Positions 1-64,000 of a stretch of DNA of 64,000 nt are shown in pieces. The DNA comes from an uncultured delta proteobacterium. GTDB taxonomy: Bacteria > Desulfobacterota > Binatia > Binatales > Binataceae. Under the pieces are notes generated by a model. The model searched no databases, was not told the origin of the DNA, and was given only the letters and a program-made list of their open reading frames with translations. The stretch spans positions 320,001-384,000 of the forward strand of contig CAVRVY010000003.1 in the NCBI GenBank assembly GCA_963724765.1, read 5' to 3'. The translations under genes and the position numbers were made by a program. Every line of letters starts with the position of its first letter. The stretch's first letter is position 1.

Positions 1-1013
1 GTGCCTCCGACGGAGCATCCACTTACACAAAGCTCGCAGGTGGACGGCTTGCCGATCGAGTGGGAGTGCGGCATGTCGCTGCGACTTTCGGCTATCTGAT
101 AACTGGATTGGCGACGGGTTCATTTGCACTTGCTCAGAGATGGTTCGAATTGCTGGTCGCCCGAACGGTGGGATGGATGGCGCGCGGCATACGTGGACCT
201 TGCCGCGACAACATGCTGGTCGAATCAGTTCCGGCCGAGAAGGTCGGTACTGCATTCGGATTCCATCGCTCGTTCGATACGCTCGGGGCGATCATTGGTC
301 CGCTGGTCGCGATGTTCCTGCTGTATCGGATCGGTTTCCGCGGCATCTTCGTACTGAGCCTCGTGCCGGGAGTGTTGTCTGCGGTCTCATTCTTTTTCCT
401 GGTCCGTGAACCTGGGGCAGACCATTTCGAAAGTCCCCACGTGTTTCCCGGGTGGAACGCGGCGGTGCCGCCAGCATTTCGACGTTTCCTGCTAGCAGTT
501 GGCACCTTCGGGATTGGCGACTTTGCGCAGAGCATGCTCATCCTCCGCGCGGCCCAGTTGATGGGCTCCTCGGCCAAAGCAATGAGCGTCGCGGTTGGCC
601 TGTACGTCGTGCACAACATTGCGCACGCGATATTCGACTATCCGATCGGCGTCGCAGGCGATCACTATCAACGGCGCTATCTGCTCGCGGCGTGGTACGT
701 CGTAGACGTGTTCGCGGCCGTTGGTTTCGCGCTCGGACCGACCGGCCTCCCATCGCTGGTAGTGCTTTTCATTCTCGAAGGCACGGTGATGGCGGCTGAG
801 GAAACGCTTGAATCGGCGGTGGCCACCGATCTTTTGCCTGCGGATGTCCGTGGCACGGGTTTCGGAATCCTCGCCAGTGTGAATGGCGTCGGCGACTTGG
901 TGTCGAGCACCGTGGTCGGACTACTGTGGACTCATGTATCGGCTAAAGCCGCCTTTGGCTACGCCGCCGTGACGAGCACAATCGGCTCAGTACTGCTTTT
1001 CCTGGCGGTATGA
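1..1013 (+). CDS. MFS transporter (5'-truncated by window edge)
   Basis: Frame is open from position 3 (ASDGASTYTKLAGGRLADRVG, MFS motif A-like); many hydrophobic helices; RGTGFG in the C-terminal half. Confidence 0.85.
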   Translation, partial: ASDGASTYTKLAGGRLADRVGVRHVAATFGYLITGLATGSFALAQRWFELLVARTVGWMARGIRGPCRDNMLVESVPAEKVGTAFGFHRSFDTLGAIIGPLVAMFLLYRIGFRGIFVLSLVPGVLSAVSFFFLVREPGADHFESPHVFPGWNAAVPPAFRRFLLAVGTFGIGDFAQSMLILRAAQLMGSSAKAMSVAVGLYVVHNIAHAIFDYPIGVAGDHYQRRYLLAAWYVVDVFAAVGFALGPTGLPSLVVLFILEGTVMAAEETLESAVATDLLPADVRGTGFGILASVNGVGDLVSSTVVGLLWTHVSAKAAFGYAAVTSTIGSVLLFLAV

Positions 1014-1438
1014 CGATGAATGGGTCTCACATCAGAAGGATCTCGATTGTTATGCGGGCGCTGGAAGACGCCACAGTCGAAATTGAAGATGCCTGCAAGA
1101 TTCACGGCAGACGTACGCGCCTGTTGATTGCGTTTGAGGACGATATTGCCGACTCTGTGAAGCCAATAATTCTTGGTAAGCTGCGGCAGATTAAGTCGGA
1201 GATTCAAGACCTGAAGACCTACTACGATTTGGAGTCGATTACGTTCTCCAGCCGGCGCCATCTTTCAACGAAGCTTGTAATCCTGACGATCGATCTGACC
1301 GAGTGTCTTTCGCAGTACCTTCGCAGCTACGGTGAGGTTCCAGAAGAGGAACGGGCCCCGCTCGACGAGCGGGTATCACGATTGGAAGCGCTCGTGAACG
1401 AAGTGAGCAGACTCGTAGGTTCTAATCGCGCAGCGTGA
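1010..1438 (+). CDS. Hypothetical helical protein, 142 aa
   Basis: ATGA overlap with the MFS stop codon; protein-like amphipathic helical composition. Confidence 0.65.
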   Translation: MTMNGSHIRRISIVMRALEDATVEIEDACKIHGRRTRLLIAFEDDIADSVKPIILGKLRQIKSEIQDLKTYYDLESITFSSRRHLSTKLVILTIDLTECLSQYLRSYGEVPEEERAPLDERVSRLEALVNEVSRLVGSNRAA

Positions 1439-1578
1439 TTTCCAACGTGAGGGCCACACTGCATGGAACTCAATCGCTAGAACACTTGAAGTTTATTCAG
1501 TCGGGGTGGTGCGGGAAAAGACTAAGACATTATCGCCGGACATTGAGATATTCGAGTCGAAATGTCCGAGAGTCGCCT

Positions 1579-1622
1579 ATGGCATTCAGGAGGTCGCGCG
1601 TTCGATCCGCGTCAGCTCCACC
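1579..1622 (+). mobile_element. tRNA-Ala(GGC) 3'-half fragment, probable att site (island boundary)
   Basis: ATGGCAT anticodon loop, TCAGG, AGGTC, T-arm GCGCG-TTCGATC-CGCGT, acceptor 3' strand CAGCTCC-A-CC; no 5' half (GGGGCTG/D-arm) upstream. Confidence 0.8.
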
Positions 1623-2335
1623 CGTAAAATCAGATTACTTTCGCTGCTCAGACGTCGACGAATGGACGGCTTGCCCGCAATTCTGTCCTCTTTGTCAAGC
1701 GGCGGCGCCGACATTGAACGAGCTGTGTCTCGAACGCAGCGGATGTTCGATATGCTTTGCGGGTCGCATCTTCGTAGTCCGCGAAACGGGCCCGATAGTT
1801 CCCTCTTCTCCTGTGAAATACCTCGTGTCGATGACTGCGGCTTTCAGTGGCGACTGCGCTATTCTTCGTGCCTCCAGGCTCGTAGCGGCCCACGAGTCGG
1901 ACCGGCACGTTACAAACCGGTCGCTCCGGGGATGAGCGCACAAATCGCGCGTGTAGGGGCGATGCGCCCGCCACACCCGCACCGCGGGAACTCATATGTC
2001 GAATCATGTCGCGTCACTTAGTTCCGTCTCTGTTCCGTTTCGCCACAGAGGCGGGTTTCGCACATAAGGGTCGACCAATCATTGATCTTCGTTATTGACA
2101 TAACCAAACGCCTGGATGTTTCACTGGCCTTGTGCATCGCACTTAACGTAGTCTAAGAAAGTCGGGATCGACGTAAAAAGTTCAGTCCGACCTTGATCCA
2201 GCCCACGGTGGCCATTCCGCTCGCCTTTGACCACTTTTCGCTAGACCAACCCAAAGCGTCCGCAAGCACAGGCCTGACCGAAATTCGTTGGTATCTTTTT
2301 ACCTTTCTGTGGGAAGCGTTTGTGAGGCAACAAGA

Positions 2336-2614
2336 ATGGCAATTAATGATGATGCAGACACTATCGTGGCAGACACTCAACCGGTAAAACCTGCGCTGAT
2401 GGCAGAGCTGACATGGGCCAAGCTATACACAAAGGCAATGCACAAGGATTTAGGCGCTATTTCTACGGCTATTAGTAAGAGTGAACCGACTGCTGCCGGA
2501 CCGGAAATGAAGAAGAGCGCGGAGAAATTACACGATCAGCTGCAGAGCGCGAATCGCACTGTAGGCGAACTCGGCGATCGTGCTGGCATTAAGCACATGC
2601 CAGTTAAAGAATGA
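2336..2614 (+). CDS. Small hypothetical protein, 92 aa (MAINDDAD...)
   Basis: GAGG upstream of ATG 2336; helical protein-like composition; no family recognised. Confidence 0.4.
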   Translation: MAINDDADTIVADTQPVKPALMAELTWAKLYTKAMHKDLGAISTAISKSEPTAAGPEMKKSAEKLHDQLQSANRTVGELGDRAGIKHMPVKE

Positions 2615-3118
2615 CCAGGTTTAAAGGTTGTACCAGGCCGCGAGAGAGCCAGGTCAAGGCCATGGCTTTTTTGGATAGCACTGATGTCGGAGCTGACATG
2701 AGTCACGCTAGACACAAAGGCAGAGCCTACGCCTGCGGTGCCCATTAGGGCGAAGAAACTCCGATAAGTGGTCGCGATTTCATAGCATTGAGATTGCCGG
2801 CTGGCATCCAGTCGTCCCCGGACAGCGGCGCCACGAGAGAACTGTCAATGGACAAAGTTTTGCGTCCCAGATCCTGTGCGCAGCCGTGTCGCCCCAAAAT
2901 CAGAGCGAGGCGCAGGTATATGAGAAGCCTCTTCTCCAGAGCACGCAAATCAAATCAACAGGCGCAAGCGGCGCTTGCTAAGAAGCCGAGAACTGGCGTT
3001 AGTACTACCCGCTGTGCAGCAATGCCATACCGCCAGGCACAATGATCTAAGGCCGACGCAGGCCGTATTTCACGTGACCGCCAAGCGATTGCACCCAGCA
3101 ACTTCCTAATCAGAGCTG

Positions 3119-4615
3119 CTACAAGGGTCGGCCGGTAGCCCTATTTACTGCGGCCTTTGCCACTGAAAACCCGTACAAGGCGCCAGCGTACGCGGCATCG
3201 TCGTAGGTGTAGTAACGCTGAGCGTCTTCCAATTCCACGATATTAGTCAGGCCTGTTTCGTAGCGTTTCTCCGCGAGTTCGAGTTCAACCCGCGAGGCTG
3301 CCAGCGCCTTCTCGGCCCGGCTGATACGCTGCAGGGCAGCCTGTAAATTCAAGAAGGTGGTCTGCACCTCAAGAATGATTCGCTGTTGCAGATCTTCGAT
3401 CGCGTCCCGAACTGCGCGTTGTTTGGCGTTGCTTTCGGTTATCTGATCGGTCGTGAGAAAGCTGTTGAAGATCGGCCATGTAATGAGGATGCCGACGTTG
3501 TAATTGTTGGCGGCCGGCAGCCCGGTGCCCATGGTCGAATAACCGCCTACCGCGCTGGCCGTAGGATAGTAGTCACTTCTGTACTCGACGACCTGAGCTG
3601 CGAGGGCCTTCGCCTGTTCGTCGAGTGCTTTCAAATCCGGCCGTTGCCGCATGGCGATCGCCAGCAGCGGTTGCAATTTCTCTTCGACTGGCGAGTACGT
3701 CAGGACGTCTGCGAGATGGTACTCAGGGGCGCGGTCGCTTAAGCCTAGCGCGTTGTTGAGTCCGACCTTGGCGTCCGCATAGTCATTTCTTGCGTCGACC
3801 AGATGAAGTTGCGCTCGCTCAACTTCAGCCTGCGTAACATAGACGTCGAGCTGGGGGCGAAGCCCCGCGTGAGCCTTCACCTGTGCTTCGTGCAGATGAT
3901 ACTGGCGTTGTTCCACAGCCTTTTCGTAGACGCGGATCAACTCCTTGGCCTGAAGGACTTCAAAATAGCGCTGCGAGACTTCGAAGATCAGATCGAGTTT
4001 GTCAAGTTGCTCAGACGCTGCAACCGAGGCGGCTTCGAACTTGCGCTGAGCGACGAAGCCGTGACGCCGCCCGAAGTCGAAGAGAAACTGAGAGACAGCC
4101 ACTCCCCCCATGTAATTGTTGCTGGTATTCCAACTCTGCGAAAAGTCGTTGATAGGCAAATCGTGGTTTATCCCGGTCATTCTCGGGAATGCACCCTCCG
4201 CGTCGTAATAACTCGTGTTTGCGACACCGTTCTCCGTGCTACCCAAATCCTGGGCAATACCGAAGACCTGAGGCCCGAGAAACGAACGAGCCTCGCCGAT
4301 TCGGGCGGTAGCGGCATTCGTATTTTCCGCCGCTTCCTTGATCCGCGGATGATACTTGAGCGCGATGGAAATCGCTTGCTTAAGCGTCAGTTCGGACCCT
4401 GTGGATATCGGCACCGCGGTTGGCGTGGTTCCGGAGCTCTGCGGGACAGTTAGAGTGGTCGACGCTGGCCAAACGGGAGACAACGGCGGTATCGTGGTCA
4501 AGAAGTTGGTGCCGGTTTGGCCCGTGAAAGTGCTGCCGGTCCCCGCTGCGGTCGCATAGCCGCGCGCAAGCGACAGAATGCACACGAGAAGCGCGAGAGT
4601 ACGCCGGTAGGCCAT
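3119..4615 (-). CDS. TolC-family outer membrane efflux protein
   Basis: Signal peptide, two OEP repeats (LTLKQAISIAL...; EKRYETGLTNIVELEDAQ); last gene of the RND operon. Confidence 0.92.
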   Translation of the reverse strand: MAYRRTLALLVCILSLARGYATAAGTGSTFTGQTGTNFLTTIPPLSPVWPASTTLTVPQSSGTTPTAVPISTGSELTLKQAISIALKYHPRIKEAAENTNAATARIGEARSFLGPQVFGIAQDLGSTENGVANTSYYDAEGAFPRMTGINHDLPINDFSQSWNTSNNYMGGVAVSQFLFDFGRRHGFVAQRKFEAASVAASEQLDKLDLIFEVSQRYFEVLQAKELIRVYEKAVEQRQYHLHEAQVKAHAGLRPQLDVYVTQAEVERAQLHLVDARNDYADAKVGLNNALGLSDRAPEYHLADVLTYSPVEEKLQPLLAIAMRQRPDLKALDEQAKALAAQVVEYRSDYYPTASAVGGYSTMGTGLPAANNYNVGILITWPIFNSFLTTDQITESNAKQRAVRDAIEDLQQRIILEVQTTFLNLQAALQRISRAEKALAASRVELELAEKRYETGLTNIVELEDAQRYYTYDDAAYAGALYGFSVAKAAVNRATGRPL

Positions 4616-4671
4616 AAGTTCACTCCACCAAGACTATGGATTTGGCAAGCGATGTTTTCCTGCTCATTGCT

Positions 4672-5832
4672 TCAGCCGACGCCGCCAGACAAGCCACTTG
4701 CTTCATGGGTGACCTTGCGCAGGCTGAAGCGGACCCGTTCCCCGGGGCTAAGCGCATTACTATAGGTGCCGACAACCAGTGATTCATCTTCCAATCCCGA
4801 TGTGACTTCCACCTGACTCCCATCATCGATACCGGTCGATATGGGAACCGCGGCTATGCGGCCTCGCTTGACAACCAAAACGCGCGCCGATTTTCCATTG
4901 CCCTGAATCGCAGCAGCCGGAACGCTCATGGCGTCGGAATGACGAATTAAGTCGAGAGTCACATGCGCATAGCTTCTGGGATAGAGCACGTGAGCCGGAT
5001 TATCGATATCGACCTCGGTCAGCATCGTTCGCGTGGCAAGGTCCAGCGAGGTCGCATATCTCGCCACTGACCCTTTGAACACGCGATTGGGGAATTCGTT
5101 GAAGCGCAAAATCGCCGGAGTTCCCCGGTGTATCAACGGATACGATGTCTCCGGGACATACACATAGACGCGCAGCTTCTCAATGCCCGCGAGTGTGAGA
5201 ATGGGGCCGCCTCCACCGCGGTGGCCGCCGGCGCCTTCAGTCGCACCGGGAGAAATCAATCCGGAGGTCTCGTCGATTCCGAAATCGCCGCCGCCAGCAC
5301 GGATCAAAGCGCCTGGATCGGCGAAGCGTCCCGTAATCACTCCGTCAAACGGCGCGACAATTCTCGTATATTCGACCATTGTTTGGAGGGTTCGCGTGGC
5401 GGCCTGTGTCTCCTGATATTTGGCGTAAGCCATGTCAACATCTTCTTGCGACACGAGCCGAGGATCGTTCTGTTGCACGTGTTTCAGCCGCTCGTAAGTA
5501 ATCCTTGCTATATCCAAATTTGCTTGTGCGCGAGCGAGGTTGGAACGGAGTTCTGGCACTTGAATCTGCGCCAATACCTGTCCTGCCTTTACCCAATCGC
5601 CCTTGTCCACGCTGATGGATTGCAGATAGCCGGTGACTTTGGCATGCAAGGCGGCTTCATAGAAACCCACTACATCACCAGGCAACTCGATGGTACGCAC
5701 CATCTCACCCCGTTGCGGATGAATGACGCTTACTGTAGGGTCCGGTGGATCGCCGCTCGGATCAGGTTTCTTGGCACACGCCCACGCTAGCGTGGCCATA
5801 GCCACGACGATCATAGCCATTTTTACGTTCAT
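4672..5832 (-). CDS. RND efflux periplasmic adaptor (membrane fusion protein)
   Basis: Lipobox-like AWAC, lipoyl/barrel motifs (AKVTGYLQSISVDKGDWVKAGQVL; IVAPFDGVIT); start at MNVKMA is preceded by GGAGGAG. Confidence 0.92.
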   Translation of the reverse strand: MNVKMAMIVVAMATLAWACAKKPDPSGDPPDPTVSVIHPQRGEMVRTIELPGDVVGFYEAALHAKVTGYLQSISVDKGDWVKAGQVLAQIQVPELRSNLARAQANLDIARITYERLKHVQQNDPRLVSQEDVDMAYAKYQETQAATRTLQTMVEYTRIVAPFDGVITGRFADPGALIRAGGGDFGIDETSGLISPGATEGAGGHRGGGGPILTLAGIEKLRVYVYVPETSYPLIHRGTPAILRFNEFPNRVFKGSVARYATSLDLATRTMLTEVDIDNPAHVLYPRSYAHVTLDLIRHSDAMSVPAAAIQGNGKSARVLVVKRGRIAAVPISTGIDDGSQVEVTSGLEDESLVVGTYSNALSPGERVRFSLRKVTHEASGLSGGVG

Positions 5833-5905
5833 ATACTCACTCTTCCACCTGGCTCCTCCCAAACTTCCGTAATCACTCACTCTACTAAGGCCTCGGTCGT
5901 CAAGG

Positions 5906-6558
5906 CTATAGGAAGCAAGCCCAACCACTGTGGCCAGAGACGGTAATAAGAATCAACCACATCCGCATCCTCGCTGAGTCCACCATAGCCTTACGCAAAT
6001 CGTCGCCCTGGCGCGCTCGCTCATTGGCGAAATCGACCAAAAGAATGGCATTTGTGACCGCGATCCCAACCATATAGACGACGCCCATCAAGGACTCTAT
6101 GTTGAGCGTCGTGCCTTTCGCCCATAGCGTCCAGACTACCCCGATCAGGCCCATTGGCACCGCGAACATGGCAATGAAGAGGTCGAGAAAGGTGCGGAAC
6201 TTGCGCCACCATCACCAAGTACACCAGGATCACGGCTATGAATAGACCGCAATCCATACTTGCGAGGGACGAGCGCATCGCCACAATCGCGCCGCGATAG
6301 TTGACCGAGACGCCGCTGGGCAGACCGAGACGGTGGAGCGCTTTTTCGATGGCGTTCTGCGTCCTGCCAACATCCTCGTCGCTCGGCGACACGAGCAGAT
6401 CCGGCATGCCCTGGTAAAACGTCGCCAACATCACTGCCGGAATTTTGATGTTCCGGAGGACGTCGACTAACATCCGCTTGAACGCCATCGCCCAATATCA
6501 TCACGATCGGCGCTCCGACGATTATCGTGTACGAATTACGCAGAAACACACTTGGCAT
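5906..6558 (-). pseudogene. Internally deleted, frameshifted paralogue of the adjacent RND permease
   Basis: Pieces in three frames match permease residues 1-53 (MPSVFLRNSYTIIVGA...ATFYQGMP) joined directly to residue 832 onward (DLLVSPS...MFAVPMGLIGV...SARMRM). Confidence 0.9.
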
Positions 6559-6599
6559 TTTATGCTGTTCTCATCTGAATCTTCACGCTGCCACACGGG

Positions 6600-9500
6600 C
6601 TAGTCCAGGATTTCAACGCGCTCGAGCCGCGCATAGAACAACTCATACACACATGGTACGAGAACGAGCGTGAGTATCGTGGAAACGATGAGGCCGCCGA
6701 CGGCGGCGCGAGCCAAGGGCGCCGAGGCTTCGGAACCCTCGCCCAGTTTGAGCGCAATCGGCATCAGCCCGGCAACCGTCGCCAGCGCTGTCATTAGGAT
6801 AGGTCGCATGCGAATCCGCGCCGATTCGACCACGGCGCGCCGCAGAGGCTGATTCTGCTTGCGCCGTTCGTTGGCGAAGTCGACGAGCAGAATCGAGTTC
6901 GAAACCACGATACCGACCATCACGATGATTCCCATGAACGACTCGATGTTGAGCGTCGTATTAGTCGCCCAAAGCGTCCAGATCACACCGATCAGCCCCA
7001 TCGGAACAGCGAACATGATAATTAAAGGGTCCAAAAACGATCCGAATTGCGCGACCATTACCAGGTAAAGCAGGACCACTGCCAGCGATAGTCCAAACCC
7101 GAAACTCGAAAATGAGGCATGCATGGCGGCCACCGATCCGCGATAGTTTATCGTGACTCCCCGGGGCAGACTTAGCCGGGCCAGCGCCTTCTCGATCGCG
7201 GTTTGAGTTCCGCCCAGGTCCTGGCCGCTGGGCGATACCAGCAGATCGACCGTGCGCTGAATGTTGTAGTGGTCAGCTTCGGACGGATGGTACTCGGGGA
7301 CAACCGACGCCACGTCACGCAGCAAGAGGCTTTGTGCGTGGCCGGTTTCGCGCGGGTTGCTCTGTACGGGGATGTCCTCCACTGCTCCCAGAGAATTAAA
7401 ACCATTGTCCGCCCCAAGATACTGAACCGTCAGGAAGTAATCGTTGTTATTCGTACGATCTATCCAGATAGAAGGCTTGATGTAGAGGTTGGAATTCAGC
7501 GCGGTTATCACGTTGGAGATAATGTCTTTTTGGCTGATACCCAAACGAGCCGACCTAATCCGGTCAACCTGGATATTCAGCGTAGGATACTGGGACTCCT
7601 GCTGAATGAAGGTCTGAGAGACTTGAGGAAGACCGTCAACCGCTTCTCGTGCCTCGTCGGCGGCTTTGTATAAGGAAGTGAATTGGCCTCCAGCAAATTG
7701 CACGTCGATCGGCGCCATCATTCCAAAGCTGAGAACCGCGTCGATGATGCTGCCCGAGGAAAAGAGGGTGCGTACCTCGGGCAGGTCATGCGCTAGCAGC
7801 TTCTTCAGGCGCTCGACGTAATATGCGGTAAGCCTTTGATGTCCTTCCTTGAGTGCGACTTCGAGAAAGCCCGAGTCTTCCGCCGCGTTCGGCGAGTAAA
7901 TGGCGGAGATGCTGGGAGCGAGGCCGATATTGGAGACCACCATGTCGAGATCGCTTGACGGAATCGTCCTGCGTATCTCTGCCTCGATCTTGTGCGCCAA
8001 CTCGGTGGTGAGTTCAAGGCGCGTGCCCGCCGGAGCCCGGAAGTTGATAGTGAAGGTTCCCGCGTCAGTTTCGGGAAACAGTTCGGTCCCGAGCAAGGGA
8101 TAAATTGCCATACTCCCAACGAAGAGGATCGTGACAGCGGCGATAACCGGGAACTTGTGGTTTAGGGCCCGCTCCAGAACGTGTTCGTAACTTAGTGCGA
8201 ACCGCTCGTACGCGCGGTTGAACGTCCCCAGCGGCCCTCGGCCCTGACCATGTTCTGCCGCCGTTGCTTGGGCCGCGGAGAGAAAACGAGTGCAATAAAT
8301 GGGTATCACACTCATCGCGACCAGGTACGAGGCGGTCATGGAGAGCACCACGGCCAGTGCCAGGGCACTGAAGAGATACTTCGCCACCCCGAACAGAAAC
8401 ATCACCGGAAAGAACACGATGCAGGTAGTGACTGTGGAGGCGAGCACGGGAAGCGCGACCTCTTCGGCGCCGTCGCGTGCGGCCTCGTCCGAGGGCTTGC
8501 CCTTCGCCAGATGGCGATTGATGTTCTCGAGCACGACGACCGAGTCGTCGACCAATCGGCCAATCGCCAGTGCAAAGCCGCCCAAAGTCATGATGTTGAT
8601 GGTCGAGCCATTCATATACAGACCGAACGCTCCGGCCAGGATCGAAAGCGGAATCGATAGAAAAATCGCGAACGTAGACCGAAAACTGCCGAGGAAGATT
8701 AGAATCATCAGCGAGGCCAGCACCGAGCCTGATACCGCCTCGTGTTCCAGGCTCTCTACCGCCTGTCTGATGTAGGTGGACTGGTCGAAAATTGTCTTGA
8801 GCTTCATTCCGGGCGGCAACCCAAAGACCTTGGGCAGCATCTTCTTGATCCCATCCACCACCGAAATGGTGTTGGCGCCCACCTGGCGCAGCACCGGAAT
8901 GTAAACCGACGGCTGCCCGTTAATCAGCACTTTGTTGTATTGAATCTGCGATGAGTCATCGACCCGCGCCACATCCCGAATCAACACCGGCGCCTGACCG
9001 CGACCGACTTTCACAGGCACTGAGCCGATCCTCTGGATCTTTTCGATCATGCTATTGGAATAAATGTAGTAATCCTTAGCGCCGATCTTCACGTCGCCGG
9101 CCGGCAGGATCAGGTTGGAGTTGTCAAGCGCGTGCACCACATTCATCAGGGATAGCCCGCGCGCCTGTAGCGCCTGCGCGTCAGCGTACACCATCACCTG
9201 GCGAAACTTGCCGCCGAACGGGATCGGCACCGAAGCTCCCGGCACCGTGGCGAGTTGATTGCGGATGTTGTAGCGGGCCTGATCCTCAATCTGGGCCTCG
9301 TTGTACCCCTCACCCTCCGCCGTCACCAGCACAACCGGCAGCGAAGAAGCGTCGTACTGCAACACCAACGGGGGCAGAGTCCCAGGCGGCATGATCCCCA
9401 GGTCCGCCATCGCCAACGTCCCCATCTGGGCTGCCGCCGCCTCGATGTCGGTGCCCGGCTGGAAAAACACCTTGATGATACTCACGCCCGACAGCGAGCG

Positions 9501-9740
9501 CGATTCCACATGCTCGATGTTGCTGCCGAGCGTGAAGAAGCGCTCATAGCGGAAGGTGATGTTGTCCTCCATGTCCAGCGGCGGCATTCCCTGGTAAAAG
9601 GTCGCCACCACCACCGCCGGAATCTTTATGTTGGGGAAGACGTCGACCGGCATCCGCATGAATGCCGTTACGCCCAGTATAACCACTATCAGCGCTCCGA
9701 CGATTATTGTGTACGGATTACGCAGCGAAAAACTTGGCAC
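6600..9740 (-). CDS. RND efflux transporter permease (AcrB/CusA superfamily), 1046 aa
   Basis: Length, GRLVDDSVVVLENI proton-relay motif, RMRPILMT motif; GTG start with SD GAAGGGA. Confidence 0.95.
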   Translation of the reverse strand: MPSFSLRNPYTIIVGALIVVILGVTAFMRMPVDVFPNIKIPAVVVATFYQGMPPLDMEDNITFRYERFFTLGSNIEHVESRSLSGVSIIKVFFQPGTDIEAAAAQMGTLAMADLGIMPPGTLPPLVLQYDASSLPVVLVTAEGEGYNEAQIEDQARYNIRNQLATVPGASVPIPFGGKFRQVMVYADAQALQARGLSLMNVVHALDNSNLILPAGDVKIGAKDYYIYSNSMIEKIQRIGSVPVKVGRGQAPVLIRDVARVDDSSQIQYNKVLINGQPSVYIPVLRQVGANTISVVDGIKKMLPKVFGLPPGMKLKTIFDQSTYIRQAVESLEHEAVSGSVLASLMILIFLGSFRSTFAIFLSIPLSILAGAFGLYMNGSTINIMTLGGFALAIGRLVDDSVVVLENINRHLAKGKPSDEAARDGAEEVALPVLASTVTTCIVFFPVMFLFGVAKYLFSALALAVVLSMTASYLVAMSVIPIYCTRFLSAAQATAAEHGQGRGPLGTFNRAYERFALSYEHVLERALNHKFPVIAAVTILFVGSMAIYPLLGTELFPETDAGTFTINFRAPAGTRLELTTELAHKIEAEIRRTIPSSDLDMVVSNIGLAPSISAIYSPNAAEDSGFLEVALKEGHQRLTAYYVERLKKLLAHDLPEVRTLFSSGSIIDAVLSFGMMAPIDVQFAGGQFTSLYKAADEAREAVDGLPQVSQTFIQQESQYPTLNIQVDRIRSARLGISQKDIISNVITALNSNLYIKPSIWIDRTNNNDYFLTVQYLGADNGFNSLGAVEDIPVQSNPRETGHAQSLLLRDVASVVPEYHPSEADHYNIQRTVDLLVSPSGQDLGGTQTAIEKALARLSLPRGVTINYRGSVAAMHASFSSFGFGLSLAVVLLYLVMVAQFGSFLDPLIIMFAVPMGLIGVIWTLWATNTTLNIESFMGIIVMVGIVVSNSILLVDFANERRKQNQPLRRAVVESARIRMRPILMTALATVAGLMPIALKLGEGSEASAPLARAAVGGLIVSTILTLVLVPCVYELFYARLERVEILD

Positions 9741-9850
9741 TGAACAATCCCTTCGACGAGCGCGGCGTGCAGCCGCGCAAGACTATAGCTCGACCAGATC
9801 GCACACGGCGCTTGCGCCCGATGATGCGGCTCAGGAGTCCGAAAGGCTGC

Positions 9851-10204
9851 TCAGATGAGCGGATATTCGCTGTCAGCGCGGGAAGGGATACGTCTGAGGG
9901 GCCAGATGAATCGTCGGTCCTCGCGAGAGAACGCTCTCGAAACGTTAGTGGAACGAACGATTCGAGCCACTAGGCACACTACGACTGGCTCGAAGTTTGA
10001 AGCCTTATACGCCTTGCGTAAAGTAGCGTCTTCGTCGACCGAAGCGTCATTCACGAACCGGTGGGGACCCTCCAGATTTCTTTGTTGAACTGGTCGCCAC
10101 TTCGGCGTTGCATGGGGAAGCCGCAATCTCGGCACCAACACCACGATGCTTGCCAATGCAAGAATCGCGGCCAGCAGTCCAAGGTGTTGCCTTCGTCGAT
10201 TCAT
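9851..10204 (-). CDS. Leader-type small protein 2 (N-terminal hydrophobic segment, C-terminal LRRIPS)
   Basis: 117 aa; basic N-terminus plus hydrophobic helix; same layout as 10988-11332; lies 110 nt upstream of the RND start. Confidence 0.6.
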   Translation of the reverse strand: MNRRRQHLGLLAAILALASIVVLVPRLRLPHATPKWRPVQQRNLEGPHRFVNDASVDEDATLRKAYKASNFEPVVVCLVARIVRSTNVSRAFSREDRRFIWPLRRIPSRADSEYPLI

Positions 10205-10296
10205 GACGCCCGATTATTTCTAGCTGTTAGCTCCCCGAGAAACCAAAATGCAAGTCCCTGATCGCATGTAGGCCCTCCTGAAGCATACTAACAAAT

Positions 10297-10842
10297 CTAC
10301 CGCGTGCCTCGTTTGACTCCACGATGAAACCACCGATGAACGCGGCCATCAGCCCCGCTATCTCTGTACTCGTCTTTGTGGCTATCGGGCACCATCGTGT
10401 CGGAAGACACGCGATCCGCTTCAATGGATGCACTAATGGCGTCTCTCTTGTGAGCAGTAGCCGTCTCCAATTCCGCCTGACAATCCACGCAATGGAGCGC
10501 TGTCGGCATCGCGCGCAGCCGCTCGAACGAGATCCTGTCTCCACATGCTTCACAAATGCCGTAACGGCCATGCTCTAAACGCTCGAAGGCGCTACAAATC
10601 GCGGCGAGCCGCCTTTCTGACATCTCGATGAAACTCACATGCAGGTCCATCTCCTCGTGCTGTCGGGCCTCGTCCAACTGATCGCCCGGAATCGGAGCCT
10701 TCTGCTCGATCTCGCTGAGCACAAGCTGCCTCAGTCTTCGAAGCTCCTGGTCACGCGATCTCTGCAACATGCTCTTCAATGTCCTGGTGTAATTTGGTGG
10801 AGGAACTTGAGTCTGCGTCGTGGGCAAATTTCTTCCTAACAT
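10297..10842 (-). CDS. TraR/DksA-family C4 zinc-finger protein
   Basis: DxxDxA motif (DQLDEA), coiled coil, YGICEACG...RLRAMP...CVDC; SD GGAAGAGGA. Confidence 0.9.
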   Translation of the reverse strand: MLGRNLPTTQTQVPPPNYTRTLKSMLQRSRDQELRRLRQLVLSEIEQKAPIPGDQLDEARQHEEMDLHVSFIEMSERRLAAICSAFERLEHGRYGICEACGDRISFERLRAMPTALHCVDCQAELETATAHKRDAISASIEADRVSSDTMVPDSHKDEYRDSGADGRVHRWFHRGVKRGTR

Positions 10843-10987
10843 GATCCTCTTCCTTCTGGCTTCGCGGCCACAAAAACGTGTTCAAATGGCTGACGCCTGA
10901 CCGCGCTGAACGGCCAGCCTCAGCCGGAGCCACGACGCCGCCAAACAAAATAGCGGTTCGCTTCAGCCGGGATTTGTTGGAAGAGAA

Positions 10988-11332
10988 CTAGTGGACGTCG
11001 TCGGGCCCAGGGGGCGGAATTCTACGGTGGACGAGCCCGCATTTATTGGGTAACGTCTTCATGATGACCCGCTCGAATCGCGGGCGTGCTAGCGGGATTT
11101 GGGAGGCCAAGCAGCTGAATTCGAGAGCAGCGGTCGCTCGAACGTCGGGGCTTCTGCTGCCCACTTCCTCCCGGATGTGTCGCGTGAGCTTCTGATATTT
11201 AATCGCTACCGACGGCTGCGGGCTGAAGGAGAGCGATTCCATAGGGCGGATGGTTCGTGCGAACGTGAAGACGCAAAACAAAATCGCGATTAGCGAGGAG
11301 TATCTTCCGAAATTGCTGTCACGCCCTAGCAT
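10988..11332 (-). CDS. Leader-type small protein 1 (N-terminal hydrophobic segment, C-terminal HRRIPPP)
   Basis: 114 aa; first ORF after a near-consensus promoter; hydrophobic SSLIAILFCVFTFA; ends HRRIPPPGPDDVH. Confidence 0.6.
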   Translation of the reverse strand: MLGRDSNFGRYSSLIAILFCVFTFARTIRPMESLSFSPQPSVAIKYQKLTRHIREEVGSRSPDVRATAALEFSCLASQIPLARPRFERVIMKTLPNKCGLVHRRIPPPGPDDVH

Positions 11333-11392
11333 TTTTCGGCCGCTCTACTGCCCATCGAATTTGAACCGCCTAACCTCACACAATCTCCGTGA

Positions 11393-11420
11393 AGTATAGC
11401 CGTCGGACCAATGGTGTCAA
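11393..11420 (-). promoter_or_regulatory. Sigma-70-type promoter TTGACA-N16-TATACT
   Basis: Reverse complement of tgtcaa (11415-11420) and agtata (11393-11398); ~60 nt upstream of leader ORF 1. Confidence 0.7.
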
Positions 11421-11755
11421 ACGAATACCATTCCGGGCGCAGGCCACCCCGCATCAGGTGTTTCAAAAGTATGTGCTGCAGCACAGACAAGCGGCCCTCC
11501 AGCCTCACCGCAAGGCGGGGTCCGAGGTTACTGATCATGGTCGCCCGCGTTCGTACCCAACCCAGTCGTCGCGCCTTGCGAAGGAGATACGACTGAGACG
11601 CCACCGGGCCTGCGGCACCTCGCAGTCCCCCCTGCTTGAGCGGCCTTCACGGCTCCCTTAACGCAGCTACGCACAAGCGTTGTGCGGCCGTCAAGAGAGA
11701 ACATTGACTGGCCCCCTGATCGCAGTTTGACTCCTTTCGAGACGGGAAGGCTCTA

Positions 11756-12565
11756 TCACTTCTTCCAGAACGGATCGTTCGTCGCGTCAGGCAGATGTTT
11801 GGGATCGAACAACGGCGCGGGCGCTTGCTTGTCGTATTTCACGCTCGTCACATCGATCTCACTACTGCCGCCCGACTGCACATCGTCCATAACGATCTTC
11901 ATGATGGTGGGTATCTTGTCAATTGTTGTGATCTTTTCGAAGTGCTCGGACTTGAATAGCTTGCCATCGACGTCGTCCAAATCGCGCTCGAGCGGCAGAT
12001 CCGTATCGACGGCGACCCAAGTAACAACTTTTGAGTAGTAAGGATTATTAGCCAGGTCCTCTTCCAGCTTATAGGCCTTCACGCCGTCGTGAACCTCGAT
12101 CCCGTCCAGTTTCTCATGGCCGCCGAAGCGGATGAAGCTCAAATCTTCGTATGTGAAGTCGGTTCCGAAGAAGGGTTCGTAGCCGGCGACTGGCGTGATC
12201 TCGCGCACGCGGCGAACTGCCGGCAGATATGAGTATTCGGCAACCTTTATGCCAGGCCGCTGCTTGGCCAGAAAAGCGATGCCCCTGGCGTCCGCCGGCT
12301 TGAGCACCACGGTCAGCATCCAATCGGCGTCGTTCACGTGCGCGCGCGCCTGCCCAAGCGTCCATTGAGTGGCGAAACCACCATTGCTGTTGACCTTCAA
12401 TGTCATCATGCGCACGCTGGGACGCACGGGCTCCAGCGTCTGCTTCATGCGATTTACAATTGAAGCTGCGTCCGGCGCTGCCGCCAGTGCGTGAGCCCTA
12501 GTTGAGAATGCGAAAACAACAAGCAGAAGAATTGCTGCCGCGACGGCTACAACGCGTCCCAACAT
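11756..12565 (-). CDS. LolA-like outer-membrane lipoprotein-sorting protein
   Basis: Signal peptide; DARGIAFL, YLPAVRRVREI and FFGTDFTYEDL motifs; SD AAGGAGG. Confidence 0.85.
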   Translation of the reverse strand: MLGRVVAVAAAILLLVVFAFSTRAHALAAAPDAASIVNRMKQTLEPVRPSVRMMTLKVNSNGGFATQWTLGQARAHVNDADWMLTVVLKPADARGIAFLAKQRPGIKVAEYSYLPAVRRVREITPVAGYEPFFGTDFTYEDLSFIRFGGHEKLDGIEVHDGVKAYKLEEDLANNPYYSKVVTWVAVDTDLPLERDLDDVDGKLFKSEHFEKITTIDKIPTIMKIVMDDVQSGGSSEIDVTSVKYDKQAPAPLFDPKHLPDATNDPFWKK

Positions 12566-13057
12566 ACTTGCCTCCTTGCGTGAACATTTAATAGGACTTT
12601 AATCTAACGATTGCATCGCCGCTAAGTGTTGCTCAGCCTCCCTCTGGACTTGAGACGATCCGAACCTGTAGGTCATTCAATAGCAGCAGCGAGGTTTATG
12701 GACCAATAGCGGAGAGGTTTATTGGCAGCCTCATGCTGCCTCTGGTCGATTCGCCATTCACACGCTTATAAGTTCGAACCTTGGCAAATCCGAGCATTTC
12801 AAGATCCATCTTACGGCGGGACATAGCACTAAAGTTAGCGGCGGAAGGCATTCGGCCATCGACTCTTCGATTCGTTCCATCAATGAACGTTTCTGCCATC
12901 GTCGGAGGTCTATCTGGTCAGGGCCTCCATGTCTTTGAAGCCGAGCTGGCGGCACGCGCAAGTACCCCAGAAGACACGGTTTTTGTTCCTCACATAACCT
13001 TCCATTTGCCTTGATCGCTGCATAGAGCATAGGGTTGTTGTTCCTCAAGGTGCAATT

Positions 13058-13921
13058 TTGAATGAGACTAGAAATCTGCCAGACAGTGACCTCGACAAGC
13101 TGACCCGCCTCAAGGCTCTGTCGTGGCTTTCCGCTGCTGAGCTCGGATTGCTGGCCGGAGCGCTGACACTCGCCAACTTCAATCGGTCCCAAATAATCCT
13201 CCACGAAGCGGCGCTCGCATCTGAAGCGCACATCCTATTAAAAGGTATCGCACGCATCACGTGCCAGAACGCCCGCGGCGAACGGGTGACCATCGCCCTG
13301 CTTCCACCGGGTCCGCTGCCCGAGTTTCCTGCGCTGCCATTTAACCGGTTCGATTTTCGGTGCGAGGCTTACGATGATTGCAGAGTCGGCAGCGTGAGCT
13401 GGAGCGATTTCGAACGTATCGCTGCGCATCGCTCCGAATCGGTCTTCAAGATTTTTCATGCGAACGATTTGCAACAGTGCTACCGGCTGCTGCTGCGCAG
13501 CTCCAGTCTTCTCAACCTCGATCTTCACGAACGAATCGCGATTACGCTGCTCGAACTGGCTTCCGACTTCGGAATCAAAGAGTCGCGCGGCGCGCTGCTG
13601 CGAGCATCGTTCAGCCATCAGGACATTGCCGATCTCGTCGGCGCTTCGCGGCCCAGAGTCACCGAACACCTGGCGCAATTGGAGCGTGAGCACTTGGTCA
13701 TTCGTCAAGGCCGGCACCTGATTGTGCGCGTGGATGAAATCGGAAATGCAGTCACGGTCCCGGCGTCGAACGGACTTGGCGCACAACCACACCCACTCGG
13801 GAAAGAAAAACCGCTCTTCGCAGCGTCAAACAGGACCGGTTGGTCGGGCGCCAAACCCACGCGTCGAGTTGGGCACGGGCATGATAGGTCTGCCGCGGCC
13901 CTCATGGGCGCCCGTAGCTGA
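13058..13921 (+). CDS. Crp/Fnr-family transcriptional regulator
   Basis: cNMP-binding-like N-terminal domain and HTH (SHQDIADLVGASRPRVTEHL); TTG start. Confidence 0.88.
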   Translation: MNETRNLPDSDLDKLTRLKALSWLSAAELGLLAGALTLANFNRSQIILHEAALASEAHILLKGIARITCQNARGERVTIALLPPGPLPEFPALPFNRFDFRCEAYDDCRVGSVSWSDFERIAAHRSESVFKIFHANDLQQCYRLLLRSSSLLNLDLHERIAITLLELASDFGIKESRGALLRASFSHQDIADLVGASRPRVTEHLAQLEREHLVIRQGRHLIVRVDEIGNAVTVPASNGLGAQPHPLGKEKPLFAASNRTGWSGAKPTRRVGHGHDRSAAALMGARS

Positions 13922-14029
13922 CCTGTCCCTCGAAGCGTATTACTTGAATTGGTCGGGCCGTGACGCGTCGCAATTTGGCATGGTGCCACGCTGCGAAGGA
14001 CTCGCTTTAGGTCGATGCCAGCGGCCTGA

Positions 14030-14530
14030 TTGCTCAAAAGGTCCGCCAAACTTGCGACCTTCTGCGCGGTCCCGGCAACTATCGCGACGCAGTACCAGGT
14101 TTTGAGCAGCGACAGCAGTCAAAGAACGCCGAATTCTACATCCACGCCGGTGCACGTGACGGAAAAGTCGTTCGCGGCGATTGAAGCCGCCGTCGGCGGG
14201 GCATGCCGACGGTTTGGCGACGCCGCCACTTCAGGCGGCACGATTTACCAGCAGCCTTCGACCGGACCGCAGGGACCGCTTTTGCCTGGGCCTGGATTCA
14301 GCTTCAACGACTACTTTGAGAGCCATGCGATCATGGGAACGCCGCAATTCTGCGTCGACAAAATCGTGGACTGGTGGCAGCGCCTTCATTTCATCCATCT
14401 GACCTGCATGTTCAATTTTGGTCTGCCGCATACATTGGTGATGGAGAATATGGAGCTTTTCGCGCGCAGCGTAATGCCGAGCATACGCGACCTGGACGCG
14501 CGACCCGCTGGCACGCGGGCGTTGTCCTGA
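14030..14530 (+). pseudogene. C-terminal fragment of an LLM-class flavin-dependent oxidoreductase
   Basis: AIMGTPQFCVDKI...MENMELFARSVMP is a typical LLM C-terminus; the N-terminal half is absent. Confidence 0.7.
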
Positions 14531-14554
14531 TTCTTTAGCAGGAAGGGATTCAGA

Positions 14555-14950
14555 ATGGCTATCAAGAAAGAAATTTTCAACATGGGTATGCCGTGGGAAT
14601 CGGGTTATGGCTACTCACAGGCAGTCAAGGTTAACGACACAATCTATGTCTCCGGGCAGGTCGACCACGACGAGACGGGGAAAATCCTCAACCCCGGCGA
14701 TATGGAAGGACAGATGCGGCAGGCCTATGCAAACGTTAAGCGGGTTCTCGCCCACTTCGGCGCGACGATGGACAATGTCGTGGATGAGATCTTGTTTGTC
14801 GTTGACATGGAGTCCGCGATGAAGGCACGCGGCCGCCTGAAAGGTGAGGTTTTCGGACAAAGCATACTGCCCGCGGCGACTATAGTTCAGATCCAGCGCC
14901 TGGCACTGACTGGTTTCATGGTTGAGATTCGTATTATAGCTAGAGTCTAA
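14555..14950 (+). CDS. RidA/YjgF family protein
   Basis: GYSQAVKVNDTIYVSGQV, PAATIVQI and VEIRIIA motifs. Confidence 0.9.
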   Translation: MAIKKEIFNMGMPWESGYGYSQAVKVNDTIYVSGQVDHDETGKILNPGDMEGQMRQAYANVKRVLAHFGATMDNVVDEILFVVDMESAMKARGRLKGEVFGQSILPAATIVQIQRLALTGFMVEIRIIARV

Positions 14951-15055
14951 ATAATTTGTATCCTCTATTTACCTGGACTGGCTGGAAGACGAACCACTAG
15001 AAGATCATCTGCCCACAAACGTTAGCGGCGTCGCTTGAGGTGCGGAGCACGAGCC

Positions 15056-15490
15056 ATGGCGGAAAAAGCAACCGGTGGAACAGGCGGCTGCCTGTGCGGA
15101 GCGGTTCGGTACCGATACGAAGGCGAGCCGACGGCAGTCGGGCTGTGCCAGTGTGAACGCTGCCAACGGCAGTCAGGATCTGCATTCCTGATCGGTGTGG
15201 TTTTCCCAAGAGAGGCAGTGACAATTGAGGGAAAGCTGGCTAGCTATGAAACCGATGCTGTGAGTGGCCAGCGGCTGCGGCGGCACTTTTGTCCGGTCTG
15301 CGGATCGGCAGTGTCGATCACCCTTGACAGATATCCTGAGATTCGCTCGATGATGGGCGGGACGCTGGACGACAGGGACAAGATCAACCCCACCTTCAGT
15401 ATCTGGTGCTCCAGCGGACAACGATGGCTCAAACTACCGGAGAGCATTGCCTGCTATGCGGAATATCCAGAGAGAACGTTTGGCGGTTAA
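15056..15490 (+). CDS. GFA-family (glutathione-dependent formaldehyde-activating-like) zinc protein
   Basis: GGCLCGAVRY, CQCERCQR and FCPVCGS zinc motifs. Confidence 0.9.
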   Translation: MAEKATGGTGGCLCGAVRYRYEGEPTAVGLCQCERCQRQSGSAFLIGVVFPREAVTIEGKLASYETDAVSGQRLRRHFCPVCGSAVSITLDRYPEIRSMMGGTLDDRDKINPTFSIWCSSGQRWLKLPESIACYAEYPERTFGG

Positions 15491-15621
15491 CGAAGGCGCC
15501 GCCGGCTTGTGCGCGTGACGCGCGTCGAACAATCGTACCATCGCGACAACAGCGGCAGATTTGCAAAACCGGATCAAATAAACGAACATACGAGCCTCCA
15601 TAAAAGGAGAGGTTATTGCTG

Positions 15622-15864
15622 ATGGCGAAGCCAGTGTTGAGGGGTAATAGGAGCGTCGACCGCTCTACGATTACGGCGCTTGCACGATATGCGGGCCTGA
15701 ACCTTCCGGAAGATCGAGTGGTCGCCCAATTGGAGTTCCTCAAATCTCAGGTTGATTTCCTGAACGAGGTCGATCGTGAGCTGAAGCTGGGTTTCCAGCT
15801 GGACGACGTCTATCATGTGGTGCCGCCAGCTTATGTATTTCACAATCCGCCGCCGAAAGGCTGA
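15622..15864 (+). CDS. Small amidase-associated subunit (GatC/AtzG-like)
   Basis: Strong SD AAGGAGAGG; LARYAGLNLPEDRV motif; directly upstream of the amidase. Confidence 0.65.
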   Translation: MAKPVLRGNRSVDRSTITALARYAGLNLPEDRVVAQLEFLKSQVDFLNEVDRELKLGFQLDDVYHVVPPAYVFHNPPPKG

Positions 15865-15911
15865 TCACATCCAATTACCCTTAATCTGAAACCCACAAGG
15901 GAGAAATCGCC

Positions 15912-17327
15912 ATGGCAGGGCGCGATCTGCACTGGCTGACAATCACCGAAGCATCGAAGCTTCTGCAAGCGCGCGAGGTAAGCGCCACAGAGGTCCTCGA
16001 GGATACGCTCGAGTGGGTTAAGAGGACCGACCCGGTCACGCGCAACTTCGCCTACCTGGCGGAGAAGGAAGCTCGGGAAGAGGCCAAGCGCGCAGACGAA
16101 GAGATCGGGCGCGGCAATTACCGCGGCCCGCTTCACGGCATACCTTACACAGTCAAAGCCCTCATCAGCGTGGCGGGCGCCCCGATGGCGTGGAACTCCA
16201 AGCTGTACGCAGATTGGTCACCCAAGAAGGACGCTGAGGTGGTGCGACGAATGCGTAATGCCGGCGGCGTCCTGCTGGGCAAGGTACATACGCACGAGTT
16301 TGCCTGGGGCGTCACCACGCCGCCAACCCGCAACCCCTGGGATGGCCGCTCTGTCAGCGGTGGCTCCAGCGGGGGCTCGGGTTCGTCGATTGCGGCGGGA
16401 CAGGGAATGGCCTCGTGGGGCACCGACTGTGGATGCTCGGTTCGGAATCCCTCTGCGCTGAACGGCTGCGCTGGAATGCGCGTGACGCAGGGCCGGGTGT
16501 CGGCAAGCGGCGTGGTGCCGCTCTCACTAACCATGGATACGGTCGGGCCCCTGGCGCGTACTGTGCGCGACCTGGGACTGATGCTGAACGGGGTCGCCGG
16601 TTATGACTCCAATGATCACTTCAGCGTCGATGCGCCGACGATGGATTTCACGGCCAAGCTCGGCAGAGACCTCAAGGGAATGAAGCTCGGCGTCCCCAGG
16701 GAGTATTTCTTCGATCACATGGAGCCCGCGGTTAAGCGGCTGGTAGAAGACGGAATCGGCCAGTTGGAGAAACTCGGGATGGAGATGCGGGAGGTCAAGT
16801 TCCCGCACGTCAAATACACTGCAGGGACCTTCATCGGTATCGTGGTGGCCGAGTCGGCCGCCAACCATGACGAATGGCTCAACGAGCGCGCCGCCGAGCT
16901 CGGAATCGACGTCCGGAATTTTACCGAAATGGGCAATCTGTTGCTGGCCAAGGACTACATTCGCAGCAACCAGATCCGTACTCTGATTCGTCAGGATTTT
17001 CTCGACGCCTTCCGCGACGTCGACGTAATCGTTACCCCAACCGTGGCAGCGACCGCCAAGCCGCCCAAGGACCATCCGATCTTCATCAACGTCCAGTACC
17101 CCGACGGCTTTAGCGAAGACGTGATATGGGCGTACTGCAGGTTCACGATGCCGATGAGTCTGGCGAGCACACCATGTTGCATCGTGCCGTGCGGGTTCAG
17201 CGATGACGGGATGCCGACCGCATTGCAGATTGCCGCGAAACCGTACGAAGAGGCGACCGCCCTCCAGGTAGGCTTCGCTTACGAGCAAGCGACTGATTGG
17301 CACACGAAGCGCCCTCCGATTGGATAG
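15912..17327 (+). CDS. Amidase-signature family amidase (GatA/AtzE-like)
   Basis: GPLHGIPYTVK, TRNPWD, GGSSGGS, GTDCGCSVRNP. Confidence 0.93.
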   Translation: MAGRDLHWLTITEASKLLQAREVSATEVLEDTLEWVKRTDPVTRNFAYLAEKEAREEAKRADEEIGRGNYRGPLHGIPYTVKALISVAGAPMAWNSKLYADWSPKKDAEVVRRMRNAGGVLLGKVHTHEFAWGVTTPPTRNPWDGRSVSGGSSGGSGSSIAAGQGMASWGTDCGCSVRNPSALNGCAGMRVTQGRVSASGVVPLSLTMDTVGPLARTVRDLGLMLNGVAGYDSNDHFSVDAPTMDFTAKLGRDLKGMKLGVPREYFFDHMEPAVKRLVEDGIGQLEKLGMEMREVKFPHVKYTAGTFIGIVVAESAANHDEWLNERAAELGIDVRNFTEMGNLLLAKDYIRSNQIRTLIRQDFLDAFRDVDVIVTPTVAATAKPPKDHPIFINVQYPDGFSEDVIWAYCRFTMPMSLASTPCCIVPCGFSDDGMPTALQIAAKPYEEATALQVGFAYEQATDWHTKRPPIG

Positions 17328-17405
17328 TAGAAGACGCCAGCGAGCGCTACGTTACCAGGTGACAATGTCGATCATTTCTGATGGAGCCGAGCTTAGGCAT
17401 CTAAA

Positions 17406-18131
17406 ATGAAATTTCTGATCTTTCAGCATGCGCGAGTGGAACATCCCGCGATCTTTCGTGAATTCTTTGCGGCCGATGGGATTGAATGGCATGCGATCGA
17501 GCTCGATGAAGGTGAAGCTATCCCAAGTCTGGATGGCTTCGATGCGCTCATGGCATTTGGCGGCCCGATGGATGTCTGGCAAGAGCGCGCGCATCCGTGG
17601 CTCGTCGCTGAAAAGGCCGCTATCCGATCATGGGTGTGCGAACGACGAAAGCCATTTCTCGGCATCTGTCTTGGACATCAACTACTGGCGGACGCCCTTG
17701 GTGGAACAGTCCGAAAGATGGACATGCCGGAAATCGGCGTTTGTGAAGTCACCCTCAACTCGGCTGGTGCCTCTTCCCCACTTTTCCGCGACTTGCCACC
17801 GGTCCTCCCGGTGCTCCAATGGCACGGAGCCGCGGTGCAACGAGTGCCCGACGGCGGCGTGGTCCTAGCGAGCAATGCTCACTGCGCGATCCAATCTTTC
17901 TCGTTCGCTGACATCGCTTACGGCGTGCAGTATCATATGGAGCCAACGGAGTGCACGGTCCAGGAGTGGAGCCAGATTCCCGAATATCGTGAATCGCTCG
18001 AACAGATAGCCGGCAAAGATGGCCCATCGCGTTTGGAACAGCAAACGATCGAACGCATTGACGACTTTCGGAATTATTCGAAGATCATACACCGCAATTT
18101 CCTGAGAATTGTCGAAACCGGCGCTCCATAA
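17406..18131 (+). CDS. Type 1 glutamine amidotransferase-like hydrolase
   Basis: FGGPMDVW, GICLGHQ (catalytic Cys), QYHME (His-x-Glu). Confidence 0.9.
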   Translation: MKFLIFQHARVEHPAIFREFFAADGIEWHAIELDEGEAIPSLDGFDALMAFGGPMDVWQERAHPWLVAEKAAIRSWVCERRKPFLGICLGHQLLADALGGTVRKMDMPEIGVCEVTLNSAGASSPLFRDLPPVLPVLQWHGAAVQRVPDGGVVLASNAHCAIQSFSFADIAYGVQYHMEPTECTVQEWSQIPEYRESLEQIAGKDGPSRLEQQTIERIDDFRNYSKIIHRNFLRIVETGAP

Positions 18132-18170
18132 GTTAAGCCGGCCGACTTCAGGGCGCGCGAAAACGCTGCA

Positions 18171-19046
18171 ATGCCTCACCCCAGTCAGACTTCGGCTCGA
18201 ACTGCCACCCTTCTGATGAAATGTCCCGACCGCAAGGGTCTGGTGCGCGGTATTGCCGACTTCATCTCAGGTAACGGCGGCAACATTCTTCACGCCGATC
18301 ATCACATCGATTTCGAAACACACTACTTCTTCTCTCGGGTCGAATGGGAAATCGATGAGTTTACGATCCCGGAAAAGGAAATAGCAGCGTCGTTCAGGCC
18401 ACTCGCCGAGGCCTACGCTATGGAATGGCAACTGCGCTTCTCCGACGAGCATCCGGCGATCGCAATTTTCGTTTCGACCCTCGACCATTGTCTTGTCGAT
18501 CTTCTGCATCGCTGGTCCATCGGCGAATTCCCGGGCAGTGTCGTCGCTGTAGTCAGCAATCATCTCGATCTTAAGGAGACGGCGGAGCACCAGGCGATCC
18601 CGTATCATCACTTTCCGATCACTGTGCAGAACAAGCGCGCTCAGGAAGCGAAGCAACTTGAGCTTCTCTCGTCGTTGGGCGTCGACCTTGTAATCTTCGC
18701 TCGCTATATGCAGGTCGTCAGCGACGAATTTATCGCCCGCTATCCCAACCGCATCATTAATATTCACCACTCTTTTCTGCCGGCGTTCATCGGTTCCAGC
18801 CCATATGCTCGCGCCTACGAGCGCGGGGTCAAGCTCATCGGCGCGACCGCCCACTACGTGACCCCGGTGCTTGATGCGGGACCGATCATCGAACAGGACG
18901 TCGTACGGGTGACGCACCGCGATACACTGGAAGATTTGATCAGGAAGGGTCGTGACCTCGAAAGGCTCGTGCTGGCGCGGGCAGTCCGGCTCGACCTGAA
19001 CAGACGGGTCCTTACTTATGCCAACAAGACAGTCGTCTTCGACTGA
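18171..19046 (+). CDS. purU: Formyltetrahydrofolate deformylase
   Basis: N-terminal ACT domain (CPDRKGLV), ARYMQV, INIHHSFLPAF, GVKLIGATAHYV. Confidence 0.95.
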   Translation: MPHPSQTSARTATLLMKCPDRKGLVRGIADFISGNGGNILHADHHIDFETHYFFSRVEWEIDEFTIPEKEIAASFRPLAEAYAMEWQLRFSDEHPAIAIFVSTLDHCLVDLLHRWSIGEFPGSVVAVVSNHLDLKETAEHQAIPYHHFPITVQNKRAQEAKQLELLSSLGVDLVIFARYMQVVSDEFIARYPNRIINIHHSFLPAFIGSSPYARAYERGVKLIGATAHYVTPVLDAGPIIEQDVVRVTHRDTLEDLIRKGRDLERLVLARAVRLDLNRRVLTYANKTVVFD

Positions 19047-19941
19047 GCCCGGCCAATCATCCTCGGCCGTTTACGAGGGGCCACTGGGACAAATCCTGGA
19101 CGGTCAGGCGATCGCGCGCGACGTCCACGGCCAGGTGCGGCGTGGAGTCGAGCGCCTGGTGAGCGAGCACAGGGTACGGCCCGGCCTGGCGGCAATCGTG
19201 GTCGGCGACGATCCTGCTTCCAGGCTCTACGTCGAAACTAAGCGACGTGCTTGCGAGCGCGTGGGCATCACCTCATCCGTTCATCACTTGCCCGCTCGCA
19301 TCACCGAAGACCAGTTGGTTCATCTGATCTATCGTCTCAACCTTGATCCCGAAATACATGGCATACTGGTTCAACTTCCACTTCCTGATACAGCTCTGGA
19401 GAAGCCCGCCCTAGCCGAACTCGCTCCTGACAAGGACGTGGACGGCCTGAGCCCCATCAGTCAGGCGCGATTGCTCGCCGGCGAACCGGGGCTGCGCCCG
19501 TGCACGCCACTAGGGGTGATGGAGCTGATCGATCGGACCGGCATCGACCTCATTGGAAAGCGCGTGGTTATCGTCGGCCTGAGCGTGCTGGTGGGCAAGC
19601 CGCTGGTCCATCTGCTCCTGGAACGCAGCGCGACGCTCGTGTTGTGCCACGAGTTCACTCGTGACCTCGCCTCGGAAGTCGCGGGCGCCGAAGTGCTGGT
19701 GTCGGCAGTGGGCAAAGCGGGACTGATTCGCGGCGAGTGGATTCGACCTGGGGCAGTTGTGGTGGACGTGGGAATCACACGCACGCCGAATGGAGTCCTG
19801 GGCGACGTTGAGTTCGAGGCCGCCCGACGGCGCGCGAGCTTCATCACCCCCGTTCCTGGCGGCGTCGGCCCTATGACCGTCGCCATGCTTCTGCGTAATA
19901 CATTACTCGCAGCTCAGCAGATCTGCATGCAAGTAAGATAG
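19018..19941 (+). CDS. folD: Methylene-THF dehydrogenase/cyclohydrolase
   Basis: HGILVQLPLP, KDVDGL, PCTPLG, TPVPGGVGPMT; exact start uncertain. Confidence 0.93.
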   Translation: MPTRQSSSTEPGQSSSAVYEGPLGQILDGQAIARDVHGQVRRGVERLVSEHRVRPGLAAIVVGDDPASRLYVETKRRACERVGITSSVHHLPARITEDQLVHLIYRLNLDPEIHGILVQLPLPDTALEKPALAELAPDKDVDGLSPISQARLLAGEPGLRPCTPLGVMELIDRTGIDLIGKRVVIVGLSVLVGKPLVHLLLERSATLVLCHEFTRDLASEVAGAEVLVSAVGKAGLIRGEWIRPGAVVVDVGITRTPNGVLGDVEFEAARRRASFITPVPGGVGPMTVAMLLRNTLLAAQQICMQVR

Positions 19942-20340
19942 AATCGGCACTTCGATCAGGTGTTCGGATCCGTGAAGCACGTCGCCAGCAAAGGTCAGCG
20001 CGTCGCCAGGCTCGAGCCGGTACGTATTGCGGCCGTGCCGATAGGCAATCTTTCCAGCATGTAGATGAACTCGGCCCCTTCATGCTGGAAGGAGGGAAAG
20101 GCTTCGCTCTTATCGTTCATCGTGATGAGGAACGGTTCGAACAGCTTCCTGGGCCCGCGCCCATAAGCCAGCAAGTGGTACGTGTGGCTCCGTTTGGTGC
20201 CGACTCTGACCACCTCCATGCCCTGGCCAGATTTTACTTGCTGAGCACTTCCGTCCGGTACAGCATAGCTCTGGAGAGAGAGCTAAGCGGAGTGCCGTGC
20301 TGCTGCGCTCGATGACGTCAAGTGTCGGTGCTTATCTGGA
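19942..20340 (-). pseudogene. Decayed XRE-cupin transcriptional regulator
   Basis: GQGMEVVRVGTKRSHTYHLL...FQHEGAEFIYMLE, then a frameshift to KIAYRHGRNTYRLEPGDALTF..HG; upstream HTH part is broken by stop codons. Confidence 0.75.
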
Positions 20341-20727
20341 TGGGTTAATGAGCCCTCCTCCAACGGCTGACCATCACGTCTCTCCAACTAACTAATCGTC
20401 GCCCGATCTCTTTACGCTGAAGAATATTTTGTTCTCACCCCTTTACTTTCGGAACAGGTCTATGTTATCCGAATTTCCTCTGCCTTCTCCAAAGGAATCT
20501 GACCCAACCAAGGTGGCGAAGGGCCGTTCGACGTAGTTCTCGCTACCTCGCAGGGTCTCCGGCGCGGACGCAGGCGGACGGACGATGGAGTTCCGTGGGG
20601 CTTTGCACAGCACCGTGCCCGGTGAGTTTCGGTGGGGGACTTTGCTATCCGCAGAGGCTGACTTGACCCGGTTCGCGGACTCGGCTGTGGCGCGGCAGCC
20701 GAAATAACGGCTTTCAGGAGGTGTGCG

Positions 20728-21648
20728 ATGCGTGCGGCGAAAATTTCGGCTTGTCAGTTTCCGATTGCGCGTGGCGGCTTCGACGATTTTCGGACGCGAG
20801 TCGAACAGGCCATGGCGGAGGTGCCGCGCGACAGCGACTACGTGCTGTTTCCCGAACTGTTTACGGTCGGCCTTTTGACGGTCTATCCAGACGCATCCTC
20901 GGTCGCGGATCTCACACGTATAGTCGAATTTACCCCGCGTTACAGGGAACTGTTCCATCAAATCGCGACCAGCCGCAAGCAATTCGTGCTGGCCGGTTCC
21001 CATCTTGAGAAGCAGGGCGACCTCTACTTCAACGTCGCGCACCTCTTTACGCCGGAGGGCCGCGAGTTGACCCACAAAAAGACCCATATTTTTCCAGCGG
21101 AGTCGCAATGGCAGACGACCGAGGGCGATACGCTGGAAGTCTGGGATATCGGCCCCGCGAAAGTTGGCGTCGCGATCTGCTACGAAGCGGAAATTCCCGA
21201 AGTCTGCAGAATCCTGGCCTACAATGGCGCCGAGATAATCCTTTGCCCGTCATTCACGTTTTCAGAAGCGGGCTTCTGGCGCGTCAGGCATTGCGCTCAG
21301 TCGCGATGCATCGAGAATCAGATCTACTTTGTCCATTGCTGCACGATCGGAAACGCCGGCGCACCACTTCCGCCGGGTTACGGTCGCAGTTCGATCCTTA
21401 GCCCTTGCGACCAGCCCTGGAATGCGAATGGCATCGTGGCAGAGGCGACAACGAACAAGCAGATGGTCATTACGGCAGCAGTCGACATCGATCCGCTATA
21501 CGACAATCGCAAGACCGGAGCCGCAACCACCTTCAACGATCGTATCCGAAGAGCGCCGATGTATAACCAATACCCACCTTATCGGCCGGGCGTCGAAGGG
21601 AGCATGTCGGCCAGTGAGAGAGTAGGAGCTCCTAACACGCAGGTATAA
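20728..21648 (+). CDS. Carbon-nitrogen hydrolase (nitrilase superfamily)
   Basis: E-K-C triad: FPELF, HKKTHIF, ICYEAE; SD AGGAGG. Confidence 0.92.
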   Translation: MRAAKISACQFPIARGGFDDFRTRVEQAMAEVPRDSDYVLFPELFTVGLLTVYPDASSVADLTRIVEFTPRYRELFHQIATSRKQFVLAGSHLEKQGDLYFNVAHLFTPEGRELTHKKTHIFPAESQWQTTEGDTLEVWDIGPAKVGVAICYEAEIPEVCRILAYNGAEIILCPSFTFSEAGFWRVRHCAQSRCIENQIYFVHCCTIGNAGAPLPPGYGRSSILSPCDQPWNANGIVAEATTNKQMVITAAVDIDPLYDNRKTGAATTFNDRIRRAPMYNQYPPYRPGVEGSMSASERVGAPNTQV

Positions 21649-21723
21649 CAGTCCGAGTGGCAAGAATTTAGTCTGGGTAACCGCTGAAAAAAGCCGATCG
21701 AGTAGTCAGGGAGGGACGCTGCG

Positions 21724-22578
21724 ATGCCTCAGGTAGCTGGCAAGGTAAAAATCCCGGCAGGAAAAAAGATAGCAGTTAACATCGGCTGCGACTTCGACGC
21801 TCAGGCGATCTGGATAGGCTCATTCAATCTGACGTCGCCGGCATACATGGCGCGCGGTGAGTTCGGTGCGGAGGTCGCCACCCCGCGCCTGCTCAAGCTG
21901 TTCGACAAGCATCACATCAAGACCTCGTGGTGCATTCCAGGTCATACCGTGGATACGTGGCCCGAACTCTGTCGGGAGATAGTAGCCGCCGGGCACGAGA
22001 TCGGACACCATGGTTACGTTCACGAAAATCCCACACCCATGAGCCTGGCCGAAGAGCGCAAGGTCATGCAGATGGGGCTGGAGGCACTATCCCGGATCGG
22101 CGTGAAGCCGCGGGTGTACCGTTCCCCGTACTGGGATTTCAGCCCCAATACGCTGTCGATCCTGGAAGAGAACGGGTTTTCCGCCGACAGCAGTCTGATG
22201 GGCAACGATCTGCACCCCTACGTGATCCGGCGGGTCGAAGTAAATGCAGATAAGGCCAATGTTTTCGGCGCCTCCAGCAAGGTTCTTGAGATTCCGGTGT
22301 CCTGGTATCTCGATGATTTTCCCCCAGAGGAATACATCACCGGCAAGCAGGAAGGGATGAATCCCGTTGGCGGAATTTTCGATCGATGGAAAGCGATATT
22401 TGACTACGCGATCGAGAATGAAACTGGCGCCTGTTACGTCGTTACCACTCATCCACAGACCATGGGTAGAGCGCACATGATTTCGCGGCTCGAAGGTTTG
22501 ATTGAGTACATTGCGGAGAAGGGAGGATGGTTCGCGACCCTCAGCGAGATCCGCGACGCGACGGAGATCCCCAAATAG
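21724..22578 (+). CDS. Polysaccharide deacetylase family protein (PgdA/PuuE-like, no signal peptide)
   Basis: DFDA, HEIGHHGYVH, RSPYW and HPQ motifs. Confidence 0.88.
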   Translation: MPQVAGKVKIPAGKKIAVNIGCDFDAQAIWIGSFNLTSPAYMARGEFGAEVATPRLLKLFDKHHIKTSWCIPGHTVDTWPELCREIVAAGHEIGHHGYVHENPTPMSLAEERKVMQMGLEALSRIGVKPRVYRSPYWDFSPNTLSILEENGFSADSSLMGNDLHPYVIRRVEVNADKANVFGASSKVLEIPVSWYLDDFPPEEYITGKQEGMNPVGGIFDRWKAIFDYAIENETGACYVVTTHPQTMGRAHMISRLEGLIEYIAEKGGWFATLSEIRDATEIPK

Positions 22579-22958
22579 CTCCCGGATGCCGCGTGCACCG
22601 CTCAATCAGAGGCCAGCCGCAAGACAGTACGGAGCGCCGCGCCTGCAAATTGCCGGCGAGAGCGCGGTGCCATCAAGCTCATAGAGCGTAGCGCTTATGC
22701 CGAGACCCTGATCAAGAAGGGGCTTATAACCGTATCCGACATGGATCTGGAATGCACGTGCTGCGTAGACGATAGCGTGCTGGAGCGCTATTGGAAGGAT
22801 CTTTACAAATACACTGTGTCAGACCGATCGAATATTAGTCGAATATTAAGTCGCCGCTTTCGCGGGTGCGGCCCGCAGAAAGAAACAATTTGCCTTTTTA
22901 ATCATTTGCGGTTGTTCACCCAACAGGCGCGGGAAACCGCCATCGAGGAGGCCGAGCG

Positions 22959-23405
22959 ATGAAACAGATCATCTACGCCATGCAGTTCAAGGGACAGGGC
23001 GGGCCAGGCGGAGCTCCCAACCTGCTCAAGGCTACGACGAGTTCTCCGAGTTGCACGCTTACGACCGTTGTTGGTCCCGATGGTGTGCAGGGCAGCGTGC
23101 AGCCTGCGGCTGGCGGCAAGGCCTCGTTCGAGTCGGAGGTGACGGTTACGGGCGAAACGTCATTTCTGGAATCGGGGACTATACGCTTCGGCGACGGCAA
23201 TCATCGCCTGCGCTTCAGCACGGTGGGTCAGGGATACCTCGGCGACAGCGCGGAGCCGAAGGTCAAGTCGGGAGCCGTGACGTGGCGGATTGACGGCGGC
23301 GAGGGTCAGTTTGCCGGCGCCAGCGGCTACATCACTTCGAACTTCACGCTGGACGAAGCGGGCCATGTGACCGATAACCAGTTCGGCGTGATCTACGTCA
23401 AATAG
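22959..23405 (+). CDS. Hypothetical beta-rich protein, 148 aa
   Basis: SD GAGGAGG; high-GC codon usage; WRIDGGEGQFAGASGYI resembles allene-oxide-cyclase/dirigent-like barrels. Confidence 0.8.
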   Translation: MKQIIYAMQFKGQGGPGGAPNLLKATTSSPSCTLTTVVGPDGVQGSVQPAAGGKASFESEVTVTGETSFLESGTIRFGDGNHRLRFSTVGQGYLGDSAEPKVKSGAVTWRIDGGEGQFAGASGYITSNFTLDEAGHVTDNQFGVIYVK

Positions 23406-23533
23406 AAAGCCCGACCATAAAGAGCGCGCCAGCCTGCGCCAGCGCATCCCTCGGACCGGCCTGGTGTGCACGGCAAAGACGCGCGCTCAGTGTTCGAGCA
23501 AGGCGCGATGGCCTGCGGCTGCTCGCCGCGTTT

Positions 23534-24223
23534 TCAGTAAGCAGGGAAGCGGCGTGCTAGTCCGTCGAATGCTTCGAGCATCCGTTCTCGCCACTTTGCG
23601 ATTGGGTCGGCCGTTTCGAGCAACGCGAACGGGCTTATCGCTCTGGCCCATTGGAAGCCGCCGAACACGATATAGTCGGGGTAAAGCGGCGTCTCGCCGC
23701 CGAAGAACGGCTGCGTTTGCAGCGTTAGACGCAGAGGCTCCAAAGTCTGCCGGAAACCCGGGATGCGCTTTTCGCGGTTGGCGCAAAAATTCTCCAGCGA
23801 CATGCCGAAGCGCTTCTCGCGGCTCTGGCGAAAGTAGTCGCGGTCGCGGGGATCGAGATGACGGAAAATGTCGGCGACGACGAAGCTCGCGATGCCTGGT
23901 ATCTGTACGATGTCGGCCCAGCTGTTGAAAAAGCGCGCCTCCGCCCGCCCAGCGGGTCCGCCGAAGAGCGACGACCGATCGGGATAAGCATCTTCCAGGT
24001 AGCTCGCGATCGCCCACGAGTCTGCTACCACGCGGCCACCGTCCTCGATGACCGGAACCCTTTCCTGTCCGGAATGCGCGATTACCGCTTTTTCGGAAAA
24101 GCGCCAGGGTATCGTCTCGACCGTCAACCCCTTGTGTGCCAGCGCCATCCGGATGCGCCAGCAATATGGGCTGAACCGGCGAGCGGTTTCCTCTCCAGCA
24201 AGATCATACATCCTGATCGCCAT
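23534..24223 (-). CDS. Glutathione S-transferase (LigE/beta-etherase-like clade)
   Basis: YDLAG..RRFSPYCWRIRMALAHKGL, VPVIEDG, DSWAIASYL. Confidence 0.88.
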   Translation of the reverse strand: MAIRMYDLAGEETARRFSPYCWRIRMALAHKGLTVETIPWRFSEKAVIAHSGQERVPVIEDGGRVVADSWAIASYLEDAYPDRSSLFGGPAGRAEARFFNSWADIVQIPGIASFVVADIFRHLDPRDRDYFRQSREKRFGMSLENFCANREKRIPGFRQTLEPLRLTLQTQPFFGGETPLYPDYIVFGGFQWARAISPFALLETADPIAKWRERMLEAFDGLARRFPAY

Positions 24224-24874
24224 CGCTGTAATCTCCCGCGCTCTGAACTCTTCGCGATCGTTGGAGCTAATCGCGCCGCGCCGGCCGGCTCCGGTCAAAA
24301 CTGTGAGCTATCACATCTGACAGCGTCCGTCATCCTGGATGCGCAGCCGGTATTCTAATTCGTTGCTCTAACAACTTTTTTCTCTTGCGTTTTGGATCTT
24401 AAGCAAGCAGGTCGCGTCGCGAGGCGGTTTGCCAGACGCGCCTCGGACTGCAATAAAAGGAAGGCTGCGAGATGCGGAATCAGTACAAATGCCGCTGCGA
24501 TCGCAGTGATCAGAACGTTCTCGAATTTCAGACGGTCGGCCACCTAACGGACTTCATCACTGTGCACACCTTCGGCGGGCGTGGCTCGCCATTGTTCTAG
24601 GACTCCCGTCAAGAGAGTGGTCGGCCCCAGCGATGGGCGCTGATCTTTGCCCGTCTTCAAAACTCCTGTCATGACCGGGGTTTTGCTGCGGCGCAAATCA
24701 TAAACATCCGACGCTAGCCGATGACCGGACAGCCCAGCGGCGAACTCCGGCCAATAGTAACTCACGGCAAGCGCTCTAATCGCTATTACTGCTCATAAGT
24801 AGTGGAGTGGTTTGAGTCTGCCTCGGTGCGGCCGCGCGTCGATTTTGGAACACGAAGGTAAAAAGGAGAATCAA

Positions 24875-25233
24875 ATGAGCACAAGATCGATTCTACTGTT
24901 GATACTCATCCTGAGTATTTCGGTGCAGACCGCAAACGCCGGTCCGGCAAATCGAAACCTCGCATCCCAACCGCAAGGGCAGGCGACCGTGCCGATCAAT
25001 CTGGACGGATTCGGAGCGCCACTGCCCGGGGTGGCGCAGGACCGACCATGATGCGGACCGTGCCGCTGTGGGGCCTTCGCGCGAAGTCCCAATTCCTTCA
25101 TAATGGCCGCGCGGCTGACATCCCGACCGCGATCAAGTTGCACGACGGGCAGGGCAAGCCGGCGGCGCAGGCCTTCGGAGCGCTGAATGCGCAACAACAG
25201 TCGGACGTGGTGAATTTTCTTAATACGCTCTGA
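24875..25233 (+). pseudogene. Internally deleted di-heme oxidoreductase (DHOR/DUF1111-like) remnant
   Basis: Signal peptide and GAPLPG N-terminus joined out of frame to C-terminal RTVPLWGLR..FLHNGRA..AIKLHDGQG..VNFLNTL; no CxxCH left. Confidence 0.75.
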
Positions 25234-25309
25234 TGTAACGCGCGCACTTGCGGCATCGCTTGACCATAGCGGTGCCTGCCCGGAAGTTCATCGAGGCGGG
25301 TCAGCCTGG

Positions 25310-25340
25310 CGGGCGACGGCCGTTCAATGGCCGTCGCCCG
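25310..25340. terminator. Strong GC-rich hairpin (possible terminator)
   Basis: Perfect 12-bp stem CGGGCGACGGCC/GGCCGTCGCCCG with 7-nt loop; no U-tract. Confidence 0.4.
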
Positions 25341-25498
25341 TCGCACTTGTCCCGCGACAAATCGCTCGCTTTATAGACGATCCGGCGTCACATCAGCGCA
25401 GCGCCGAACGTTGCGATCCAGCGACGACACCTGCCTCCACGATTCCACAACGCATAATTAAGCATAATATAGAAGTGCTACGCACCATGAGGCGCCAT

Positions 25499-25513
25499 TG
25501 GCACGTCTCATGC
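25499..25513 (+). promoter_or_regulatory. Sigma-54 -24/-12 promoter
   Basis: TGGCACG-TCTC-ATGC (GG-N10-GC); AT-rich tract at ~25453-25472 upstream. Confidence 0.55.
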
Positions 25514-25813
25514 CTACAAAGTTGCACACAACGGCATTTGCGACACCAGTAAAAGTCAAGGACGATTCGAGCGTGAGTCTGAAGAGTAGAATTCGCGACG
25601 CGCAACGCGAGGCGGCCAAGCACGCTACAGCTAATCTTCGTCGTCACACAACCGACAAGGAACCTCCTGCTATGATTAGCTCACAAGACCCCGTCGAAGA
25701 CGAAATGAAGCGAGCGACGCCCACGGTCGATGAAATCAGGACCGCGCTGCTGCGCAAATCCGCCAACGGCAAGAAAACGCGATGAAGCGCCGCCACGCCA
25801 TCGGGGGTCGCGG

Positions 25814-26068
25814 GTGAGTATCGTGCTGCGATTTTGCTTCCTGGTCGGTCTGCTCGGGTTTGCAGCCGTGTTTCGCTTGCCTGAAACAAGACTGTTAGCT
25901 CTGATCGTAGCGGACTACGCCGCCTTCTGTGTCCTTTATCGCCTTGCGCAAAGATGGCAGGCGCGAAATTTCGCGAAAGACTGCCGTGATCTCGTCGAGA
26001 CCTACAACGTCGGTGACGAGCTCGCGAAAAAACTGACCAACTATTGGGCTAACGAACGCCGGTCGTGA
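25814..26068 (+). CDS. Small two-TM hypothetical membrane protein
   Basis: GTG start after GGGGGT; two hydrophobic segments. Confidence 0.4.
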   Translation: MSIVLRFCFLVGLLGFAAVFRLPETRLLALIVADYAAFCVLYRLAQRWQARNFAKDCRDLVETYNVGDELAKKLTNYWANERRS

Positions 26069-26107
26069 GCCAGCCCGAATCTGCGAGCGCGCCGGTTCGC
26101 AGCCACT

Positions 26108-27406
26108 TCACCTTACTCCGTCCGCCTTCCATTCGAGGGTTTCGGGCATCAGGAGCCACAGCATCAGCAGCGCCGCCGCCGCCACCGAGACCAGGAACGC
26201 GAATCCGGCCTGATCGCCGAAGTGGTGAACGATGGCTCCGGCGACGGTTTGACTGAGCGCCGCGCCGATTCCGACGGCGGTCGCGATAGCGCCCAGCGTA
26301 AGGTTGAACCGTCCGGTGCCGCGCGTCAGATCGGCCACCACCAGCACGGAAACAACACCAAAAATGCCCGCGCCAATTCCGTCGAGCACCTGGATGCTGA
26401 CCAGCAGGTAGATGCTATTGGTCAGCGTATAGAGGATGCCGCGCACGGGCAGCACACTGAACCCGATCAGCAGCAGCGGCTTTCTACCCCAGGAACCCGC
26501 GGCGCGCCCGGCCCATGCGGCAATTAGCGTGATCGTGAACTGGGTCGTGACCACACAGGCGGACATGAACATCATCGAACTGCGGCCCTTGCCCTTCGCC
26601 AGCATCTCGCCCAGCAACGGAAGCATCGCCGCGTTGGCGAAGTGAAAAAGCACCGAGCAGCACAGAAAGATCACCAGTGGGCGATCCTTCGTCAGAGACC
26701 AGACACTGGCGGGCTTTTCGTCGTCGGCCCCCACTTTGGCTCCCCTCGCCAGTTCGTGGTCGATCTCGTCCGGCCGAATGAGGAGCAGCGACAGAATCGT
26801 CGGGACCGCGAGCGCCACGACAAAGAAAAAGACGCCGCGGTTCGAAATGAAAAATCCAATCACCCCCATCATCACCGCGGCGACCACATTGCCCGCCGAA
26901 TTGAATGTCTGGTTTCGTCCCTGGCGGCGATCGAAGAGACTGTGCCCCACCAGGCCGAGCGAGATGGCGGCAATGGCAAGCATGAAGAAACTGGACATCC
27001 CGCCGATGAGCGCCTGGGCCGTCATCACTATCCAGAACGACGGAAAGAGCGCTATCAGAAGCGCACCGATCGCCAGCGCGGACACGCCAGCCGCAATCAG
27101 CGCTCTTTTGGACCTGATTCGATCCACCAGGCCGCCCGCCGGGGTCTGCGAGGCGATACCGGCGATTCCAGCGACCGTAAGCGCCAGACCAACGCGCTGT
27201 TCGTTCCAGCCGTATGCGGCCAGGTAGATCGCGAGAAACGGCCCAACGCCTGACTGTACGTCGGCGAGCAGAAAATTGAGCCAGTCGAGCCCACGCAGGC
27301 TGCGCGAGGAGGGCCACCGGTCTTCATTCAAGCCGGCCGCAGTGGTGATTGGCTTGCCGCCCGCTTCCGACCCGGTCGCGCAACGGTCCGTCTGTCGCCG
27401 CGTCAT
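26108..27406 (-). CDS. MFS transporter
   Basis: LDWLNFLLADVQSGVGPFL, AGGLVDR, ADLTRGTGRFNL; ~12 TM helices. Confidence 0.92.
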   Translation of the reverse strand: MTRRQTDRCATGSEAGGKPITTAAGLNEDRWPSSRSLRGLDWLNFLLADVQSGVGPFLAIYLAAYGWNEQRVGLALTVAGIAGIASQTPAGGLVDRIRSKRALIAAGVSALAIGALLIALFPSFWIVMTAQALIGGMSSFFMLAIAAISLGLVGHSLFDRRQGRNQTFNSAGNVVAAVMMGVIGFFISNRGVFFFVVALAVPTILSLLLIRPDEIDHELARGAKVGADDEKPASVWSLTKDRPLVIFLCCSVLFHFANAAMLPLLGEMLAKGKGRSSMMFMSACVVTTQFTITLIAAWAGRAAGSWGRKPLLLIGFSVLPVRGILYTLTNSIYLLVSIQVLDGIGAGIFGVVSVLVVADLTRGTGRFNLTLGAIATAVGIGAALSQTVAGAIVHHFGDQAGFAFLVSVAAAALLMLWLLMPETLEWKADGVR

Positions 27407-27661
27407 CCGCAGGGATCCTCAAGTCCGGCGCAGTTGCACCCTGCCAGCCGGTCTCAGCAGATGCGCGCGGCACTGAATGATCAAGCATGCGTGGTTACTT
27501 GGTCTGAATGCAATGTGCCGAATCGATCCGGCGGAACGTTGGGCCTGACCGCGGCGTAGCGTCGCCGCGCGCGCCCGTTTTGAAGCGGGAGCCGCGCCAC
27601 CGATGCCCTGCTTCGCGCGTGAGCACGAGCGCTCAAGATCTGCGGCGCGGCTCCGCGCATC

Positions 27662-28096
27662 TCATCTCGATTTCTCCGGAGCCGGAATTTCTACGTTCGG
27701 CTTCGGCAGGTCCTCCACATGAAGATCGCCGTGCCGGCCAAGATAGATGATCCGCCATTGGTTGAGAAAAACCACGTAATTCGCGATCCCGGCTGCGATG
27801 GCGCGGCGCAGGAACTCCGGGTAATCGATTTCCCGGCGCTGGACCGCCAGCAGCGCCGCCTTTAGCTCGTCGGCGGCGAAACGATCAGCGACCGCGCCCG
27901 AGTCGGCCAGCGGCAGCGGCTCGACGTGTGTCTCGCCCGACCCCGTGTAGTAAGTCTTGCAAAGGCGCACCAGGTCCGCCTCGTAACGCTCGATCTCATT
28001 GGCAGCGAGCCTTTTCACTTCCTGCGGGAAATTCGTCCGGTTCGCGAACGAATCCTGCAGGCATTCCCTGATCACCTCAACTTTCAACGCATCCAT
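27662..28096 (-). CDS. DUF1398-like protein
   Basis: FPQEVKRLAANEIERYEADL...YY and IDYPEFLRRAIAAGIANYVV..YLGRHGDLHVE; SD AGGAGG. Confidence 0.75.
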   Translation of the reverse strand: MDALKVEVIRECLQDSFANRTNFPQEVKRLAANEIERYEADLVRLCKTYYTGSGETHVEPLPLADSGAVADRFAADELKAALLAVQRREIDYPEFLRRAIAAGIANYVVFLNQWRIIYLGRHGDLHVEDLPKPNVEIPAPEKSR

Positions 28097-28121
28097 TTGC
28101 GACCCTCCTTGCCCCTGGCGC

Positions 28122-28499
28122 CTATTCCTTGGTCCCGCAGTACGCTTCGATCCGGTTGCCGTCAGGGTCAGTGACAAAGGCGGCGTAATAATTTTCGCCG
28201 TAGTCGGCACGCAGCCCAGGCTTGCCGTTGTCGCGCCCGCCCGCGCGGACCGCTGCGGCATGAAACGCATTCACCTCGGCGCGGCGACCGGCCTCAAGAC
28301 AGATGTGCAGGCCCGCGATGTCGCGCGGCACGGCGGCGCCGGCCGCCAGCAGCCACAGGCGCGGCCCATCGCCGCTGCCATAGCCGAGCGCGCTTGCGTC
28401 TTCGCTCAGGCACTTGGCGCCGAGCGGCGCCAGCGCCGCATCGTAGAACCGCCGCGCCTTGGCGATGTCGCTCACCCCAATCGATACGTGATGAATCAT
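28122..28499 (-). CDS. VOC/glyoxalase family protein
   Basis: HHVSIGVSDIAKARRFY, DNGKPGLR, YYAAFVTDPDGNRIE. Confidence 0.92.
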   Translation of the reverse strand: MIHHVSIGVSDIAKARRFYDAALAPLGAKCLSEDASALGYGSGDGPRLWLLAAGAAVPRDIAGLHICLEAGRRAEVNAFHAAAVRAGGRDNGKPGLRADYGENYYAAFVTDPDGNRIEAYCGTKE

Positions 28500-28545
28500 T
28501 GCCCTGCTCCTTTCATGGCGGGAACGTTGAAGCGTCCCGGTTATC

Positions 28546-28625
28546 TAACTGGCTTGCAGGTTGAAACAACCTGTATGATGGTTAGTAGACGATTGGCGAA
28601 CGATTGTCAACCGCCATGGCGGTTA
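28546..28625. promoter_or_regulatory. Three palindromic YAACY-N8-GGTTR boxes in a divergent promoter
   Basis: TAACT-ggcttgca-GGTTG (28546), CAACC-tgtatgat-GGTTA (28567), CAACC-gccatggc-GGTTA (28608). Confidence 0.65.
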
Positions 28626-28641
28626 GTATGGTGAAGACCGG

Positions 28642-29298
28642 ATGACCAATGTTCAACGCATCGGGCGGACCGGCGTCCTGGTCCTGGCTCCCCGCCAGGA
28701 CCTCTGTCTCGATTTCATCAATACGCTCGCGTGGCGTGGCAGTACGCCGAGCGAAACCCTGCACGGATTGCCGGATCTCGTGCAGTGGTGTGCGTCTTCG
28801 GGCAGCCTGCTGACAGGTGAGATTGCCGGGAGCGGAACCTGGGGTAACGGGACGAACGGGACCTGGGCGGAGCGCCATCCGGCCCAAGCGTCGGCGATTT
28901 TTCGCCGCGCAATCGCGATTCGGGAGACTACTTACCGCATCTTCCATGCGGTCGCGAGCGGTGGCGTGCCGGTCGCCGATGACCTGTCGGAACTCAACCA
29001 GGCGTTGAAGGAGACTCCGGCGCGGAGCGAGCTTCAGCGTATCGGCGCGGGCTTCGGCTGGCGAGTCGAGGGGAAGCGGCCGGCGACCGCGTCGGCGCTG
29101 CTGGCCCCGGTGCTATGGTCGGCGGGTGATTTGTTGGCTGGGGCGCAACTGGCCCGGGTGCGCGAGTGCGCGAATAGCAAGTGCCTGTGGCTATTCCTGG
29201 ACGAGAGCAAGAACGGCACGCGCCGCTGGTGTTCGATGACCGCGTGCGGAAACCGCGCCAAGGCGCATCGCCACTACGCGCGCCTCAAGGGAGGTTGA
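28642..29298 (+). CDS. ABATE domain / CGNR zinc-finger protein
   Basis: LCLDFINT; RECANSKCLWLFLDESKNGTRRWCSMTACGNRAKAHRH. Confidence 0.93.
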   Translation: MTNVQRIGRTGVLVLAPRQDLCLDFINTLAWRGSTPSETLHGLPDLVQWCASSGSLLTGEIAGSGTWGNGTNGTWAERHPAQASAIFRRAIAIRETTYRIFHAVASGGVPVADDLSELNQALKETPARSELQRIGAGFGWRVEGKRPATASALLAPVLWSAGDLLAGAQLARVRECANSKCLWLFLDESKNGTRRWCSMTACGNRAKAHRHYARLKGG

Positions 29299-29402
29299 AC
29301 CAGCAGCTACCCGCTGCGCGCCCAGGCGTGTCAGTTCGCTGCGCCGCAAAGCGGCCGCGGCCCGTCAGAACGCGGACGTCGGTCCTCGGCGCTCGACTCT
29401 CG

Positions 29403-29957
29403 TCATGATTTCTCGTCCAGCTTTTTTATCCAGTCGGCGGTGTCCATCACTTTACTGAACATCGAGGCTTGCGTGACCAGCACCGAGTTGTGCAAGTCCT
29501 TGTCGGCAACCTTGCCCGAATCGTTTCCGACCGTCAGCGTGCCGGTGGCGTCGGAGAGAAACTCCACTTTGTAGCCGCGATGGAAGCCGTCGCGCGCAGT
29601 GCTGTCGCAGCACATCTGGGTCATGTAGCCGGTCACGGTCAAAGTGTCGACCTGGTTCTCGCGCAACCACTTCTCCAGGTCGGTCCCGGCGAAGCTCGAG
29701 GGCAGGTTTTTATCGACCAGTAAATCGGCGGGCCGGGCCGCGACGTCCTTGTGCAGATTCCACTGTTCGGTTCCGGCCTCGAACACTCCGCGGCCGCCCT
29801 TGGCCGAATGGCGCACCACGACCACGGGGACATGGTGCGCGCGCGCCGAATCCATCGCGTGCAGAATGTTGTCGAGCGATCCCGGCGGATAACTGACCGG
29901 CATTTTGCCGGTGAAATACTCATTTTGTACGTCGATGACCAAGAGCGCGCGTTTCAT
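29403..29957 (-). CDS. Cysteine hydrolase (isochorismatase family)
   Basis: ALLVIDVQNEY, K..PSSF, GYMTQMCCDSTAR; SD AAGGAG. Confidence 0.92.
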   Translation of the reverse strand: MKRALLVIDVQNEYFTGKMPVSYPPGSLDNILHAMDSARAHHVPVVVVRHSAKGGRGVFEAGTEQWNLHKDVAARPADLLVDKNLPSSFAGTDLEKWLRENQVDTLTVTGYMTQMCCDSTARDGFHRGYKVEFLSDATGTLTVGNDSGKVADKDLHNSVLVTQASMFSKVMDTADWIKKLDEKS

Positions 29958-30047
29958 GGCATTTTCTCCTTTTGCATCTCCGGCTTCAGCGCGTGGTAGC
30001 CGCACGCGCGCGGGGTGGCTGGTCGACTCGGACGAGCCGTGCGCGGG

Positions 30048-32345
30048 CTACTTCATCACGCGCCGGGCGAAGCCTCTGCGCCGCCGCCGGGTCTTCTCCT
30101 CTTCCTTCTCGCGCTTTTCGACGATGTCGATCATCGCGAGCTGGCAGTTGTTCTTCGGATCGCCGGCAAGGCGCACGTAGCTGCCATCGGAGCGCATCTC
30201 CCACGCCGCGTGATTGGGCTTGAGCTGCGCCTCGAACACCGCCCGCAGTTCCTTGCGCAGCGTCGGATCCTCGACCGGCGCCACGGCCTCGACCCGGCTC
30301 TCCAAATTGCGTTTCATGCAATCGGCCGAGCCGATGAAATATTCCTCCGCGCCACCGTTGCGGAAGTAGTAGATGCGCCCGTGCTCGAGGAAACGCCCGA
30401 CGATGCTGACCACGCGCACACTTTCGGAGAGGCCGGGGATTCCCGGGCGCAGCCGGCAGGTGTCGCGCACGATCAGATCGATCTTCACTTCGGCCTGCGC
30501 GGCGCGGTAGAGCGCGCGCGTGATGTCGACGTCCTCGAGCGCGTTCATCTTCATTTGAATCAAGCCCGGCGAGCCGGAGCGTTGAAGCTTGATCTCGCGC
30601 TCGATCTTTTCCAGCAAAGCGCGCTTGAGCAGGGCCGGCGCCGGCAAAATTTTCTTGAACGTGCGTCCGGCGCGATAGCCAGTGGTGAGGAAATTGAATA
30701 GCTGCGTCAGGTCGGCCCCGATCGCCTCGTCGTTGGTCAGCAGCCCGAAGTCGGCGTACAGGCGCGCGGTGCCGGCGTGATAGTTGCCGGTGCCGATATG
30801 CGAGTAACGGCGCAGTCCATTGTAATCCTGGCGCACCACCAGGATAACCTTGCAGTGAGTCTTGAGTCCCACCACGCCGTAGGTGACATGGATGCCGTAT
30901 TCCTCGAGCTGCTCGGCGAACCGAATGTTGGCGGCTTCGTCGAAGCGCGCCTTGAGCTCGACCACCACGGCGACCTGCTTGCCGTTGCGAGCCGCGTCGC
31001 ACAGGTAGCCGATCACCTCCGAATCGCTGGAGGTGCGGTAGAGGGTCATCTTGATTGCCCGCACCTTGGGGTCCTCGCTGGCCTCACGCAGAAAGCGTCC
31101 CACCGAGGTCGGAAACGACTCGTACGGATGCATCAGCAGGATCGAGCCGGCATCGCGAATCACGTGAAAGATGTTGCGTGAGGGCGCAAGCCGCGCGTGG
31201 TCCGCCGGATGATGCGGCGGATCGTGCAGCGCCGGATTATCGACCGCGGTCAGCTCCATCAGGTCGCGCATCGCCAACATTCCGGCCTCGATCTCGAACA
31301 CGTCGTCGTGCTCGTCCAGGCCGAGCTCTGCCGCGAGCATCCCACGATGCGCGGGATTCATGCCCCGCACGGCTTCCATCCGGACGATCGGCGCGAACCG
31401 GCGGTCGCGCAACTCGGATTCGATCAGCGCCAGCAGATCGTCCGCCTCGTCCTCGTCGCGCTCCGTGTTGGCGTTGCGAGTGACGCGGAAGAATTCGTAG
31501 CCCTCGATCTTCGCCTCCGGGAAGAGCAGGTCGAGCGTGTGCGCGACCACGTCCTCGAGCGGGACGAAGCGCCGCGTACCATCAACCCGCAGAAAGCGCG
31601 GGATGCCGAGCCCGACCGGCACCTTGACCCGCGCCAGCGAGGGCTCGATGTCGTCGGGAGCGCGCAGCGTGACCAGCAGATTCAGCGAGAGGTTGGAGAT
31701 GAACGGGAACGGATGCGCCGGATCCATCGCTTGCGGCGTCATCAAGGGAAAAATATTGCGCAGGTAATATTCGCGAATGGCGGCCTGTTCGGCCGGCGTC
31801 AGCTCCTCGAAGGAGAGCACGTGGATGTCGCATTCGCCGAGACGCCTGAGCAGCACGGGCAGTAGCGCGCGCTGCTCCGCCTCGAATTCGCGCACCTCGG
31901 CCAGACACTCCGCGATCTGTTGCTGTGGCGTGCGCCCGTCGTCAGTCAGTTCCTGCATCCCGGCAATCGCCTGTTGCTTAAGGCCGCCGATCCGCTTCAT
32001 GAAAAACTCGTCGAGGTTCGATGCGGTGATGGCCAGGAACTTTACCCGCTCGAGCAACGGATTGGCGTCATCCAGCGCCTCGGCGAAAACGCGCCGGTTG
32101 AACGCGAGCCAGGTAAGCTCGCGATTAAGGAACAGTTCGGGCGCCTTGAGATCGGCGTCAATACGTATCGCCGCCGGGACGCCGCCGTTGACACCGTGGA
32201 CTTCCGCGGCTTGCCCGACTTCCACGGCGGATCCGTCACCATTGGCTACGTCGCCGGCCGCACGATCGATGGCCCCGGCCCGCGCCATCGGCGGTTCGGG
32301 TGAGAGCGACTGGAGCGGCTGGACGGGCTCTGTTTGACTCGCCAT
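30048..32345 (-). CDS. ppk1: Polyphosphate kinase 1
   Basis: NRELTWLAFNRRV, HPYESF, IKMTLYRT, ELKARFDE, HIGTGNY, GRFLEH. Confidence 0.97.
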   Translation of the reverse strand: MASQTEPVQPLQSLSPEPPMARAGAIDRAAGDVANGDGSAVEVGQAAEVHGVNGGVPAAIRIDADLKAPELFLNRELTWLAFNRRVFAEALDDANPLLERVKFLAITASNLDEFFMKRIGGLKQQAIAGMQELTDDGRTPQQQIAECLAEVREFEAEQRALLPVLLRRLGECDIHVLSFEELTPAEQAAIREYYLRNIFPLMTPQAMDPAHPFPFISNLSLNLLVTLRAPDDIEPSLARVKVPVGLGIPRFLRVDGTRRFVPLEDVVAHTLDLLFPEAKIEGYEFFRVTRNANTERDEDEADDLLALIESELRDRRFAPIVRMEAVRGMNPAHRGMLAAELGLDEHDDVFEIEAGMLAMRDLMELTAVDNPALHDPPHHPADHARLAPSRNIFHVIRDAGSILLMHPYESFPTSVGRFLREASEDPKVRAIKMTLYRTSSDSEVIGYLCDAARNGKQVAVVVELKARFDEAANIRFAEQLEEYGIHVTYGVVGLKTHCKVILVVRQDYNGLRRYSHIGTGNYHAGTARLYADFGLLTNDEAIGADLTQLFNFLTTGYRAGRTFKKILPAPALLKRALLEKIEREIKLQRSGSPGLIQMKMNALEDVDITRALYRAAQAEVKIDLIVRDTCRLRPGIPGLSESVRVVSIVGRFLEHGRIYYFRNGGAEEYFIGSADCMKRNLESRVEAVAPVEDPTLRKELRAVFEAQLKPNHAAWEMRSDGSYVRLAGDPKNNCQLAMIDIVEKREKEEEKTRRRRRGFARRVMK

Positions 32346-32579
32346 AAGTGCAGTCTACGTCAATTCCACCCCGCTTCGGAATGAGGGTAGCCCGGACACG
32401 GTGGAGGCTTCAACCGGGAACGGTTACGGCTCCTTTACGGTTGCTGGACTCAAATTTGCCCGGTAACGCTTAATTTTTCGGCAGGTTTTTCGGCAAGTCC
32501 TCGCGGAAAACCCGCGCTCGACGTTAGACCTCTATAGGCCAGTCGCACTATAAATGTTCCGGCAAACGAGCTTGCTGCA

Positions 32580-33935
32580 ATGAGTTTTTTATCGTCCAAA
32601 CTTGGCCTGCGTTTGACGGTTGCCCTCGTCATCGCCCTGCGCATGGCGATATCCGACGGCTTGGCCGCCGCCGCGGAAAGCGGCGGAGCGCCGGCCCCCA
32701 CGATACCCGAGGGCACCGTGATAACCGGTGCGAACTGGCGGCGGTACGCGAGCTTCATGCCGGCAGGGATGCAGGCGATGTTCGCCGGCGATCATTTCTG
32801 GCGGATGCCGTCTGACGTGCGGATCGAGATCGGGCCCACCATCCCGATCTCGCTGCCCCGTCGATATCTCGATGACACGGCCAGTTACGCGAAACAGGTA
32901 ACGCTTACGCAGGCGGCGGAAGGCGGCTACGTCCCGGCCGGGTACGTCGCCGGCATTCCGTTCCCGCAGCCGGAGAAGGATCCGGTGCTGGCGCCTTACG
33001 AGATCTTTTACGACACCTACTACCATTACACACCGCGGCTGCAGCAAAACTTGTCCTGCAACTACATCGCTGATTCCTACGGAAACTTCACCCAGTCCGA
33101 GACCGCCGACTCGGTCTATTCGCAGCTCGCGCATCTGAGCGACGCGGGCTTTCCGCAGACCGTGCCGGATTCGATCGGATACTCACTGGTCAAGTATTAC
33201 CAGCAACTCTCGCCCGAGCAGGGAAAGTACACTACCAGCCTCGACATCAGCTATACCGATGTCACGCGGGTCGATGATATCTATATGTACCTGCCGTCGG
33301 CTCGCAGGCCGCTTCGCATGTCGGAGGCGTCACGCTGCGCGCCGCTTCCGGGCGGCGACTTCACCTTCGAGGAATCCAACAACGGACCGCCTTCGCTGCC
33401 GCAGGAATACAAAATCACTTACACCGGCAGCAGAAGGATGATGGTGCTGGCGCACGCGGATCCGAAAGTCTTCGAAAGCTGCGGCACGGCGATGAGCCCT
33501 CCACAGGATTACTTTTATTCCGGGGACAAGGGCGTACTGCCGTGGCCGCGGCCGGCGCTCGGCAGATGGGAAATGCGGGAGGTATACGTAATCGAGATGC
33601 GCAGGCTGCCGACCTATGCCAGTGGCTATTGCTACAGCCGGCGGATTATTTACGTGGACAAGGAGACGCTATTTCCGCTTGCGATCGACCTTTACGATCC
33701 AGCCGGCGCTCTGTACAAATTCTGGGGAGGCTTTCAAACTCCGCTTCGCGTGCCGGACACCGGAACGGCCCTGGGTGTAAACGGCGCCATCGAGTTACTG
33801 ATCGTAAATTTCAAAGACAAGCACATGACCATGTCCACGGCGGGGCACCCGTGCTTCAACACGGACTGCAATGCGCAGTACCTCGACGCCAGGCGTTACG
33901 CCAGTCCTGACGGGCTGAACAAGATCGCGCAATGA
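32580..33935 (+). CDS. DUF1329 domain secreted protein
   Basis: Signal peptide; ITGANWRRYASFMPAG, YVAGIPFPQP, YLPSARR, YCYSRRIIYVD. Confidence 0.85.
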   Translation: MSFLSSKLGLRLTVALVIALRMAISDGLAAAAESGGAPAPTIPEGTVITGANWRRYASFMPAGMQAMFAGDHFWRMPSDVRIEIGPTIPISLPRRYLDDTASYAKQVTLTQAAEGGYVPAGYVAGIPFPQPEKDPVLAPYEIFYDTYYHYTPRLQQNLSCNYIADSYGNFTQSETADSVYSQLAHLSDAGFPQTVPDSIGYSLVKYYQQLSPEQGKYTTSLDISYTDVTRVDDIYMYLPSARRPLRMSEASRCAPLPGGDFTFEESNNGPPSLPQEYKITYTGSRRMMVLAHADPKVFESCGTAMSPPQDYFYSGDKGVLPWPRPALGRWEMREVYVIEMRRLPTYASGYCYSRRIIYVDKETLFPLAIDLYDPAGALYKFWGGFQTPLRVPDTGTALGVNGAIELLIVNFKDKHMTMSTAGHPCFNTDCNAQYLDARRYASPDGLNKIAQ

Positions 33936-34022
33936 GCCCGCGCCGTTTGCGCGCGCAGACGCGGCTGTTGCAAGATGGCCTGACGGCGACCCCGAGGCCG
34001 GCGCCAAACCGAGGAGAAACCA

Positions 34023-35474
34023 GTGGGCATGAAGGTTGGATCCCCCAGCAGGGAGCGATTGATTTTGCTCCCGTTTATGTTTGCCGCAATTGTCGCAGTT
34101 ATCGCGCTCGGCGCCTCGCGCGCCGCGGCGCAGAACTACAAGAACTACACGCGCGCGACGGTCGATCAATGGATGAGCAAGTATGCCGATGCCAAGCCCG
34201 ACTTCAAGCCGGGAGACGTCCTGGGTAGCAAGGACCTTGAGCGGGTTCGCCCGTTCGTGCCGCCCGGATGGTTCGAGCAGCTCAACTTCCCGGAATTCAA
34301 GATGGAGATCATGGCGGCGCGCAGCCACATGCCGCGCAAGGACTTCCAGGAGTGCACCGAGAAATACCAGGCGCAGGTCACGCTCAACCCTGACGGATCA
34401 CTGGCGAACTACGTTTGCGGGCAGCCGTTTCCCAACGCCTCTCTGAGCACTTCGGATGCGCTCTCGGGAATCAAAGCGGCGTGGAATTTCGACTTTCGAT
34501 GGCAGAACTACGGCGAGTTCTCGCTCAACTATCTCTTCATCGTCGCGCACTTCGGCGGCAATCACGACGGCGAGGCACCCACACTGATCGAGTCGCCGCC
34601 CTCGAACTGGGTCGGGGGCGTCGAGTATCACAGCAAGCTGCCCACCGATGCGAGTAAGTTTTTCGGCGGCGGCGGCACCTTCGCCCGCACTTTGAGCAGC
34701 TTCTATCGGCGGGTTTATTTCAGCCATCTCGCCCAGCGTGCGGACAACCATGGACTGCTGGGCACGCCCGACTCGGCTCAATTTCTGTGGAAGGAATTCA
34801 GCGGCTTCTTCTCGCCCTACGACGTGCGCGGCCAGGTGTTCATCACCTACCGCTATGCCGACCCGCATCGCGCCGACGATGCCTGGGCTTACGATCCGCA
34901 GTCGCGCCGCGTCCGACGCGTCTCGGTCGAGGTCAAATCCGACTCGGTCGAAGGCACCGACACCACCGAGGAGGATTTTTACACTTTCTCGGGCCGCGAG
35001 CTGCACTGGCATTGGAAGTTCCTCGGCTGGAAGGACTTGCTGGCGGTGATGGACTCGCGCGACGATTACGCTCATCTGTTTGGCCCCAACGGAGAAATTC
35101 CCAACGACCGCTGGTCGGTGCGGCGCTTCACGGTGGTCGAACGTACTCCGGTCGAGACTCATCATCCCTACAGCAGCGTCGTGATGTTCTGGGACGCCGA
35201 GAACTGGCACCCGTGGATGGCGCTGGCGTTCAACCGCGAAGGCAAACTATGGAAGCTGTGGGAGCTCGAAAACCGCTGGACCGAGGATTTCCGAAATTTC
35301 GCCGAGATTAACCATGGGGTGGAGTCGACCATGCTGGTCGGAGAGGATGTCGTCGACCTGCAAAACGATCGTGCGACGATATTCGCCGGCTACGGCAGCG
35401 GCTATCCCAATGCGGTGCCGGCCAACGTTACTCAGCTCTTCGACATCAGTAAATTGGAGGAGATGCATCGCTGA
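34023..35474 (+). CDS. DUF1329 domain secreted protein
   Basis: Signal peptide; NYVCGQPFP, KAAWNF, DDAWAYDPQSRRVRRV, HPYS; SD GAGGAG. Confidence 0.85.
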   Translation: MGMKVGSPSRERLILLPFMFAAIVAVIALGASRAAAQNYKNYTRATVDQWMSKYADAKPDFKPGDVLGSKDLERVRPFVPPGWFEQLNFPEFKMEIMAARSHMPRKDFQECTEKYQAQVTLNPDGSLANYVCGQPFPNASLSTSDALSGIKAAWNFDFRWQNYGEFSLNYLFIVAHFGGNHDGEAPTLIESPPSNWVGGVEYHSKLPTDASKFFGGGGTFARTLSSFYRRVYFSHLAQRADNHGLLGTPDSAQFLWKEFSGFFSPYDVRGQVFITYRYADPHRADDAWAYDPQSRRVRRVSVEVKSDSVEGTDTTEEDFYTFSGRELHWHWKFLGWKDLLAVMDSRDDYAHLFGPNGEIPNDRWSVRRFTVVERTPVETHHPYSSVVMFWDAENWHPWMALAFNREGKLWKLWELENRWTEDFRNFAEINHGVESTMLVGEDVVDLQNDRATIFAGYGSGYPNAVPANVTQLFDISKLEEMHR

Positions 35475-35516
35475 CGTCCGCGTGCCGCCGCCGCGGACCC
35501 CGAAGACCGCCGCCGG

Positions 35517-36314
35517 CTACGGCTTGGCGGCGGCTTTGCGCCGGCGGTACTTCTCCACCATGTAGGCGCCGGCCGCTACCGCCCCGCCGTCAATCACCAG
35601 TACCGCGCCTGAAATGTACGACGACTCGGGCGAGGCCAGGAACGCCGCCGCGTGCGCGACTTCCTCGACTCGCCCGAAGCGATTGATAGGGCTGTGATTG
35701 GCACGTTCCTCGTAAGCCTCCTTCGACCACGCCGCACGCACCATCTCGGTGTCAATCGGCCCCGGGGCAATCGCGTTGGCGGTGATCCCATAATCCGCGA
35801 GCTCAAACGCCATCGCACGAGTCAGTGCGATGATGCCGGATTTGGCCACGCCATAGGGCGCGAGATCCAGCGGCCCCATCAGGCCCGCCACCGACGCCAT
35901 CGAAACGATCCGGCCATACTTGCGCCGCACCATCTCGCGCGCCGCCGCTTGCGAGCAATAGAACGCACCCGACAGATGCACTCGCAAGTGGTTCTCCCAG
36001 TTCTCGGGGCTGACTTCCAGGAAGGGTTCGCTCTTCGCCACGCCGGCGTTGTTCACCATGATGTCAACTCGGCCGAGCGCGCGCGCCGCGTCGGCGACCC
36101 ATCGCTGCGCCTGGAGGCAATCGCTAATATCGACCTCGCGGAAAAAGGTTCGGCGGCCGAGCGCCGCGATTTCCTCCGCCGTAGTACGCGCCGACTCCGC
36201 GTCGATTTCGGCAAAAGCGATGTCCGCACCCTCGCGTGCGAAGGCGAGCGCGATAGCTTTGCCGATTCCCCGTCCGGCGCCGGTAATCAACGCCACCTGG
36301 TCTTTGAATCGCAT
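35517..36314 (-). CDS. SDR family oxidoreductase
   Basis: TGAGRGIG, NNAG, YGVAK catalytic motif. Confidence 0.95.
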   Translation of the reverse strand: MRFKDQVALITGAGRGIGKAIALAFAREGADIAFAEIDAESARTTAEEIAALGRRTFFREVDISDCLQAQRWVADAARALGRVDIMVNNAGVAKSEPFLEVSPENWENHLRVHLSGAFYCSQAAAREMVRRKYGRIVSMASVAGLMGPLDLAPYGVAKSGIIALTRAMAFELADYGITANAIAPGPIDTEMVRAAWSKEAYEERANHSPINRFGRVEEVAHAAAFLASPESSYISGAVLVIDGGAVAAGAYMVEKYRRRKAAAKP

Positions 36315-36405
36315 CGAGGCACCTCCATCTAGATGATGCGGCAATCGTCAGGCGGATCGCCTCCGCAGCGCGGCGGCCGCTCGCCCGCGCGCGGATTCCC
36401 GGACC

Positions 36406-37398
36406 TTAACTGGCGAGCCGGGCGCGATCGTGCGGCGCGGCAAAGTCGATCGCCGGGCCCTTGGGCACGATACGCGTTGGATTGATCATCGCGTGGCTCG
36501 CGTAATAGTGACGCTTGATATGCGCCAGGTTGACCGTCTGGGCGACGCCGGGCGTCTGGTAGAGGTCGCGCGCGTAACCCCACAGATTCGGGTAGTCAAT
36601 GATGCGGCGCAAGTTGCATTTGAAGTGGCTATAGTAAACCGCGTCGAAACGTACCAGCGTGGTGAACAGCCGCCAGTCAGCCTCCGTCGGGCGGGCGCCA
36701 AGGAGATAGCGCTGACGCGCCAGGCGCTGTTCGAGCCGGTCCAGCGTCGCGAACAGCGGGTCGAAGGCCGCCTCGTAGGCCTCCTGCGTTTTGGCGAAGC
36801 CGCACTTGTAGACGCCGTTGTTGACGGTGTCGTAGATGACCGCGTTGAGTTCGTCGATCTCCGCGCGCTCAGCCTGCGGATAGAGGTCGCCGCCCGCCGC
36901 GCCCAACGCGTTGAACGCTGAATTGAGCATCCGGATTATCTCGGACGATTCGTTGTTGACGACGGTCGTGGTCTCGCGGTCCCACAACACCGGGACCGTG
37001 ACGCGCCCGGTATAGTCGCGCCGGGCCAGCGTGTAAATCTCGTGCAGGTAGCGTGCGCCGTTGAGATCGTCGCGCGTTGCGCCGGGTGTGAGCGAACCGT
37101 CCGGTGCGCTGAAGGCCCATCCGTCATCGCCCATGAACGGATCTACCACCGACACCGTGATAGCGTCGTCGAGTCTCTTCAACCTGCGCACGATAAGCGT
37201 ACGATGAGCCCACGGGCAGGCGAGCGATACGTACAAGTGATAGCGCCCGCGTTCCGCCTTGAAGCCGCCCTCGCCGCTCGGCCCGGGGCGGCCGTCGGCC
37301 GTCACCCAGCTTCTGAAGACTGTTTGCGGACGGACGAAATTGGCTCCCGCCGAGCGAAGGTCATCGCGTTGCCACTGGCCATCGACCATCGTTCCCAT
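36406..37398 (-). CDS. yqjG: Glutathionyl-hydroquinone reductase (YqjG/ECM4, GST Xi class)
   Basis: YHLYVSLACPWAHR, VTVPVLWD, VNNESSEI, NNGVYKCGFA, HFKCN. Confidence 0.92.
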   Translation of the reverse strand: MGTMVDGQWQRDDLRSAGANFVRPQTVFRSWVTADGRPGPSGEGGFKAERGRYHLYVSLACPWAHRTLIVRRLKRLDDAITVSVVDPFMGDDGWAFSAPDGSLTPGATRDDLNGARYLHEIYTLARRDYTGRVTVPVLWDRETTTVVNNESSEIIRMLNSAFNALGAAGGDLYPQAERAEIDELNAVIYDTVNNGVYKCGFAKTQEAYEAAFDPLFATLDRLEQRLARQRYLLGARPTEADWRLFTTLVRFDAVYYSHFKCNLRRIIDYPNLWGYARDLYQTPGVAQTVNLAHIKRHYYASHAMINPTRIVPKGPAIDFAAPHDRARLAS

Positions 37399-37460
37399 AG
37401 CAGACTCCTTGCGTGTCCATCGCGGACTCCTTGCATACGGCTGAGCAATGCTCCGATGAT

Positions 37461-38339
37461 ATGCTGGTGGGGCAAAATCTCACAAACGCAAGTCTCAAGG
37501 ACCTCCAGGCGTTGCTCTACCGGCTTATCACCGCGCCCGAGGGCGTAACCGCGGGCCTCGCCGCCGAGCGCGCGCGTGTGCCGGCGGTGCTCGACGATTT
37601 GGACCATCTGATTGAAAGCGACGATCGTCTCTCGGCGGCCGAGCGGCTTGAGATTTACGCCAACGCCTATTTCTACCGCATCCTGGACTGTTTGAAGGAG
37701 GATTTTCCGGCGACGCTCGTCACGCTCGGCGCCGACAACTTCCACAACCTGATCACCGGCTATCTAATCGAGTATCCACCGACCGAACCTTCAATCTCCT
37801 GTGCCGGCCGCTACCTGGCCGAGTTCCTGCGCCGCCGTCCAATGCGGGGGATGATCGAACGATGGCCATTCATCGCCGACTTGGCGCGGCTGGAGCGGAC
37901 ACTGATCGAAGTCTTTCAGGCTGCGGAGGCCGAACCCCTGAGCGCCGAGACGATGCGTTCGGTCGCGCTTGATGATTGGCCGGCGCTCGCGATGCGAACG
38001 CATCCGGCGCTCGCGATCGTCGATTGCGAATGGCGCGTGGACGAGCTACTGCGCGAAGTCGAAGCCGCCGCCGAAACTGATAGGCCCCGTGGCGCGCCCA
38101 CACATGCGCCGGTCAGCGTGCTGGTGTGGCGGCATGACTCGCGTGTCCATTACCGCGCACTGGAGCGCCCGGAGCGCGCGGCGCTCGAAGTCGCGAGCGT
38201 GGGGGCAAGTTTCGCGGCGATCTGTGAGGCGGTTGGCGCTGCATTCGGCAAGAACGATCCGCTTGCCCCGGTTGCGCTTATCAACCGGATGCTTGAACGA
38301 TGGATCGTCGACGGCCTGCTCGTCGTGGCGGACAAGTGA
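37461..38339 (+). CDS. DUF2063 / putative DNA-binding-domain protein (HvfC/BufC-like partner of DUF692 enzymes)
   Basis: LSAAERLEIYANAYFYRILDCLKEDFPAT...FIADLARLE. Confidence 0.8.
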   Translation: MLVGQNLTNASLKDLQALLYRLITAPEGVTAGLAAERARVPAVLDDLDHLIESDDRLSAAERLEIYANAYFYRILDCLKEDFPATLVTLGADNFHNLITGYLIEYPPTEPSISCAGRYLAEFLRRRPMRGMIERWPFIADLARLERTLIEVFQAAEAEPLSAETMRSVALDDWPALAMRTHPALAIVDCEWRVDELLREVEAAAETDRPRGAPTHAPVSVLVWRHDSRVHYRALERPERAALEVASVGASFAAICEAVGAAFGKNDPLAPVALINRMLERWIVDGLLVVADK

Positions 38340-38397
38340 CCCGGCTGACTTTACCTGCGGCGAGCGCGGCTTCGGTACGAGCGTTTAGGAGCGCCGT

Positions 38398-38601
38398 CTA
38401 AGACGGCTCGCCCCGCAACTGCGGGTTCTCCAAGAGTTTGTAGCTGACGAGGTCGGTCGGCGTACCTTCCTCGAGATTACGTAGCCGGAAGTATGGCCCG
38501 TCCATCCCTCCGGCCGACCTCACGCTGACCACCTCGTGAAGCCTGCCGCGAAAGATCACACGGCTACCCGGCAGCATCCTTATCGCTGTATGCTTCTCCA
38601 T
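38398..38601 (-). CDS. Small hypothetical protein, 67 aa
   Basis: Strong SD GGAGGAG before MEKHTAIRMLPGSRVIFRG; beta-strand pattern. Confidence 0.55.
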   Translation of the reverse strand: MEKHTAIRMLPGSRVIFRGRLHEVVSVRSAGGMDGPYFRLRNLEEGTPTDLVSYKLLENPQLRGEPS

Positions 38602-38772
38602 CGTGGCTACTCCTCCCGCCCCCTTTGAGCTCACCACCACCCGGCCTGCTTAGCTGATAGTTCAGCAAATATTTGACCGGAACTCACATGTCAAGGTTCG
38701 CGATCCTGTAGTGAGCATCATGCACGCGGTCTTCGTTCTTGCGCGGTACTCTTGACATGGCGGCGGCTCTGT

Positions 38773-38783
38773 TGGTCCAACCA
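38773..38783. promoter_or_regulatory. Putative FadR-subfamily GntR operator (TGGT-N3-ACCA)
   Basis: TGGTCCAACCA, 15 nt after TTGACA (38752) and 25 nt upstream of the TPP-enzyme start. Confidence 0.4.
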
Positions 38784-38808
38784 TTTCAACGAGGAGAGTT
38801 TGAGCGAT

Positions 38809-40440
38809 ATGGCAATTGTCAGAGGCGAGCAGATAATCGCGCGCTGCTTTAGAAACGAAAAGGTCGATACGATCTTTTTCATGATGGGCGGTCCGACCAG
38901 CGGCACCGCGGGCGCCTGTCTCGATCTTGGGATGAAGGGCATCTATGTGCGCCACGAGCAGGCGGCGGCGATGATGGCGCACGCGTACGCGCGCGTCACC
39001 GGCAAGCCGGGCGTGTGCATCACGCCGTCGGGCCCCGGCACGGCCAACGCGCTCACGGGACTCGCCAACGCGTGGGCCGACGCCACCCCGATAATCGCGA
39101 TCGGCGGTTCGGCGCCGATGCGCGCGACGACGCTCGACGCCTTCCAGGAGATGGACCAGGTGGCGATCATGAAGCCGGTAGTGAAGGCAGCCTACCGGGT
39201 CGACATGGCGAGCCGCATCCCGGAGTACATCAGCGTCGCGTTTCGTGAGGCGCTCGACGCCAAGAAGGGCCCGGTCTACCTCGACCTGCCCGGCGACATT
39301 CTCAATCACAAGGTCGACGACGAAAAAATCCTGTTCCCCGTCAACTACCGCGTCGAGAGCCGGCCGGCCGGCGACCCGGTGCAGGTGGAACGCGCGATTG
39401 AGTTGCTCGCCGCGGCCGAGCGCCCGATCGTCGTCACCGGCAGCGGCGTGTTGTGGTCGGGGGCGTCCGCCGAACTGCGCGACTTCATCGACAGCACCGG
39501 ACTGCCGTTTTACACCACGCCGCAGGGCCGCGGAGTGATTCCCGAAGACCATCCGCGCTCGTTTCCGGGCGCGCGCTCGATGGCGTTTCGCGAGGCCGAC
39601 GTGGTGCTGGTGGTGGGTGCGCGGGCGAACTCGATGCTCTCGTTTCTGCGCGCGCCGCGGTTCTCGCCCGACGCCCGCTTCATCAGCGTCAACCTCGACG
39701 GCCGCGAGATCGGCCACAACCGCGGTGTCGAGGTAGGAATCATCGGCGACGCTAGGCTGGTGCTGCGCCAGTTGACCGAGGAGGCGGACGGCCGCTTTGA
39801 GGCGCATCGCGAGAGCGCGTGGGTCGCCCAACTCAGCGCCAAGCATCGCTCCAACCAGGAGCGTTCGACGCCGCTGCTCCATTCCGACGCCGTGCCGATC
39901 CATCCGCTGCGCCTGTGCCGCGAGGTTCGTGATCTGATCTCGCGTGACACGATCCTCATCGTCGACGGCCACGAGATTTTGAACTTTGCGCGCCAGTCGA
40001 TTCCGATCTACCAGGCCGGATGCAGCCTCAACGCGGGGCCGCACGGATGCATGGGCGTCGGCGTGCCGTTCGGAATCGGGGCCAAGGTCGCGCGGCCCGA
40101 AGCGCCGGTCCTGGTGCTCTCGGGCGACGGCGCATTTGGATGGAACGGGATGGAGATGGACACGGCGATTCGCCATCAGCTGCCGATCGTGGTGGTGATG
40201 TCGAACAACGCCGGCTTCACCTCGCGCAAGACCGGCGGCACGGTGGGCCGTGAACTCGGATGGCAGCGCTACGACAAGATGGTCGAGGCGCTGGGCGGAT
40301 ACGGCGAGTTCGTCGAGAAGCCCGACGACATCCGCGGCGCAATCGAACGCGCGTTCAAAAGCGGCAAGCCCGCGCTTGTCAACGTCTGCACCGACCCCGA
40401 GGCTCAAGCGACCACGGACATGGGGTTTGCGGGCTACTGA
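38809..40440 (+). CDS. TPP-dependent enzyme (2-hydroxyacyl-CoA lyase / oxalyl-CoA decarboxylase-like)
   Basis: RHEQAAAMMA, GCMGVGVPFGIGA, GDGAFGWNGMEMDT...NN. Confidence 0.88.
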   Translation: MAIVRGEQIIARCFRNEKVDTIFFMMGGPTSGTAGACLDLGMKGIYVRHEQAAAMMAHAYARVTGKPGVCITPSGPGTANALTGLANAWADATPIIAIGGSAPMRATTLDAFQEMDQVAIMKPVVKAAYRVDMASRIPEYISVAFREALDAKKGPVYLDLPGDILNHKVDDEKILFPVNYRVESRPAGDPVQVERAIELLAAAERPIVVTGSGVLWSGASAELRDFIDSTGLPFYTTPQGRGVIPEDHPRSFPGARSMAFREADVVLVVGARANSMLSFLRAPRFSPDARFISVNLDGREIGHNRGVEVGIIGDARLVLRQLTEEADGRFEAHRESAWVAQLSAKHRSNQERSTPLLHSDAVPIHPLRLCREVRDLISRDTILIVDGHEILNFARQSIPIYQAGCSLNAGPHGCMGVGVPFGIGAKVARPEAPVLVLSGDGAFGWNGMEMDTAIRHQLPIVVVMSNNAGFTSRKTGGTVGRELGWQRYDKMVEALGGYGEFVEKPDDIRGAIERAFKSGKPALVNVCTDPEAQATTDMGFAGY

Positions 40441-40458
40441 AGGGCTGAAGGTGGATTA

Positions 40459-40650
40459 ATGACGAAGCCTTTCGAATACCGGGTCGTGGTCGAGCGGAGT
40501 CCCGACGACGAAGCCTTTGTCGCTCGCGTACGTGCGCTGCCAGGATGCGCTGCTTACGGCAGCACGCCGGAGCACGCCACGCGCGAGGCGATTATCGCGG
40601 CCCGTGCGATTCTCGACTCAATGCGAGCCCACGGTACGGCTAGAACTTAG
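40459..40650 (+). CDS. Short HicB-like protein (no HicA nearby)
   Basis: YRVVVERSPDDEAFVARVRALPGCAAYGSTPEHATREA. Confidence 0.7.
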   Translation: MTKPFEYRVVVERSPDDEAFVARVRALPGCAAYGSTPEHATREAIIAARAILDSMRAHGTART

Positions 40651-40668
40651 AGCGTCAGTCGTGCGGAC

Positions 40669-41559
40669 TCATCGGCCGCCGGTGCGGCGGGCCACCTCAA
40701 GCACGCGGCGCGCGCGCGTCAGATGCGGCACGTCGACCATCTCGCCGCGAAACGTGAACGCCATCCGCCCGGCCTTGCTGTTCTCCTCGAACGCCGCGAG
40801 GAGTTCCTCGGCGTCGGCAACCTCCTGCTTGCTGGGCGAGAAAACCTCGTTGACGATTTCGATCTGGCTTGGATGGATCGTGATCTTGCCAGTGAAGCCC
40901 ATCCAGGCGCCCTCGATACAATCGCGGCGGCATCCGTCGGGATCCTTGATGTTGACAAACACGGTATCGATCGGCTGCACCGCGGCCGCGGTGGCGGCGA
41001 GCAGCGTCATGATCCGCGCGTAGCGGAAAACTTCAAGGAACTCGCCGCGCTCGTCGCGATTGCGCCGCGCGCCGATCGCCGCCGAAAGGTCCTCGGCGCC
41101 CCACGACATGCTGTCGACGCGCGGATGCAGGCCGAGATCCTTGATGTTGAGCAGGGCTTGCGGCGTTTCGGTCGCGAGCAGTAGCAGCTTGACGCTCCGC
41201 TCGGGGTAGCGGTACTGCTTCTCGAGTCCGCTCAAGATCGAATCGATCTTTTCCACGTCAGCGAAGGTCCGCACCTTCGGCACCATGTAGGAATCCGGCC
41301 GCCCCGCCATCGTGGCCTCGAGGTCGGCGACTCCCCATGGCGTGTCCAGCGGATTCATCCGCACCATCCGCTCGCGGCCCTTGAAGTCCACCTTTTGCAG
41401 CCACTCGGTGACCGTCTTGCGCGCGGAGGCCTTGTTGTCAGGCGTAACTGAGTCCTCGAGGTCGAGCACCAGCGCGTCGGCCGGCAGATCGATCGACTTG
41501 GCCAGCATCTTGTCGTTGGCGCCGGGCACGAAATGCACGGCGCGGCGCAGCGTCTCCAT
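40669..41559 (-). CDS. CitE/HpcH-family CoA ester lyase
   Basis: RRAVHFVPG, LDLEDSV, VRMN, GAEDLSA, GFTGKITIHPSQI, MVDVPH. Confidence 0.92.
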   Translation of the reverse strand: METLRRAVHFVPGANDKMLAKSIDLPADALVLDLEDSVTPDNKASARKTVTEWLQKVDFKGRERMVRMNPLDTPWGVADLEATMAGRPDSYMVPKVRTFADVEKIDSILSGLEKQYRYPERSVKLLLLATETPQALLNIKDLGLHPRVDSMSWGAEDLSAAIGARRNRDERGEFLEVFRYARIMTLLAATAAAVQPIDTVFVNIKDPDGCRRDCIEGAWMGFTGKITIHPSQIEIVNEVFSPSKQEVADAEELLAAFEENSKAGRMAFTFRGEMVDVPHLTRARRVLEVARRTGGR

Positions 41560-41578
41560 GATCGACAACTCCAATTGG

Positions 41579-42031
41579 CTACTTGTTGGGCTTGCGCAGC
41601 ATCATCGCCGCCCGCTTGCAGCGCATCACGGTCTCATTGCGCTGGTTGCGCGCGCGATGCTCGAGGATCACGATGCCCCAGTTGGGATGCGATTTTGACG
41701 GCCGCACCTCCAGCACTTCGCTTTCGGCATAGAGCGTGTCGCCGATGAACACCGGCTTGGGAAATTCCACTTTCTCGAAACCCAGGTTGCCGACCGTGGT
41801 GCCGAGCGTGAGATCGCCGACCGAAAGCCCGACCGTCAGGCCCAGGGTGAAGATCGAGTTGACCAGGACCTGGCCGAACTCGGCCTTTTTGCCGAACTCG
41901 GCGTCGAGATGCAACGGCTGCACGTTCATCGTGAGCGTCGTGATCAGCAGGTTGTCGGTCTCGGTGACCGTGCGGCCGGGCTGATGCTGAAATGTCTCAC
42001 CGACGTTGAACTCTTCGAAATACTTGCCCAT
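41579..42031 (-). CDS. MaoC-family dehydratase/hydratase
   Basis: [31 protein letters not shown]. Confidence 0.93.
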
Positions 42032-42162
42032 CGTGATCGCTCCCAACGCAAAGATGCGCGAATTTTGGCCCGCGCCGCTTAGCGCGGGCGCCCCGAATCA
42101 TAGTCCAGCCGCGCGCCCGCAACCAGCCGCGCGCGGGCGTCCTTCCGGGCCGTCTTCGCCAC

Positions 42163-44172
42163 TCAGACGTGCCGCGGCGGCCGGCGCACGCGAGCGGCGG
42201 TGCGCCGGGGCGGCTGTTTCTTCAGCTCAGGGATATTGGCGTAGAAATCCAGCGCTTCCGGGTTTGCCGCCGCCTCGCGGTTGGTTACCGCCACGCCGTG
42301 GATCAGGTTGCGCACGGCCAGCTCCATCAGCTTACCGTTGCGCGTGCGCGGGATGTCGGGCACCTGGATCACCTTGGCCGGGACGTGGCGCGGCGTGAGA
42401 TTGCGGCGAATCGTCTCGCGGATTTTGTCGCGCAGCGCGTCGTCGAGTTTGAGCCCGTCGCGCAGTTTTACGAACAGCACGATCCGAACGTCGTTGTCCC
42501 AGTCCTGGCTAACCGCCATGCACTCCGCCACTTCATCGAGCTGCTCGGTCTGGCGATAAATCTCCGCCGTGCCGATCCGCACGCCGCCCGGATTGAGCGT
42601 CGCATCGGAGCGCCCGTAGATAATCATTCCGTCGTGCGCGGTCAGTTCGGCCCAATCCCCGTGGCACCACACGCCGGGAAAGCGCTCGAAGTAAGCGGAG
42701 CGGTATTTCGCTCCGTCAGGATCGTTCCAGAAAAACAGCGGCATCGTGACGAACGGTGCGGTGCACACCAGCTCGCCCTTGGTCTCGCTCACCGGGTGTC
42801 CATTCTCATCCCACACCTCGACGCGCATTCCGAGGCCGCGGCATTGCAACTCGCCGCGCCATACCGGAGCGATCGGGTTGCCCAGCGCGAAGCACGAGAC
42901 CAGATCGGTGCCGCCCGAAATGGACGCGAGACACATGTCTTCCTTGACCGCCGCGTACACGTAGTCGAAGCCCTCGGGCGCAAGCGGCGATCCGGTCGAG
43001 CACATCGTGCGCAACGCGTCGAGCCGATGCGTCCGCTTAGGCTCGAGGCCCGCCTTGCGGATCGCGTCGATATACTTGGCCGAGGTGCCGAATACTGTCA
43101 TCCGCTCGATCTCGGCGTAGTCGAACAAGATTCCCGGATGCGGATGGAATGGCGAGCCGTCGTAAAGCAGCAGCGTCGCGCCCGAGGCGAGCCCCGAGAC
43201 CAGCCAGTTCCACATCATCCATCCGCAGGTTGTGAAATAAAAAATTCGATCGCCCGGCCGCACGTCGGTATGGAGCTGATGCTCCTTGAGATGCTGCAAC
43301 AGGACGCCGCCTGCGCCATGCACGATACACTTGGGCACGCCGGTGGTGCCCGAGGAATAGAGGATATAAAGCGAATGACCGAACGGGAGGCGGGCGAATT
43401 CTATTTCGCCGGGCTTAAAGGGGGCGAGAAATTCGTCCAGGGTGACGGCGCCGGCCGGCACGTGGAGATCGGATGGCGCGTTGACGTAGGGCACGACCAC
43501 CATCCGCTCGACGCCTTTCATCCGCGTGCGCAACTCGCCGACCTTGTCCAGCGTGTCGAAGGCCTTGCCGCCATAGAAATACCCGTCGGCGACGAATACG
43601 ACCTTGGGCTCGATCTGCCCGAAGCGATCGACCACGCCCTCGACGCCGAAGTCGGGCGAGCATGAAGACCAGATCGCGCCGATCGCCGCCGCCGCCAGCG
43701 CGCCGATCACCGTTTCGGGCAAATTGGGCAGATAGCCGGCGACGCGGTCGCCCTCTTTGACTCCGGCGGCGCGCAAGGCCTGCACGGTGCGCGAGACTTG
43801 CGCGTAAAGCTCGTCGCGGCTAAGGCGCCGGCGCACCTTGTCCTCGCCCCAGAAAACTATCGCATCGTCCGCGCCACGCAGCCGCAGACAATTCTCGGCG
43901 AAGTTCAGCCGACCCTCGGGAAACCATCGCGCCCCCGGCATCCGCTCGCCGTCGGCGGTGATCGCGCTGCCCTGATCGCCAATCGCGTCGCAGAAGTTCC
44001 ACACCATGCGCCAGAAGAACTCTCGATTTTCGACCGACCATCGCCAGAGCGCGCCATAGTCGGAAATCGACACCGAGTGCGCCGCCTCGACCGCCCGCAT
44101 GAAGGCGGTCATCCGGGCATCAGCGATCCGTTCGGGCGACGGCGCCCACAGTTTCTGATTCGTGGCGGACAT
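42163..44172 (-). CDS. Acetoacetate--CoA ligase
   Basis: [57 protein letters not shown]. Confidence 0.93.
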
Positions 44173-44188
44173 GGCGATAGCTTGGGCG

Positions 44189-45040
44189 CTATACCTTGTC
44201 GATAATTTCGGCGCGGAAGCGCTCGAGCTCCGCGCCCTCGAGCGCCTTGATCGGCAGCCCGGCGAGCGTGCGATCGACGCCGAGCTCGGCCATCCGCCGC
44301 ACGTCGTCGGCGCTAAGCGGTTTGCCGGTGCGGAGACTCAGCGTGATTTCGATCGGCCGCGAGCGTTCGGCCGCGCGTGCATACTCGCGCAAGTGCGAAA
44401 TCTGCGTCCGCGCCTCGTCGAGGCTATGCGCGATCCCGTACCATCCGTCGCCCAGCCTGACCGTGCGCTTGAGCGCGGGCTCGCTGGTGCCGCCGAAGAT
44501 GATCGGCGGATGCGGCTGCTGGACGGTCTTGGGCATAAACTTCATCCCCTGGGTCGAAACCGTCTTGCCTTGATAGAGCGGGTTGGCCTTGCTCCACAGC
44601 TCGATCATCAACTCCAGGTACTCGCGAGTGCGCAGCGCGCGGTCCTCGAACTTCATCCCGACCGCCTCGAATTCCTCCTTGAGCCATCCGATACCGACGC
44701 CGAAGATGACGCGGCCGTGGCTCAGTTGGTCGAGCGTGGCGATCGCCTTGGCAGTTGCAAACGCGTTGCGCAGCGGCACCACGAAGATGCCGGTGGCGAG
44801 GCGAATTTTCGTGGTCAGCGCGGCGACGTAGGCGAGCGTGAGCAGCGGATCGTGAAACGGCGCGTCGGGCGGCACTAGAAAGCGGCCGTCGGCCGTATAT
44901 GGATAGGCCGAGGTCTGGTTCACGGGCATGATTAGATGCTCCGCGATCCAGGCCGACTCGAAGCCGACCTGCTCGGCCTGGCGTACGTCGGCGGCGATCG
45001 CCTCGCCGCGCTGCTTGGTGATGAAGGTGCCGAATTTCAT
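44189..45040 (-). CDS. LLM-class (probably F420-dependent) oxidoreductase
   Basis: [38 protein letters not shown]. Confidence 0.9.
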
Positions 45041-45088
45041 GAGCGCGTACCTCGCCGCGAATTCGTCATCTGAATCAGGTAAATCGGG

Positions 45089-46369
45089 CTAGTAGATCGG
45101 GCCGAAAACTGCCCGCGCGTGGCGCTCGAGCGGCTCGCGAAAGTCCGGATGAGCGATCGCGATCAGCCGCCGCGCGCGTTCTTCCAGACTGATGCCGCGC
45201 AGATGCGCCGCGCCGAACTCGGTGGCCACGATATCGACATCGGAGCGCGCCGTGGTCACCACCGGATCGTTCAGCGCGGCCGTGATCCGGCTGACCTTGC
45301 CGCCGCGCGCGGTCGCCGGCAATGCGATTATCGATTTCCCGCCGCGCGAGCGCCGCGCCGCGCGTACGTAGTCCACCTGGCCGCCGACCGCGCCGATATA
45401 CGTTCCGCCTGCGACCTCGGCGTTGACCTGGCCGCTCAGGTCGACTTCGATCGCGGAATTGAGCGACACGAAGGCGTCGATTCGCGCCAGCAATTCGACG
45501 TTGTGCGTTTTGCTGAGCGGCACGAGGCGCAAGGCGGGGTTGCGATGGACGAAGTCGTACAGCTTGCGCGTGCCCAACAGCGTCCCGGTGACGCTCGCAT
45601 CGCGGTCGAATGGCTTGGTCTCGTTGGTCACCGCGCCGGACTTGATCAGGTCCACCACGGCGTCGCTGACCATCCCCGAATGCAGCCCGAGCCGGCGATG
45701 GCCATGCAGGGCGTCCAGGATCGCGCACGGCATCGCACCGATTCCCATCTGGATTACCGCGCCCTCGGGCACCAGCTCCGCGACCTGCCGCGCGATCTTT
45801 TTGTCGACCGCGCTCGGCTCGCGCGTGGAATGCTCCAGCGGCGGGCGCGAGCTGCGCACGATATAGTCGACCCGCGACATGTCGAGCGGCTCGTCGGAGT
45901 AGGTCCACGGCAGTTGATCGTTGACCTGGGCAATCACCGTGCGCGCGCGGCGCATCGCGATCTTCAGATAATCGTTCACGAGCCCCATGCTGTATTCAGC
46001 GCCGCCGTCGGCGGGCGGGCTTAGATGAAGCAGCACGACGTCGGCTTTGAGGATACCGCTATCGAACAGCGACTCGACGTCGGAAAGCTGGCACGGGATG
46101 AGGCGCAGCACGCCCGCATCGATCAGGCGGCGCCGGGTCCCGATCGCGCTCATGCTGAGAAACGTCAGGCAATCGGCATGCTCCGGCTGCAGCGTCTCCG
46201 AATATCCCGGCCCGAGAAATAGCGTGATCGGACCGATCTCGTGGCGCTGCGCGACCAGCGTCTCCGTCAGCGTCAGCGGCTCGGCCGCCCCTTGCGCCGA
46301 AACCACGGTGTCGCCGCGCCTGATATAGCGCGCAAGCTCAAGCTCTTCGGCTCGCAGTTCGATAGTCAT
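45089..46369 (-). CDS. Acetyl-CoA hydrolase/transferase family (4-hydroxybutyrate CoA-transferase-like)
   Basis: QMGIGAMP, NSAIEVDLSGQVNAE, GGQVDY, LIAIAHPDFRE; note LGLHSGM where HSE is usual. Confidence 0.9.
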   Translation of the reverse strand: MTIELRAEELELARYIRRGDTVVSAQGAAEPLTLTETLVAQRHEIGPITLFLGPGYSETLQPEHADCLTFLSMSAIGTRRRLIDAGVLRLIPCQLSDVESLFDSGILKADVVLLHLSPPADGGAEYSMGLVNDYLKIAMRRARTVIAQVNDQLPWTYSDEPLDMSRVDYIVRSSRPPLEHSTREPSAVDKKIARQVAELVPEGAVIQMGIGAMPCAILDALHGHRRLGLHSGMVSDAVVDLIKSGAVTNETKPFDRDASVTGTLLGTRKLYDFVHRNPALRLVPLSKTHNVELLARIDAFVSLNSAIEVDLSGQVNAEVAGGTYIGAVGGQVDYVRAARRSRGGKSIIALPATARGGKVSRITAALNDPVVTTARSDVDIVATEFGAAHLRGISLEERARRLIAIAHPDFREPLERHARAVFGPIY

Positions 46370-46462
46370 CGTGAAAGGCGGCTCGATTGAGAGACTCCTG
46401 CGAGAGATCCAGCGATAGGTTCCGCGATAGTTCTTGCGGCAGCGCTAGCCCGGCCGGCGGCG

Positions 46463-46900
46463 CTAATTGGCGGATAAGGTCGCAGACCGCTTGCGGCGGC
46501 CGGGCATGCGCCGCGGCCGTGTGGAAATCGCCCGCTGCGGTGTCCGCAGCGAACCGATCTGGTGTTCAACGCGTGTTCCGGGCGTCGGCGGAGGCGGCGC
46601 GGGCGGCGGATCCAACCGCGCATCGTCCTGCATCAGGAGAAAGAAAAACATGTTGGCGAGAACGATCTTGGTCAGCCCGATAACCGAGACCAGCGCCGCC
46701 ACCAGCACCCACTTCGAGGAGTCGTGGCCGAGCCATCCCATTTTCACTCCGACGCCCAGCGTCGCAACGGCCGCCACGATGACGACGCCCATTCCGATCG
46801 ACGCCGGCACCATCGATTTGCGCCAGAACGCCTCGGCCGAGTACGGATTGGCCGCGGCGTTTAGCGGTCGCCGGCGCTGGAGCAGAATGACGGTTGCCAC
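46463..46900 (-). CDS. Hypothetical two-TM membrane protein with Pro-rich tail
   Basis: SD AGGAAG; two hydrophobic segments; PPPAPPPPTP. Confidence 0.5.
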   Translation of the reverse strand: MATVILLQRRRPLNAAANPYSAEAFWRKSMVPASIGMGVVIVAAVATLGVGVKMGWLGHDSSKWVLVAALVSVIGLTKIVLANMFFFLLMQDDARLDPPPAPPPPTPGTRVEHQIGSLRTPQRAISTRPRRMPGRRKRSATLSAN

Positions 46901-47166
46901 ATTCTTCCTGTCGATGTTTTATGCTCCACTGCGCGGCGGGGCGCAAGCGGCAGGACCCGATTACGTCGCCTTTCGAACCTAAGCGATGGACCGGCTCGCC
47001 GCCGGGGTAAAAAAGCCTTTGCCTCATCGCGCAATAAAGTCTAGACAGGATGCGGTACGTGACAGGACCCGGGGCTGACAAGATGCGGCAGCTGTGCGGC
47101 CCGGGGCGGGCGCCGGGCGGGACCGCGGACCCGTGACGCTGAAGTTACGATGACGGAGGACAGGCA

Positions 47167-48189
47167 ATGAAGTTCGGCGTGATGTACGACTTTCGCAATC
47201 CGAAGCAGTGGCGGCGCCCCTATACGGAGTTATACGCCGCGATGATCGATCAGGCCGCGATGCTCGACGAACTCGGCTACGACAACGTGTGGCTGACCGA
47301 GCATCACTTTGTTGACGACGGCTATAACCCGTCCGTGCTGCCGACCGCGGCGGCGATCGCCGCGCGCACCAAAAAAATCCGCATCGGCACCTTCGTGCTG
47401 CTGCTGCCGTTTCACAACCCGGTGCGGGTCGCCGAAGACGCCACCTGCGTAGACATCCTCTCCAACGGGCGCTTCGACCTCGGCGTCGGACAAGGCTACC
47501 GTGCCGAGGAGTTCGCGGCCTTCAAACTCCCGCGTCCCGAGCGATCGGCGCGCCTGGCCGAGGGCGTCGAGCTTATCCGGCGGCTGTGGACCGAGGAGCA
47601 GGTCACCTTCGCGGGCAAGTTCAACCAGGTCGAGGCGATGGCGCTGCATCCCAAGCCCGTGCAGCAGCCCCATCCGCCGATCTGGATCGGCGCGCGGACC
47701 GACAAGGCCGCCCGCCGCGCCGCCCGCCTGGGACATCATCTGCTCGCCACGATCGGGCCCGACCCCGCAATCCCATACCGCGACGAACTGAAGCTGCTCG
47801 GGCGCGACCCCGCGAAATTTTCGATCGCTCAGTTGCGGGTCGTGTACGTCGCCGAATCGGCCGACCGCGCCTGGCACGACATCCAGGATCATCTGAACTA
47901 CATGATGGGCGAGTACGCGCAGTGGCTGGGCGAGGCCAACGACGTGGCCGGCGACAAGGCGGTATGGGAGTTGCGGCGCCCCGAGGATCTGCGCACTTCG
48001 CCGTACGCCGAGCACATGATGGTCGGAACACCGGCGGAGTGTATCGCGAAGTTCAAGGCCTTCAGCCGCCAGTACGCGTGCACGCACTTCATCATGGCGA
48101 CGCCGCTGCCCGGGATCGATCCGGCCAAGGCACGCCGCTCGCTGGAGCTGTTCGCGAGCGAGGTGCGGCCGCATCTGGCGGGACTCTGA
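47167..48189 (+). CDS. LLM-class flavin-dependent oxidoreductase
   Basis: [30 protein letters not shown]. Confidence 0.93.
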   Translation: MKFGVMYDFRNPKQWRRPYTELYAAMIDQAAMLDELGYDNVWLTEHHFVDDGYNPSVLPTAAAIAARTKKIRIGTFVLLLPFHNPVRVAEDATCVDILSNGRFDLGVGQGYRAEEFAAFKLPRPERSARLAEGVELIRRLWTEEQVTFAGKFNQVEAMALHPKPVQQPHPPIWIGARTDKAARRAARLGHHLLATIGPDPAIPYRDELKLLGRDPAKFSIAQLRVVYVAESADRAWHDIQDHLNYMMGEYAQWLGEANDVAGDKAVWELRRPEDLRTSPYAEHMMVGTPAECIAKFKAFSRQYACTHFIMATPLPGIDPAKARRSLELFASEVRPHLAGL

Positions 48190-48258
48190 TCGCGCGCCTC
48201 ATATAGGAAACCGAGTTGCGCCAACTCCACCACTGACCAGGTACGAGCGAGGTACAAG

Positions 48259-49326
48259 ATGGATTTCGGCTGTGTCTTCTTCGCAAGCCCCGACGCATAC
48301 AAGGACACCGCGCTGGCCGAGAAGATGGGCTTCACGCACGGCTGGCTATACGATTCGCAGATGCTCGGCAGCGACGTGTACGCGGCGCTCGCGTTGTGCG
48401 CGGTCAATACGCGCCGGCTCATCATCGGGCCCGGCGTAACCAATCCGCTCTCGCGGATAGCGCCGGTCACCGCCTGCGCGATGGCGACGATCAACGCGCT
48501 CGCGCCCGGCCGCGTGGTGCTCGGAATCGGCACCGGCAACACGGCCCGGCGCACGCTCGGGATGCCGGCCGCGCGGGTCGACCAGATGCGCGAGCACATC
48601 GAGATCTGCCGCGGCCTGCTGAAAGGCGAAACCGTCCCCTATCAGGAAGGCGAGCGGCGCCGGATGATCAAGTTTCTCAATCCCGGCGGCGGCTATATCA
48701 ACATCCGCAAGCGGGTGCCGATTTACGTCGCCGCCAGCGGCACGCGCAGCCTGGAGATGGCGGGTGAAATCGCCGACGGGGTGATCCTGTTCGGCGCGGT
48801 GGGGCCGAGCCTGATTGACTTCGTGATGAACAGCGTGCGCGTCGGAGCCGAACGCGCGGGACGCAAGCTCTCGAGCATCTACACGCTCTGCATGACCGCC
48901 TTTCACCTCACGCGTCCGGGCCAGAAACTCGAATCGACGCAGGTGCGGCGCGCCGTGGGGCCGTTCGTCGCCTCGTCGTCGAACATCTTCGCGCTGGCCG
49001 CGCCCGACAAGAACGATCTGCCCTCGGACCTGCGCGACGACATCACTAAATTTGCCGCGGCCTATAAGGTCGAGAACGAGCCCGCCGAGACGCGCCATCT
49101 CAAACTTTATTCGGGATACCTGCGGGGCTTTCGCAAGGAACATGAGGAGTTGGTGACCGAGCGGATGATTCGCGCGACCACGCTTACCGGCACACGCGAG
49201 GAGGTGATCGATTCGATCCGCTCGATGAAGAAGGCGGGCATCCGTCAGGTCGCAATCCAGCCGATCGTGGACAATCGAACGACGCTGCAGGCGTTTTCGC
49301 GCGAGATCATCAAGGTGATGCGCTAG
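48259..49326 (+). CDS. LLM-class oxidoreductase (Mer-like)
   Basis: WLYDSQ, GPGVTNPLSR, LGIGTG, PIYVAASG..AGEIADG. Confidence 0.9.
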   Translation: MDFGCVFFASPDAYKDTALAEKMGFTHGWLYDSQMLGSDVYAALALCAVNTRRLIIGPGVTNPLSRIAPVTACAMATINALAPGRVVLGIGTGNTARRTLGMPAARVDQMREHIEICRGLLKGETVPYQEGERRRMIKFLNPGGGYINIRKRVPIYVAASGTRSLEMAGEIADGVILFGAVGPSLIDFVMNSVRVGAERAGRKLSSIYTLCMTAFHLTRPGQKLESTQVRRAVGPFVASSSNIFALAAPDKNDLPSDLRDDITKFAAAYKVENEPAETRHLKLYSGYLRGFRKEHEELVTERMIRATTLTGTREEVIDSIRSMKKAGIRQVAIQPIVDNRTTLQAFSREIIKVMR

Positions 49327-49592
49327 GCCGCCCCCCCCCCGCAACAGACAGCGGCGTCGCCCCCGCGCGGCTGAGCGTTCCGCGCGTGCAGCGGCCCGAA
49401 GGTCGCAGAGGGGGCTGGCGCGGGGCTGTCATGCTTTTGCCCGTGCGGTGGCAAAAAGCTGTCTCTGCGGCGAGTCACTCGCGCCGCTGCGCCCAACTAA
49501 AGCGGTTTATGAGTCGGGTTTCCCGGTTTAGCAGGTCCGGTATGATAACGGTCTGAAAGTTGCTCCTACTGAGACAGGGACAAACTCTCAGC

Positions 49593-51074
49593 ATGGCGCA
49601 TCGAATACTTATCGTTGAAGACAATCCGGTTGACCAGCGTCTGTTCGAGCAGGCGCTGAGCGACCCGGCGCGCGAAATCGAAATTTGCAACGACGGGCGC
49701 GAGGCGCTGGCCGCCTTTGAGCGCCGCGCCGCCGACGTGGTGGTATCGGACATCATGATGCCCAACATGGAGGGCCTCGAGCTGCTGAGCGAGCTGCATC
49801 GCCGCGTCCCCGGCCTGCCGGTCATCCTGGTCACCCGTTTCGGCAGTATTCCGGCCGCAGTGGCGGCGATGCACGCGGGCGCGTTTGACTACGTCACCAA
49901 GCCGGTGGAGGTCTTCGAATTACAGACACGGGTGAAGCGCGCGCTCGAGCTCGAGCAGCTCCACCACGAAAATGACACTCTGCGCCAGGAGCTCGCCGGG
50001 CGCTTCGGTCCGGACTCGGTGGTCGCCGAAAGTATCGAGAGCCGCAAACTGATGGAACTGGTGCGGCGGATTGCGGCCAGCCACTCCACGGTGCTGATCC
50101 AGGGCGAGAGCGGCACGGGCAAGGAGCTGGTCGCGCGGCTGGTGCATTATTGGAGCGACCGGGTCGGTCATCCATTTGTCGCGGTCAACTGCAAGGCCTT
50201 CGCCGAGAGCGTGCTGGAAAGCGAACTGTTCGGTCATGAGAAAGGCGCCTTCACCGGCGCAATCGCGGCGCGCCAGGGATGCTTCGAGCGGGCCTCGGGC
50301 GGCACGCTGTTGCTCGACGAGATCGGCGATATCAGTCCCGAGTTCCAGGCCAAGCTGCTCCGCGTGCTGCAGGAGGGCGAGGTGCTGCGGGTCGGCGGCT
50401 CCGAGCCGCGGCGGATCAATGTGCGGGTAGTGGCAGCAACCAACAGCTCGCTCCAGGACAAGGTCGCGGCGGGCCGCTTTCGCGAGGACCTCTATTTCCG
50501 GCTCAACGTCATTCCTATCCAGCTGCTGCCGCTGCGCGAGCGGCGCGAGGATATCCTGGCGCTGGCGCGCAATTTTCTGGCCCGGATGGCAGCCGAGGCC
50601 GGCCGCCATATGACGCTTGACCCGGAGGCCGCGGAGATGCTCCTCCGGCACTCGTGGCCGGGCAACGTGCGCGAGCTCGAAAACGCGATCGAACGGGCCG
50701 TGGTTCTCACTCGCGCCGACGTTATCACCACTACCGACCTGATGCTCGATCGGGTCGGCGGATCGCTGCCGGCTGCTACCGCCAGCGCCACGCCTGCCGA
50801 CAACTCCGCTCCCGCGCCCGCGATGGACGAGGCGGACCTGCGGACGCGCCGTGCGACGGCGTTGGAGGAAAGCGGAGACGTCGGCCTGAGCGAATATCTC
50901 GACAAGGCCGCCGGCGAGCGAATCGCGCGCGCGCTGGCCAAGGCCAAAGGCAATCGGGCCGAGGCCGCACGCAGCCTCGGTATCGGCCGTGCGACGCTGT
51001 ATCGCTTCATGCGACGGCTGGGCAACGAATCCATCGGCGAGCGGCACGGCAATGAGCCGGGCGAACAGCAATAG
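49593..51074 (+). CDS. NtrC-family sigma-54-dependent response regulator
   Basis: Receiver (ILIVED, SDIMMP), [22 protein letters not shown], Fis-type HTH. Confidence 0.95.
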
Positions 51075-51600
51075 TTCGCCCGCGACCTCCGGTGCCCCGC
51101 CCGACGAAGGCAGGGACGAAGGCACGCGGCAAGGCACGGATGAAGGCGGGACGGCAGGCAGGGATGAAGGCCGTGTCGGCGAAGGAACTGTCAGCCTCGC
51201 CCGGATCCGCCGCTTGCGCGAATCGATGCCGGGCAAGGCCGCCCTCATCGACGAATTGATCGATCTATTTGTCTGCGACCTGCCCGGGCGGCTGAGCGCG
51301 ATCACACAGGCCGTCGAGCGCGGCGACGCGCCGGCCCTTGCGCTGCAGGCCCATGCGCTGCGCGGCGGTGCGGCAAATTTCGGCGCCAGCCGTCTCGACG
51401 AGTTGTGCGGAACGCTCGAAGAGATCGGCGGGCGGCGCGGCGCACTCGCCGAGGCGGCCGCGACGCTCGACGAGCTCAGGCGCGAAAGCAATCGGGTGCG
51501 CGCCGCACTGCTCGCCCTGAAGTCGAAAGATACTGCCGGACTGTCCGCAGCGCCCCCGCCGGCGGGCGCTGCGGACCCATCTGAACGGCCTATCCGCTAA
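51052..51600 (+). CDS. Hpt (histidine phosphotransfer) domain protein
   Basis: AHALRGGAANFGA..L..LC..LE motif; overlaps the end of the NtrC gene. Confidence 0.85.
   Translation: MSRANSNSSPATSGAPPDEGRDEGTRQGTDEGGTAGRDEGRVGEGTVSLARIRRLRESMPGKAALIDELIDLFVCDLPGRLSAITQAVERGDAPALALQAHALRGGAANFGASRLDELCGTLEEIGGRRGALAEAAATLDELRRESNRVRAALLALKSKDTAGLSAAPPPAGAADPSERPIR
51103..51186 (+). repeat. Degenerate 12-nt tandem repeat (about 6-7 units) in the Hpt N-terminus
   Basis: gacgaaggcagg / gacgaaggcacg / cggcaaggcacg / gatgaaggcggg / acggcaggcagg / gatgaaggccgt. Confidence 0.7.
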
Positions 51601-51671
51601 TATCCAAGCGCGCGTATCCGCTGATCTCTGAAAACCGCGCATCCGCTCTTCACCGAAACCACGTATCCGCT
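51582..51671 (+). repeat. Four phased YATCCGCT direct repeats with a 24-25 nt period
   Basis: Copies at 51591, 51615, 51640 and 51664; copies 2-4 are preceded by CG, with AAACCRCG before copies 3 and 4. Confidence 0.75.
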
Positions 51672-51775
51672 TTTGCGCCGCTTTGCCGGCGAACCGTCCC
51701 TACTGGCTCATCTTCACCGTCCGTGTAGATCGCTCGCGTCTCTGCTAAATGAAATGGCTTGAATGACTGAACGCG

Positions 51776-53209
51776 ATGTTGCTTGCGGACGCCTCGCTCG
51801 TCTCGAAAAGCGCCGCGGCGCAAAGGTTCAAGGATTCTCAACAGCAAAATGCCATCAACCAAAGTACCGCGCATATTCTTCGCGATGCCATTGGCGGAGA
51901 CCTGATCACCAGTGCGATAAGACCTACGAGTCCGCTCGACGCGTGTGGAACGGGCTCGTCGACCGGCGTCCGGGCGCGATCGCGTACTGCACCAGCGTCG
52001 CGGATATCGCCGCCTGCGTGCGATTCGCGCGCGAACGTGAACTTCTGACCGCCGTCCGTAGCGGCGGCCACGCCTGCGCGGGTACCGCAGTATGCGATGG
52101 CGGCCTGGTGATCGATACTTCGCGGATGCGCGCGGTGACGGTCGATCCGGCGTCTAAAATTGCCCGTGCCGAGGCCGGCGCGCGCTGGCGCGAGGTCGAC
52201 CGGGCCACGCAGACGTACGACCTCGCGACCGTCGGGGGGACGGACTCCGAAGTCGGGATTGCCGGACTCACGCTCGGCGGCGGCAATGGATGGCTGATGG
52301 GGATACACGGGGCGACTTGCGACAACGTGGTCGCAATCGACGTGGTCACGGCGGACGCCAGAATGCTCCGCGCGACGGCGGATGAAAATCCGGACCTCTT
52401 CTGGGCGATGCGTGGCGGCGGCGGAAACTTCGGCGTCGCCACTGGTTTCGAGTATCGGCTCTTTCCCGTGGGGCCCACGGTCATGGCCGGGATGGTGACC
52501 TATCCTTATGCGCAGGCGCGTCAAGTGCTGGAATTCTTCCGCGAGTTCTCGATGATCGCTCCCGATGAGCTCACGGTCTACGCCTGCCTCATCTGTACCG
52601 GCTCGGGCGCGCCCGCGATCGGATTGGCCGCCTGCTATGTCGGTCCGATGAATCGTGCCGAGGCGGTGGTCGCGCCGCTGCGCAAATGCGGCACGCCGAT
52701 CGACGACGCGCTAAGGCCGATGCCCTACCTGGAGCTGCAGACCATGATGGACGCGGCGCGGCCGGCCGGCGCGCTGCGCGATGCGCTCGCATTTCATGGC
52801 CGAACTCCCCGACGGCGCGCTCGAGGCGATCGTAGAACATTTCGCGCGCACGCCGTCGCCGCTGTCGGTCGCGATCATCGAGCATCGTCACGGAGCCATC
52901 GCGCGCGTCGCGCCTGGCGCAACCGCTTTCGCACTGCGCGCAAGCCCGTTTCACTTCGAGATAATCGGCTTCTGGGAGGATCCGCTGACGGGCGTGGCGA
53001 ATCTTGAATGGGTCACCGATTTCTTCACGGCAACGCGGCCCTTCTCTTCGGGCGAGGTGTACGTCAACTCGCTGGACCAGGGCGAATCGTCGCGGGTGTT
53101 AGAAGCCTACGGACCCAACTATCAGCCCCTGGCCTCGATCAAGGCGCAATACGACCCATCGAACTTCTTTCGCTGCAACCAGAATATCGCGCCAGGCCTG
53201 CCGCGTTAG
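51776..53209 (+). pseudogene. FAD-binding (BBE-like) oxidoreductase split by two frameshifts
   Basis: RSGGH, GLTLGGG, DLFWAMRGGGGNFG, YVNS..YDPSNFFRCNQNI; frame changes near 51915 and 52770. Confidence 0.8.
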
Positions 53210-53979
53210 AAGTCCAGCGGCAGCTTGAGAAAGTTGTGATAGATGAAGTCGCGATGCTCAAGCAGGAGGGGCGTGGTGGCGTTCTTAATTGTCGGATCGG
53301 TGTTGGTATATATGCGCCTGAACGCGGGGGGCAACGGACATAGCTCGTCGGGCAGTGGATCGTTCATCACCGCGAAGGTCGCCCAATAGATATCGAGCGC
53401 GGTGAGCGCGTCGCCGATGAAAAACCTGCTGCCGCGCTTGCGCTGCAGTTCGAGCCGGGCGGAGAGCGCGCGCAGAATTCCGGCGATCCGCGCCGGCGCC
53501 GCCTCGGTCGCCGCCTTGTCATAGCCATATTTGTTGGCCAGGTAATTGAAGAGCTTGCGCCCGGCCTCACTGGGGTTCCCAAGGCCATCGCGGATGATCA
53601 ACAGCCGCTTCGACCATCCAAATCCGTTCTGGCCGCATATTTCGTTGGCATAGCCGAACATCAAGGCGCGATCCTCGAGGTTATCCGGAACCAGCGGCGG
53701 ATTGGGCTGCAGCCGCTCGGCCAGGTAGAGCTGGTCGTTCCACAGACTGCGCGGCCATTCTTCATTCCAGACCATGACGGGAGCGCTCGCCTGCGCGGTC
53801 CAGTCGAGCAGCGCGCGATTCTCGCCGCCCAGCTCTTGGCTCACCTTGACATAAGGGAGTTTCTTGACGTGAAGGATGCCCTTGGCCGCCTCGCTCCATG
53901 GTCCCGGCACTCCGGGCGTCAGTACCAACCGCAAACCCGACATCGCACGCGCCCGTTCCACTTCGATGTATTCCGCCAT
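53206..53979 (-). CDS. GST-like protein
   Basis: GVPGPWSEAAKGILHVK; FFIGDALTALDIYWATF C-terminal GST motif. Confidence 0.75.
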   Translation of the reverse strand: MAEYIEVERARAMSGLRLVLTPGVPGPWSEAAKGILHVKKLPYVKVSQELGGENRALLDWTAQASAPVMVWNEEWPRSLWNDQLYLAERLQPNPPLVPDNLEDRALMFGYANEICGQNGFGWSKRLLIIRDGLGNPSEAGRKLFNYLANKYGYDKAATEAAPARIAGILRALSARLELQRKRGSRFFIGDALTALDIYWATFAVMNDPLPDELCPLPPAFRRIYTNTDPTIKNATTPLLLEHRDFIYHNFLKLPLDF

Positions 53980-54181
53980 GGCGTCACTCTCCCTGCATGG
54001 ATTATGCGTCGGCCGCCGCCCGTTCACCGAGCCTCCCCCGGCGAGCGGTACAGAAGCCGCACTCTGGGATCAAGTTTGTCGCAGAAAAACGCGCAAAAGG
54101 AAAAGCCCCCGCGAGCATCGTCGCTCTCGAGGGCGCAAGCAACCGGCCGCGGTCAGCTAGTAGCTGATCACCCCTCGACGT

Positions 54182-54730
54182 TCACCACTTTTCCCGACGT
54201 GTTATTGTCGCTTGCGCCGGGATACTGGAGGGGCCGGGAATGCCAGCAGGCTCCAATTGTGACGCCGCTCCCCGTACCAGCAGCACCGCGGTCGAACTCA
54301 GCGGGATGCTGTTCGGGGCACCCGGATATTTGATCAGCGTGTTGAAAGTCGCGCGCGTCGTGACCTCGACAAAGACCTTCGGTTCCGTACAGGTCGAGGG
54401 AGGCGCGGTGCAGGAGACGAAACAGGCGGAGGACGATCGTGGACTGCACTGGGCGCCGTCGCATACGCAGAAGTGTCTCGGAGTTACCGAGAGTCCGCTG
54501 ATGTAGTGAACGTCGTTATCCGCCGCCCGAATCATGCCTGCGCTGTCGATCGCGTTGACGTGGCTTTGGGCCCCATACCGGACCGCGGCGCTCGCCGCAC
54601 TGGCGATACTCTTTTTTACGTAAGACGCACGCGCAATATCGGCGACCACCACCAGCACGACCACGAGAAATGACGCCCCCAAAGCGATCTCAATCGCTCT
54701 TGAAGCCTTCGTCATCTTACGCCAGAACAT
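54182..54730 (-). CDS. TadE/TadG-like pilus-associated protein (degenerate)
   Basis: IEIALGASFLVVVLVVVADIAR...SAASAAVRYGAQ pseudopilin-like N-terminus; Cys-rich region; FVEVT. Confidence 0.6.
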   Translation of the reverse strand: MFWRKMTKASRAIEIALGASFLVVVLVVVADIARASYVKKSIASAASAAVRYGAQSHVNAIDSAGMIRAADNDVHYISGLSVTPRHFCVCDGAQCSPRSSSACFVSCTAPPSTCTEPKVFVEVTTRATFNTLIKYPGAPNSIPLSSTAVLLVRGAASQLEPAGIPGPSSIPAQATITRREKW

Positions 54731-55004
54731 CGGGAGCCCTCCGCTAAGAGACTAGGGCGCGTCAGGGACCAACGGCTGAACCGAGGCTCTCCGCGCCGGC
54801 CGCCGTAGCACAGATGCAACATCGATGCGCCAAACCATGCTCTTTCCCCTATGGTCGAGACATTCGTCGCTAAAAGCTCCCGTTAGACAGGCATAGCTAA
54901 TTCAATAGCAATGCCGCAGATGACGTTACGCAAAAGCTAAGCCAAGCGCGCCACAAAAGACGAAATAACAGAGCGGGAACTTTTTATGGATTTCGAAAAA
55001 CGGA

Positions 55005-55064
55005 ACTCTCGGAGAAGGGGGGCAAATAATCGAGAACCAGTTCGGCGTGATCTACGTAGAATAG
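55005..55064 (+). pseudogene. 3'-end remnant of a paralogue of the 22959-23405 gene
   Basis: TLGEGGQIIENQFGVIYVE* versus TLDEAGHVTDNQFGVIYVK*; 23 identical nt. Confidence 0.7.
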
Positions 55065-55144
55065 GGAGCGCGCTGGTACAAATCGCGCCGGCTTGCGCAC
55101 TCGCATTCACGGATGCGGTGGATGCGGAGGGCCGGGGAGCGTGT

Positions 55145-56191
55145 TCAGTGTTCGAGCAGGCGCGAGAGCGTGCGGGCCGTATAGTCAACCAGCGGGATAA
55201 CCCGCTCGTAGTCCATCCGCACCGGGCCGACGATCGCGACGCTTCCAAGCGGCATCGCGCCGTTCTGGTAGGAGGCTGCGACCACGCTGAGGCTGGCGAG
55301 GCGCGCGTCGATATTCTCCGAACCGATCGACACCGTGAGCCCGCTATGCGCGACGCTGCGCTCGAGCAGGTCGAGCAGCGCGCTGCGGTCCTCGAGCGCA
55401 TGGAGCAGGTCGCGCAGGCGATTGTGGTCGGCGAACTCCGGCTGGTCGGCGACCTTGGCGCTGCCCTCGACATAGACCTCGGCCGATCCAACGCGTTCGG
55501 CCAGTGCGCCGCCGAGCGCCAGCGCGGCGCGCATGAAGCGGTCGTAGCGCGCACGGTCTTCGCGCTGGCGCTCCTCGATCCACTCGCGTGCCTCCTCCAG
55601 CGTGCGCCCGTGCAGCGCCTCGTTGAGGTAGCGCGCCATGCGGTCGAGTTCCTCCTGGCCGTGGTCGCCTTCGGTCTGGACCAGGCGGTTGTGTACTCCG
55701 TCAGCGGCGGCGACAAAAATCGCCAGGACTTCGCGCTCGCGCAAACGCACAAAGCTCACGCGCTCGAGCTTGATCGACTCCAACCGCGGCGCCATCACCA
55801 GCGCCGCCTGCCCGGTCAGCAGCGCCAGTAGACGTGAGGTCTCACGCATCACCTCGCCCAGTTCGCGCGGCCCGGCCGAATAGCACAGCTCGATTTGCGA
55901 GCGGTCTTCGAACCCGATATGCCGCACCGACATTACGTGGTCTACGTAGTGGCGAAAGGCGCGGTCGGTCGGGACGCGGCCGGCTGAGGTGTGCGGCTGG
56001 CGCAGGTAGCCCGCGGTCTCCAGTTCGGCCATCAGGTTGCGCGCCATCGCGGCGCGCACGCCCAGAGGATAACGCGCGGCGATCTGATGCGAGCCAACCG
56101 GCTCGGCCGTGACGATAAACTCCTGGACCGTGGCGAGCAGCACCGAATGCTGGCGGTGGGATAGTTCGCCCTGTGCTGCCGGAGTTTCCAT
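55145..56191 (-). CDS. hrcA: Heat-inducible transcription repressor
   Basis: AEPVGS, RNLMAELE..GYLRQPHTSAGRVPT, GPVRMDYERVI. Confidence 0.95.
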   Translation of the reverse strand: METPAAQGELSHRQHSVLLATVQEFIVTAEPVGSHQIAARYPLGVRAAMARNLMAELETAGYLRQPHTSAGRVPTDRAFRHYVDHVMSVRHIGFEDRSQIELCYSAGPRELGEVMRETSRLLALLTGQAALVMAPRLESIKLERVSFVRLREREVLAIFVAAADGVHNRLVQTEGDHGQEELDRMARYLNEALHGRTLEEAREWIEERQREDRARYDRFMRAALALGGALAERVGSAEVYVEGSAKVADQPEFADHNRLRDLLHALEDRSALLDLLERSVAHSGLTVSIGSENIDARLASLSVVAASYQNGAMPLGSVAIVGPVRMDYERVIPLVDYTARTLSRLLEH

Positions 56192-56401
56192 CGCGTCAAC
56201 GACTCGCTGCTAAGGACCTTCTGTTGCGTGGCCTTTGCCGACCCTGACCCGATCGCGACACCAATACCGTGCAGCGATTCTGGTTCGCGCAAAGGCCGCC
56301 GCGCAAGGGCTCGGCCCATTTGCTGGCATGTATTTTAGCACAGCTCATGCTCCTGATAGGCTCTATGTAGGAGCGCTTCCTCAGCGCTCGCGGTCTCTGC
56401 G

Positions 56402-57997
56402 ATGGCGAAAAAGGCGGTTAAACCACGGCGCTTGTACATCCCGGTCGTGCCGGCCGGCGCTTCGTGGATCGAAAGCGACAGCTACGATCGCCGCGCCTGG
56501 AGCGATATCGGGCTGGGCGCGCCGGTCATCGGCGAACTGGTCGAGGCGGGCCGCCGCCTCGTGCCGCACTTCGACGCGCTGCTCGGCGACCTGTTCTTCG
56601 CGCTGTTCAAGTACAACCTGGTCTGGCTCAAGACCGACGCCGTGCGCAAAAGCGCGATCCTCAATCACACCATCCTCGACCGCCTCATCGCGTCACCGGC
56701 CTTCGAGGCACTCAAGAGCCGCACGCTGTTCGAGGAGGACAAGGCCGCGATAGCCGCCCTCGCGCTCGCCGAACAGGCGCTCGAGCTGGTGCGTTCGGAG
56801 CGTCTGCTCAACCGCCGCGAACTGCTCGATCTCTGGGATTTGCATCACCAGGAAGACGACCTCGCCGAACGCGCCGACGAACTCAAGGCGATGGCTGAGG
56901 CAGCCGCGCCTGCCGACGGCGAGACCGAGCCCGACCAAAAGCTCAAAGAAGAGCTCAAGAAAAAGATCGAAAAACTCAAAGAGGCGGCCGCACGCGCGGT
57001 CCAGGTCTCCGAGGCGCGGCTCAATCAGAAGGCGCGCCAGGTGACCGAGCAGGTCGGCCACGCCGACCGCGGCGAGCTGCGCCGGATGGAGGCCAAGAGC
57101 CTCGGCCTCGCGCAGGAGATCGACCGCGTTGCCCAGGACAGCCATGACTTCAGCCTGGAATTCGGCCAAGGCGGCCGGCTATCGGCCGGCGAACGGCTGG
57201 AGCTTGGGCGTCATCTCGCACGCAACCGTAAGCTCGGAGAGCTTGCGCGGCTGGTCGGCCGCTTCAAGCAGGACGCGCGCGCGCTGCGGCGCAAGACGAT
57301 GGAACGCGGCGTGGCCGAGGCCTATGACATCGAGCGCGGCTCAGAGCTGGGGCGGTTGATACCGGCCGAGCTGCTCGCGATGCATCATCCGGGGCTGCGG
57401 CGCGACTTCGGACGTCGTCTGCTCGAGGGCGAGCTGCTCCAGTACCGCCTGCGCGACGAGGAGCAAAAGGGCAAGGGCCCGATGGTGGTATGCATCGACG
57501 TAAGCTCCTCGATGGAAGGTGACAAAGAGTTGTGGGCCAAGGCGGTGAGCCTGACGTTGATGGATATTGCGCGCCGCCAGCGCCGGCTGTTTCGCGCGGT
57601 GCTGTTTTCCTCGGGCCCGGGAAGTCTCAAGGTGCTCGACCTCAACCAGAAACGCCGCTATCAGCCCGAGCTGGGCAAGGTGATGGAGCTGGCGGAGTAT
57701 TTTCCGGGCGGCGGCACGGATTTCCAACAGCCGATCGACGCGGCGATGGAGCTGATCGAACACAAACGGCTGCGCCGCGCCGACATCGTGATCATCACCG
57801 ACGGCGAGAGCCAAGTCGCGCCCGAGTGGCTGGCCGAACTGCGCCGGCGCAAGGATGAGCTGCAATTCTCGATCTTCGCGGTGCTGGTCGACGTCGGTTC
57901 GAACGAGCTTTCGACGCTGGCCCTGATAAGCGATCGCGTCACCTCGGTCAAGAAGCTCAGCGCCGAGGGCACCCGCGAAATTTTCATGAAAATTTAA
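56402..57997 (+). CDS. VWA domain protein (ViaA/YieM-like)
   Basis: ELGRLIPAEL, GPMVVCIDVSSSM (MIDAS), GGTDF, IITDGE. Confidence 0.88.
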   Translation: MAKKAVKPRRLYIPVVPAGASWIESDSYDRRAWSDIGLGAPVIGELVEAGRRLVPHFDALLGDLFFALFKYNLVWLKTDAVRKSAILNHTILDRLIASPAFEALKSRTLFEEDKAAIAALALAEQALELVRSERLLNRRELLDLWDLHHQEDDLAERADELKAMAEAAAPADGETEPDQKLKEELKKKIEKLKEAAARAVQVSEARLNQKARQVTEQVGHADRGELRRMEAKSLGLAQEIDRVAQDSHDFSLEFGQGGRLSAGERLELGRHLARNRKLGELARLVGRFKQDARALRRKTMERGVAEAYDIERGSELGRLIPAELLAMHHPGLRRDFGRRLLEGELLQYRLRDEEQKGKGPMVVCIDVSSSMEGDKELWAKAVSLTLMDIARRQRRLFRAVLFSSGPGSLKVLDLNQKRRYQPELGKVMELAEYFPGGGTDFQQPIDAAMELIEHKRLRRADIVIITDGESQVAPEWLAELRRRKDELQFSIFAVLVDVGSNELSTLALISDRVTSVKKLSAEGTREIFMKI

Positions 57998-58166
57998 GCT
58001 GCGCCGGTTTGCCCCACATGGCAACTTGGTGCTAGCAAAAAGTTCACGTAGAAACCTTTCAGTTCATGTGCGCCCGGCGAACCCTCGACGGACCAAAAAG
58101 GGCGCATATCATTGGGCCGAAGTGACGAACCCGGCAAGAGGCCGGCCACATTCGAGGGAGGGGAAA

Positions 58167-59054
58167 ATGAAAAGACTAAGCTTGAGCGTAGGCTTGGCAA
58201 TCGTGCTCTGCGGCGCCCTTTCGGCGGTGGCTCGCGCGGCGGACTATTCGTTCCGAAAGGTGGTCTTTCCCAGCGATACCTTCACTCAACTGCTGGGCAT
58301 AAACGATTTCGATACAATCGCCGGTTACCACGGCGCAACCGTGAACAAGGGATTTGTGTTCACGCTGCCGAACCATTTCACCGCAGAGAACTTTCCGAGT
58401 TCGGCACAGACCCAGGTCACCGGGATCAACGACAACTTCAAAACCTCCGGATTCTATATCGACAGCGGCGGAGTCAACCACGGCTTCCTGCGCACGCCCA
58501 AGGGCGTCTTCTCGACGGTGGATTTTCCGAGTACCGGGTTCAACCAACTGCTCGGTTTGAACTTCCACTCACAAGCGGTTGGCTATTACGCGGACGGCAC
58601 GGATTTCAGCGTCTTTCACGCATACATCTACGACGAGAACGGCGGCGTGTTTCTGCCGATTATTAACCCGCTGTCGGTCAGCAGCCAGGCGACCGGCATC
58701 AACAACGAGCAAATGGTTTGCGGATTTTATATTGATAGCGGAAACGTCACGCATGGATTCTTGCTCAATCCGGGAACGCTGACCACGCTCGATTTTCCGG
58801 GAGCCGGCACCACCTCCACCATGGCCTTGGGCTTGAACGATGAGAACCAGGTGGTTAGAGTCTATAATACCAGTACGGCGATGCATGGTTTCGTTTATAA
58901 CGTCAGCACCGGACATTTTCATTCGGTCGACGATCCCGGCGGCATCGGTACCACGACGATCAACGGAATCAACAACTTCGGGCAGATTGTCGGTTTCTAC
59001 GTCGACTCGAAGGGAAACACGGATGGCTTTATCGGCACGCCGATATCGTTCTGA
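58167..59054 (+). CDS. Secreted repeat protein (probable beta-propeller, HAF-repeat-like)
   Basis: Signal peptide; about 6 repeats of G[IL]N...G.Y....HGF; SD GGAGGGG. Confidence 0.82.
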   Translation: MKRLSLSVGLAIVLCGALSAVARAADYSFRKVVFPSDTFTQLLGINDFDTIAGYHGATVNKGFVFTLPNHFTAENFPSSAQTQVTGINDNFKTSGFYIDSGGVNHGFLRTPKGVFSTVDFPSTGFNQLLGLNFHSQAVGYYADGTDFSVFHAYIYDENGGVFLPIINPLSVSSQATGINNEQMVCGFYIDSGNVTHGFLLNPGTLTTLDFPGAGTTSTMALGLNDENQVVRVYNTSTAMHGFVYNVSTGHFHSVDDPGGIGTTTINGINNFGQIVGFYVDSKGNTDGFIGTPISF

Positions 59055-59076
59055 ATTCGTTTAGCACCAGCGATAT

Positions 59077-59150
59077 TGTCATCCTGAACGAAGTAAAAGA
59101 TTGCGCGCGGTCCTTCGACTGCGCTCGCAGACTCGCTTCGCTCAGAGGAA
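59077..59150. repeat. Degenerate REP-like palindromic element
   Basis: TGTCATCCTGAACGAAGTAAAAGA...TCCTTCGACTGCGCTC...CTTCGCTCAG, resembling GTCATCCTGAGCGAAG-type intergenic repeats; lies between convergent genes. Confidence 0.55.
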
Positions 59151-59266
59151 AAAGAACGATGACCGACGGAGAATTTTGTTTGACGAACCTGCGGCTCACA
59201 CGTTGACGGGCCGCTCGAGTTTCAACTGGAAGAGCTTGCGGGATTCGTAGCGCTTTTTTGACGCTG

Positions 59267-60025
59267 CTACGGGCTGTCGCTCGAGCCCTCTGGAATCACC
59301 GGGGCTGTCGGCTGCACGAAGTCCGGACTTACGTTGCAGCACAGAACGTAGCTGGTTCCGGCGCGCGGCTCCGCCTCGTAGCCGTCGAGTGTGCCGTCCG
59401 CCTCAACCCTCACGGCCTCGTAGCTCAGGGTCCCCGAGGCACGCTGGGCGGTGAATATGTAGTAGTGCCCGGGTTCGAGCGGCTCGGGCGGACCGCTATC
59501 CGGGGTGACTTGCGCGAAATTCGCGGGCGGCTTGCCGTAGCTGACGGACTTGGTCGCGAACTTCTCGCCCGAGCCCAACACCGGCAGCTTCGAGAACACC
59601 CCGGTGTCCGCCTTTATCTCCCACACCGTCACCCCGCCATCGAAGCGGATGATCGACGCCACGTGCTGCGCGTCGATGCTGCGCGATTCGATCATTTCCG
59701 TGCCGTTGAATTTCGACACGCTGAGCGAAGCCAGGTAATCGCCATTGTGCGCGTAGGAAATAGCGACCGTGGCGCCGGGCGGAGGCGGATTTGCCTCGCC
59801 ACTCGCGCCGCCCTCGGCCGGCGCGTTATCGGCGGGACTGCTCTCGGCGGCGGGGACTCCTTCAGCCGGACTGCTCTCAGCCGACGGAGAGGCCTCGGCG
59901 GAAGCCTCAGCGGAGGGCTCGGCCGACGCGCCGGCGCTGGCCGGTTTGCCGCGATTCAGCATCGAGCACGCGGCGAACGCGATCGCCGCGCCGATCACCA
60001 TCAAGCGCCAAGCTACGCGCCGCAT
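59267..60025 (-). CDS. Lipoprotein with Ser/Ala/Pro/Glu-rich linker
   Basis: Lipobox FAAC after the hydrophobic segment; SAEPSAEASAEASPSAESSPAE linker. Confidence 0.8.
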   Translation of the reverse strand: MRRVAWRLMVIGAAIAFAACSMLNRGKPASAGASAEPSAEASAEASPSAESSPAEGVPAAESSPADNAPAEGGASGEANPPPPGATVAISYAHNGDYLASLSVSKFNGTEMIESRSIDAQHVASIIRFDGGVTVWEIKADTGVFSKLPVLGSGEKFATKSVSYGKPPANFAQVTPDSGPPEPLEPGHYYIFTAQRASGTLSYEAVRVEADGTLDGYEAEPRAGTSYVLCCNVSPDFVQPTAPVIPEGSSDSP

Positions 60026-60088
60026 GATCGGGCCCTCAGATCGCGACTGCATCGTCTGGTACGGCTTCCCAGCGGGGTACGACATCAT

Positions 60089-60598
60089 CTACTGGCTAAA
60101 CTCGATCGGCTGGCCGCACGCGTAACCGCCGGCATTATAATCGTAAACCATGCGTCCGCCGTAGTCGGCGCCCTTGGCGATAAGCGCCGCCACCAGCACT
60201 AGCATCGCGAGAAAGGCGCTCCGGCCCCGCACCGGCATCGGCCGCGCCGCGATCGCCCACAGCGCCAGCGCCGCGCTCATTATCGTCACCGCGATCATCA
60301 GGCGCTTGTGATACGCGAGCAGCGCTGCCTTGACCGACGGCGCGAGCATCACGCCGGGCGCGGCGTAGAGTCCGGTGGCGAAGGCCGCCGCCGCGCCGAG
60401 CGCGCCGAGGCCCAGCGTCCACAAGCCGCTCCATTGCCATGCTTCGCGCCGCGCCAGAAAACCCAGCCAGTAAATCAGCGTCGCCGCGAACAGCAGACCT
60501 ATCGGGAAGTGGACGACCAACGGATGGATGTTCTGCAGATGCTGCGCGCCGGGAAATGAGAACAGATGCGTCGCCGTCCGGAGCAGATCGGCTAACAC
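60089..60598 (-). CDS. DUF2231-like membrane protein
   Basis: HPLVVHFPIGL, ATGL, H in YHKR, GGRMVY. Confidence 0.8.
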   Translation of the reverse strand: MLADLLRTATHLFSFPGAQHLQNIHPLVVHFPIGLLFAATLIYWLGFLARREAWQWSGLWTLGLGALGAAAAFATGLYAAPGVMLAPSVKAALLAYHKRLMIAVTIMSAALALWAIAARPMPVRGRSAFLAMLVLVAALIAKGADYGGRMVYDYNAGGYACGQPIEFSQ

Positions 60599-60602
60599 CG
60601 GA

Positions 60603-60965
60603 TCATTTCACCGAGTCGACGGTCAGAAACTCGACCCCGCCCTTGGAGTACGACTTACCCGTGACCGTTACTTCCTTCTCCATGTTCTTCATCACGTCGC
60701 CGGGTAGCGCCTGCTCGTTCTTGGGCGGCAGCAGGATATACATCTTCTCGGTGCCCTTTTCGACCAGTCCGACCGGGATGCCCTTCTGCGCGCACTTGAG
60801 CGCGCACTGCGCATGTCCCGCCCCGTGAGCGCCAAGCGCGCTGTAACAGAATGTGTCTTCCAGGTTGCCCGTGACCGATTTCTGCGCGTCAGCCGCCATC
60901 GCCGTCTGGCCGGCCATTCCGATGGCCATCACGGCGCCCATCGCAGCAATCACGATTTTTCGCAT
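60603..60965 (-). CDS. Small secreted Cys/His protein (possible metal binding)
   Basis: Signal peptide; DTFCY..HGAGHAQCALKCAQKGIP; EVTVTG. Confidence 0.75.
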   Translation of the reverse strand: MRKIVIAAMGAVMAIGMAGQTAMAADAQKSVTGNLEDTFCYSALGAHGAGHAQCALKCAQKGIPVGLVEKGTEKMYILLPPKNEQALPGDVMKNMEKEVTVTGKSYSKGGVEFLTVDSVK

Positions 60966-61133
60966 AGGCCCCTACTCCGTTTTTGCGTTCGCAGCGGTGT
61001 TCTTGCGTCCTCCACTATCTCCATACGCTGCATGCCATCACAAGGGTTACGGGTAACGACGGCGCGAGAGCCGCGGAATCCAGCCCGGGCGGCGAAAATG
61101 GACATTGACTGTACGACCGCGCCCTCAGGCGAG

Positions 61134-62045
61134 CTAGCGGCGGACCGAACGCGCTTCGACCGGCGATGCGACGGTGCCGAACTCTTCGTCCCATCGCGCG
61201 CGCCGGCGTGGACGCACTGGGCCACCGAGCTGCTTCAAATGGCGCGCCAGGACGTCGTGCAACTGCTGGTCGAGACGTTCGAGGTCGGCCTCTTCGGGGA
61301 TCCTGGGCCGCTCATGATCCTCGGATATGCCCCGCCGCCGCCGGCCGTAAAGCTCCTGCATCCGCAGCTCCGCCTTGGCCAATATCGCCCGGTAGCGCTG
61401 GTCCAGCCGGCGCAGCGATTCGTTGAGGTCGGCGATCGCAATGAAGCGCCGCCGCAGCAGGAACCATTCGAGCACCGCCAGCGCCGCCACGCCGAGCAGT
61501 AGCAACGAGACGATGACCGCGCTGTAGACGGCGCCGCGCCACCACGGCAGCATTCGCACATCGTGCGTCAGGTCCCGATTGCCAGCGGTGAGCTGCCGCA
61601 CCTGTGCCTTAAGGTCGGTCTGCGCCGCGGTCGCGCTGTCAGCGCGCTTTTGCAGATCAGCAAGCTGGTCGTTGAGCTTTTGATTTTCGGTGGTCAACTC
61701 GCGCATCCGCGCCGAGAACGGATTGGGAATCCGCAACGTCTGACCAACCATCAGGGTCGAATCAAGTTCGAGCCGGTTGGCGTGCGCGATGTCGGCAGCC
61801 TGAATGCCAAAAGTCGCGGCGATCGAACCGAGCGAATCGCCCGACCGCACACTGTAGGAAAATTCCCCGCCGCGGTGGACCGGAGCGGGAGCCGTCTCCT
61901 GCGCTGAATCCTGCGAAGCGCTGGTAGTATCGGTCGCAGTCGAGGACGACGCCGAGGTGTCGTCTTGAGCGTAACTTGGGGAGGATACCGCCAGGCACAG
62001 GGCCGACAAGACGAGGACGGTTACGAATACCAACGGGAATTTCAT
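61134..62045 (-). CDS. LysM domain, coiled-coil, membrane-anchored protein
   Basis: Signal peptide, YSVRSGDSLGSIA..ANRL...LMVGQTLRIP, coiled coil, TM helix. Confidence 0.88.
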   Translation of the reverse strand: MKFPLVFVTVLVLSALCLAVSSPSYAQDDTSASSSTATDTTSASQDSAQETAPAPVHRGGEFSYSVRSGDSLGSIAATFGIQAADIAHANRLELDSTLMVGQTLRIPNPFSARMRELTTENQKLNDQLADLQKRADSATAAQTDLKAQVRQLTAGNRDLTHDVRMLPWWRGAVYSAVIVSLLLLGVAALAVLEWFLLRRRFIAIADLNESLRRLDQRYRAILAKAELRMQELYGRRRRGISEDHERPRIPEEADLERLDQQLHDVLARHLKQLGGPVRPRRRARWDEEFGTVASPVEARSVRR

Positions 62046-62181
62046 GGTCCTGATGCTGATCGCATGCGTCACGGAACCTCTACCAGCGTAAATGCAAGCA
62101 GGTGGAGATGCAAACCGGAATGTGCAAGAAACAGGCTGTGGCCCGTTTTATTCGGCCCAGACATGGTTTTCCTGCCTCATC

Positions 62182-62928
62182 CTAACCGGCCGCGCGCCGG
62201 CGCATCAAGGTCAGAAACTCCTGATTGCCGGCAGCTCCGCGAATCGGCGCTTCGATCGCGCCCGCCACTTCGAGGCCTAATCCCGTGGCAAACTCCAGCA
62301 CTTCGTCGACCGCCCGGCGGCGCTCCGCATCGTCACGCACCACCCCGCCCTTGCCTACTTTGCCCTTGCCAACCTCGAACTGCGGCTTGATGAGCGCGAC
62401 GATTTCAACCAGCGGGGCGCTCAACTCGAGCACCGCGGGCAGTACGCGGCGCAGCGAGATAAAGCTCACGTCGATGACCACGATTTCGGGCGCATAAGGC
62501 AGACTGCCGGCCTCAACGAGGCGGATATTGGTGCGGTCGAGCACCGTCACTCGCGAATCACGGCGCAACCGCTCGGCGATTTGCCCATAGCCGACGTCGA
62601 GCGCGACCACGTGGGCGACGCCGCGGCGCAGCAGCACGTCGGTGAAGCCGCCAGTCGAAGCGCCGACGTCCATCGCGCGGCGCCCCGCGGGATCGACGCC
62701 GAAATGGTCGAGTGCGGCGGCGAGCTTTATTCCGCCGCGGCTTGCGTACTCGGGCGATCCGCCGACCAGCGCTATCGTGCTCTGCTCATCGACGCTCTGG
62801 TCGGCCTTGAGCGCGGGCTGCGAATTGACCCGCACTCGCCCGGCCATGATCAGGCGCTGCGCGCCCTCGCGGCTGGGCGCCAAGCCGCGCCGCGCCATCT
62901 CGAGGTCAAGCCGCCGCCGCGTCGCCAT
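62182..62928 (-). CDS. tlyA: TlyA-family rRNA 2'-O-methyltransferase
   Basis: S4 domain, SRGGIKL, DVGASTGGFTD, DVSFISL, IKPQFE, GNQEF. Confidence 0.95.
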   Translation of the reverse strand: MATRRRLDLEMARRGLAPSREGAQRLIMAGRVRVNSQPALKADQSVDEQSTIALVGGSPEYASRGGIKLAAALDHFGVDPAGRRAMDVGASTGGFTDVLLRRGVAHVVALDVGYGQIAERLRRDSRVTVLDRTNIRLVEAGSLPYAPEIVVIDVSFISLRRVLPAVLELSAPLVEIVALIKPQFEVGKGKVGKGGVVRDDAERRRAVDEVLEFATGLGLEVAGAIEAPIRGAAGNQEFLTLMRRRAAG

Positions 62929-62946
62929 CAGCCCCCGGCGCTCCAC

Positions 62947-63261
62947 TCAAAATGGGATGTCTTCGTCGTCGACTTTCTTGTCGCCGTCTTTCCTGTTCTC
63001 GTCCTGCTTGTTGGCACCTTCGGCCTTGGCGGCGGCAGGGTCGTAAGGCGTAGTCTTGAGCTCGCCCTGCGCGTTGCGCATCAGCAGTTCGACTTTGCGC
63101 TCGACCTCGTCGAGCTTCTGGTTGAGCGAGCGGACCAGGCCGACGCCGCGCTCGAAGGCGCCAATCGAATCCTCCAGCGAGAGCTCGCCGGAGTCGATTT
63201 GACCGACGATTCCCTCGAGATCCTTGAGCTCGTCTTCGAACTTTCTGCGGCTGGTGGCCAT
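62947..63261 (-). CDS. xseB: Exodeoxyribonuclease VII small subunit
   Basis: FEDELKDLEGIV..ELSLEDSIGAFERG..L.EVERKV. Confidence 0.93.
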   Translation of the reverse strand: MATSRRKFEDELKDLEGIVGQIDSGELSLEDSIGAFERGVGLVRSLNQKLDEVERKVELLMRNAQGELKTTPYDPAAAKAEGANKQDENRKDGDKKVDDEDIPF

Positions 63262-63293
63262 CGCTTACCCTCGGGATGTAACGCGCGCGCGCC

Positions 63294-64000
63294 TCAGGTT
63301 TGGCGCGCGATGGTGCGAGCGCGCAAGCGGCCGCGGCTTAGCCGCAGGTCGAGTTCGTCGCCGACCTCGACCTCGGCGGCGTCGACCACGGCGCGGCCGT
63401 CGCGCAGGTTTATCGCCACGGCGTATCCGCGCTCGAGCACTTTTAGCGGCGAGATGGAGTCCAGGCGCGCCGCCAGCGCCGCCAGCTCGGCGCCGCGGCG
63501 ACCCCGCGCGCGTTCCATCGCCGCGCCCAGGCGTACCGCTGCGGCCGCGACGGCGGCCCGCCTGCGCTCGGCCATCGCGCGCGGCGCCGCCTCGCCCAAC
63601 CGCCCGGCCATCGCGTCGATACGCATCCGCATCCGCGCGACGCGCGCGTCCGTCGCCTGCGCCAGGTGAAGCGCGACGCGCTCCGCCCCGAGGCGCAGCG
63701 CGCGCACGAGCGCGCCGGGCGGCACCAGGTGCGCCGCCAGCGCACCGACGTGACGGCGGCGATCGCCAAGATGCGAGGCGAGCGCCGCGGCCAGCTCGGC
63801 CGCGGCTTCGTCCACGCGCTGGCGCGCCTGACGCAGCGCCGCACGCGGCTCGCGCAAGCGCGCGTTGAGCTGGCCGACGCGGTGGCGATGGTCCGACAGC
63901 GCGCTTACCACGGCGCCGTTGAGCGTCGCCGCGGTCTCGTCCAGGCGCCGGCGCAGCCCGGCCTTGTCCGGCACCACGAGCTGCGCGGCGGCGGTCGGCG
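63294..64000 (-). CDS. xseA: Exodeoxyribonuclease VII large subunit (C-terminal part; 5' end outside window)
   Basis: PTAAAQLVVPD at the window edge, LDSISPLKVLERGYA; directly upstream of xseB. Confidence 0.92.
   Translation of the reverse strand, partial: PTAAAQLVVPDKAGLRRRLDETAATLNGAVVSALSDHRHRVGQLNARLREPRAALRQARQRVDEAAAELAAALASHLGDRRRHVGALAAHLVPPGALVRALRLGAERVALHLAQATDARVARMRMRIDAMAGRLGEAAPRAMAERRRAAVAAAAVRLGAAMERARGRRGAELAALAARLDSISPLKVLERGYAVAINLRDGRAVVDAAEVEVGDELDLRLSRGRLRARTIARQT

Follow-up and report, generated by a model that had tools for sequence, protein, structure and literature searches.

Two related families of small, predicted membrane-anchored peptides encoded ahead of DksA-like and RND efflux genes may switch on the next gene via the ribosome

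Two small open reading frames, ORF A and ORF B, precede a DksA-like gene and an RND efflux operon, respectively, in the 64,000-nucleotide stretch of DNA that was analysed (the window). Judged by the conservation of their products, they are not chance ORFs but genuine small genes, probably translated, that belong to two related families restricted to one lineage. The conservation, the architecture and the gene context of these families, as well as the pairing predicted in the window, are described here. As their most likely role we tentatively propose that both are regulatory upstream ORFs that act in cis, carry a motif of a new class and may switch on the next gene via the ribosome.

All the features noted lie on the minus strand of the window (Table 1). 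A first-pass annotation of this DNA had described both ORFs with their RRIP tails, a site resembling a promoter and two complementarities, and all of these were found where it had placed them. The TTGACA-16-TATACT site is the only one of its kind within 8.2 kb (4500-12700), compared with a mean of 3.4 in shuffled sequences. Five loci of the same genus have weaker promoter-like sites at a matching offset (−84 to −88), with 9/12 matching positions in L011, L009 and L012 and 7/12 in L010 and L014. The zinc finger of the DksA-like protein is of the dksA/traR-type C4 class (PF01258, 53.4 bits with a cut-off of 24.9). Since its scores against the DksA equivalog models do not reach the cut-offs (for TIGR02420 dksA, 67.7 vs 115.5 bits), the product of 10842..10297 is considered to be a divergent DksA/TraR paralogue. 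The RND permease also gave weak matches to SecDF models (1e-9 or worse).

Table 1 Coordinates of the features in and around the two small ORFs
Feature	Position	Strand	Evidence or remark
Promoter-like TTGACA-N16-TATACT, sigma-70-like	11393..11420	-	11/12 positions match; upstream of ORF A
ORF A, 114 aa, family A small membrane-anchored peptide (predicted)	10988..11332	-	ORF list
Codons of ORF A C-terminal block HRRIPPPGPDDVH	10991..11029	-	Conserved; ORF A ends in HRRIPPPGPDDVH
Post-stop UUCUCUUCC, complement of the dksA-like SD	10979..10987	-	Paired in MFE and centroid
SD GGAAGAGGA of the DksA-like gene	10845..10853	-	Sequence and fold
DksA/TraR-family C4 zinc-finger protein, 181 aa	10297..10842	-	PF01258 at 2.6e-14
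ORF B, 117 aa, family B small membrane-anchored peptide (predicted)	9851..10204	-	ORF list
Codons of ORF B C-terminal block LRRIPSRADSEYPLI	9854..9898	-	Conserved; ORF B ends in LRRIPSRADSEYPLI
AUCCCUUC within the I-P-S codons, second (fallback) complement of the RND SD	9882..9889	-	Sequence; footprint model
Stop-spanning segment CAUCUGAGCAGCCUUUCG, favoured partner of the RND ribosome-binding site	9840..9857	-	17 pairs in MFE
RND ribosome-binding site CGAAGGGAUUGUUCAGUG, SD and GUG start	9738..9755	-	Sequence and fold
RND SD GAAGGGAU	9747..9754	-	Perfect 8-bp complement of AUCCCUUC
RND efflux permease, AcrB-type, 1046 aa	6600..9740	-	PF00873 at 6.4e-207; RND_permease_2 at 6.5e-173
Periplasmic adaptor of the pump operon	4672..5928	-	HlyD_D23; RND_mfp at 4e-56
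TolC-family outer-membrane protein of the pump operon	3119..4615	-	TolC family at 4e-38

Of 165 genomes from a single bacterial family, 55 gave HMM matches to family A, with up to seven copies per genome, and no match was obtained in 300 other genomes sampled from the phylum. Family B was matched in 60/165 genomes of the same bacterial family. Among the matches listed, no internal stop was found in family A, and a single family B match contains one TGA. No relatives of ORF A or ORF B were found in Pfam (E up to 0.01), NCBIfam or the PDB. Protein searches returned 49 clusters for A and 54 for B, none of them with a Pfam domain and with 'hypothetical protein' as the only name given; homologues of B carry the name Candidatus Binataceae. 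Conservation of the ORFs and of the motif, which the first-pass annotation had proposed as a check, was thus observed for both full-length families and for their C-terminal blocks.

In the peptides of both families, a membrane or signal helix at the N-terminus is followed by a spacer of roughly 75 residues, for which no confident fold is predicted, and then by a conserved block close to the stop codon. A hydrophobic 15-residue stretch (mean hydropathy 2.0-2.7) is present in all 33 A members. The distance from the helix to the RR pair is 73-81 residues in the 30 of these 33 that match the motif pattern, and the RR pair lies 11-15 residues from the stop in 29 of these 30. AF2 was confident for the membrane helix alone in both A and B: it predicted only helices 6-28 and 43-53 in ORF A (mean pLDDT 57.6) and helix 3-27 at pLDDT 84-92 in ORF B, the remainder scoring 51-67.

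The block of family A reads W-P-x(5)-[HF]-R-R-[ITL]-x-P-x(3)-D, with R103, R104 and D111 nearly invariant among 49 family A sequences and W-P located 6-9 residues upstream in most members. The B block reads R-R/L-[KR]-[IL]-x-P-[SA]-[RH]-x-[DE]-x-x-D-P; in the form R-R/L-[KR]-x-x-P-[SA]-[RH]-x-[DE]-x-x-D-P it is kept across the subfamilies. Examples of the tails are RRIPPP, RRILPS, RRTLPP, RRLAPA and RRIPSR. The resemblance of the two tails, claimed earlier for the two leaders, is also seen when profiles are compared: hhalign aligned 26 columns at the C-terminus with E 2.7e-4 and a probability of 42%. The tail residues are kept while their codons vary, which points to selection at the peptide level. 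At the RNA level, four subgroups show an identity of synonymous codons that climbs as the stop is approached. A further conserved block in the middle of the family A peptides, L-T-R-H-x-x-E-E-V-G, hints at a role of the mature protein.

Family B was found 88-119 nt ahead of the start of an RND pump gene in 27 of 31 distinct loci. The gene after A in 30 loci encodes a zf-dskA_traR protein (15 loci), DUF1329 (6), Usp (1) or a product without a Pfam domain (8), mostly at gaps of 107-181 nt. The A and B modules occur together in only 5/31 B loci and are divergent in two of these five; the cascade driven by one promoter, as envisaged in the first-pass annotation, is thus not a conserved unit.

The main alternative, which we regard as possible and somewhat doubtful, is that A and B are co-transcribed, trans-acting small membrane or secreted proteins, e.g. 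envelope-stress peptides or accessory partners. In that case the tail would serve the mature protein as a motif for binding or processing, and the pairing described below would be incidental, with C/U-rich Pro/Ser/Arg codons meeting a purine-rich SD. Conservation of the peptide along three blocks, the A mid-block included, speaks for such proteins, as does the annotation of members as hypothetical proteins by gene callers. On the other hand, paralogues of a single peptide family stand before genes whose products are cytoplasmic (DksA-like, Usp), periplasmic (DUF1329) or located in the membrane (RND), a range that suits a cis regulator better than a subunit. The gaps of ~90-180 nt are long for subunit genes, AF2 gives no fold past the membrane helix and the conserved block is always near the stop. 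An accessory protein of this kind is AcrZ, a small single-helix membrane protein associated with an RND pump; such proteins bind the permease at its transmembrane domain. Like AcrZ, B is predicted to have a single helix and is encoded beside an RND pump. Unlike AcrZ, it has a long tail that is predicted to be unfolded, and its length is more than double that of AcrZ. A structured gap of ~100 nt lies between B and the pump gene, and the sister family A precedes non-pump genes.

In the predicted folds, the next gene's ribosome-binding site tends to pair with the last ~15 codons of the small ORF and the first ~15 nt after its stop; in the proposed cis-acting role, initiation on the next gene would then depend on ribosomes occupying the 3' end of the small ORF. 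In the window, a single lock, UUCUCUUCC behind the ORF A stop, would act on the SD of the dksA-like gene. For the RND site there would be two, redundant with each other: the segment across the ORF B stop and the codons of I-P-S. This site would therefore open only when both are covered, e.g. by a queue of ribosomes at the stop. The conserved tail may slow or arrest the ribosome near the stop, N-terminal membrane targeting or a ligand may tune its dwell time there, and translation of the downstream gene would respond to this dwell time.

The folds predicted for the window contain a helix at each of the two sites. Behind ORF A, UUCUCUUCC pairs with GGAAGAGGA over 9 bp including one G-U, just as the first-pass annotation had described; the helix, extended to 10 bp, is present in both the MFE and the centroid folds. 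For ORF B, the same annotation had assigned the anti-SD to the I-P-S codons. These are indeed complementary to the RND SD (AUCCCUUC with GAAGGGAU, a perfect match of 8 bp), but the fold favours CAUCUGAGCAGCCUUUCG across the ORF B stop codon, which forms 17 pairs covering both the SD and the GUG start, and the I-P-S codons are only a fallback. The fold energies of the two whole stretches are unremarkable (z −0.97 and −0.68). The expected number of pairs formed by each ribosome-binding site (RBS) in the window is 10.8 from A to dksA and about 16 (15.9-16.2) from B to RND, compared with a control median of 1.8. Shuffling the stop-proximal 42 nt of B lowered the expected RBS pairs from 15.9 to 1.2, and none of 60 shuffles reached the real value. 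Shuffling the 18 post-stop nt of A changed little (from 10.8 to 9.9).

A footprint model was used for the effect of ribosomes on these helices. UUCUCUUCC is the main partner of the dksA-like SD in free mRNA, in which P(unpaired) of this SD is 0.11; it rises to 0.36-0.51 when a ribosome sits on ORF A's last four codons or on its stop, the only positions that open it. For the RND SD, P(unpaired) is 0.13 in free mRNA, falls to 0.01 when a single ribosome occupies the stop and reaches 0.46 when two ribosomes are present or the whole ORF end is covered. A ribosome over the stop region of B leaves the SD to pair with the I-P-S codons (−36..−29 from the stop), and both complements must be covered simultaneously for it to open. 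A ribosome stalled on RRIP, which had been suggested to free the downstream SD, frees neither SD in this model.

These results also bear on plain translational coupling, an improbable explanation in our estimate, in which any terminating ribosome melts the masking helix without a programmed pause, the output of the next gene is thereby tied to the small ORF and the peptide itself serves an unrelated function. The opening of the dksA-like SD only at the last four codons or the stop, not at RRIP, fits this explanation, and so does the enrichment of pairing between the ORF end and the RBS over controls. Long-range coupling is moreover an established mechanism (PMC12548453, in the part of it available), and as in the coupled pairs described there, the ensemble predicted for the window has the RBS paired with the last part of the preceding ORF, so that a terminating ribosome would open it, as modelled for A to dksA. 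In contrast to the coupled pairs in that part of the source, A and B are followed by gaps of 88-181 nt that contain hairpins, there are two complements for the RND site, each redundant with the other, and the upstream peptide itself is conserved, which plain coupling does not need. Plain coupling leaves the peptide conservation of the tail so near the stop unexplained, a single terminating ribosome makes the RND SD more paired, not less, and the modelled gains in accessibility are small.

Across the homologous loci, pairing between the RBS and the ORF end was commoner than in a control set of 250 gene pairs taken from the same genome, a point against the incidental pairing that trans-acting proteins would imply. 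The median of expected pairs was 1.8 for controls, 7.6 for A and 10.0 for B, and at least 8 expected pairs were found in 20% of controls, 47% of A loci (14/30) and 74% of B loci (20/27). When the folding context was widened, these medians became 0.13, 3.9 and 5.4, respectively. The raw duplex energies of A and B were no better than those of controls. In the model, covering the ORF end raised the accessibility of the RBS by only +0.06 to +0.07, vs +0.02 in controls (p ~0.02, with relatedness ignored).

Several results weigh against the cis-acting proposal; those on recoding, shuffling and covariation also agree with the trans-acting alternative. Pairing persists after synonymous recoding and shuffling: recoding the last 15 codons lowered the statistic only from 9.6 to 8.4 for B and from 6.7 to 5.8 for A, and shuffling the 18 post-stop nt of A across the family gave 5.7. 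Pro/Ser/Arg codon composition may therefore explain the pairing. Covariation of the anti-SD/SD pairs, which the first-pass annotation had suggested as a check, was not significant: own and swapped partners have similar energies (−19.0 vs −17.7 kcal/mol), and a lineage-level permutation over nine B clusters gave p 0.11. RNAalifold found no consensus long-range helix, the position of the partner varies among subfamilies, and in one B cluster the SD is masked by a local hairpin instead. Pairing of the RBS is thus commoner family-wide than in controls, and selection on the pairing as such is unsupported.

Published search criteria for monitoring-substrate arrest peptides, as given in the available text of the source, are a location upstream of secA/secDF/yidC, an N-terminal signal or TM segment, a conserved C-terminus and a spacer of more than 30 residues (PMC10987492). 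Three of these four characters are found in A and B: the N-terminal segment (by hydropathy and AF2 helices), the conserved tail blocks and the spacer, which has 73-81 residues in 30/33 A members. The fourth is missing, the downstream genes being those for zf-dskA_traR, AcrB-type RND, DUF1329 and Usp. Like SecM, MifM, VemP, ApcA, ApdA/ApdP and RQH as presented in that text, A and B are upstream ORFs of no known family with a signal helix, a conserved block near the stop and a downstream SD predicted to be paired with the ORF 3' end. An SD-sequestering stem is predicted in the window and enriched over controls, and it is similar for swapped partners and recoded ends. Unlike the monitoring substrates described there, A and B have a motif unrelated in sequence and targets other than secA, secDF and yidC (PMC10987492).

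Small secretory proteins with C-terminal arrest motifs, including CruR, have been described upstream of diverse genes (PMC12992588). The A and B peptides resemble these RAPP-type peptides, as far as the available part of that source describes them, in having an Arg/Pro motif near the C-terminus and genes outside protein localisation downstream, and differ from them in the motif R-R-[ITLN]-x-P and in lacking a DUF2946 match. According to the same part, the second position of the motif in ApdA/ApdP tolerates only Gly fully and Ser, Asp and Pro partly (in ApdP Val and Glu as well); the tolerated residues given there for ApdA and ApdP do not include Ile (PMC12992588). A RAPP/RAGP-type assignment of RRIP was tried and rejected, as the tails lack R-[A/G]-P-[P/G] or R-A-G-P and Ile is missing from those tolerated residues.

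It is therefore extremely improbable that A and B are known RAPP/RAGP-type or Sec/YidC monitoring-substrate arrest peptides of the SecM, ApcA, ApdA/ApdP or CruR kind, even though the plan (membrane signal, spacer and conserved Arg/Pro tail near the stop) is the same and the A tail in the window contains R-I-P-P. They have Ile, Thr, Leu or Asn at the second motif position and often a residue other than Pro at the fourth, the downstream genes are neither sec nor yidC, and neither DUF2946, the CruR domain named in the first-pass annotation, nor another Pfam domain (E up to 0.01) nor a PDB relative was found for A or B. Among 3546 long ORFs of this genome, RAPP, RGPP and RAGP are depleted (observed/expected 0.48, 0.37 and 0.44), whereas RRIP (0.95) is not; the ratio for RIPP is 0.79. 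The absence of avoidance of the RRIP 4-mer in the proteome also speaks for the trans-acting alternative.

Drug- or ligand-sensing leaders, which induce a pump when a ribosome-targeting compound stalls translation, are a very improbable model for A and B. B does lie directly ahead of the RND efflux operon in 27/31 loci, and the RND RBS is masked in the model. The leaders ErmCL, CatA86L and that of MexXY, however, have a few to a few dozen codons and are not known to encode a membrane helix. Neither ORF A nor ORF B is such a short leader, as their products of 114-117 aa contain a membrane helix, and family A is found ahead of non-resistance genes.

A stronger form of the cis-acting proposal, which we consider unlikely, would make A and B new ribosome-arrest or termination-pause peptides with a motif unlike RAPP. 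The ~115-residue membrane-targeted upstream ORFs carrying W-P-x(5)-[HF]-R-R-[ITL]-x-P-x(3)-D, multiplied within one uncultured lineage to up to seven copies per genome, would then be envelope, secretion or ligand sensors that switch on DksA-like transcription factors, an RND efflux operon, DUF1329 proteins and Usp. The two-lock RBS of RND would open only as ribosomes queue at the end of the small ORF.

Even without the cis model, two uncharacterised multi-copy families of small proteins, so far annotated only as hypothetical, have been defined and are tightly linked to DksA-like and RND genes. If the tails hold ribosomes, nascent-peptide sensing would gain as targets a family of RNA-polymerase-binding regulators and a multidrug-type efflux pump, and an arrest motif independent of RAPP would be added from a lineage known mostly via metagenomes. 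The two families would then provide a testable case of one sensor module duplicated ahead of many stress genes.

Two small minus-strand ORFs, ORF A before a dksA-like gene and ORF B before an RND permease gene, had been singled out in the first-pass annotation for a C-terminal RRIP motif and a complementarity to the ribosome-binding site (SD) of the next gene, and this observation is real. Inspection of the sequence found the tails, HRRIPPPGPDDVH in ORF A and LRRIPSRADSEYPLI in ORF B, and both complementarities in place, and confirmed the promoter-like site TTGACA-N16-TATACT upstream of ORF A. No intrinsic-terminator-like site was found on the minus strand within the A-to-dksA, dksA-to-B or B-to-RND gaps, and an Rfam search of positions 9000-12000 (E up to 1) returned no family. 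Among the fragments of a second permease are an N-terminal piece (MPSVFLRNSYTIIVG...) and pieces from the C-terminus. In a permafrost metatranscriptome library, two contigs of 151 nt matched the dksA-like gene at 10394-10686 with 1-3 differences, a hint that this gene is expressed in a near relative; the cover by this one library is confined to that segment and is uninformative either way for the small ORFs, which lie outside it.

Table. Features of the locus carrying ORF A and ORF B
Feature	Position	Strand	Remarks
Crp/Fnr-type regulator	13058-13921	plus	past the LolA-like gene, seen from the promoter-like site
LolA-like protein	11756-12565	minus	PF17131, 4e-33; immediately upstream of the promoter-like site
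Sigma-70-like site TTGACA-16-TATACT	11420..11393	minus	11/12 positions match; sole hit in 8.2 kb
ORF A, 114 aa	11332..10988	minus	followed by a 145-nt gap
DksA/TraR-family zinc-finger gene	10842..10297	minus	PF01258, 2.6e-14; below DksA equivalog cut-offs; followed by a 92-nt gap
ORF B, 117 aa	10204..9851	minus	followed by a 110-nt gap
AcrB-type RND permease	9740..6600	minus	
Second RND permease, fragments	5906-6558	minus	after the intact permease, before the adaptor
Periplasmic adaptor, then TolC-family gene	past the permease fragments	minus	

Judged by their sequences, ORF A and ORF B are real genes. The family A profile matched 55 of the 165 genomes of the window's order (11 of 30 genera, up to seven matches per genome), with no internal stop among the matches listed, and family B was found in 60 of the 165 genomes (13 of 30 genera), a count that takes in one genome flagged as unpublished (G078). 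All 165 genomes fall in one family, and family A had no match in 300 other genomes of an even phylum sample, three of them from the same family as the window. Protein database clusters numbered 49 for A and 54 for B; they are without a Pfam domain, the named ones are all "hypothetical", two B relatives are labelled Candidatus Binataceae, and three proteins (P0019, P0023 and P0035) show 70-73% identity to ORF A. Searches with A and B gave no match in Pfam or NCBIfam and no usable match in the ESM Atlas; PDB sequence profiles gave none for A and two at chance level for B (E 0.55 and 6.2). A metagenome scan for close A relatives yielded two unrelated metalloprotease-like ORFs, which were rejected since the resemblance was limited to PPPGPDDVH. 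In a literature search on Binatia/Binatota with efflux or leader peptides, the ten papers listed, out of 978 with two or more of the five terms, named neither Binatia nor Binatota, and the main text of PMC12992588, whose supplements may hold more downstream gene classes, is without the terms DksA, RND, efflux and Binat. The two families with their architecture are solid and, as far as the literature searches reached, undescribed.

Stop codon usage was TAG 19, TAA 11 and TGA 3 in family A (n=33), TAA 14, TGA 10 and TAG 3 in family B (n=27), and TGA 50%, TAG 30% and TAA 21% in the long ORFs of the window's genome (G000), a difference that is no more than a hint, since the loci are related. Two B-family matches, one in G013 (locus L051) and one in G007, sit in far longer open frames (596 and 601 aa), which may be fusions with a gene upstream or may lack a stop codon.

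All 33 distinct A members share a basic N-terminus, a hydrophobic helix and then R-P-L, followed by a common mid-block L-T-R-H-x-x-E-E-V-G and the C-terminal block V-x-x-W-P-x(5)-[HF]-R-R-[ITL]-x-P-x(3)-D. The helix-to-RR distance is 73-81 residues in the 30 members matching this pattern, and RR lies 11-15 residues from the stop in 29 of these. The B members have a helix, a G-x-H-R-F-like element and the tail R-R/L-[KR]-[IL]-x-P-[SA]-[RH]-x-[DE]-x-x-D-P, past which one subfamily carries 8-9 extra residues. The C-terminal motif of the two leaders is conserved as tail blocks across the homologues of both. A and B show no overall alignment; their tails match in 26 columns (hhalign E 2.7e-4, probability 42%) with larger profiles, which supersede an earlier comparison of small alignments giving no relation (probability 2%), and one ORF, at locus L040, matches both HMMs. 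AlphaFold2 predictions from 49-sequence alignments were confident only for the membrane helix in A (mean pLDDT 57.6; helices 6-28 and 43-53, nothing past residue 53) and in B (mean pLDDT 62.7).

In 27 of 31 distinct loci the RND start (xPSFSLR...) lies 88-119 nt past the B stop; the four others include L002, a relative in which permease fragments comparable to those of the window follow the B gene. The co-directional gene after A encodes zf-dskA_traR in 15 of 30 loci, DUF1329 in six, Usp in one and a product without a Pfam domain in eight, four of these being Cys-rich and of 85-86 aa. This count leaves out three of the 33 loci: L009 (dksA-like gene frameshifted), the second L025 copy (start outside the search range) and L065 (start uncertain). 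DUF1329/LolA-like genes, one of which adjoins the promoter-like site in the window, are also common downstream partners of family A in other loci. The element TTCGCGC-TAAC-CAGCG, about 25-45 nt past the stop, is kept among A paralogues of one genus (A6 columns 56-75; L020, L021, L022, L025, L027, L028 and L039) irrespective of what follows, be it a DUF1329 gene, one for a small Cys-rich protein or a lipoprotein-like one, and the A ORF and this element seem to travel as a single module. The proposed cascade of twin leaders did not hold up as a conserved unit, because the A and B modules adjoin (within ±1.5 kb) in only five of 31 B loci, in tandem in L001, L010 and L014 and divergently in L035 and L065. 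The divergent pairs of B-RND and A-type modules suggest a recurrent link beyond the tandem form of the window.

The complementarity between the end of leader 1 and the dksA SD was predicted to form a helix, G-UUCUCUUCC with GGAAGAGGA-U, in both the MFE and centroid folds. The complement AUCCCUUC in leader 2 does exist, but the fold of the RND site CGAAGGGAUUGUUCAGUG prefers the stop-spanning segment CAUCUGAGCAGCCUUUCG. A model in which the ribosome keeps positions -12 to +15 relative to the P-site unpaired did not bear out the idea that a ribosome stalled on the leader 1 motif frees the dksA SD: P(unpaired) of this SD, 0.11 when the mRNA is free, was 0.04-0.14 while the ribosome stood on R-R-I-P-P and rose to 0.36-0.51 with the ribosome on the last four codons or the stop. 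The corresponding value for the RND SD was 0.13 in free mRNA. A single ribosome at the stop lowered it to 0.01, as the SD then moves over to AUCCCUUC; only cover of both complements, whether by a stack of two ribosomes or by full occupation of the ORF end, brought it to 0.46. A hairpin at about 10880-10910, midway through the A-to-dksA gap (A5 columns 113-140), is kept in eight same-lineage loci with both-side changes in several pairs, and would draw the stop region and the RBS together.

Pairing was compared across 30 A and 27 B loci, out of about 145 genomic matches, by T, the sum of the pair probabilities linking the RBS (start -16..+2) to the 3' zone of the small ORF (from 45 nt upstream to 20 nt downstream of its stop). 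As controls, 250 co-directional gene pairs with gaps of 85-180 nt were taken from the window's genome, on the basis of crude ORF calls with starts set by an SD heuristic. T had a median of 1.8 in controls, 7.6 in A and 10.0 in B, with T>=8 in 20%, 47% and 74%, respectively (rank-test p 5e-4 for A and 3e-8 for B, uncorrected for relatedness), and widening the context to 75/30 nt gave medians of 0.13, 3.9 and 5.4. Synonymous-codon identity climbs toward the stop in four subgroups. Raw duplex energies showed no advantage over controls, and own and swapped partners differed little (-19.0 vs -17.7 kcal/mol). As to covariation of SD and anti-SD in homologues, an ungapped-helix score preferred the own partner over swapped ones in 93% of B loci (about 25/27), but the permutation p was 0.11 when these were collapsed to nine lineages. 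The partner lies past the stop in some lineages and within the motif codons in others, and one B cluster hides the SD in a local hairpin instead. Two alignments of A intergenic regions, both too divergent for the purpose, yielded only local hairpins in RNAalifold and no long-range helix. Modelled accessibility gains were small (+0.06 to +0.07 vs +0.02 in controls).

Mean T was little lower once the last 15 codons had been recoded synonymously (9.6 to 8.4 in B, 6.7 to 5.8 in A), shuffling of the 18 post-stop nt of A gave 5.7, and four of 27 B loci reached p<=0.05 against shuffles of their stop-proximal window. Over the first 12 nt past the stop, the C/U fraction was 0.67 in A vs 0.50 in controls. 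Since the pairing survives such changes, a purine-rich SD facing C/U-rich Pro/Ser/Arg codons and C/U-rich post-stop sequence can account for much of the enrichment. The RNA evidence for regulatory pairing is suggestive, not decisive. That A and B are small proteins acting in trans is a rival reading only a little less probable than cis regulation.

The search criteria published for monitoring-substrate arrest peptides (PMC10987492) call for a uORF of sec or yidC that has an N-terminal signal/membrane segment, a C-terminus conserved among homologues and a spacer of >30 residues. A and B share the last three features but are not upstream of sec or yidC. RAPP-like peptides, CruR among them, are encoded upstream of diverse genes, and in the mutagenesis of their second motif position Gly alone was fully tolerated and Ser, Asp and Pro partly, in ApdP also Val and Glu (both from PMC12992588). 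In A and B this position is Ile, Thr, Leu or Asn, and in 3546 long ORFs of the window's genome RRIP is undepleted (observed/expected 0.95); these two findings rule out membership of the RAPP type. The ratios for RAPP, RGPP and RAGP (0.48, 0.37 and 0.44) agree with the published proteome-wide avoidance of these motifs. A and B may still act like RAPP-type peptides, and that they form a new class of arrest peptides appears unlikely. Tentatively, A and B are best read, from their gene context and peptide plan, as cis-regulatory upstream ORFs whose translation would control the next gene, with ribosome pausing, which we infer, as the key step.
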